A stretch of 64,000 nt of DNA from Scenedesmus sp. PABB004 (lineage: Eukaryota), in assembly GCA_014905635.1 (NCBI GenBank), contig JABVCE010000013.1, positions 992,001 to 1,056,000 on the forward strand. Direction: 5' to 3'. Position numbers and translations under genes: made by a program. Positions 1 through 64,000 of this stretch are shown here, in pieces. The first letter of the stretch is position 1; every line of letters starts with the position of its first letter. The notes under the pieces are model-generated. The model saw only the letters and a list, made by a program, of their open reading frames with translations, searched no databases and was not told the origin of the DNA.

Positions 1-12051: not shown

Positions 12052-14264
12052 CCCTGCTGCGCGGCATCCTCCCACGCCAGCTCCACCGCGCGCGCCGCCG
12101 TGCGGCGCACGACCAGCAGCGCCATCGGGTCGCGGGGCGGCAGCTCCCTCAGCAGGCACACGGAGCCGATGGCAAACCCCTCGAGGCTGCCAACGCTTGG
12201 CAGGTACTGCAGCGAGCGCTGCAGGTACAGCGGCACAGCCTGCCGCAGCACCCCTCGCAGCGCCGCCTGCGCCGGCGCCGCCGCCACCGCCGGCGCCGCC
12301 GCCGCTGCCCACAGGCCGGCGAAGGCCGCGTGCGCCGCCTGCGCGACGTGCGGCACGCCGTGCGGCAGCAGCAGCAGCACGAGCGGCAGCACGCGCGCCG
12401 CCGCGCCCGCGGGGTCGCGCGCCGCGCCGCAGGCCACCGGCACGAGGGGCAGCAGGAAGGCCAGGCGCGCCACGAGCACGGGGCTGGCCATCCAGGCGCG
12501 CTCGCCCGCCGGGCCGCCGGCCTCGCCGGGCGCGTGCAGCTCGCGCGTGAGCGCGCAATACTCTGGCAGCGCCGCGCCCAGGAACGCGTCCGCCGCCTCG
12601 GCGTCGCCCGCGACGGCGCCCACCAGGCCACGCAGCAGCTCGGCGCACGCGGGCAGATGGACGCTGCAGAACTGCAGCGCGCCGAGGCCCGCGAGGCCCT
12701 GCGCCGCGACCGCGGCGCGCGCGACGCCGCCGGCCGCGCCGGGGCGCCGCTCGCACGCGCCCCACAGCGCCGCGAGCAGCGCGACGTGCAGCGCGAAGCC
12801 GCGGTCCAGCTGCTGGCGCAGCGCCGCCGCGTCCACGCGCTGCACCACCGCCGCGGGCGCGGCGGCCAGGTAGGCAGCATACGCCTCCGCCCGCGCCTCG
12901 GCCTCGCGCCGCAGCGCGCCCAGCAGCGCGCGCTGCTCGTCGTCGGGCAGCCGCGCCGCCGCGCCGGCCAGCCAGCGCGCAAGCGCGCCGACCGCGTGCG
13001 GGCCGTGCTCGCGCTGCTGCGCCGCAAGCCACGCGCTCGCCGCGCCCGCGTCGCCGCGCACGCCGGCGTGGAACAGCGCGCCCGCCAGGCCGCAGCCCTG
13101 GTGCAGCACGTAGCTGAGGCCGCACAGCAGGCCGGCGAGGCTCGGCGCGGGCTGCTGCAGCGGCCGCGGCCACTGCTCGAGCGCGTCAAGCGCGGCGCCG
13201 TGTGCCGAGGCGAGCCTCGCAAAGGCCCCGCCCGCCAGCAGCCGCGCGCACCAGCCGGCGGCGTCGTCCGGCGCCGCGCCGTCGTCCTGCGCGCAGCGCG
13301 CGCAGGCGACCGACAGCGCCCGTGCCAGCAGCAAGGCCTGCTGCTCCACGTGCTGCCGCCACAGCGGCTGCAGCGGCGGCGCGGCGCCCGCCGCCGCCGC
13401 CCACACGTCCTCGGCGGCCGGCAGCGGAGTGAGCGCCTCGAGGCTGCCGCTCGCCGCGCCGGCCGCCACTGCGCCGGCCAGCGCCGCCAGCAGGGCGTCG
13501 CCCTCACTGCACGCGTTCAGCAGCAGCGCCGCGCCGGCCGCGAGGCCCCGCAGCGCGCCGGCGTCCGGCGCGCCCGCCGCCGCGGCCGACCTGCACGCCG
13601 CGCGGCCCCAGCGCTGGCCCAGCGCGGCCAGCCCCGCCAGCGCGCCCGCCGCCTGCGCGCCCGCGAGCTCCGGCGCCTCGCTCGGCTCGGCCAGCGCGGA
13701 CGGCAGGCCCGCCCGCAGCGCGCCCAGCACGGCTGCCAGCAGCCAGCACAGCTCGTCCGGCTGCTCCGCGCACGCGGCCAGGAGCGGGCACGCGCCCTCC
13801 GCGCACGCGGCCAGGAGCTGCAGCGCCGGCGCGGCGGGCGCGGCGCCCGCCGCCGGCCGCCCCAGCGCCGAGCACGCCGCCGCCACGGCGCGCCGGCGCC
13901 GCTCCGCGGCGGCCGGCCCCGCGGCTGCCAGCGCCGGCAGCGCCGCGCCGACAAAGCCCAGCGCGGGTCCCAGCAGCTGCGGCGCCGCCGCCACGTCGCC
14001 GCGCTGCAGCGCGCCCGCGACGGCGTCGAGCGCCCGCGCCAGCGCCGCCCGCACGTCGTCGGCGGCGGCAGCCGGCTGCTGCTCCGCCGGCTGCTGCTGC
14101 TGGGCCGCCTGCCGCTCCCAGGGCCGCACCGGGCGCGGCTGCGCAGCGGGCGCCTGCGGCGACGCAGCGAGGCGCGACAGCGCCGCCAGCAGCGGCGCCC
14201 AGTCGGCGGGCGGCGCGGCCTCCAGGCCGTCCGCCAGGCGCCGCGCCGCCGCCAGGTCGGCCAT
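11721..14264 (-). CDS. Intronless ~847-aa alpha-helical (ARM/HEAT-like) protein of unknown function
   Basis: Uninterrupted Leu/Ala-rich frame from ATG 14264 (MADLAAARRLADGLE) to TGA 11721. The C-terminal LYRGSLSDDYARRPLLVAWIDGL recalls, from memory, the C-terminus of an uncharacterised land-plant family (At1g73970-like); needs a search. Confidence 0.75.
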
Positions 14265-14790
14265 CGCGGGCGACAGGAGCGGGAGGGCCGCTCCGCAGCA
14301 CCACACGTGGCGGCTGGGGCGCGGGCGCCGCCGCGGGCCGGCCCCGCTGCCGGCGTGGAGCGCGCCGCGAGCGTGAGCCAACGCAGCGCCGGCGTGACGA
14401 TGGCCCTGTCGCCACGCGGGTCCGGCGATGAGCTTCGCTCGCCGCCGAACGTGCTCGTCACGTAGCGCGACGCCGCGGCGGCGCAGTGGCTCGCCCGCCC
14501 CCGGCCATGCAGCGCGTATCCACTTCGCCGTCCCTCCCCGGCTCCCCGCGCCTGCCCCGCGCCGGCCCTGCGCGGCAGCTTCCCCGCGTCGCGCGCAGCA
14601 GCGGCGCGGCCAATCGTCGCCACCTGCGCGCCCCTGGCCCTGCCACCTGCCTCGAGGCTTGCCGGCTGCTTCGTTTCGACGAACCAGCGGCAGCGCAGTG
14701 GGCTCGGGCCTTCGAGCGGTGCGCGGCGGCGGCTGCTTGCAGGGGCCGGCCCGCGGGCGGCCAGCCGGAGCGCCAGGCGCGGCGCCGCCG

Positions 14791-17164
14791 ATGGAGCGCC
14801 GCGACGACCCCGTGGCGCGCCCGGGCAGTGGCAGCGGCGGCGGCGCGCCTGACGGCGCCGCGCCGCACGCGGCGGGCGCTGTGGAGCAGGGCGGCGCCTG
14901 CTGCGCGCACGCGGGCGACGGCGCGAGCACTGGCGACGGCGCGGCGGCGAGCGACAACACCACCGGCGGCACGCCGAGCGCCAGCGGCGGCCGCGGCGCG
15001 GCGGCCGCGGCCGAGCGGCGCGGCGGCGGCGGCCCGCGCGCGCGGTCCGGCGGCGCGCTCCCTGCGTTCGTGCAGACGTCGGCCCTGATCGCCAACGTGC
15101 GTGCCGGCGGGAGCGGGCGGGAGGCCCGCGCGCCGGCGGCCGCGCGCCGCCCGCCCACTGCCGCCCCGCGCTGCGCGCGCAGTCGTGCGGCTACTGCGGC
15201 ACGCGCAGCACCTCCGGCTGCTGGCGGCGCGGCTGGGAGATTGACGGCGGCCGCTTCATCAACCTCTGCAACAAGTGAGACCGCGCCGCCGCGCAGGGGC
15301 TCACACGGGCGGGCCCGCGCGCGGGCCGGCCTCCGTGGCCAGCCGAGGGCGGCTGCGGCCGGCGTCGACCGCGCGCGCACGCCCGCGCCGCCGCCGCCGC
15401 CACCACCGCCGCCAGGTGCGGCCTGCGGCACAAGGCTGGCAAGCTGCTGTCGGTGCCGCTGCCCACGCCGCCCCAGCCCCGCCCGCGCGCCGCCGCTCGC
15501 GCGAGCGCCGGCGCCGGCGGCGCGGCGCCGGCGAGCCCAGCCGTGGCCGCCTCCGGCGGCGGCGCCGCGACCGCCGCGGGCGCGGACGCGCCGGGCGAGG
15601 CGGCGGTGCTGCGCGACGCCGCGACCGCGGACGCCCTGGCGCGGCTGCTGGCCTTTGCGCCGGTCGGCGGCGGGCAGCCGGGCGCGGTGGCGGGGCTCGA
15701 CCTCGGCCCGGCCAGCGGCGACGCGCTGTTCAGCGCCTCGAGCCGTGGCCTGCACCTGCCCGACCTGCACGCGGCGCTGGGGCTGGACGCCCTCGGCGCG
15801 CGCATGCCCAGCGGCAGCAGCAGCATGGGGGCCGGCCCCAGCGCCGCAGGCGGCGAGCCGCTCCAGCTGGGCCCCGCTGCGGCCGCGGCGGGCACGCGCC
15901 CGCTGGCGGCGCCGCTGGCCAGCCCGGCGCTGCCGGACGGCCTCGCAGCGCTCGCAGGCCTGGGCGCCGGCGACTCGGCGGCGCTCGTCGCAGCGCTGGG
16001 TCTGCCGCGCGGGCTGGGAGCCGCGGCGGCCGCGATGCCAGCCCTGGGCGGCGCGTTCGGGGGGCTGGAGCCCACGCAGCTGAGCCCCGAGATGCTGGCG
16101 CTCCTCGCCGGCCCCGAGGACGCGGCGCTGGCGGCCGCGGAGCCGGCGCCCAAGCGCCGCCGCACCAAGAAGGCAGCCGCCGCCGACAGCACCGACGGCG
16201 CCGGCGGCGGCGCCGGCACCGGCGGGGCCAAGCGCGGCAGCAGCGCCGCCGCCACGGGCCGCCAGCAGCAGCAGCGCGCGCGCCAGGGTCAGCAGCGGGC
16301 CGCGGCCGAGGCCGCCGCGGCGTGGCCGGGCCCGCCGCGGCGCGACGACTCCCTGGCCGCCGGCGCGGCCGCCGACGCGCTGCTGGCGCTCAACCGCAGC
16401 AGGCGCGCTCGCCGCCGCAGCCGCACGCCCGCTCGGCCGCGAGCGCTCACCTGCGCCGCTGCCGCCCCGCCACCGCAGCGGCGCGAGCGGCAGCCCCACC
16501 GCCTCTCCCCAGCTGCTGGGCGCGCCGCCCAGCGCCGCCGCCGACGCGGCGGCGGACTCGGCGCTCGCGCACGGCGCAGGCGTCAAGCGCGCCCGCGGCG
16601 GCGAGCTGCTGGTGCGCCGGGCGTGCGTGCGCACGGGCGGAGCCGTGCCTGCCGCCTCGGCAGGTGCCGCGCAGTCACGGCGCGCCAAGCCCGCACCCGG
16701 CCCCGCCCACCCACGCTGTCGCCGCAGGCTGCGCCCGCCGCCGCCGCCGGCGCCGCCGCCGCCGGCGCCGCCGCCGCCGAGCGCCACGAGAGCGAGCCGG
16801 GCGCGGCGCTGTGGGCCTGGACCGCGGCGCGCGTGGCGGAGTGGCTGCGCGCGGCCGGCTGCGGCGAGGCGGCGGCGGCGGCGTTTTGGGAGCGCCAGAT
16901 CGACGGCGCGGCGCTAGCGGGGCTGATGGCGGCGACGCAGGTGCGCGAGAGCTGCCCCCCCCCCCCCCCCCCCACAAACCCACCCACTCCCACACACACC
17001 GCGCGGCGCGCCACTCACACCGGCGGCCCGCCGCACCGCGCCGCACCGCCGGCCAGGGCCCCGGGAAGGCGCTGTACGCCATGCTGGGCGACCTGGGCAT
17101 ACAGGACGTGGCGGCGCGGCTGCGGCTCGTGCACACCCTGCTCGGCCTCCTGGCCCACGCGTAA
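14791..17164 (+). CDS. Putative transcriptional regulator: atypical GATA/VAL-like C4 zinc finger plus C-terminal SAM domain
   Basis: Splicing 14791-15096 / 15183-15274 / 15416-... gives SCGYCGTRSTSGCWRRGWEIDGGRFINLCNKCGLRHK. NLS-like PAPKRRRTKK. C-terminal WTAARVAEWLRAAGC...FWERQIDGAALAGL...LGDLGIQDVAARLRL (SAM pattern). Stop TAA at 17162-17164. Middle exon structure is uncertain. Confidence 0.75.
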
Positions 17165-17592
17165 CGCGCGCAGGGGGGGGGGGGGTGCGGCACCGCAGCG
17201 GGACGGCGTGCGCGCGCAGACGGCGTGAAGCTGGCGGTGGGCGCGCGGGCGGTGAGCGGAGCAGTGGCAGCGATCCTGGGCGAGGCCTGCGCAGCGGGGG
17301 CGCGTGCTGGCACGGAGCTGATGGCGGGTGCCGGGCATTTGATGATGACACCCCACCCCCAAACACACACACCACCACCTCGTTTTTGCTGCTGGCCTGA
17401 TGCCGCGGCGGCGGCCCAGCCTGTGCGGGCGCCGCACGCGCGCCTGGGCGTGAGCGGCGATGACCACCCTGCTCACTGTTTCATGTCGGCAGGCGCGGCT
17501 GGCTGGCTCGGAGCTGGGTCGTGCTGCGGAGGTGGGGCTGCGGAGTTGGGGCTGCTGCCTTGGTGCAACAGCCGAGTTGCCATGCCGCGCGC

Positions 17593-18576
17593 TCAGCTCT
17601 CGCCGCCGCCGCCGCCGCCTGGGCTGCCGCCTGGGCCCTCGCCGCCGCCGCGCTGCTGCTGGCGCGCAATCTCCGCGAATATCGACTTGTCGCCCAAGTC
17701 CTCTGCGAGCGGCTGCGTGTACTTGCGAGCAGCAAACACGCTGCCGGCGGCGCACGTCGCGGCGAGCAGGCCCCCCTCCACAGCGGCGGGCGCGGCACCG
17801 CTCAGGTGCGCGAGGCAGAGCGCCGGCAGCAGGGCCGCGAGGGCCGCCGCCTCGGCCTTGCCGTAACACAAACCCTCTTTAATGGCGACGCCCGTGACCG
17901 CTGCAGCCGCGGGTCCGACCAGCCACGTGGCCCACGGCTGCTGCGCAACGAGCAGCGGCAGCGGCTCGGCGTGCGTCGCGGCGAGGTAGGCGCCGCCGAG
18001 CACGCCCGCGAGCCCCAGCGCCTGCAGCGTGCGCTTGATGGGGGAAAGGTAGATGTGGATCTGCACGAGGCTCACGCCGAGGCCCGCCGCGCCCAGCGCC
18101 GCGAGCGGGTTGAGCAGGGCGCCGAGGCTGCCGTCGCTGAGGCTGCCGGCGCCGCCGCCGGTCAGGATCGCCGCCGCGCCGATGAAGGCGCCGACGGCGG
18201 CCGAGAGGCCGAGGCGGTACGTCCAGACCTCCACGATGTCAGCCTGCTCGATGCTCCAGGGGCCGTAGCGGCCCTGGAAAACCTCTGAGGCGGCGGGCGG
18301 GCGGACAGGGCGGGCGGTTGGGCGGCCAGGGCGGTGCGCGCGGCGACATTGTCTGACAGCAGCGCCGCTGCCGGTCCCGATGGCGCCGGCGCAGAGCAGC
18401 CGCCGCCCACCCTTCGCCTCGCCGTCCGCGGCTTCACAGCGCGTCCATGAAGCGCGGCGCTGCACGCACGGAGCGGGCCGCGCGGCCGGCGCGGGGCGCC
18501 GGCCGGCGCACCGCTGCCGCTGCTGCTGCGCGGCGCCGCGGGCGGTCCGCGGCGCGGCTGCCGCGATGGCGCTCAT
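17593..18576 (-). CDS. DUF2301-type integral membrane protein, likely plastid-targeted
   Basis: Ala/Arg transit peptide MSAIAAAAPRTARG, one intron (~18285-18410), then EVFQGRYGPWSIEQADIVEVWTYR...IHIYLSPIKRTLQ...IKEGLCYGKAEA...RKYTQPLAEDLGDKSIF. Confidence 0.85.
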   Translation of the reverse strand: MSAIAAAAPRTARGAAQQQRQRCAGRRPAPAARPAPCVQRRASWTRCEAADGEAKGGRRLLCAGAIGTGSGAAVRQCRRAHRPGRPTARPVRPPAASEVFQGRYGPWSIEQADIVEVWTYRLGLSAAVGAFIGAAAILTGGGAGSLSDGSLGALLNPLAALGAAGLGVSLVQIHIYLSPIKRTLQALGLAGVLGGAYLAATHAEPLPLLVAQQPWATWLVGPAAAAVTGVAIKEGLCYGKAEAAALAALLPALCLAHLSGAAPAAVEGGLLAATCAAGSVFAARKYTQPLAEDLGDKSIFAEIARQQQRGGGEGPGGSPGGGGGGES

Positions 18577-18848
18577 GTGGCAGTACGTGCCGAGGCGGCG
18601 TCGGGAGGAGTGCGGGCGGGCGGAGGTGCGTGCAGGGGGCTGGCGCGTGCGGCGGCGCGGTTGCAGCCAAAAAAACGACGGCCCGCTCAACCCTGCTACA
18701 CGCCAGCGCCCGCAGCTGCCGACCTCTTACACTTGGCACCCCGCAGCTCCGCCGCCGACGCCGGTCGCTGCGCTGAGCAGTGTGCTGCGGCTGGCCGTCG
18801 CACGGGCCAGTCACACGCGACCCCCCCTCCCCCCTCGCCTGCGTCGCC

Positions 18849-19836
18849 TCACTGCTCCTTGGCGGGCGGCGGCGGCGCCTCCTTCTGCGGCTCGCCCGCG
18901 GGGGGCTTCTCCTTGGGGTTGCCGGCGGGGATGGGGTCGGGGCGGCGCTCTGCGCGGCGCGGCGCGGACTCGTGGGCCGCGGCGCGCGCCCGTTCCCCGC
19001 GCGGCGGCGGCCACGCAGCCGAGCGCGCACACGCGCGCACGGGCGCCGCGCGCGGGGGCGGCTCGCGGCGCACCGGGCATGGCGGGGCCCTTGGGCATCT
19101 CCTTGGCCTGCTCCGGCAGCTCCGCGGGCTTGAACTCGGGCGCGCCCGGCGTGTAGAGCGGCTGGTCCTCGCGCCTAACGCGGCGGCGGCAGCGGCGGTG
19201 GTGATGGCGTGTGCATGGTGCCGCCGCGCGGCAGCGCGCAAGGGGGGGGGGGGGGGCGCGGGCCGCGCGCTGCGGCCGAACGCTGGCGCAGAGCGCGCGC
19301 CCTGGCTAGCGCCCCAAGCGCCCTGGCGGCCGCCGCGGGCGCCGCCGCACCGGTAGGGCTGGATCACGGGGCTCTGCCCCGGGCTGGGGACGTAGGAGGG
19401 TCGCGTGAACTCCTCGTCGCGGTCGGGCGTCGGCCGCGTCCACACGCGCGCCGGCGCCGGGCCGCGCCGCCGCGTCTGCTGTCGCCGCGCCGCCGCCGCC
19501 GCTCCTCCTGCGCCGCAGGTGCGGGAGGGCCGCGGGCAGCGAGTCGGCAGGGCCGGGCGGGTCGGCGCGCGCTGCTGGGCGCGGCGCGGTCGCCGCTGCC
19601 GCGCCGCGCCGCCGCGGCCAGGCCCGAGCGCCGGCCGCCGCGCGGGTGGCGCCCGACAGGCGTGCCAAGACGGAGGGTGACGCCAGGGGCCGCAGCGCGC
19701 GCAGGGCGGCCGCAGCGGGGCGGGTGGGCCCGAGAGCTCGCGGGCCATCACCGCACGCACCGGCTCCCGACGCGCCGCTCCGCTGCTGCTGCGTGCGCGC
19801 GCGCTCGGCGAGGCCGCGGCTGCGTGCTGCCAGCAT
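18849..19836 (-). CDS. Small Pro/Glu-rich protein of unknown function (spliced; start uncertain)
   Basis: Coding-like exons PDRDEEFTRPSYVPSPGQSPVIQPYR / EDQPLYTPGAPEFKPAELPEQAKEMPKGPAMP / RRPDPIPAGNPKEKPPAGEPQKEAPPPPPAKEQ* separated by GT..AG introns. Minus-strand TGTAA ~120 bp after the stop (ttaca at ~18727). Confidence 0.6.
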
Positions 19837-20228
19837 CGTGGCGGCGTGTGGTGGTGGGCTGTGGCTGCGCGTGCTGCTGTCGTGCTTGCTGGCTGCGTCG
19901 GTCGTGTGGGAGCTGTCCTGCTGCGGGCCTGGCGCAGCGCCGCGATCGCGCGCGGCGCCGCCGCGATCGCGCGCGGCGCCGCAACCGCAGCGGCGGCGCT
20001 GCGGCGCCAAACCGCGCAACGCAACCGACGCCGCGACGCTGCTCTTGTGCTCCCGCGCCGTGCGTCGCTGGGCCCGGCACCACATCACATCACACGCGCA
20101 CGGCGGACCGCTGCCACGCAGACCGCAGCCGCCGCACCAGCCGCCGCGCCGCACCAACCGCTGGCTCAGGCCGCCACCGCTGCTCATGCCGCGCCGCTGA
20201 GGCCGAGGGCCGCCGGCGCCGGCGCTTG

Positions 20229-21638
20229 ATGTTGCGCACGAGCGAGAGTGCATCGTCTTCGGGAGAGCGCGGCAACGGCGGCGGCTCGCCGTCGCCCTTC
20301 TCGCCGGCGCACGCCAGCATCAGCATGCCTGTCTCGACCGGGGCCCCGATCCTGCGCTTCGGCGCGCCGCCGCGAAAAATCGTGCTGCCGCGCCGGCAGG
20401 AGGCGCTGGGCGACAAGCTGTGGCGGTGCGGGGAACCCGGGGGGTGCGCGGCAGCGCGCGACGGCGCCGCGCGGCCGCTTGAGCGCCGCCGCCGCCGCGT
20501 CGCCGCCGCAGGAGCCGCGGCGTGCTGCTGGTGACGGTGGTGCCGGTGAGCGGCCGGGGCAGCCGGCGGGGCAGCCGGCGGCGGTTGCAGCGGCGGCTGG
20601 CGGCGCGCCACGCGGCGGCTCGCCGGCGGTCGGCGCGCCCAGCCGCGCCGCCGCCGCTGCGCCGCCGCAGCTGCTGGTGGTCGGGGCGATGGTCTTCTGG
20701 CTCTTCCCCTCGACCGCGCCGGTGCGCGACCTGCGCGCCTTCACGGCGAGCCACCTGCACGCGCACGGCGGCGCCGCCGCCGGCGGCGCCGCGGGCGCCG
20801 CGTTTGCGTACAGCATCGTCCTGGACGCCGGCTCGACCGGCAGCCGCATCCACGTGTTCAAGTTTCGCCGCGACGGCGCGGCGCTGCACCTGCTGAGCGA
20901 CGGCTTCCACCAGCTCAAGCCCGGGCTCAGCGCGTTTGCGGGCGACCCCGCCAAGGCCGCGGAGAGCCTGCGCCCGCTCATGGCTGAGGCGCTCGCGGCG
21001 GTGCCGCCGGAGCAGCAGGCGCGCGCGGGGCCCCCTCGCGCGGCGCGCACGCGCGCGGCGCGCACGCGCGCGGCGCGCACGCGCGCGGCGCAGGGTGCGC
21101 CCCCACGGACGGCCGCAGCGCGAGCGCCGCTGCCCGCCGCCGCCCGCCTCCGCCGCCGCTGTCGCTGTCCCCAGGCGAGCACCGGGCTGTCGCTCAAGGC
21201 GACCGCGGGGCTGCGCCTGCTGCCGGGGCGGCAGGCTGACGACATCCTAGCCGCGGTGCGCACCTTCCTGCGAGGCTACCCGTTCAAAATCGGCAGCGAC
21301 AGCTCGGTCGAGGTCATGGACGGCGCGCACGAGGGCGCGTTTGCGTGGCTCACACTCAACTACCTGCTCGGCCGCCTCGGCCGCGGCGCCGAGGGCACCG
21401 TCGCGGCGATCGACCTCGGCGGCGGCAGCGTGCAGGAGGCGTTCGCGCTGCCGCCCGCCGCCGCGGCGGCCGCGCCGCCGGGCTACGTCACGCGGATGCG
21501 CGCGGGCGGCGTGACTTACGACGTCTACGTCCACAGGCGCGCGCGCACCGCCGCCGCCGCCGCTGCTGCGCTCCTCCCCCGGCACGCCCCGCGCCCAAGC
21601 GCTCCGCGCGCACCCGCGCCTGCCCGTCCCCCCCCCCC

Positions 21639-21702
<64 letters not shown>

Positions 21703-22756
21703 ACCACCACCACCACCGCGCAGCTACCTGGGCTACGGCCTCATGGCCGCGCGGGCCAAGGTCATCCAGGCCGCCGGCGCGGGCGGCGGCAGCCACCCCT
21801 GCTTCGCCAAGGGCTCGGGGCTCAAGTACTCGTACGGCGGCGCCGAGTACGCGGTCGGCGAGGTGTCGGACGCGGGCGACTTTGCGCGCTGCGCGGCGGT
21901 CGCGCTTAAGGCGCTCGACCACGACAAGGACTGCGGCGGCCCGCAGGCGCGGCGGCGGCGCCGCGCCGCGCGCGGCGCGCCCCCTGCGCACGGCTGGCCG
22001 CGCGCGCGGCCACGCACGCACCGCGCGCACGCGTCCGTCCGGCCGTGCGCACCAACCAACGATGCGCGGTGCGGCGCAGGCCGACTGCTCGTTCAGCGGC
22101 GCGTGGCGCGGCAAGCCGCCGGCCATGGCGCGCGTGTACTACGTGAGCAGCTACTTCTGGGACCGCGCGCTCGAGGCGGGCATCATCGCCGACGCCGCCG
22201 CGACAGAGTGGAGCACGAGCCCGCGGGCGCGCGGCGGCGCCGCGCGCGCGCGCGCCCACACGCGCGCGCTCGCCCACGCGCGCGCGCGCCCCCGCCCACG
22301 TGCCCACCCACCGCCGCGCCCGCGCCCGCCGCCGGCGCAGGACTTTGCGGCGCGCGCGGGCGCGGCGTGCGGGAAGGACCCCGCGGAGCTGTCGGCGTCG
22401 CTCGGGCTGCCGCCCGCGCAGGCGCCCTTCTTCTGCCTCGACCTCTCCTTCTGCCACACCGTGCTCACGCAGGGCTTCGACCTGCCCGACGACGCAACGC
22501 TCACGCTCGTCAAGCAGGCGCGCGGCGCGCCGCGCGCAGGGGGCGGGCGCTGCGCGAGCCAGCGGCGGCCGGCGCGCGCCGGCAGGGGCGCGCCGCGCGT
22601 GCGGGCGGCCCACCCCGCCGCGCCGCGCCGCGCGGCGCCGCGCCGCGCCGCGCCGCGCCGTCCGCTGCCGGCGCGCCGCCCCAGGTGAAGTACAACGGGC
22701 AGGTGATCGAGGCGGCGTGGCCGCTCGGCGCGGCGATCGACGAGCTCTCGTCGTAG
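20229..22756 (+). CDS. Apyrase / NTPDase (GDA1/CD39 family), N-terminal type II membrane anchor
   Basis: All five apyrase conserved regions: IVLDAGSTGSRIHVF, LKATAGLRLL, MDGAHEGAFAWLTLNYLLG, IDLGGGSVQ, WPLGAA. 7 introns; stop TAG at 22754-22756. Confidence 0.95.
21628..21717. repeat. Intronic C-homopolymer + (CA)n + (CAC)n microsatellite
   Basis: Directly visible in apyrase intron 21537-21723. Confidence 0.95.
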
Positions 22757-22922
22757 CGGCGCCGGCGGGGTTTGGGGCGCGGCAGCGGCGCGCCGCGGGC
22801 GGCGGCGCGCGGCGGCGCAGCGCGTAGGCAGGCAGAGAGTTCGGTAACCGTGGGCTCATCACGTGCGGGTGGAGGGGACCTGCCGACGCCAGCGATAAGA
22901 GGCGGCGGCGGAGCGATAAGAG

Positions 22923-23037
22923 GCGGCGGCGCCGAACACCAACATCCTCAAGGGCGTCCGCTGGTCCCCCGACGGCTGCTCCTGCCTCACCGTCAGCGAC
23001 GACAACTGGTGCGCCAGCGCGGCGGCTGCGCCGACCT
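22923..23037 (+). repeat. Orphan duplicate of WRAP53 exon 2 and its splice donor (copy of 23333-23447)
   Basis: ~115-bp direct repeat at offset 410 with 4 mismatches; preceded by an in-frame TAA and a doubled cgataagaggcggcggcg. Confidence 0.9.
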
Positions 23038-23127
23038 ACGCACAGCAGCGAGGCGGAGCAGCGCCGGCGCCGGTGGCAGCACTCGCCGGCTGCGGCGCCA
23101 GCGTGCGCGGACCGCGCAGCTGTACGC

Positions 23128-25260
23128 ATGGAGCAGCAGCAGCCCGCCGCGCCGGGCTACTGGGCCTGCTCCTTTGCGGCGGCGGCGGCGGCGCCAGCGG
23201 AGCCCGTGTACTGCGCGTGGCGCGAGTTTGCGGGTGCGGGGCGCCGCAGCGTCGGCAAGGGTGCGCTGGCCGCCCGCCGCGACGCCCGGTCGGGCCGGCC
23301 GGTCCCTGCGCGCCGCAGACGGCGGCGGCGCAGCGGCGGCGCCGAACACCAACTTTCTCAAGGGCGTCCGCTGGTCCCCCGACGGCTGCTCCTGCCTCAC
23401 TGTCAGCGACGACAACTGGTGCGCCGGCGCGGCGGCTGCGCCGACCTGCGGCGGCAGCGGCCGCTCACCGCCGCGTCCGGACGCGCCGCCGCGCCAGGCT
23501 GCGCGTGTTTGACCTCCCCCAGGACGCCCTGCAGCACCAGCCGCAGCAGGAGGATCAGGAGCTGCTGGCAGGAGCAGGGGCGGTCGGCAGCGGCTGGTCG
23601 TCGGGCCTGCGCGTGCACGCCGGCGAGACCGTGTACGACTACGCCTGGTTCAGCTGCATGTCTGCGGCCGACCCCGCGTCCTGCTGCTTCGCCAGCACCG
23701 CGCGGGCGCGTCCGGCGCGCGCGCGCAGCCGCCCCGCCGCCGCCGCCGCCGGTGGTGTGGTGGCAGCGCCGCGACGGCCCCGCCCGCCGCCGCGCGCCGC
23801 GCCGCCGCGCCGCGCAGGGGCAGCCGATCAAGGTGTGGGACGCGTGCGGCGGGGGGCTGCGGGCGAGCTACCGCGCGTACGACGCGGCGGACGAGATCAC
23901 GGCCGCCACGTCACTCGCGTTCAGCCCCGACGGCGCCGCGCTCGTGGGCGGTTACCTGAAGGCGCTGCGCGTGTTTGACGTGGCCCGCCCGGGGCGCGAC
24001 TGCGCGACCATCCCGACGTACAGGAAGCGGCAGGAGGGCAGCATCTCGGGTGCGCAGCGGCGCGGCGCGCGCGCGGCGGCGGCGCGGGGGTCGGGCGCCG
24101 CTGGGCGGCGGGCGCGGCGGCGGGCCGGCGCCCGCCGCGCGGCGCGCCGGCGGCGGCCCCCGGCTCACCACCAGCCCGCGGCCGCGCCCGCGCAGGCCTG
24201 ATCAGCTGCCTCGCGTTCAGCCCCGTCATGCACGACCTGCTCGCGGCGGGGAGCTACTCGCGCCAGGTCGGGCTCTTTGACGCGCGCAGCCTCGAGCACC
24301 TCCTGCTGCTCGAGGGCCACAGGGGCGGCGTCACGCAGGTCGCGTTCTCCCCCGACGGCAACTTCCTGTACAGCGGGGCGCGGCAGGACAGCCAGATACA
24401 CTGCTGGGACGTGCGCGCGACGGGGCAGGTGCGCCTGGGCGGCGGGGGGGGGGGGGGGGGGCGCGGCGCGGAGGCGCGGCGCGGCCGCGCGGCGGTGCGC
24501 CCGCGCTCCCCGACCCGCGACCGCAGACCGCAGACCGCTGCCGGCCGCCGCCGCTGCCGGTGCCGCAGGTGCTGTACAGCCTGTCTCGCGCCACGGCGGC
24601 CACCAACCAGCGCATCGGGTTCAGCATAGAGCCATGCGGCCGCCACCTCGCCACGGGCGGCTGCGACGGCGCCGTGCGGGTGCGCGGCCGCGCCCGCCCG
24701 CCGCCCACGCTGCAGCCGCGCCGCGCCGCGCCGCGCCGCGCCGCGCCGCGCCGGCCGACCGCCCCGCTGCCGCGCTCGCCCGCCCGCTGCCACAGGTGTT
24801 TGACCTGCGCGACGGCCAGCAGGTGGCCAGCTTTGTGGCGGCCGCCGACACGGTGAACGGCTGCGACTTCAGCCCCTGCCTCAGCCTGCTCGCCACCGCG
24901 TCGGGGCACCGCCGCCTCGCGCTGCTGCCGGAGGACGGCTGGGAGGACGACGGGGCCACGTCGGAGGGGAACAACCGCGGCGCCAAGCGCGCGCGGCTGG
25001 CGGGCGGCGCGCAGCAGCGCGCCGCGAGCGCCGCCGGCCCCGGCGGCGGCGAGGCGAGCAGCAGCAGCAGCAGCGACGTCTCGGGCCTATGCATGTCCAG
25101 CTGGCGGCCGGGCGGCATGTGCAACAGCCTGAGGCTGTGGCGCGTGCAGCACGAGTGGGTGGAGCTGCCAGCCGACGCGGGCGACGCGGGCGACGTGGGC
25201 GACGCGGGCGACGCGGGCGACCAAGCAGGTGCAGAAGCAGCAGCAGGCGGAGGAGGATAG
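23128..25260 (+). CDS. WRAP53: WD40 telomerase Cajal body protein 1 homolog
   Basis: NFLKGVRWSPDGCSCLTVSDDN, GETVYDYAWF, LRASYRAYDAADEITAATSLAFSPDG, GHRGGVTQVAFSPDGNFLYSGARQD, TNQRIGF, DTVNGCDFSP..LLATASGHR. 6 introns; stop TAG at 25258-25260. Confidence 0.9.
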
Positions 25261-25802
25261 CGCTGGCGGCGCTGACGGTAACGCAGGCCCTGCATCCGGT
25301 CGCCGACGGCGTGGCCAGGCTGGCTGTCGCGCGCAGGCTCGCGCGCGCCCGGGCACGGCGAGCCGCGCCGCCGACAGCCGCCCGTTCCGTACAGCTGAGC
25401 CCCACCCGCGGCCGGGTCCCCGCCCCAGCAAAGCACCGCCGGCGCCCGGCCCATCAAAGCGGCGCCGCTGCCCGCGCCCGCCCGCCGGCGCGCGGCGCGG
25501 GCCTCCCCGCAGCCCCCGCGCGCCGCGACTGGTCGCGAGCTGTCAAGCTATCGCTCCCGAGCCTCACGCCGCGGGCGCTCGGGCGCCGGGCGCACTTCCA
25601 TCAAAGTCCAGCAGCGGGGAAGCTCGGGAGCTAGGACAGTGTGACGGCCGCGCCGCGCTCAAAAGGCCCCGCCGCGCTGCCCTGGAGCACACCAGCGATC
25701 CAGCCTCTCCAACCAACAGCCTACCAGCCCCCCAGCGAGCCGAACACGCACGCCTGCCGCTGCCGACCAGCGCCGCCGCCCTCGCCCGTCCAAGCCGCAA
25801 GC

Positions 25803-25952
25803 ATGGGCTGCATCACCGACGTGCTGTGCCTGCCCTTCAAGGTCGTGCGCGACGTGTGCGACTGCTTCACCGTCATCCTGTGCTGCCCCTGCCGCTGCTG
25901 CTGCGGCTGCCCCTCGACGTCGAACGAGTTCGGCCCCGTGCGCTACGGCTGA
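25803..25952 (+). CDS. 49-aa cysteine-rich micropeptide (MGC N-terminus, 11 Cys), copy 1
   Basis: MGCITDVLCLPFKVVRDVCDCFTVILCCPCRCCCGCPSTSNEFGPVRYG*. Every sense codon ends in G/C; TGTAA at ~26274. Protein identical to copy 2. Confidence 0.75.
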   Translation: MGCITDVLCLPFKVVRDVCDCFTVILCCPCRCCCGCPSTSNEFGPVRYG

Positions 25953-26273
25953 AGAGCGCCGCGCATGGCGGCGGCGCCTGCCAGCAGCCGGCCGGCAGCA
26001 GCATGAACTGAGCGGCGCGACATGGCCGCCGCACGGGCGCCCCCGGGCCCCGGTCCTGAACCCAACTCAGCGGTGAACTCAACTCGGCGGCGCGCCCTCG
26101 CGCGGGGGCTTGTTTTGTTGTTTCGTGTGCGGCGCGCGCCCGCGCCGGCCATCTCTGCTGGCGCGGCGCCGCCGCGGCACAGCGGGCACGGTCGTGCGTG
26201 CACCCCCTGGTCGGCCTCGCCGCGCGCCGCGCAGGCGCGCGCGCGTTCCCCTGTCGGAGCGAGCCTCGAGCTC

Positions 26274-26278
26274 TGTAA
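26274..26278 (+). promoter_or_regulatory. Chlorophyte-type poly(A) signal TGTAA for micropeptide copy 1
   Basis: ctcTGTAAcc, conserved in the second copy. The same signal follows DLAT (~2648), atpC (~38017) and ClpF (~40244). Confidence 0.6.
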
Positions 26279-26922
26279 CCTTCGGCCCTCATCAAAGCTG
26301 TTCGCGCCGGCTGCGTCGCAGGCGCGGCGCCGCGCGTCGCGACAGTCGCCACACAACACGGCCGCGCCGCCAATCCGGCCGCCCCGCGCCCGCGCCGCGA
26401 AGCACTCTCCCTCCGTGTCCCAGCTCCCACGTCGCCCCACACGCTCGCCACCTCGCCCCCGCGCATCAGCGCTCGCGCTGCGGCACCTCGAGGGCCGGCC
26501 CGCGCGTGGACAGCCGGCGCGAGTCCCACGCCACTCTCCCGGTGAGTCTCCGGCGAGCAGCGCGGCGGCCCGCGTGACATGCCTCGCGCGAGCGCCGGGC
26601 CGCCAATCGCGTGCAGCCGCGCCGCGGAATGTGCGGCGCGGGGCGCGGCTCGAGGCCCGCACACGCTGCCATTGGCGCCGCCCGCGCCGGCCGGCGTGCC
26701 GCCTGGCGCAGCGCGCCAGCCTGTGGCCGCCAGCCGCCACGCGTGCCTGGCCGCGACCGCCGCCCGCCGCCGCCGCAGCCCCGCACGTCGTGAGCGCCTC
26801 GCGCGATGTCCTGGCTCACCCTGTGGGCGAGCAGCAAGCACTATCAGTGATTGCCCTCTGAGCGCGACCGGAGGCCGGGGCGCGAGCAGCAGCCGCAGCG
26901 CGGCCGGCTCGCACCGTGCACC

Positions 26923-28804
26923 ATGCACCCGTTTGGCGGCCTCGGCGGCGGCGGCGGCGGCTTTGGCGGCTTCGGGTTTGGCGGCGGCGCACACGCGCTG
27001 CGCGGCGGCGGCCCGCTGCCGCCCGGCGCCGCCGGCAGCGGCGCCGCGGCGCGGCAGAGCACCTCGCACGCGGCGGCGCGCAGCGGCGCGCGGCTGCGCG
27101 TCGCGGCCGCCGGCGCCGCCGCGGCGGGCGCGGCGGGCCTCGCGCTGCACCGGGCGGGCCGGCTGCGGCCGCAGCCGGCGGCGCCGGGCGCGCAGCAGCC
27201 GCCGGCGCTGCGCATCCCAAAGGAGCTCGCCGAGGTCATCTGCGGCGCGTTTGGTGAGATTGTGCAGATCGCCACGCTGTACCCGCTGGACACCATCAAG
27301 GTGCGCGGGAGCGCGCGCGCGCTGCTGCCGCAGACCGCCGTGGCGCTGAGACGCGGCTGGGGGCCGCCGCCGGGACGCCCCCCGCGCTGCCGGGCGCGGC
27401 TCGCCCACGCCGCCGCCGCCCCTGCGCCGCGCAGGTGCGCTGCCAGGCGGGCGGGCTGTCGGCCGGCGCGGTCGTGCGCCAGCTCGCGGCGTCGGGCAGC
27501 GCGGGCGCTGCGGTGCGGCAGCTCTACGCCGGCGTCGTGAGCGCGTCGCTCGCGTCGGTGGTCGTCGGTGAGCGCCGCGCCGCGCCGCGCGCCGCGGCCC
27601 GCCCCGCCCCCGCCTGCGCTGCGCGCCCCCTGCTCTCTGCGGCCCGCCCATCCCTCTTTGACCAAGCTGGTGACCGCCGCGCCTGCCGCGCCCGACAGGG
27701 AGCCTCTACTATTTTTCGTTCTGCGCCGCCAAGCGCGCCGCGACCAAGATGGTGGCAGAGTCAGAGGCGCGCGCGCGGGCGCGCGCCGGCGGCGCGCCGG
27801 CGGGCGCGGCCGGCGCCGGCGCGGCCGCGGCGCACCAGCAGCAGTCGCACCAGCACCAGCAGCAGCACCAGCACCACTACCCTCACAATGGCGCGGGCGT
27901 GGACTGCGTGCACGACCCGATGCTGGCCATCATCTGCAGCGACGAGGCCGCGACGCGCCGCGCCGGCAGTGGGGCCGCTGGCGCGGGCGGCGCCGGCGGC
28001 GCGCCGCCCGCCGAGCCGAGCCCCGACGGCAAGCTGCGCGCCAACCTGATGGCCGCGTGCGGCGCGGCGCTCGTCGGCGCGCTCGTGGAGGCGCCGCTGG
28101 AGCTGTTCAAGCACCGCGCGCAGGCGGGCCAGATCAGCGGCAGCATGCTGGGCCACGTCGCCGCGGAGCTCGCGGCGCACGGCCCGCGGGGCCTGTACGG
28201 CGCGTTCTTTGTGCCCTTCCTGTTCAAGTCGCTGCCGTTTGACGTCGCCGAGCTGCTGACATACTCGCAGCTGCAGGACGCTAAGGCGCGCGCGCTCGCG
28301 CCGGCCCCGCCCGCGGCGGCGGGCGCGGCCGCAGCGCCGCCGCCGCCGCCCGAGCAGCCGCCGCGCGGCGCGGCGCTCGCGCTCGGCAGCATCACCGCGG
28401 CCTCGGCGGCGGCGGCGGCGGCGCAGCAGCAGAGTCAGCAGCAGGCCGCGGCGGCGGCGGCGGCGCGGCGCGACTGGCTCGCGGGCGTGCCAGAGCACGC
28501 GTGGGACATGGCGATCGGCGGCGCCGCGGGCGCGGTCGCCGTGCTGGTGTCGATGCCGCCCGACTGCATAAAGACGGTCATGGAGACGGGGTCTGGCGCG
28601 CCGGTGCGGCCGGGCAGCGGCCCGCTCGGCTCGGCCGCCGCGTTTGCGGCGACGGGGCGGCAGCTCGTCGCGTCGCGCGGCGTCGGCGGCGGTCTGTTCA
28701 TGGGCCTCGCGCCGCGCCTCGTGGAGAGCGTGCCGAGCACGATGCTCTACTGGCTCGCGGTGGAGGGCTGCCGGCGCGTGCTCGAGCCCTACGTCGCCGC
28801 GTGA
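26923..28804 (+). CDS. Mitochondrial carrier family (SLC25) protein, SAM-carrier-like
   Basis: Three PxD/ExxK signatures (YPLDTIKV, APLELFKHRAQ, MPPDCIKTVME), GLYG and GLFMGLAPR motifs. Introns 27301-27434 and ~27569-27698. Confidence 0.9.
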
Positions 28805-29230
28805 GACGGTCGGCCGCGGCCCGCCGCGGCCGCGCTGGGCGCGGCGCGCGCACGCGTGGAGCGGCAGCAGCAAGGCAGGCAGCGGACAACGGGATGCGAG
28901 GAAGAGAGAGACAGAGAGACAGAACGGGGCAGCGACCGAGAGATAGGCAGGCAGGAGGGCGCGCGGACTGCGTGCGGCCGAGCGCAGGCGTGCGCGGAGT
29001 TGAACGCGCCGGAGTTGACCCGCTTTTCCCATCGTGCTTTCGTTCTGTCGCGTTTTCATGTGTGTGTGTGTGTGTGCGGCGGGCACGCGCCCGGCTGCTG
29101 GCTGTCGGCCGCGCTGGCCGCGGGCCCGCGCCGCCGCGCCTGACTCGGGCGCGCGCCTGGCGCGCCCGTCCCCCTGACCCCGCACTTGAGCAGCGCACGC
29201 CCGCATGATCCCGCGGGCGGACGCAAGCAT

Positions 29231-29271
<41 letters not shown>

Positions 29272-30262
29272 CTGCCTCTGTCCCTGAGCGAGCCACCCAC
29301 CATGTGAGAGCGTCGCGCGTCGGCAACTCTCGCCACCGCCGACCCCGCCGACCCCGCCGCCGATGCCGCGTCGTCCCGCTCGTTCTGCGCTCCAGCAGCT
29401 CGACGGAGCTGCTGCTGGCAGAGCGGCAAGCTGGGCCTTGCAGCCGTGCGCCAGGCCAGCGCCGTCGGCGACGACGCCGCTGGCGCCGAGCGCGCCGGCC
29501 ACGTCGCAGCTGGCCGCCGTGGCGAGAGCTTTGAGAACCTCCTCAGAAACTCAACCGCGCAGCGTCGGGAACCGACGCGTCGGGCCTGGTGGTTGGCCCC
29601 GGAGCCCGCGTCTGTGACAGAGCCGCCGGAATCGCGCCCCCACGGTCCCTCGCAGGCCACCGATCGCATCCCAGAGCTCGTTCAGCTCGTACCCAGCCGG
29701 CACAGCGCCTGCAGACGCCGCACGCCGGCGCGCGAGGTCAGTTGGGCGCGAGCCGCGCCAGTGCGCGGCGCCAAGGTGCGGCCAACGCCGGCGCGCGGCC
29801 CCGCGATCGCGCTGCGCAGCTGGATCAAGCCGGCGTGGGCGGCCAGCGGCGCCGGGCGCGCGCGACCGGCTCAGCAGCCGGGCCAGCGGACGGCGCCCGC
29901 TGCGCCGCGCGCCCAGGAGGGCCGCCAGGTGGGCCGGAGTCCCACAACAGCCTCACGACACGCCTGCGCCGCCGCGCGCTGCCGTCCGCGCCCCGCAGGC
30001 GCCCCGCCGGCCCGCCGCGCCATCGCTCGGTCACCAGCGCGCCGGCCCTTCCCCGGCGCCTCCCGCACGCCGCTCGAGGCCGCACAGTGCACGCAGAGAC
30101 CAGGCCGGCCCACGCCGCAGCCTCAGTGAGCTCCCGGGGGGCGAGGCGGGCACCGCCAGGCTGGCCAGCGCGCCCGCGCCCGAGCGCAGCTGCAGCCGCC
30201 CGCCGCCGCCGGGGCGCGGCCGCCCGGCCGCTCACCCCCGCTCCACTCCGGCCGCGCCGCAG

Positions 30263-33200
30263 ATGGAGGGGCTCGGCGGCGCCGCGCCCGGCCACGCCGC
30301 CGGCTTCGGCCTGGCCGCGGCCGGCGCGCCGCTGGGCGGCGCGCACTGCCTGGCGCCGCTCGCCAAGGCCGGCCACGCCGGCCCCGCCACCAGCAACGAG
30401 AGCAGCAGGGAGCAGGGCCTCCCCCACGGGCGCGACGGGGAGGACGCGCTGATGGCCGACGTGGCAGCCGACGGCCTCGGCGGCGGCGCGCCCCAGGGCG
30501 GCGCGGCCGGCGGCGGCGCGGCCGCGGGGCCGGTGCAGAAGGGCAGCACCGGCAGCAGCGGCGGCAGCCACAACCCCTCGCCGCGCCAGGGCAGCGGCAC
30601 GCCGTTTGCCACCGCCTCGCCGCCGAGCGCGGGCCTGCCCGGGCCCGCCGGCGGCGTGGGCGGCCTCGCGCTGCGCCTGGAGCAGGCGACGGAGCGGCAG
30701 CGCCGCTTCACCGGCGACGCCGCGCAGTCGCAGCTGGCGCCGGGCGGCGGCGCGCACGCGCGCCTCGCCGTGCTCGCGCCCTCGCCGCTCTCGTCTTGCG
30801 CGACCGGCGCGGGCTCGTCCGGGCACTACGTGCCGCCGGGCGGCTTCGCGCCGGGGCACGCGCACGGCGGCGCGGGCGCCGGCGGCGGCGGCGCCGCCGC
30901 CGGCGCCGGCGGCAGCGCGGGCAGCGCGGGCGGCTACGCGCCGCCCGCGCCCAGCCCAGACCCGCTGGGCATGGGCGACATATCGGAGCAGTACTACTCG
31001 CTCGCGCAGCAGCAGCAGCTCCTGCGCGAGCAGCTGAGCAACCTGCAGCAGCAGGAGGCGGCGCTCCTGCAGCGCCGCGCGTCCGCGTCGGCGCCGGGCA
31101 GCGCGTTCGACCCCCAGATGCTCGCGGCGTGGCAGAGCTTCACCGCCGACTGCGACGAGGCCGGCGCCGCGCCCGCGCTGCACCTCGTGGAGCTGCGCAC
31201 GCCCTCGCAGCTCGGCGGCGCGCTCGCGCCGGGCGCGCCGGCGGGCGGCGGCGCGGCGCCGCCGCCCGCCTGCGCGCGCGGCGCCGACCAGGCCGGCAGC
31301 AGCGACAGCAGCGGCAGCCACAAGGCGCAGGTGGCCGAGGTCGTGGCCGACATGCTGGACGTGGTCGTCGCGGCGATGGGTAAGCGCGGCAGCAGCTGCT
31401 CCGCGGCCGCGCTCGACGCGGCGCCGGCGCGGCGCGGCTGCGCCGCCGGCGGCGCTGGCGCGCCCGGGTCGCCCATGGACGACGAGCTCACCTCGTCGGG
31501 CGACAACGAGCCGCCCGCGGGGCTGGGCTGCTGGACGCCCTTTGCCGCGCCGGGGCGCGGCCTGGCGGCGATGGACAGCTGCAGCCCCATGATCCCCCCG
31601 CGCCGGCAGCCCGGCGCCGTCGCCGGCAGCAGCGAGTCGCTCGCCGCCGCCGGGTGCGGCGGCCCCGGCGGCTGCGGCGGCCCCGGCGGCTGCGGCAGCG
31701 ACGGCTGCTGCGCGCCCGGCGGCGCGGGCGCGCCCGGCGGCGCGCCCGGCGCGGGCGGCGCCGCCGCCGCGGGTGCCGAGGCCGGCGCGCCCGGGCTGCA
31801 CATGCTGGATGTCTTTGACTTTGGCGAGCCCCTCTCGCCCGGCATGATGCTGGAGGACCTCCTGGACTTTGCCTCGCCCCCGCGCGCCGCGCCGGCGAGC
31901 CCGCGCGGCGGCGGCGCGCACCTCGCGGCGCTGCAGCGCGCGCACGCCGGCGGCGCCGGCGCCGGCGGCGGCGACGCGCCGCCGGGCGGCTGGGCGCCGC
32001 CGCAGCTGCAGAGCCCCGGCGGCGGCCGCCACACGAGCGCCGGCGCCGGCGCGGGCCAGCAGGGCGGCCTCGTGCAGCACCGCTCGCTGCCGGTGGCGGG
32101 CCACGGCGCCGCCGCCTGGCACCCCGCCGGACGGCCGACCGTGACCACGGGCACGGCCCAGGCCTTCCACGCCAGCTCCCCGCACGTCGTCAGCACCTGC
32201 CAGGCGCACGGCGCGCACCACCATGACGGCGGCGCCTTTGCGGGCGGCGCGGGGCACGGCGCGCCGCTGCTGGGGGCGGCTACCACGGCGAGCTGGAGGC
32301 GCACCACCACGCGCACGGCCCCGCGCTGCACGGGGGCCATCACCACCCGGCCAGCCCCTACGCGCCCTACCCCGCCCCGGGCGGCCGCGTGCTGCCGGGC
32401 GCGGGGTCGTGCCCGCCCGGCATGCCCGGCGCGGCGTTCGGCCGCGCCGGCAGCGCCGGCGGCGGCAGCGGCGGCGGCTACGCCGCGCCGGCGCACGCGC
32501 CGCTCGCGCCGTGCTACAGCCTGCAGCCGCAGTGCCACGGCGGCGCCGGCTTTGGGCAGGCGCGGCACGAGGACGGCATCGACGCGGCGCTGCAGTCGAT
32601 CATGCACGACCTGCACGGCGCGCCCGGCGGCGGCCCGCCGCCGCTGCGCCACGGCGGCCGCAGCGTCGTCACGGGCGGCGTGCTCAGCCCGGGCCTGCAC
32701 CACGCCGGCGCGCCCGGCCTGCCGCGCGTCGAGTCGCCGTTTGGGCGCGCGGCGGCACAGGACCCCTACGCTGAGCTCGCCGAGCACGGCGGCGCGCACC
32801 ACCACCACGGCTTCGCGCTGCCGCCCGCCTACCCCGGCGCCGGCGGCGGCTGCGGCGGGCCGCTGGCGCCGCCGCACCACGGCGGCATGGGCGGCGCGGG
32901 CCTGGGCCGCGTCGGCTCGGCGCCGCTGATGATGCACGGCGACCTCGCGCTGGGCGGCGCCGAGCTCGCCGGCCACCACGGCGCGCCGCCGCTGGGCTAC
33001 TGCCCCTCGCAGCCGGCGCCGCACGGCGCCGGCCTGCTCAGCCCCGCGGGCAGCGTGCCGGGCCTGGTGCCGCAGCGCGAGCTCGGCAGCGCCGGCGGCG
33101 GCCGCCCCGGCGGCGGCGCGCGCAGCCTCGCCGAGCTGCTGCACCCGGCGACGGGGCTGGGCCCGTTCCCGGGGCCGGGCACGTACGCCGTGCCGGGCGA

Positions 33201-34263
33201 GCCGGGCGTGCTGCTGCGCGTGCGGGTCAAGATGGAGCCGCAGAAGATGCCGCGCGGCCGCGGGCGCCCGCCGTCGCGCGCACGCGAGGCGGCGCGGGAG
33301 GTCGTGCTCGTGCCCGTCCCGCTCGCGGTGCGCATCGTGCTGCAGCCCGACGGCACCGAGCTGGAGGAGGAGAGCATGCCCCTGCCCGAGTGGGCGGCGG
33401 CGGGCATGTCGCTCACGCGCCTCGGCACGCCCGGCGGCGCGGGCGCGGCCGGCGGCGGCGGCGGCTCGGGCGGCTCCGGCGGCTCCGGCGGCTCCGCGCT
33501 AGGCGCGCAGCAGCGCAAGCGCAGCAGCAGCAACCTGGAGGCCGGTGGGCTGCGCACGAGCAAGTCGCTCAAGGTGCGTGTCTGGCGCGCCGCGGCCGGG
33601 GCGCCGAAGCCCGCGCGCCGCGCCCCGCGCGCTGCCTCGGACGGTCCAGGCGTGCGCTCGCCGCGAGCCCGCCGCCCCGGCTCACCCCGCCCCTCGCCCC
33701 CACCCCCGCGCCGCGCGCAGCTGGAGCGCTCGGGCTCGTTCGGCAGCGGCTCCCTCTGCGCGGGCAGCGACCGCAGCGTCGGCGGCGCGCCGCAGCTCTC
33801 AGGCAGCACCAGCAGCGGCGGCAGCCCCAGCAGCGGCGGCGGCGCGCTGGCGCGCAAGAAGGCCGGCGGCGGTGCCGGCGCCGGCGCCGGCGCCGCGCCC
33901 GCCGCGCCGCGCGCGCCGCCGCCGTCGGGCGCGGGCGACGCGTCGGCGCGCGGCAAGCCGACGTTTGCGGACCTCGTCCTCGCGGGCGCGTTCCCGCCGG
34001 GGACGTACGAGTTCAGCGTCGGCACGGTGCAGGCCGTCACGGCGAGCGTGAACGCGTCGGGCGTCATCAGCTACGCGGAGGAGGCGTTCCAGAGCATCAG
34101 CAGCTTTGCGCTCGCCGCCGCGCGCAGCCGCAACCCCGCGCGCCAGGCGTGCGACGGCTGGAAGGAGGTGCGCCTGCAGGGCCGCAAGCTCGAGCTCTGG
34201 CGCCAGGCCTTCCTCTGCAAGCAGCCGCCGCCGGCCATCCCGCCGGCCTGCATCAGGGACTGA
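30263..34263 (+). CDS. Large low-complexity nuclear protein with AT-hook and C-terminal RAMA-like domain
   Basis: Long Gly/Ala/Pro/His-rich frame with a probable 1-nt deletion in a G-run at ~32272-32276. PRGRGRPP at ~33250; intron 33574-33720. C-terminal PTFADLVLAGAFPPG...GVISYAEEAFQSISSFALAAARSRNPARQACDGWKEVRLQGRKLELWRQ. Probable 5'-UTR intron 30126-30262. Confidence 0.75.
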
Positions 34264-35422
34264 GGGGCGTGTCGCGGGGCCCGGAGGATGCGGACAAACT
34301 CGAATAAACGGCGCGGGGCGCCGGCGCTCATTGTGCCGCGGCCCCCTGACTGACTACTGACGCACGCCTGGGCCTCGATTCGAACGCGTGCTGCGCTGCG
34401 CTGTGCTTGCTGGGGGGGGGCCGCGCAGCCACGCAGCGGCCCCGGGCTGACTTGACTCATTTGACCAGCATGCTGGGGGGTGGCAGGCCCCCGATTTCCT
34501 TGCACGCGCGGCTGCCTGTGCGCCCGCGTGCGCGACCCCACGCCCCCCGCACTTGCACAGCACTTGCAGCCGCGCCAGCGCGCTGGCTGTGCCGCTTCGG
34601 CGGCAGCGCTGCCGCGGTCGCGCGGGCGGGCGCCGTCCGTCCATCCGCCGGCCCTGCGACGATTTCATGCCTGGCGCACGCGGGGCGCCGTTTTTGGCAG
34701 CGCAGTGGTGGTGTCGGTGTCGCGTGCGGCGCACGGCGTGTGCCTCGCGCCGCCGCCGCCCGGGCGCCCGGCCACTGCCGGCCCGGCGGCGCGCGCCGAG
34801 CGGCGGCGGAGAGCGGCGCCTCGGGAACGCTCAGCGGGCGGGTGGGCGCGGGTACGGCGGGGAGGCGCGGGGGAGCCGCGCCGCGCGCGCGCAGACGGGC
34901 GGCGCACCGGGGCCGGTGCGCCCGGGCGGGGGGCGCCCCGCGAGGGCGGGGCGGCCCTGTACTACTCGGGGCGGCGCGTGGGGCGGCACACAGCGATGTG
35001 TTCTGAGCTGGGCGGTGTGGTGTGTGGTGCGTGGGCCGCGCTGCGAGAGTGCGTGTAAAAAGCCAGGCGAGCCCGCGCCCCGAGCCCGGCGCGGCGGCGC
35101 TGCGGCGGCGGACGCGGCGCTAGCGCGCCGTGCCGGCCGCGGCGAGCTCGTCCGGTCGGGGCCAGCCCCCCTGGAGAGGCGCTGCCGGCCGGGCGCGCGC
35201 CCCGCGGCCGGGGCCGAGGCAGCCCGCGGCCGACTGTGCGCCGCGCGGGCTCGGGCAGCGCCCAGGGCACGATCATCGAACAGGCGGTGGACAGGCAGCG
35301 CGCGGTGGCCTTCAAAGCGAGCTGCCCGGGTTTAACGTGCTGCTGCTCCGCGGAGCGGGGAGCACGACGCCGCGCCGCCCGGCAGCGCCTGCACCTTAGC
35401 TCCGGCTTCCCAGTGAGCAGCC

Positions 35423-37739
35423 ATGGCCGCCGCTCTGCAGAAGTCGGCCTTCGTGGGCCAGGCGGCCTTCGCGCCGGCCACGGCCAAGCGCAGCAATGTG
35501 CAGCGCGGCAGCCTGCAGGTGCGGGATCGATGCGCCGCGCGCCACCAATGGGGCGCCCCGCGCGCGCGGCGGGGGGCGCGCGCCCCGGCGCCGCGGCCAG
35601 CGCCCCGCGCAGCACCGGCCCGGCACAATTGGGGCGCGCCGGGCCGCCCATGGGGCGGCCGTGGCGGCGCATGACCGCACGGGTCGCGCGGGGGCCGGAG
35701 GCGCGCCCCTCTGGGCGCGAGGGCGGGCTGCAGCAGATCCTCGGGCAGCAGCGGCACGCGCCCGGCCCTGGCGCCCTCGCGGGCGCGGGGGAGGCGTCGC
35801 ACCGGCGGCCTGCAGCGCGGGGCATCGCGCTCCTGCCCGACGGCGGCGCGGTGGCTCGGCGCGGGCGGCGCGCTGATGCTCGGGCGCCCGCGCTGCCCCC
35901 GCGGCGCCGCCAGGTCACGGCGGGCCTCAAGGAGGTGCGCGACCGCATCGCCTCGGTGAAGAACACCATGAAGATCACGGAGGCCATGAAGCTGGTCGCG
36001 GCCGCCAAGGTGCGCGCCGGCGCCGGCGCTGCAGCGGGCGGGCGGCGGGCCCGCCCCGGCCGCGACCGCGGGGGAGCAGCGACGCACAGCGGTGGCGCGC
36101 CGGTGTCACGCAGCAGGGGCGCGCGGGGCCCGCCGCCGGCGCGGGCCCCGCGCGCGGCCGGGCAAGCTCGCGCGCGGCGGCGGCAGGCGGCCGACCGGCC
36201 GCGCCGCGCGCCGCGCCGCGCGCCCCGCCCCGCAGGTGCGCCGCGCCCAGGAGGCGGTGGTCAACGGCCGCCCCTTCAGCGAGAACCTCATCAAGGTGCG
36301 GCGCGAGTCGAGTCGCCGCTGGCGGGCGGGCTGGCGGGGCCGGCGAGCAGCGATGCAACAGCAACGCAGCAGCCGACGAGCAGCGGCGCCCGGGCACGCG
36401 CTGCGACGGCGGCAGCGGCTGCTGAAGTTGTGTCCCCGACCTCGGTCTGACCGGTCGGGGCGTGCCAACTCCAGCAGCTGCCGCCGCCGCCGCTGCAGCG
36501 GGGCTGCGGCAGCCGGCGTCGGAGCGCGCCGCTGTCGGGAGCGCGCCGCCGTCGCAGCGCGCCGACGCCGTGCCGCCCCGCCCCGCCCGCACGCACGCGC
36601 GCCGCCCCGCGCCGCGCGCGCTGCCGCAGGTGCTCTACGGCGTGAACCAGCGCCTGCGCGTGGAGGACGTGGACAGCCCGCTGTGCGAGGTGCGCCCCGT
36701 GAAGACGGTGCTGCTCGTCGTCCTCACCGGCGACCGCGGCCTCTGCGGCGGCTACAACAACTTCATCATCAAGCGGGTGCGTGTGAATGTGTGGGTGTGC
36801 CGTCGGCGGGGTTCAGGGCTTAGGGCGCAGGGGCCCGCGGCGCAGCGGCAGCGCAGCAGCGCGCGGCGCCCGCGCGGCGCGGCCGGCCGACACACGCTGC
36901 TGCTGCCGCCGCGCCGCCGCCGCGCAGGCGGAGCAGCGCTACCGCGAGCTCACGGAGCTCGGCCTCGCCGTCAACCTGGTGCTGGTCGGCAACAAGGGCA
37001 AGCAGTACTTCGGCCGCCGCCCGCAGTACAACATCGTCAGTGAGTCGCGCGCGCCCGCCGGCACGCACGCGCCGCGCGCGCGCGCCCCCGCGCCGGCCGC
37101 CCGCTGACCGCCCCCGCCTCCCTCCCTCTCCCACCCTCCCTCCTTCCCTCGCACTCCCCCGCGCGCCGCGGCGCAGAGACGTTCAGCCTCGGCGCGACGC
37201 CGTCGACGCGCGAGGCGCAGGCGATCGCGGACGAGATCTTTGCCGACTTTGTGTCGGCCGAGGCGGACAAGGTCGAGCTCGTCTACACCAAGTTTGTCTC
37301 GCTCATCAACTCCACGCCGACCATCCAGACGCTGCTGCCGCTCACGCCCACGGGCGAGCTCTGCGACGTGGACGGCAAGTGCGTCGATGCGGCTGAGGAC
37401 GAGATCTTCAAGCTCACCACCCAGGAGGGCCAGCTCAAGGTCGAGCGCGAGAAGGTGACGATCGAGACGCCCGAGCTCGACCCGAGCCTCATCTTTGAGC
37501 AGGACCCGGTCCAGATCCTCGACGCGCTGCTGCCGCTCTACATGAACAGCTGCCTGCTGCGCAGCCTGCAGGAGGCGCTCGCGAGCGAGCTCGCGGCGCG
37601 CATGAACGCGATGAACAGCGCGACCGACAACGCCAAGGAGCTGCGCAAGGTGCTGCTCGTCAAGTTCAACAAGCAGCGCCAGGCCAAGATCACGCAGGAG
37701 ATCTCGGAGATCGTGTCGGGCGCCAACGCGACCGGCTGA
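35423..37739 (+). CDS. atpC: Chloroplast ATP synthase gamma subunit (nuclear-encoded, with transit peptide)
   Basis: GLKEVRDRIASVKNTMKITEAMKLVAAAK, LTGDRGLCGGYNN, redox insert GELCDVDGKCVDAAEDE, SELAARMNAMNSATDNA, RQAKITQEISEIVSGA. 5 introns; TGTAA at ~38017. Confidence 0.98.
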
Positions 37740-38418
37740 GCGGGCGCGGCGCGGCGGGAGGCGGCGCGCGCGCGGCGCGGCGCGCGGCGCGGCCCGGGAG
37801 GGGAGCGAGCGAGCGAGCGGCGGCGGCCGCGGCTGCCGCTGGGGAGCGCTGTGCTAGGGTCTCTGGCCAGTTGCGCGCGCGGGCGCGCGCCCGGCCGCGC
37901 CGCGGCAGCAACGCCTGCCGCGCGCGCCGGGCGCGGCCGCCGCCGGCGCGCGTGCAGCGATGCGGGCGCGCGGGCGCGCGCTGGCGCGCCGGTCGCAACC
38001 ACGCGCGCGCGGGAGCTGTAACTGGTGGGTTCTGCTCCTTGCCCGCTGCCGATGCGTGCGAGCGGGGCGGGCTGCGGCGGCGCTCGCCGCGCTGCGGCTC
38101 AGCGCTCGCGCGCGGTTCAACGGCGCCGCCGCTCGCGCTGTGCGCCGCACAACCACTGCGCCGGGGCGCGGACGCTGCTCAGACGAGCCGCGCCGGCACG
38201 CAGCGGCAGCGGCGCGGAGAGCCAGCGGCGGCGACCGCGGCAGCAGCAGCCCCCGCCCGCCCGCCGGCGCGTGCCGCGCCCATCACGCGCGCTCGACCGC
38301 GCTGCGTGGCCTGGGTGGCGTCCTCGTGCGCCAGCTGCCAGCTCGCGGGCTCGCGGCCTCCCGCGCCGCCGGCGCAGGCGCGGACAGCAGCAGCACACCG
38401 GCGGCAGCGCGGCCCGCG

Positions 38419-39995
38419 ATGCGCTGCCTGCGGCCGCTCAGCGGCCCCACGGCGCCCCGTGCCGCCAGGCCTGCGCCCTGCGGCCTCCACGCCGCGCCGC
38501 GCGCCACGCCGGCGCGCGGCCGCCCCGTCGGCAGCAGCGCTGGCGTGTTCGGCAGCGGCCGGCGCCGCCGCGGCGGCGCGCCGCCGCCCCGCGCCGCCGG
38601 CGCCGGCGCCGCCGAGCCCTGGCCCTGGCGCAGCCCCGACTGGCGCGCGCTGCAGGCGCAGGGCCGCGCCGCGGGCGCGCGCGAGCGCGAGCGCAGCGCG
38701 CTGGTGAACGAGGAGATTGTGTACTTCATCTTTCAGCTCGAGCTCGACGCGCAGCTGCAGCGCGCGCTCAACTACGAGGCCTACGAGGCCGCGCAGCAGA
38801 TCCGGACCAAGCGCGAGACGGTGCGGCCGGCCGCGCCCGCGCGGCGGCGCCCCGCGCGCAGCGGCCGCGCGCGGCGCTCGCAGCGCCCCCAGGTCAGGGC
38901 GCGGCGACCCGACCGGCGACACGCCGCGCGCCCCGCGCCGCGTCCGCCGCGCCGCGCAGGTGGACCTCGCACTGCGCGACATGCAGGAGCGCAAGGCCGC
39001 GAGCGCGGCGAGCAGCATGAGCGAGGAGGAGGGCGTGCTCGGCGGCGCGCCGCAGGCGAGCCTCGACCTCTCCGACTCCATGTCGGAGGGCCTCCGCCTG
39101 CGCAGCGAGATGCAGCGCGCGGTGCAGGAGGAGCGCTACGCCGACGCGGCGCGCTTCCGGGACATGCTCGCCGCGCTCGACCGCACCGCCAAGCAGGCCG
39201 CCGCGCGCGCGGCCGAGGCGGGCCCCGGCGGCGCCGCCGCCGTCGCGCTGCGCCTCGGCCAGCGCGTCGTGCACCGCACGCTCGGCTACCGCGGCGTCGT
39301 GGTCGGCTGGGACGTCGGCTGCTGCGAGGGCGAGGACTGGCAGGCGCGCGGCGCGCGGCGGCGGCCGCCTGCTCGCGCGGCCGCGGGCGCTGCAGCGCCG
39401 CCTGCGGCGGCAGCTGCAGCGGCCGCTCGACGCCCGCCGCCGCCTGACGGCCGCCGCGCTCCGTGGCCGGACCGCCAGGCCGTGTCGGGCGCGGGCGAGC
39501 TGTCGGGGGGCCTGGCGCAGCCCTTCTACCACCTGCTGGTCGAGGTCGGGGACTGGGGCTACGACGCGGCGCAGCCGCCGGTCGCGTACGCCGCGCAGGA
39601 GCTGCTCGCCGCGCCCGAGCTCGAGGATGACGGCGCGAGCTGGGGCCAGGTGCGCGCGCGCGGGCTGGGGCGCGCGGCGCGGCGCGGCGCGGCGCGGCAC
39701 GGCAGCCCCGCAGGGGGGCCGGCGGCGGCACCCTACGAGCCCGCCCGCGTCGTGTGCCGCGCGCCGCCAGGTGTACGGCACCGAGACGCTGCAGCACCCC
39801 TACAGCTACGTGCTCTTCCTCGGCTCCGACGCGCGCGGTGACATGCTGCCCTGCCGCCAGCTGCGCGACAAGTACAGCGCGCGCAGACGCGACGTCTACC
39901 GCCCCGGCACCGAGGGCGGCGGCGACGACGACGGCGACGACGAGGGCGGCGACGAGGGGGCCGGCGGCGGCACGGGCGGCGGCGCGCTCGCGTGA
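38419..39995 (+). CDS. CLPF: Plastid Clp protease adaptor ClpF-like protein (UVR motifs + YccV-like domain)
   Basis: Transit peptide; QLQRALNYEAYEAAQQIR and LRSEMQRAVQEERYADAARFRD (UvrB/C motifs); LRLGQRVVHRTLGYRGVVVGWD...QPFYHLLV...AYAAQELL...HPYSYVLF (YccV/HspQ-like). TGTAA at ~40244. Confidence 0.85.
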
Positions 39996-40617
39996 CTGGG
40001 GGCGCTGCCGCGGCGGACTCGGGAGGTAAACAACGGCGTCTGCGGCGCCGCGCGAGCAACAACACACGGGCGATCACGGTTGCCGCGACCGGCGCCGGCC
40101 GGCATGCGTTCAGTGCGCCGACGGCGAGGGAATGCCTGGTCAGCGCCGAGTGGCAGGAGCAAGGCAGACAGACAAGCAAGGCGCCTCTGCGCGAGGCGGT
40201 CCGGTCACGGCCAACGACGCAGCAGCTGCTGCAGCACACGCGTTGTAATGCACACGGGGCGCGACACGGGCGCGGCGCGCCGCCTTTGTGCAGGCGGCGG
40301 CGTCGGGCGCCGGGCGGGCAGCGCACCCCAACACACGCGGTCAAGGGCGCGCGCGGGTCCCTCCGCGCGCCGTCATCTGTAGTCATCAACAGAGGGCACA
40401 CACGCGCTGCTGTCTGGCGGCCGGCGCGCCTGCGGCGCCGTCGCAGCGCCCGTATCCGGCGCGCGCACACACCGCCTGCGCAGGCAATGGCGGCCCCCGC
40501 GAGGCCGCGCGTCAGGGCCTCCCCCCTCCAACTCGGCCTGTGCCGCTGCCCTGGTTGTCCTCCCATCGCACAGGTACAGTGCCCGGCGAGGCAGCGCCGC
40601 GCACGCCGCCGCCGGCT

Positions 40618-41249
40618 CTACTTGCGGGCGGCGACCAGGCTCTTGGCCGCAACGACCGCGCCGCCGGCGACGCCGGCCGCGACGCCGGCCGCAAAGTAAG
40701 CCTGCTCAGGCGGGCGGGCGGGGAGCGGTGAGCGCGGGCCGCACCGGCAGGGCAGCGCGCGCCGCGCGCGCGCCGGCAGCGCGCACGAGCGAGCGAGCGA
40801 CCCACCGGCGTGGCCCAGGCCTGCATGACCGCATCGGCGCGGCGCGCGAGCGCCGCGGGCGGCGCCCAGGCGCGGCGCGCCGCCGCCGGCCTCGGCGCCG
40901 CCGGCGCGGGCTTGGCGGGCGCGCGCGCCGCGGGCGTGGGCGCGAGCTTGCTCGGCGCCGGCTCGGCGGCGGCCGACGACGGCGGCAGCGGCGCGGACGG
41001 CTGCTCGCCGGCGCAGGGCTTCTCCTCCACGCTCAGCTTCAGCTCCAGGGGCTTCTCCGGGCCCTTGCTCGGCGACAGCACCACGCCCACGTGGCAGACG
41101 CTGCTGCCGTCGAGCAGCACGAGGCCGGGCGCCGCAGGCGGCGCCGCTGCCGCGCGCGGTGCCGGGACTGCCGCCGCGGAGCCGGGCTGCGGCTTTGATG
41201 CCGCGGGGCCAGGGCCGCCCGGCCTCCTCGAGGCGGCCTTGGCGGGCAT
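40618..41249 (-). CDS. Small Ala/Pro-rich protein with C-terminal hydrophobic tail (possibly tail-anchored), unknown function
   Basis: MPAKAASRRPGG...LVLLDGSSVCHVGVVLSPSKGPEKPLELKLSVEEK...WATP, intron ~40702-40806 (gtgggt..gagcag), then AYFAAGVAAGVAGGAVVAAKSLVAARK*. Confidence 0.6.
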
Positions 41250-41688
41250 GGCTGCGGCGATCGAGCGGCGAAAGAGAGCCGCTGCTGTTGTGTGCCGTGC
41301 GGCGGCGATCGAGCGGCGGCGGGCTGCGTGCGGCGCTGCGGGAGGCTTTAGAGTTCGGGGAGCGGCAGTGCGAGGCGGGGCAGCGGCGGCGGGCGGCGCG
41401 AGGGTTGAGCCCGATTTGAATGCCCCAGCACGCAGCCCGACGCTCCCGCAACACGCATTCCACTCGCTCACGCAACACGACGCCAACCGCCGACCTTCCC
41501 GCTCGCAGCCCCGCCGATCCCGGTGCTGCCGCTGCTGCCGCTGCCGCCGCTCCGCTGCCGCCCAGCGACGGGCCGGGGCGAGGCCTCCAATCGCGCCACG
41601 CCGCTCCCGCCCCCACGCTGCGCCGTCCGGCGGCGGCGCAAGAAGGCGCCGCCGCCCCCCCCCCCCCCCCCCCCCCCCCCCGCCGCCC

Positions 41689-44600
41689 TCACGCCGCGCC
41701 CGCGAGCTGGGCCTCCTTCTTCTCCAGCTTGACCACCTTCAGGTAGTTTGCGACCAGCACCAGCCCAAACACGCCCGCGCCGGCAAAGCTCACGCTCGCG
41801 CCCGTGGCCATCGCGCTGACGCTGAGCACGGTGCCCACGTTGACGAGCGTCGACGCGACGAGCGCCGACGCGACGACGCGCTGCCACGCCTGCACGCGCC
41901 CGAGCGCGCGCTCCGCCTCGAGCGCGCGCACGCGCAGCTTGAGGTCGCCGCTCTCGATGCGCTGCGGCGCAGCGCGGCGCGGCGCGTGAGCGGGGCTGGC
42001 CGCCGCGCCGCGCGGGCCCGCGCGCTCGCCCCTCGCCTCGCGTCTCTGAGCCCTCGAGCCCGCCGCCCGCACGCCCCGGCGCTGGGCCCGCCCCCGCCCC
42101 CGTCTCCCGCGCGCGCACCTGGATGGTGGACGCGATGTCCTCGATCTGGTTGGGACCGCGGAACAGGTTGACCACGGCGCGGTTCTGGTTTGACCAGCGC
42201 TTGGAGAGGTCCTTTGAGAGCGCCGCAAACGCGGGCTGGCCCTCGAGCAGCAGGTTGCGCGCGTACGGCGCGGCGATCTCGCTGATGTCAAACCTGGCAG
42301 GGGCGCGCCGGCGCGGGACGCCGGGACGCGGGCGCGGGGCGGGGCAGCGGGCAGGCGGGGGCGTGAGGCGGGCTGGCGCCGCGCGCGGCGCGGCGCCCAG
42401 ACGGCGCTGGCCGCGGTGTGGCGCGCGGCGTGCTGCACAGCAGCGTGGCGCGTGCAGCGCGCCGCACCGGGCGTCGAGGCTCTTGCCGATGCCGTCCAGC
42501 ACGGTGAAGCTGCGGGGGCGCAGGCAGGCGCGACCGGCGCGGCTCAGGTGCAGGCAGGCCTCGGGGGCGCGGCGGGGGGCCCAGCTGGGCGCGCGCGCCG
42601 CCGCCGCTGCGCAGCTGCAGCGCGCCGCCGCCGCCGCACCTGCGCACGACAAAGGTGAAGGTCGCGGGGAAGCGGAAGGGCTGGTCCGCCGCCGCGAGCA
42701 GCAGGTCCTCGCCGATGCTCGACAGGATGGCCTTGCGCCGCTCCTTGGCCTCGTCCTTGCTGCGCTGCGGCTTGAACTCGGCGCTGTACTGCTCCCCGCG
42801 CGCCGCGCGCTCCGCCTTCTGCTGGTCCAGGCGCTCCTGCGCGCGCGCGCGGGCGTGGCCGGCGGCGCGGCGGGGTGTGGGCGGCCGCGGGGCGTAGTCC
42901 AGGCGGCGGCGCGGCGCGGCAGCGCGGCGGCAGGCGCCCTCAGGGCGCCCATGTTGTGTGTTATCCCCCCCATCCCCTGCCCACCTGGAACGACTTGAGG
43001 AAAAACTGCGCGGTGCGGCGCACAGCGAGGCGGTCGCCGGTGGGCACGAGCACGCCCATCGCCACGAGCGCGTCCAGGCACCTGCGGCGATGGGCACAAC
43101 ACGCGCGGCGGGCGTGATGTTGGGACGCCGCGGCCGCGCGGCCGTGCCGCCTCCTGCGCCCCCGGCCCTCCACACTCGCGCCTCCCCCGCGCCGCGCACC
43201 CCCGAGCCCCGCCGCCTCCCCCGCGCCGCTGAGCCCCGCGCCGCTGAGCCCCACGCGTCCTCCCCCGCGCCGCTGAGCCCTGCCCCACTGAGCCCCTGAA
43301 CCGCGCCTGTCTGCGTCGCGCTCGTAGACGCCGTAGAAGAGCTCCATCAGCCCGCCCCGCACGCCGCCGGGGATGCTGCCCATCATGCCAAACTGGGGTT
43401 TAAACGGGGTTTGAATCGGCGTCAGCCGCGTTGGCCGATCAACCGAGTGACCGATTGGTTGGGCAGAGCGTCGGGGGCGGGGCAGGGGCGCGGGGCGGGC
43501 GGTGAGGAGCGCACGCAGAGGGGCGGGGCGCGGCGCCGGCGGCGGCCGCGCTGGCTGGGCCCCATCCATCCGCGCCGCGCCGCGCCGCGCCGCGCCGCAC
43601 GTCGTAGTAGATGAGGCGGCCGCCGCCCTCCGCGTCGACCGCGACGTTGCCGGGGTGCGGGTCTGCGCCCGGCGGCGGCGGCGGCGGCGGCGGCCCGGTG
43701 CGTCGGCGCGCGCCGCGCCACATCTGCCGCCGCCGCCGACCCGCCGCGCCGACCAGACCCTGGCGTCGCTGCCGCTCACCTGCGTGGAAGAAGCCGTGGG
43801 TGAGGATCTGCTGCAGGTAGCTCTCCACCGCGAGCCGAGCGAGGCGCTGGCGGTCGAGGCCCTGCGGACAGAGACGCGGCGCGCGGCGCGGCGCGGCGCG
43901 GGCGGTGAGCGGTGAGCGGTGAGCGGCGAGCGCGGCGCGCCCGCGCCCGGCGGCCGCAGGCGCGCGCCGACCGCACGCTGCGGGCGCGGCGCGGCGCGCG
44001 GGCGCGGCGCCTCGCGCGGCGCCGCGTGCCTGCGCGTCGAGCGCGGCGGCGTCGTTGATCTTGGTGCCGGGGCAGTACTCAAGCACCAGCACCTCGGGCG
44101 TGGAATAGTCCCAGTAGACCTTGGGCACCTGGGCGCGCGCGGGAGGAGAGGGCGAGGGCAGCGGTGTGGGCCGCGCGCGTGTGGCGTGCGGCGCGCCGCA
44201 CGCACGTGCGCCGCACGCAGCCGCGAGGCACACGCACACACGCACACACGCGCACACAAGCGCACCTTGACCCAGTCCAGCCCCGCAAAGTTCTGTCGGA
44301 ACTTGTCCGCGTTGCGGCCCTCGAGCGTGTAGTCAATCTCCTGCGGGGGGGGGGGGGGGGGCGAGAGCAGCGGCGCGGGCACGGCGCGCAGGTGGGCGGG
44401 CGCTCGGGCGGGCGACGCCGGCGGCGCGCGAGGGCGGCGCGCGCGAGCAGCGCGCGCGAGCAGCGGCAGCGGCGGCGGCGGCGGCGGCGGCAGGGGCTGC
44501 AGCAGGGGGCGGGCGGCGCGCCGCCTGCCCCGCGCACCTGGTAGAGGATGCGGCTGCACTCGTCGTAGATGGCGACCCAGTCGCGCGCCGCGCCGTCGGT

Positions 44601-46582
44601 CTTGGGGTCGACCTTCTGCAGCCACACCGCGAGCGCCCTGGGTGTGGGTGGGCGGCGGCGGCGGCGGCGACGCGGCGACGCTCGGCGCCGGCGGCCGGCG
44701 GCGGCGGCGGCGCGCGGCGCGCCTCCGCCCGCACGCCCACACGCACACGCACACACGCAGGCGCGGCCGCGGCCGCGCCGCCCCCGCCAGTGCGCGGCCG
44801 GCCCCCGCCCCCGCCAGCACAGCGCGGCGCGCGGCCGGCCCCCGCCCCCGCCAGCGCCAGCACAGCGCGCGCCTGATGTTCTTGAGGTCGATGTCGAAGA
44901 GTTCCTTCAGCCCCGGGCGCTGCACCTTGACCACCACGCGCTCGCCCGTCTTCAGCCGCGCGAGGTGCACCTGGCCCAGCGACGCGGCGGCGATCGGCTG
45001 CTCGTCAAACTCGGCGAAAAGCTCCCCCGGCGGCGCGCCGAGGTTGTCCTCCAGGATGCGCAGCGCCGTCTGCGTCTCAAACGGCGGCACGTTGTCCTGC
45101 GGCGCGGGGGCGCACGGCGGCGGCGGGTCGGCGCGGGCTGCGCCGCGGGCGTGCCGCGGCGGCCGGCGCAGCGGCTGCGGCCACGCCCGGCGCCGCTCCG
45201 CGCCCGCGCCGCGCCGCGCCGCGCCCGCTCCGGCGCGCCTGCAGCTTCTCCAGCTCCTTGACAAACTCCGGGCTGAGCACGTCGACGCGCGTTGAGAACT
45301 GCTGCCCGATCTTGATGAACGTCGGGCCTGGCAGCGGGGCGGCGGCGCGCGGCGCGCGGCGGCACGTGAGGCCGCGCGCGCGCGGGCGCGGCGGGGGCGC
45401 GCACGTGAGGGCCACCGCGCGCGCCCGCCGCGGCGCCGCGCACCGAGCTTGACCAGGCCCTCGCGCAGCCAGACGGCGAGCTCGCGCTTGCGCGCCGACA
45501 CGGCCTCGGGCGTCATGCCGCCCGCCTTCTTGGGGTAGGTCCACTTCTGGCCCAGCAGGAAGTAGCGCCACGCAAAGGAGAAGGCAAAGCCCCAGATCTC
45601 GCACGTGCGCTGCGGCGGCGGCGGCGCGCGGCGGCGGCGGCGTTGGCAGGGCGGCGTCGGCGCGCGGCGTCGGCGCGCGGCGCAGATGGGCCCGTGCCGG
45701 GGCTGGCCCGCCTGCTGTGCTTGGCCTAGCAAGCGAACAGCAAGAACCAGTCACCTGCCAGACCGAGTACGTCTTGAACTTGCTCCAACTGCCGCCGGGC
45801 GCCTTGTACGGCGTGCCGGCGGCGCTGCGCGGCCGCCGCGCGCCGCCCGTGGCGGCCGCGAGCTCGAGCTGCCCCGCCGCCTCGGCGTTCTGCTCCTCGT
45901 CGATCGTGTTGAGCAGCCGCGCGCGCTGCTGCTCCGCGCCGGCCGCCGCGACGGCCGCGGCCGCGGCGGGCGCGGCGGCCACGGTCGCGGCGGTCGCGAG
46001 CACGGCCGCGGCGCCGCCGTTGGCAGGGGTGGCCGCGCCGTTGGCCGCGGCGGCCGGCACGACCACCGTCACGGCGGCGCCGTTGCCGTTGCTGGCGCCG
46101 TTGCCGTTGCTGGCGCCGTTGCCGTTGCTGCTGGGCCCGGCGACGGCCTCGACCGTCTCGGTCGCCACCGCCTGCGTGCGGCGCGGCGCACGTGCGCGCG
46201 TGCGCGCGCGTGGGCCCGGCGGCAGCCTCCCAGCGGCCCGGGGCGGCCTGGCGGCCCGGGGCTGCGGCGCGCGCGGCGCGCGCGGCGCCGAGATTCTGCC
46301 GGCAGCGGCGAGCGGCAGCGGCGGCGCGCGCGCCGCGCCCGCGCCCGCGCCCGCCCGGCGCGCCGCCCGCCGCGCCGGGGGCGCGCATGGCGGCCTGCGT
46401 CGCCAATTGGGCCGCACCTCGCGGACGGTCACGCCCTCCCGACGGCGCGGGCCCGAGTGCGCGGGGCGCGCCAGGCCCGCCAGGCGCGGGCGGGCCGCGC
46501 ACGGCGCGCGCGGGCCGCCCAGGGCCGCGGGCCCGCGGGCCCCCGGCCGGACAGCCAGGGGCGTGCTCCGCGCGGCGAGCAT
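41689..46582 (-). CDS. ABC1K8: Plastid ABC1/UbiB atypical kinase, OSA1/ABC1K8 type (~14 introns)
   Basis: GGSWSKFKTYSVWQRTCEIWGF, LGPTFIKIGQQFSTRVD, PIAAASLGQVH, VVKVQRPGLKELFDIDL, EIDYTLEGRNA, HGFFHADPHPGN, LIYYDFGMMG, RIESGDLKLRVRALEAER. Confidence 0.93.
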
Positions 46583-46899
46583 GGCAGCAGGATGTGCCGC
46601 AGCGCTCGCGGCGTTGCTCCCTGGAAATAAATCGAGAGCGACGCGCGTGCGGGGAGTGCGGTGCAGCGCGTGCGGTCGGCTGGGCGAGCGCTGCGAACGG
46701 GCGGGCGCGTCCGGCCAACTCCCTGCGCTTCCCGAGGTCCTGCGGTCCTGCAGCGCAGCGCCAGGACCGGCAAACAGCACCCAGCTCCCGCCGCCAGCAG
46801 CAGCGCCAAGCCCGCGCAGCCCGCCACACAGCCCGCGCCGCGCACGCTCCGCCGCTGCCGCGCGCGACGAGCGGAGCTGCCGCCGCCCGCGCCGTCGCC

Positions 46900-48001
46900 A
46901 TGGCCGCTCTGGCGAGCCGGCTGTCCAAGGAGCTGAAGCGCCTTGCGCGCGCGCCGCCGCCGGGCGTGGCGGCGTGGCCCGCGGGCGGCGCGGCGCTGTC
47001 GCGGCTCGACGTCTCACTCCAGGGGCCCCCTGACTCGCCCTACGAGGCGGGCCTCTTCCGGCTCACCGTCATCGTGCCGGAGCGGTGAGCCCGGCCAGCG
47101 TCGGGCGGCGTCGGCGCCCACACGCACGCGCGGCGGCGCGCGCTGCTCAAATCAAACGCTCGTCACACGCGCGGCGCTGCGCCGCGCCCGCAGCTACCCC
47201 TTTGAGCCGCCCAAGGTCCAGTTCGTCACCCCTGGTGCGTGCGGCGGCCCGCGCCGGGGCAGGCGAGGCTCGCCGCCGCGCCCCGGCGGCGTGCCGGACC
47301 CCCGTCAGCGACGCGCCCGCCGCGCCCGCCGCACCCCCGACGCGCCCGCCGCACCCGCCGCAGTGTACCACCCAAACATCGACGCCCAGGGCCGCATCTG
47401 CCTGGACTTCCTCAACATGCCGCCAAAGGCATGTTGTCGCGCGCGCCCGTCCTGCAAGCGCGCGCTGCCGCGCCGCGCAACACCCGCGGCCGCCGCCGCG
47501 CCGCGCAGGGCTGCTGGGGCCCCGCGCTCGACCTGTACAAGGTGCTCGTCGCGGTGCGGCAGCTGCTCGCGGAGCCAAACCCAAAGGACCCGCTCGTCGC
47601 CGACATTGTGAGCGCCGCGCCGCCGCCCCGCGCGCGCCCGTTGCGCTGCATGGCTGCCGCCAACGGGTCCGCCGCCGCGGCGCCGCGACCGGGGGGCGCA
47701 GGCGGACGAGTGCGTGAGCGCGCCCGAGGTGTTTGCCGCCAAGGCGCGCGCGCACGTCGCGCGGCACGCCGCGCCCGGCGCGGCCGCGGCGCTGTCGGCG
47801 CAGGAGCGCAGCGGCGACGGCGGCGGCGGTGGCCGCGCAAGCTCGAGCGCGGCCCAGCTGCAGCCGGCACCGCCAGGTGCCGGCGGCGACGGCAAGGAGA
47901 ACGCCGCGCCGGCGGCGATCGAGGGGACGCAGCAGGAGAAGCAGCAGGAGAAGCAGCAGCAGCAGCAGCAGCTGGAGGAGCGGCGACGCCCGCCGGCGTG
48001 A
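46900..48001 (+). CDS. UBE2T: Ubiquitin-conjugating enzyme E2, UBE2T/UBC37-like
   Basis: RLSKELKRL..PPPG...GPPDSPYEAGLF...[49 protein letters not shown]. The LxxPPKGxW insert after the catalytic Cys is typical of UBE2T. Confidence 0.85.
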
Positions 48002-48290
48002 GCTCGGCGGCGCTCGCCGTTGAACCTTGAACCGCCGCCTGCTGCAAATTCGGACGGCGCGCGGCCGCGCGGCGCCGCGGCGGTGTGTGTGTCTCGCTCG
48101 CGCGCCCCGGTCGTGACCGGCGCGCCCAGCCGCAGGCCGCCTGGCAGCGCGCGGCAGCAGCAGCGCCCGCACCGCGAGACGGCGCGGCGTTGATTAGCGC
48201 GCGCCGTGGCGCGCCGTGACAGGGGCGGCATGCCCAGCGCGCCGTAGCGCGCGCAGCCCGCTGCGCGCGGCCCCGGGGCAGGGCCGGGCG

Positions 48291-51200
48291 ATGGAGGTGC
48301 GCCGCGCCGCGCCGGGGCTCGCCGCGAGGGCAGGGGGCGGGCTAAGGTCCCTTGCGGGCTCTGGCGGTGCTGTACGCGCCGCAGCAGCGAGCGCCGGCAG
48401 CGGCGGCAGCGGGCGCAGCTGCGGCGGCAGCAGCGCGCGGCGGCGTGGCAGCGGCGCCCTGCCCGCGACGCGGCTGCGCGGACGGCGTGGCCAGTGGCGC
48501 CGGCCGGGCGGGCGCCTGGCGGGGGCGCCGCGCCGGCGCGGCTCCGCGGCGCCGGCGACGCCGTTTGAACAGCGCCGCTGCCGCGCGCGCCCCCGCGCAG
48601 GGCGGCGGCGCCGGGAGCTGGGCCGAGGACGAGCTGCGGGCGTTCTACGCCGCGCACCACGCCTGCGGCGGCGACGCGTCGCAGGTGGCGGCCGCGCTGG
48701 GCGGCGCCCGCGGCGCGGCCGAGTGCGCCGCGCTCGCCGCGCAGTTCCACACGTTCCTGGGCCTGCCGGCCGCGCCCGGCCGGGACGAGCAGTTTGTGGG
48801 CCTGGTGCGTGACGTGCAGGCCGAGCGCGGCGGCCGCGCCGCGGGCGAGCAGCAGGGCGACAGCGAGGACGACGAGCCCGCCCGCACCAGGCAGCAGGCG
48901 GAGCAGCAGGCGCAGGAGGCGGAGCGGCAGGCGCTCCACGAGCAGTCAGGGTCGCAGCAGCAAGCGGAGCCGGCGGAGGAGGCGGACGGGCAGCCCCAGC
49001 AGCAGGCCGCGGCGGCGGCGCAGGCGCACCGGCAGCGCATGACCAGCCTCGCGCAGCGCCTCGCGGTCGAGCTGGGCGGGCTCGGCTCGGCCGCGCCCAG
49101 CGCCGGCGGCTCGGCGGCGACGTCGCAGGGCGCGCTGGACACGGAGGCGGACGAGGTCGACGCGGCGGGCGGCGGGGGCGGCGGCTCGCAGGGCGGGCCC
49201 GCGCGGCCGCAGCGCGTGCGCAAGCCCAAGCAGTACCTCGGCGAGCCGGTGACGACGCCGCGCGGCGGCGGCGCGCGCGGCTCGCTGCCCGCGACGCCGA
49301 GCAGCAGCACGCGGCGCAAGGGCGCGCGCGGCGGCGCGCGGCGCCGCGGCGGCGCGGCGCACGCCGCCGCCGACGGCGGCAGCGCGCGGCGGCGCCGCCC
49401 GCGGCGCCTCTTTGGCGACGCCGGCGCCGCCTACGCCGACGGCGGCGCCTACGAAGGCGGCGGCTACGACGAGGGCGGCCTGCCTTACCCGCCGCCCTGG
49501 GCGGACGACGGCGGCGAGGGCGAGGACGAGCCGCTGGACGACGACGTCGAGGAGGGCGTGGACGCGCTGCTCTCGCTCGCGAGCATGGCGCACGCGAGCA
49601 GCAGCGCGGCGACGGGCAGCGGCGCCGCCGGCGACGACGGCGGCGCGCCGCACCGCGGCCGGCGCGCCGGCGGGCGGCGCGGCGCGCGCGGCTGGGACGG
49701 CGCCGGCGACGGTGCCGGCAGCGGCGGCGAGCTGCGCGGCGGCGGCGGCGGCGGCTACCACGGTGGCAGCCAGGGCGGCGGCTACAGCGGGCTGCTGGAG
49801 GGCGACGACGACGCCGAGGACGCGGCGGGCGGGCTGGCGCAGATGCGCACCGGCAGCCAGGGCTGGGGCACGCCGAAGCGGGCCGAGTCGCTGTTTTACA
49901 CGACCGGCACGCCCGGCGGCGTGGGGCGCAAGGGCCTGGAGTTTGTGCTCGCGAGCCCCGCGCTGAGCGACCGCCCGCACGGCCTGCCCAGCCCGGGCGG
50001 CCGGCGGCGCGGCAGCACGGGCCCGCGCAGCCCCGCGGGGCGCTCGCGCTCCGGCGCGCGCAAGGCGGGCGCCAAGTCGCGCAGCGGCGCGCGGCGGCCG
50101 GGCGGCGGCGGCGGCGGCGGCGGCGGGCGCGCGGGCGGCGCGCGCGCCGCGCCGCGCGACAGCGGCGGCTCCAGCGGCCGCGCCGCCGCCGCGCCGCTGT
50201 ACGGCGAGCTGGGCAGCGAGGAGGGCGAGGGCAGCGAGGACGGCCACGGACTCATGGACGCCGCGGAGCTGGCAGGTGCGGCGCGGCGCGGCAGGGCGCG
50301 GCGTCGCGGGGCGCGGCGGCGCCGCCGGCGCGGCGGGGGGCGGGGCCCGACGCGCCGCCGCTGGCTGCGCCCGCGCCGCAGCTGCTGTGTCGGCCGGCCC
50401 CGGCCTGAGCTCGCCCAACCTGCGCACGACGAGCGCGAACGAGCCGCCGCGCTCGGCCCTGCTGCTCGGCAAGCGCGCCGGCGGCGGCGACGACGCGGAC
50501 ACGCCCGCGTCGCACCGCAGCGTGCGGCAGCGCGTGGACGGCGCGGGTGCGCGCCCGCCGCCGAGCCGCGCCCGCGCCGCGCCCGCGCCGCGCCCGGCCG
50601 ACGCCCGCCGCGCCCCCGCCGCGTCCGCGGCTGCCCCGCAGGCATGGTGGCACACCTCATCCCGCAGCCGCTGTTTGCCGCCGGCGGTGCGGGCGCGGCA
50701 GCGGCAGGTGATCTGCTGCCGGGCGCGCTCGACGGCGCCGCGGACGGCGAGGCGGCGCCGCCGCCGGCCCTGCCCTCGCCGGCGGGCCGCAAGCGCGGGC
50801 GCGAGGAGGAGGAGGAGCAGCCGCCGCCGCCGGGCCGCGGCACGCGCAGCGGGCGCGCCAAGCGCGCCAAGCAGCAGCAGGCGCCGCGCAACCAGCGCAA
50901 GCCGCGGAACGGCGGCCGGCTGGCCATCGCGCGCGGCGTGCGGGTGCGCCGCCGCGCGCTTGGCCCGCACTGCCCGCCCGCGGCCGCGCGCTTCCGCCCG
51001 ACCCGCCCGCCGCGCCCGCCCGCTGCGCCCTCACGCCATCCCCGCCGCCGCCACCGCTGCCGCCAGGGCCTGGACGCGCCGCCGGCCGAGGGCGCGGTGC
51101 TGCCCGGCGCCGAGTGGGCGCTGCGGCACATGCTGGCTGGCCGCGCGCGGCGGTGGGTGCAGTATGAGTTCCACTGCTCCGCCATCGATCGGCCCTACTT

Positions 51201-53083
51201 CATGCGAAGCGAGATGCACGTGCGCTCACGGGCCGCGCCGCGCGCGGGCCGGGCGCGCGTGGGCCGGGCGCGCGTGGGCCGGGCGGCCAAGAGCCTTGCG
51301 CGCGCCGCCGCCGTCGCCGCCGCGCAGGACCTGCTTGAGGGCCTCGGCCTCGGCGGCGTGACGGCGCTCACGCGCTGCGAGTGGAGCGTGCTGCGCGGCG
51401 CGGCCGGCCGGCCGCGGCGGCTGAGCCTCGCGTTCCTCAAGCAGGAGCGCGTGCGCCTGGAGCAGTACAGGTGCGCGCCGCGCGCCGCGCCGCGCCGCAC
51501 CCCTGCCGGCGGGCCCCGCGCCCGCCCGCCGCGCCCGCCGCCGCGCCCGCCGCCGCCGGCGGGCCGCGCGCCGCGCAGCGCGGCTTGGCCGCGCCGCGCG
51601 GCCGTCGCTCAGCGCCCGCAACGCCCGCCGCGCCCGCGCGCAGGGAGCGCGTGCGCGCCGCGTACGAGGTGTCGGGCGTGGGCAACGAGGTGCCGCCGGA
51701 CATGCCGCGCCCGCTGCGCGTCGGGCAGGGCGTCGTCGCGCGGCACCCTGCGACGCGCAGCCTGCATGACGGCATCATCCTGACCATCAAGCCCAGGCAG
51801 TACCGCGTGCAGTTCAACCGGTGCGTGCGGACCCACGCGGCGGCAGCGGCCGGGGCGCGGCGCGGCGCGGCGCGGCGCGGCGCGGCGCGGCGCGGCGCGC
51901 CGGGGGCGCGGGCCGCCGCTGGCGGGCGCGCCGGCTCTGCGCCGCGCGCCCTGGCCGACGCTGACGCATGATGCCGCGCGCGGCCGGGGGGCGTGGTCGG
52001 CGGCGCAGGACGGAGCTGCTGTCCGAGGTGGTGCGGGACGTGGACGTGATGCCCCTGGACCCCTCCGAGTCGCTGCCGGCCGCCGTCGCGCACAGCGCTC
52101 ACGCGACGCGCCACGTCCCGCTGCTCAACGGCCGCCCCACCGCCGCGGGCGCGGCGGCGCTGAGCGCGGGCGGCCTGCTGCGGCGGCGGCCCGCCGCGGC
52201 GGCGGCGCCGGCGCGGGCCGAGGCGGCGCGGCAGGCGGACCAGCAGCTGCTGGCGGAGCTGTCGGGTGCGCCGCGCGCGCGCGCGCGCGCGCGCCCGTGC
52301 GCGCGCCGGCGGGGGGCCGGGCCGGCCGTCGCCGCCGCGCGTGCCCACCTCTGCCCCACACGTCCGCGGCCGCCCGCCCCACACCATCGCCCCGCAGCCG
52401 TGCTGAGCCGCAAGGAGGCGCTGCTGGCCCAGCTGCGCAGCATCAGCGGCGAGGCCGAGGCCGCGCCGGCCGCCGACGGCGCCGCGCACGCGGTGCTGCA
52501 GGCGCGCTACGGCGCGGCGTACGCCCAGGTGCAGGCGGCCAACGCGGAGCTTGCTCAGCTCATGCCGCGCCTGCACGCGCGGCCCCACCTCGGCGTGGTT
52601 GCCGCGCCGCTGCCGCGCGAGGCGGGCGGCGGCGCGCGCGGGGCGGGCGCAGCCGACGCGGGCGGCGCGCCGCCGGCGGGCCCGGCCGCTGCGGCCGCCG
52701 CGCTCGTGGCGGCCGCGGGTGCCGAGGCGCACGCCCTGGTCGCGCGCGCGCGCACCAAGCAGGCGGCGCAGCAGCAGCAGCAGCCCGCCGCGGCGGACGC
52801 CGACGCGGCGGCCGCGGCCGCCGCGCCGCTGGCGGCGCCGTCGGCGGCGGCGGCCGCGGCGGACGGCCTGGTCGCGTCGTGCCTGGCGCTGCTGGTCGCA
52901 CTGCAAAAGGCCACGGCGCCGCCGCGGCCGGGCGAGGCGCCACTGGGCGCCGCGGGCGTCGAGGCGACGCTGGACGGCGCGCTCGCGCAGCTGCGGCCGG
53001 CCAGCGCGGCGGGGCGGACGGCGCTCGCAGAGGTGGCCGCGCAGGTGGGGCAGCTGAAGGCGCTGCTGGCGCGTGCGCACTAG
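48291..53083 (+). CDS. LIN9: LIN-9 / ALWAYS EARLY (DREAM complex) homolog
   Basis: N-terminal SANT-like SWAEDELRAFY; DIRP domain RRWVQYEFHCSAIDRPYF...LTRCEWSVLRGAAGRPRRLSLAFLKQERVRLEQYRERVR; Tudor-like LRVGQGVVARHPATRSLHDGIIL...YRVQFNR..DVDVMPLDP. The start (ATGGAG microexon at 48291) is tentative. Confidence 0.9.
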
Positions 53084-53368
53084 CGAGCCCGGCGGGCGGC
53101 GAGGGACCGGTGCGCGGCGGCGGCCGGCGCCGCGGGGGCGAGAGCGGAACGAACGCAGGGCGGGGGCTGCACACTGACCTGACTGCACAGTCTGTCGATA
53201 GACCCAACTGGCGCGGTGGTTGCGGGAGCGTGTTGCCGCGGTTGCGCGGCGCGGGCGAGCTGGAGGCCGTGATCGCCGCCGGCCCTGCGCGCCGCAGCTG
53301 CGGCACTGCGCGCTGTGGAGAGCGCGCGCGCTGCGGCTCTGGGGCTGGCCGCGGCGGCGGGCTGATGT

Positions 53369-54440
53369 TGAGGGCCGAGGTTACAGAGCTCGAGGCTCGC
53401 TCCGACATGGGAACACACGCGCGCCTGCGCGGCGCGCGGCGAGGCCGACCAAGGGTGCGCGCACGACGACCGTGCCCGCTGTGCCGCGGCGGCGCCGCGC
53501 CAGCAGAGACGGCCGGCGCGGGCGCGCGCCGCACACGAAACAACAAAACAAGCCCCCGCGCGAGGGCGCGCCGCCGAGTTGAGTTCACCGCTGAGTTGGG
53601 TTCAGGACCGGGGCCCGGGGGCGCCCGTGCGGCGGCCATGTCGCGCCGCTCAGTTCATGCTGCTGCCGGCCGGCTGCTGGCAGGCGCCGCCGCCATGCGC
53701 GGCGCTCTTCAGCCGTAGCGCACGGGGCCGAACTCGTTCGACGTCGAGGGGCAGCCGCAGCAGCAGCGGCAGGGGCAGCACAGGATGACGGTGAAGCAGT
53801 CGCACACGTCGCGCACGACCTTGAAGGGCAGGCACAGCACGTCAGTGATGCAGCCCATGCTTGCGGCTTGCACGGGCGAGCGCGGCGGCGCTTGTCGGCA
53901 GCGGCAGGCGTGCGTGTTCGGCTGGCTGGGGGGCTGGTAGGCTGTTGGTTGGAGAGGCTGGATCGCTGGTGTGCTCCAGGGCAGCGCGGCGGGGCCTTTT
54001 GAGCGCGGCGCGGCCCTCACACTGTGCCAGCTCCCGAGCTTCCCCGCTGCAGGACTTTGATGGAAGTGCGCCCGCCGCCCGAGCGCCCGCGGCGCGTGGC
54101 CCGGGAGCGATAGGCTGACAGCTCGCGACCAGTAGCGGCGCGCGGGGGCTGCAGGGAGGCCCGCGCCGCGCGCCGGCGGGCGGGCGCGGGCAGCGGCGCC
54201 GCTTTGATGGGCCGGGCGCCGGCGGTGCTTTGCTGGGGCGGGGACCCGGCCGCGGGTGGGGCTCAGCTGTACGGAACAGGCGGCTGCCGGCGGCGCGGCT
54301 CGCCGTGCCCGGGCGCGCGCGAGCCTGCGCGCGACAGCCAGCCTGGCCACGCCGTCGGCGATCGGATGCAGGGCCTGCCTTACCGCCAGCGCCGCCAGCG
54401 CTCGCCACTCTGCCACCTGCTGCTTCTGCTACTTCCTGCA
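53369..54440 (-). repeat. Arm 2 of the ~1.06-kb inverted segmental duplication (partner 25229-26291)
   Basis: Direct alignment by eye; includes a degenerate remnant of the WRAP53 3' end at ~54380-54440. Confidence 0.95.
53709..53858 (-). CDS. 49-aa cysteine-rich micropeptide, copy 2
   Basis: Identical protein to 25803-25952; the only nucleotide difference is synonymous (Thr5 ACC>ACT). Minus-strand TGTAA (ttaca) at ~53381-53385. Confidence 0.72.
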   Translation of the reverse strand: MGCITDVLCLPFKVVRDVCDCFTVILCCPCRCCCGCPSTSNEFGPVRYG

Positions 54441-54790
54441 CGGGCCAAATGGTGCCGCAGGGTCCGATTGTAGTAATCATGCATCGATCAACCCCGGTCG
54501 CCGCGCGTGAGTTTGCAGATGAGCGCCGAACGCGAGATTGAGTGTTTAGGGGCAAAAGCACTGCTGGCGGTGCACACACAAAACAGTTCAAGAGGTGGCG
54601 CACACGTGAAAAAGCTGGCACGCACCGGCGCAGTGTGGCTCGCTCCGTCTGGCAGACCCAGCGGCAGCAGGCGCTGCCGCGGCTGTAATCAAGGGGGTGG
54701 GTTGGTCGTGCTCGCGTCCCTCGGAGCCTTGGTTGGTTTCTGCTGCGCCGCTCCCCCACCAGGCAGCGCTTCCGGCTTGCGTGCTGCTGC

Positions 54791-57700
54791 TCAGGCCAGG
54801 CTGGCGTTGCCGAGGTACGCCAGCGCCGCCTGCTGCGTGGCCATCGGGCCGATCAGGCTGTGCAGCGGCCCCTGCTGGCCCGCCGTCGCGGCGCTGATCT
54901 CAGCCGCCTGGGCGGCGAGCGTCGCGTTGCCGGCCGCGGCGCCCCGCGCGGCCAGCAGGCCGGCGGCCGCGTTGCTCGAGGCGTTGAGGTACGCGCCGAC
55001 GGCGATGCGCTCGTGCACGCTGCGGCCGCGCCGGCGGCGGGCGCGGGCGCGCGGGTGAGCGGCGCGCGCGGCGCGCGCGCGGCCCGAGGCCCGGGCGCGC
55101 TGAGCACGCGCCCCGCGCCACACACACCTCGCCCTGTTGGGGCTGTAGAGCCCCTGCGCCATGAACAGGCAGGTCATCGTCACGGTGGCGATCACGGTCA
55201 CGATCCACCCTGCAAGCGGGGCGCGCGGGCGCGCGACGCTCGGCCGCCGCGCGGCGCACGAGGCAGGGCCCGCCCGCGCCCCGCCCCTGCGCAGCGGACG
55301 CAGGCGCAGAGGGCGCACCGCACACAAACTTGACAAACAGGCGGCCGTTGAAGCCGCGGCTCCCCTCCCAAAGGCCGACGCCGGCGATGGCGCCGACGGT
55401 CGCGGGCGTGGAGCTGCAGCGCGGCGGCGGCGCGCGGGTGCGTCGGGCGCGGGCGCCCGGCGCGGCAGCGGGAGGGCGGGCGGGCGCGCCAGCGGGCGGG
55501 CGCGGCTCACGAGAGGGGGATGCCGAACCGCGACGCCACGATGACGACCGCGGCGACGCAGAGCTCAACGCAAAAGCCCCGCGAGTTCGTGAGCCGCGTC
55601 ATGCGCACGCCCATGCTCTGCATGACCTTGTACCCGTCTGCGGGCGCGTGGGCGCGGTTGCGCAGGCGCAGGTGCGCAGGAGCAGATCTGCGCGTCTAGA
55701 GCCGCGGGCGCGAGGCGCGCGCGCTGCTCACAGGTGGCGAGGCCGAGGCAGATGGAGAGGCCGCCGACCGCGAGCAGCCAGGTCGGCACGGCGCTCTTTG
55801 CCGTCACGCCGCCGGTCGCCCACACGTGGTAGATGGCCGCCAGCGGCCCGACCGCGTTGGCGACCTCGTTAGACCCGTGGGCAAACGAGTTTGCGCACGC
55901 CGTCAACACCTGAAGCGGCAGCAGCGTCTCGCGCTTGGCGGCACGGCGGCACGGCGCGCGGCGCACGCGCGGTGCGGGCGGGCGCGCAGCGACGAGAGCG
56001 CGCGCGCCTGCAGGTATTTGAACGAGGTCTCGGCCTTGGCGTCAAACGTCTCTGCTGCCGCGTGGATCTCGGCGGTGCGCGCGTCGCTCTCCACCACCTG
56101 CGGCGGCCGCGGCGCGGGCGCGCGCGCGGGCGTCGGCGCGCGCCGCCGCGGCGTGGCGCGGCGCGCGCTGCCCCGGGGCCCGCCCGCTGGACAGGGGCGC
56201 CGCGCGCCGCGCGCGCCTCGTGGATGTCGGCGTCCATGCCGCGCGTCAAGAATTTGAGCGCCGCCGCGCCCGCGGCGCGCGCGCCGCCGGGCGCGGGCGC
56301 CGGCGCGCCGTCCACGACCGCGCCCGCGTCCTTGCCGGCGCCGGCCTTGGCGCCGGCGGCGGCGGGGATGCTGATCGTCGCGTCGCCCACCGCCGCGGCG
56401 GCGCTGGGGTGCGCGCGGGCGCGGGCGCGGCGCGTGCGTCAGGCGGGGGCAGCACGCCTGGCGGCGCCGGCGGGCCGCCCGGCGCGTGCGCCGCGCGCTC
56501 ACTTGGCCGCCTGCTCGTCGAGGTCGCGCTGCACCTTGCGGCGCAGCAGCGGGATGCCCGCGGCCGCGGCGACGAGCGCCGCGCCGACCGCAACGACGGC
56601 GCTGATCCAGGCCTTCTTGGTGTCAGGGAGCTTGTCCCAGCCCGCGCCGGGCGCGCCCCTGCAGGCGGCGCGCGGCGGGCGCGCGGGCGGCGGCGGCGGT
56701 CGGCGGCCGGCGCGCGGCGCGCGGCGCCGGCTGCGCCTGAAACCCCGGGCCGGGCTGAGCGTTTGAGCTCGGCCTTTTCAAATTCAAATTCAAACGCGCA
56801 GCGCCGCCGCACTTACTTTGCCATAATGAAGAAGGACAGCGTGAAGAAGGTCACGAGCGTGAAGAGCGGCAGCAGCGCCACGGAGCGCCCGTACGCGTTG
56901 GCGCTGCGCAGCACAAACGTGCGCACCGCCCAGAAGAGCAGGAACGCCGCCACGCCGGCGAGGAGCGGGCTGAAGAGCCAGGACAGCACCTTGGGGGGCG
57001 GCGCGCGGCGGCGGCGGCGGCGTGGGTCGGGCGGCGTGCGCGGGGGGCGAGGCGAGGCGCGGGGGCCAAACGATGTCTGGGCGGGCGGGCCGCGGCCGCC
57101 CTCTCCCCGCGGCGGCGCGGCGGGGCGGCGGGGCGTCGGCGTGGGTGCACGCACGATTGCGGTCATGCCCTTGACATAGGGGAAGGCGGCGGTGCGGGTC
57201 GACCACACGACCGCGCCCCAGCCTCGGCCACGATCGCCCTGCGCGGCGCGGGGCGGGGCGGGGTGAGGCGGGGGTGGGGTGGGCCGCGGCGAGGCCGCTG
57301 GCGGTGGGCCAGCAGGCCGGGTGGAGGGGGGGGGGGGGGGGGGGGACGGGCCGGGGCGGCGCTCACATGCCGGCAATGGAGGAGACGATCGACTGCGTGG
57401 AGCTCACCGGCAGCTGCGGCGTGGCGCGCACGCGGGCGCGTCGGCGGGCGCGTCGGCGGGCCGGCGGGCGCCGCGCGCGCGCGCGCGCGGCGCCGGAAAA
57501 GAGCGCGCGCGGCGGCGGCGCGCGCGCGGCGCGGCGCACCCCGAAGTACGTGGCGGCCATCATCCAGATCGCGGTGCCGGCGAGGGCGCAGAGCATGCCA
57601 TAGGCGAGGACGTCGGGCTGGCCGACGAAGCGGTCGATGTTTGTGATGCCGCTGCGCATCGTGTCGACGACGCCGGAGCCCTGGCGGGGGCGCGTGCGCG

Positions 57701-58174
57701 CGTGCGTGCGTGTGTGTGAGAGAGAGAAGGGGGGAGGGGTGCGGGGCAGCGGCGGGGCGCGCGCGGGCGGGGCGTCACCATCAGCACGGCGCCGAGGAAC
57801 TCAAACACCGCGGCGATGAGCAGCGCCTGGCGCATGGTCAGCGCGCGCGCGCCGACGCTGGGGCCAAACATGTTGGCGACGTCCTGCGTGCGGCGGGCAG
57901 TCGGCGGCGGCGTGGCGGTCGGCGGGCGGCGGCAGGGCGGTCAACGCGTGTGCGGCCGGCGCCGATCATGCCTGCGCTGCTCACATTGGCGCCCAAGCCG
58001 AACCCAACGGCGACCGCTACGGCCACGCCGACCGCGAAGACTGCGGGAGGGCGGGAGCGCGGCGATCAGCTCGGCGGCGTTGGAGGAGCCGCCGGCGGCC
58101 GCGGCCGCGGCAGGCCCGCGCGGCGCCGATCATGCCGCTGCGGAGGACTCACTCCAGGTCACGGCGTCGTACAT
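54791..58174 (-). CDS. PiT/PHO4-family (PTB-type) inorganic phosphate transporter (~12 introns)
   Basis: N-terminal signature [52 protein letters not shown], second signature [44 protein letters not shown]. Confidence 0.93.
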
Positions 58175-58431
58175 CGTGCGCCGGCGCCCGGCGGCCAATT
58201 CGGGTGTGTGGTGTGCTGCTGTCCGCTCGCAGCACGGGCTCGGCGGGGGGCTCTGGCCAACTGAAACCGTCTCAGAGCTTCTACGCCGGGGGCCGCGGCC
58301 GCTGCAACACGTGCTGTCTCTGCGGCGGACGCCGGCTTGCGCGGCGCGCAAGCCGGCGCGTGCGCGGGGCGTGTGCCGGTGCCGCCCACCAGATGTTCCC
58401 CGGCCCCCGCAGCCGAGCGGCCGGAGGACCG

Positions 58432-64000: not shown

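Follow-up and report, generated by a model that had tools for sequence, protein, structure and literature searches.

The window analysed here, a stretch of 64,000 nucleotides with a GC content of about 78%, carries two copies of an ORF for a 49-residue peptide with eleven cysteines, and both lie exactly where the original prediction had placed them and yield the same protein on translation. That prediction had counted two copies in all; both of its ORFs stand, and the number does not, because a third copy lies outside the window, and all three fall within 72 kb. The features are as follows, in window coordinates unless a contig is named.

25803..25952, + strand: copy 1 ORF, 49 aa, intronless, opened by the first ATG of the block
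53709..53858, - strand: copy 2 ORF, protein identical to copy 1, one synonymous change
G000:C6:973674-973823, - strand: copy 3 ORF, 18 kb outside the window, 47/49 residues identical
25231..26294, + strand: duplicated block with copy 1 (putative promoter region, ORF, 3'UTR, TGTAA), 96% over 1067 columns against the copy-2 block
53366..54429, - strand: duplicated block with copy 2, inverted relative to copy 1 and about 27 kb away
25417..25802, + strand: upstream region common to the three copies in a three-way alignment, putative promoter and 5'UTR
25452..25459, + strand: candidate cis element CATCAAAG, motif 1, at -351 from the ATG, present in copies 2 and 3 too
25599..25606, + strand: candidate cis element CATCAAAG, motif 2, at -204 from the ATG, present in copies 2 and 3 too
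25818..26150, + strand: tract identical in copies 1 and 2, 333 bp, most of the ORF and 198 nt of 3'UTR, counterpart 53511-53843
25809..25883, + strand: codons 3-27, predicted amphipathic helix with the polar stripe Asp6/Lys13/Asp20 and Pro11
25881..25913, + strand: codons 27-37, conserved cysteine string CCPCRxxCGCP of the family alignment
26274..26278, + strand: TGTAA of copy 1, by sequence match
53381..53385, - strand: TGTAA of copy 2, by sequence match

The duplicated unit is a block of 1064 bp (25231-26294 against 54429-53366, 96% identity), and the copy-3 block (G000:C6:973314-974202, - strand) is 92% identical over positions 187-1064 of the copy-1 block, about 880 bp. The single synonymous difference announced between copies 1 and 2 was located at site 25817, where Thr5 is encoded by ACC or ACT, and the upstream substitutions that had been quoted are present at 25768, 25780 and 25790. 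Copy 3 differs from copy 1 by three synonymous changes and by two residues, at positions 41 and 43 of the variable tail, and indels are absent from the ORF in all three copy pairs. No upstream ATG occurs in the 542 nt before copy 1 (25261-25802) or in the 572 nt before copy 2. Each copy has its own TGTAA, as predicted, 322 nt past the stop codon in copy 1 and 324 nt past it in copy 2, and we take these sites, at 26274 and 53385, to be putative polyadenylation signals of the chlorophyte type. Together with the style of the introns and the genes present, the TGTAA sites suggest a chlorophyte alga. A tight form of the cysteine-string pattern has three mismatch-free matches in the genome (40 Mb, 80 contigs), and no family copy beyond these three was found among the 20 loci read of the 53 that fit a loose pattern, a search that intron-split paralogs could escape. 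A search of the same genome with a distant member as query gave one extra weak match on C67 (E 0.012); this locus, L052 (G000:C67:141352-141501, - strand), is 33% identical to the distant member P0037 and lies inside an open frame of 544 aa.

Each of the three copies is preceded by two occurrences of the candidate element CATCAAAG with a spacing of 147 nt, and the sites of this element in the window are 25452, 25599 and 26290 on the + strand and 54209 and 54062 on the - strand. Eight sites were seen in 84 kb against 1.6 expected, six of the eight being the copy-upstream sites themselves, which are not mutually independent. Upstream of the homologues only TCAAAG or TCAAA was seen, without the full element.

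A WD40 gene (23979-25260, + strand) ends 542 nt before copy 1, and its last codons lie inside the duplicated block. The first TGTAA after its stop codon, one of only nine in the window, is that of copy 1, and a read-through or bicistronic message may be formed. Copies 1 and 2 both carry the tail of the WD40 gene, but a 13-nt word from the same end is also found upstream of copy 3, and we assign no direction to the duplication. Copy 1 is followed by a mitochondrial carrier gene (27674-28801, + strand), and a gene of the GDA1/CD39 apyrase family lies at 20230-22753 (+ strand). The immediate upstream neighbour of copy 2, with the same orientation, is a PHO4-family phosphate transporter gene of the PTB/PiT type (54794-57950, - strand), four exons of which match PF01384. 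This linkage was rejected as evidence for a tie to phosphate transport, since copy 2 is the only copy next to the PHO4 gene and the homologous loci L015 and L019 have no family of neighbours in common with the window. The gene convergent with copy 2 (51468-53071, + strand), for two frames of which no Pfam match was obtained at E 0.01, presumably resembles LIN-9/ALY.

The original prediction had argued that the ORF was kept under purifying selection after duplication, with lower divergence in the ORF than in its flanks as the measure. Copies 1 and 2 differ at 1/150 positions of the ORF and 22/713 of the flanks (one-sided p 0.07, or 0.05 with indels), the ORF giving p 0.03 against the upstream flank alone and p 0.30 against the 3'UTR. 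Between copies 1 and 3 the corresponding counts are 6/150 and 33/702 (p 0.45), and dN of 3/113 compares with dS of 3/34 (p 0.14). The identical run of 333 bp in copies 1 and 2 has p 8e-5 if their 31 differences are taken to be evenly spread; it takes in the first 198 nt of the 3'UTR, a stretch that in copy 3 shows eight substitutions and four indels. The simplest reading of this tract is that copies 1 and 2 have probably been kept identical mainly by recent gene conversion. The argument from purifying selection thus fails, because the identical tract spans ORF and 3'UTR alike and the divergence test is non-significant, and the identity of such near-duplicates is no evidence of selection on the ORF. 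Three gene copies would raise dosage or diversify regulation.

That the ORF divergence is not significantly under the flank divergence, and that the first single-sequence search gave no match at all, could also be taken to mean that there is no gene here and that the ORF is a chance one, in a segment that was duplicated recently or is an artefact of assembly. We give this next to no credence and regard it as already refuted by 33 distinct homologous cores, by a pS far above pN between species and by a spliced paralog; in addition the three copies differ by 4-8% and have different flanks, unlike a collapsed or duplicated assembly. Together with the RNA contigs described below, these observations bear out the prediction of a real small gene. 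The G/C noted at every third position of copy 1 was likewise confirmed: GC3 is 49/49, compared with 24/49 and 28/49 in the other two + frames, a value with an exact p = 3e-11 for shuffled ORF bases that was reached in 0/200,000 shuffles, and the eight clear coding segments of the window have a mean GC3 of 0.96. In comparisons of copy 1 with four other genomes over 42 codons, pS is 0.85, 0.35, 0.75 and 0.62 and pN is 0.27, 0.22, 0.32 and 0.26 (across the five genomes, of 46-78% GC, pS spans 0.35-0.92 and pN 0.22-0.32), and blastn similarity between copy 1 and the four loci is confined to the ORF, save for GC-rich scraps of 26 nt.

The spliced paralog is the second one of locus L019, a convergent gene for 75 aa with exons at 5716-5713, 5635-5601 and 5475-5287 (- strand) and two GT-AG introns of 77 and 125 nt. 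Six database matches start aligning at residue 14, after a Gln (assessed by eye), and this Gln would correspond to a CAG acceptor, at the place of the second intron in the L019 paralog. The introns and the alignment start at residue 14 together fix strand and frame. At the same locus the intronless member (5001-5213, + strand) faces the two-intron member (5716-5287, - strand) at a distance of 73 nt, and a tRNA-like sequence can be seen by eye near 6030-6100. At L015, a degenerate tandem copy (4849-4956, + strand) has kept the helix and has lost D6 and the cysteine string. Local duplication was observed at 3/5 loci, L016 and L020 being short.

The RNA data come from a single run, X1, an oligo-dT biofilm metatranscriptome with a word share of 0.10, in which 57 contigs fit at 80% identity; eight of the aligned pieces were inspected, and they span codons 9-50 together with the 3'UTR. 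Among six of their loose ends, four translate in frame to family-like residues, and two end in V-R-Y-G. One piece of 127 nt (25930-26056), of the copy 1/2 type, crosses the stop codon with one difference and no gap at a depth of 3.3. The RNA signal consists of in-frame homologous contigs of low depth, which shows that a poly(A) library contains family members that stem from organisms or strains other than this one, with DNA as a possible origin of the contigs. A depth peak of 755 over codons 19-45 was discounted as contig depth summed over a TGC-rich stretch, and the missing coverage further upstream was likewise given no weight.

The homologues that the prediction had called for were found in distantly related algae. 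A word-indexed single-sequence search gave no candidate, and the family surfaced only with an exhaustive HMMER search of 1.84 billion representatives, which returned ten matches, nine with the family motif and one a repeat artefact (P0008, a 964-aa repeat protein rejected as a compositional match). Profile searches followed, in which 18/57 and then 42/2974 candidates were accepted. In a metagenome scan, 92 stretches fitted the pattern and seven loci were confirmed, which reduce to four independent ones (46-69% GC), since one is a chance match, L014 and L015 are the same locus and L016 and L017 are near-identical; L018 was rejected as a bacterial-looking contig with the motif only. CCPCR is present in 52 of the 56 sequences examined and the whole core in 44, 33 of them distinct below 90%, and these 33 cores give the signature C-x-P...D...CCPCRxxCGCP, in which CCPCR and G35 are fixed by the construction of the filter, the searches leaning on the same words. 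The searches covered proteins of 22-314 aa together with a single-sequence scan at all lengths, so that fused forms are only partly excluded. Pfam has no family for P0001 (the copy 1 peptide) or for 10/10 members, and 15 further members gave only two matches, both below the cut-off and both on P0033; HMMER filters drop most matches above an E of about 0.1. PDB sequences gave 0 matches at E<=10 and hence no solved relative. In prokaryotic genomes none of 17 pattern stretches was confirmed. Of ten pattern stretches in viral contigs two passed tblastn, and a pattern scan of viral contigs gave 16 loci, all with the motif only and without the upstream helix signature, and no convincing member, which indicates that the motif alone arises by chance. 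The top match in the ESM Atlas, at 0.76 and 0.82 and thus below the 0.9 mark, is a cluster of 56 members of 105 aa without a name, and is a lead only. A distant subgroup of the family has a helix four residues longer, a CC pair instead of D6, and a Gly/Lys/Glu-rich leader or no Gly2.

Most matches carry no taxon, and one is an MMETSP transcript. The family appears to reach a eustigmatophyte stramenopile, because the member at L015 has, 600 nt downstream, an ORF that falls into a 90% cluster with the Nannochloropsis (Microchloropsis) salina protein TFJ87456.1. The GC3 of the L015 member (23/46) fits its contig; a chimera is unlikely, as two assemblies agree on that contig. Loci L016, L017, L019 and L020, which have a TGTAA 60-162 nt past the stop codon, and among which L019 has DUF2301 and SOUL neighbours, are consistent with green algae. 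A tree of the 33 cores (42 columns) has only 1/30 inner branches well supported, and we therefore make no claim on origin or transfer. None of about 50 homologous database proteins bears a functional name, and one lists an NCBI source without accession. Six exact look-ups of genomic copies showed them to be absent from a collection of 15 billion proteins, a sign that gene calling leaves a gap below 60 aa, and it is likely that the copies were missed by annotation. No description of the family was met in the full-text literature covered, which lacks most subscription papers, and the longer motifs were absent from the 20 best-ranked of 27 papers that matched. So far no named protein of plants, animals, fungi or prokaryotes has been seen to belong to the family, and a member may well sit without a name in the annotation of a model alga. 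What seems to be new is thus a conserved algal family without a name, the style of its membrane attachment being of a known kind.

For residue counts, 20 of 24 aligned rows were kept (two near-duplicates, copy 3 and one distant row were dropped), and the rows are related, so that their counts are not independent. G2, D6, P11, D20, C27, C28, P29, C30, R31, G35 and P37 are invariant in 20/20 rows, C9, C34, C36 and T39 are each found in 19/20 and K13 in 16/20. The kept rows all have Gly2, in one case without a preceding Met, and Gly2 is missing in P0040, P0043 and P0049 if their called starts are right. AF2 places a helix at residues 3-27 and a helical turn at 30-34 with low confidence (mean pLDDT 59.5, pTM 0.29), and the homodimer prediction, made without the alignment, scored 0.00. 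Averaged over the family, hydrophobicity has its strongest periodicity at 100 degrees, that of an alpha helix, on which D6, K13 and D20 form a heptad and a narrow polar stripe beside a broad hydrophobic face; the helical moment lies above 95% of shuffles in 9/20 rows and is without significance in 11/20. The helix is followed by the cysteine string and this by a variable polar tail, and the number of cysteines per family member ranges from 5 to 13. In copy 1, 11/49 residues are Cys (22%), 4/49 are aromatic (8%), V/I/L/F make up 29% and His is absent.

Our preferred reading, which we hold to be somewhat more probable than its negation, is that of a cytosolic microprotein that carries S-acyl chains on its amphipathic helix and its cysteine string, both of them embedded in a membrane leaflet, and that works like CYSTM/CYSPD proteins without being one of them. 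In columns with at least 15% Cys, hydrophobic residues account for 97/102 of those that are not Cys, and His, Asp and Glu do not occur there; over positions 1-37 as a whole, the hydrophobic share of the non-Cys residues is 312/552. The variable cysteines can be read as lipid-facing because they trade places with Leu, Phe and Val, and this pattern speaks mostly for them and not for the five near-invariant ones. The peptide would be synthesised in the cytosol without a signal peptide and lose Met1, and DHHC enzymes would S-acylate several of its cysteines, in the helix as well as in the string. Like the yeast CYSPD proteins, it would then be embedded flat in the cytosolic leaflet, either of the plasma membrane or of an endomembrane. 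D6, D20, R31, P11, P29, G35 and P37 would be exposed to the cytosol, there to bind a partner in the membrane or to shape a microdomain. A role in stress or ion homeostasis could be borrowed by analogy from CYSTM/CDT1, and is the weakest step of the proposal. The genome encodes DHHC domains, with 12 matches over the cut-off, several of which are exons of one gene. In yeast, it is palmitoylation that anchors CYSTM proteins, which had earlier been classed as transmembrane (PMC10840359), and a Cys-dependent peptide of 37 aa is held on the Golgi surface by a lipid modification (PMC9635300).

The prediction had started from Met-Gly-Cys as a classic start for myristoylation plus palmitoylation, and had proposed a lipid-anchored or metal/redox-binding peptide. 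The two broader ideas, lipid anchor and metal or redox site, are still standing as the leading ones; the canonical MGC start has been weakened. Dual acylation of the CBL/CPK type, with N-myristoylated Gly2, palmitoylated Cys3 and further S-acylation, would account for Gly2 in all 20 close rows and for Cys3 in the copy 1 peptide and in 8/20 rows, and the likeness to the MGCxxS N-termini of CBL1/4/5/9 lies in that Met-Gly-Cys start. We nevertheless find it very doubtful: the family has Asp6 in 20/20 rows where the consensus has Ser or Thr, position 3 is Ile, Leu, Phe or Val in 12/20, and the PROSITE-type pattern is fitted by 0/20 rows. The consensus is MGxxx(S/T) for myristoylation (PMC8494787, PMC10696250) and MGCxxS for dual acylation, Gly2-Cys3 being often dually acylated (PMC8494787), NatA prefers negatively charged substrates that start with Gly (PMC7048800), and predictors do miss true NMT substrates, 11 of them in Toxoplasma (PMC7373427). 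Because of Asp6, Gly2 would more likely be acetylated or poorly myristoylated.

A 19-residue Kyte-Doolittle mean of at least 1.6, the threshold for a transmembrane segment, is reached in 17/20 rows, which also fits a transmembrane helix. Residues 3-30 would be long and hydrophobic enough to cross the membrane, and the polar residues form an exact heptad, so that D6, K13 and D20 might be buried in an oligomer or against a transporter, as in a phospholamban- or Pmp3-like regulator or a small channel. Such a single-pass miniprotein appears improbable to us, somewhat less so than dual acylation: three to four charges and a proline within the stretch and the 100-degree periodicity fit a surface helix, and the same call proved wrong for CYSTM (PMC10840359). 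The more serious competitor, in our view unlikely and still worth weighing, is a membrane-tethered metal or redox sensor in which the helix, whether or not its variable cysteines are acylated, anchors the peptide and the near-invariant C27-C28-x-C30-x3-C34-x-C36 binds Zn, Cu or Cd as thiolates or cycles disulfides. This would explain five cysteines at fixed spacing with a fixed Pro, Arg and Gly (C34 is present in 32/33 and C36 in 31/33 cores, C27, C28 and C30 being set by the filter). CxC-x3-CxC is, moreover, a spacing of the metallothionein type. The peptide meets the loose definition of a metallothionein, 15-35% Cys and less than 10% aromatic residues, given in PMC7216689, and CDT1 and Mnc1, relatives of CYSTM, are linked to metal tolerance (PMC10840359). 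Against it, His is absent from the peptide and from the residues that substitute Cys, C34 is replaced by Phe in P0006, and C36 by Trp in P0009 and by Ser in P0049, a Pfam metallothionein match is absent, and 29% V/I/L/F with a long helix is unlike metallothioneins. The acylation, metal-site and transmembrane readings can combine. In one such combination, which we regard as distinctly speculative and a little less probable than the metal or redox sensor taken by itself, the family would be an ancient one shared by green and stramenopile algae, and its S-acylated helix would hold the invariant CCPCRxxCGCP at the membrane as a switch, with acylation, metal binding and oxidation competing for the thiols and controlling a partner, for example a nutrient or CO2/ion transporter; the peptide would then be an algal-specific membrane sensor missed by annotation on account of its size.

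Among known systems, the CYSTM/CYSPD proteins (PF12734; yeast Cpp1-3, Arabidopsis PCC1, rice and Digitaria CDT1) share with the algal peptide a small Cys-rich helical segment once read as transmembrane, the lack of a signal peptide, a proposed anchoring by multiple S-acylation and frequent small sets of paralogs. In CYSTM proteins of 60-150 aa, however, the Cys module is C-terminal behind a Pro/Gly/polar N-terminal region (PMC10840359), whereas the algal family has the reversed layout of a helix from residue 2-3, then the string and then a C-terminal polar tail. PF12734 had no match in P0001, in 10/10 members or in 15 further members, and none at E<=1 in the peptide's own genome, and the functional resemblance to CYSTM is thus an analogy and not membership. 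Metallothioneins of class II in plants and algae are likewise under 60 aa, and 22% Cys, 8% aromatic residues and the CxC-x3-CxC spacing of the string resemble them; the algal peptide differs by its long hydrophobic helix, by the exchange of Cys with Leu/Phe/Val and by a Cys count of 5-13, and the metallothionein profile had no match in P0001, ten members and 15 further members. PLAC8/PCR/FW2.2 proteins (PF04749) show resemblance in their CxxC/CCPC-like motifs and in C-x-D before a CC pair. They have about 100 residues with two motifs, unlike the 49-aa peptide, and PF04749 had no match in P0001, ten members or 15 further members. CSP/DNAJC5 and RGS-RZ are proteins anchored by a cysteine string. 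Like them and SNAP25, which is named in PMC10840359, the algal peptide has clustered cysteines after hydrophobic residues, and in these systems multiple palmitoylation anchors a cytosolic protein; the strings there are domains of larger proteins, whereas here the module is nearly the whole protein, and no positive sequence match to them was obtained.

The family adds a conserved and apparently unnamed microprotein to algal biology, and it spans at least a chlorophyte and an eustigmatophyte, groups that are both used for lipids and remediation. As a small single-module family that is knock-out-ready in model algae, it would provide a second, independently built test case for the role of S-acylated Cys-rich microproteins, CYSPD proteins among them, at membranes.

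Elsewhere in the window, another Cys-rich protein is encoded at 6800-11094 (+ strand), with an internal tandem duplication of 1 kb (7199-8196 against 8059-9068, 79%) and repeats that we take to be disintegrin-like. Exons at 3054-4872 (+ strand) presumably resemble, by their motifs, an ionotropic glutamate receptor-like channel, and the gene at 60751-62700 (+ strand) is assumed to be RNase H-like, with two N-terminal repeats of the hybrid-binding type.
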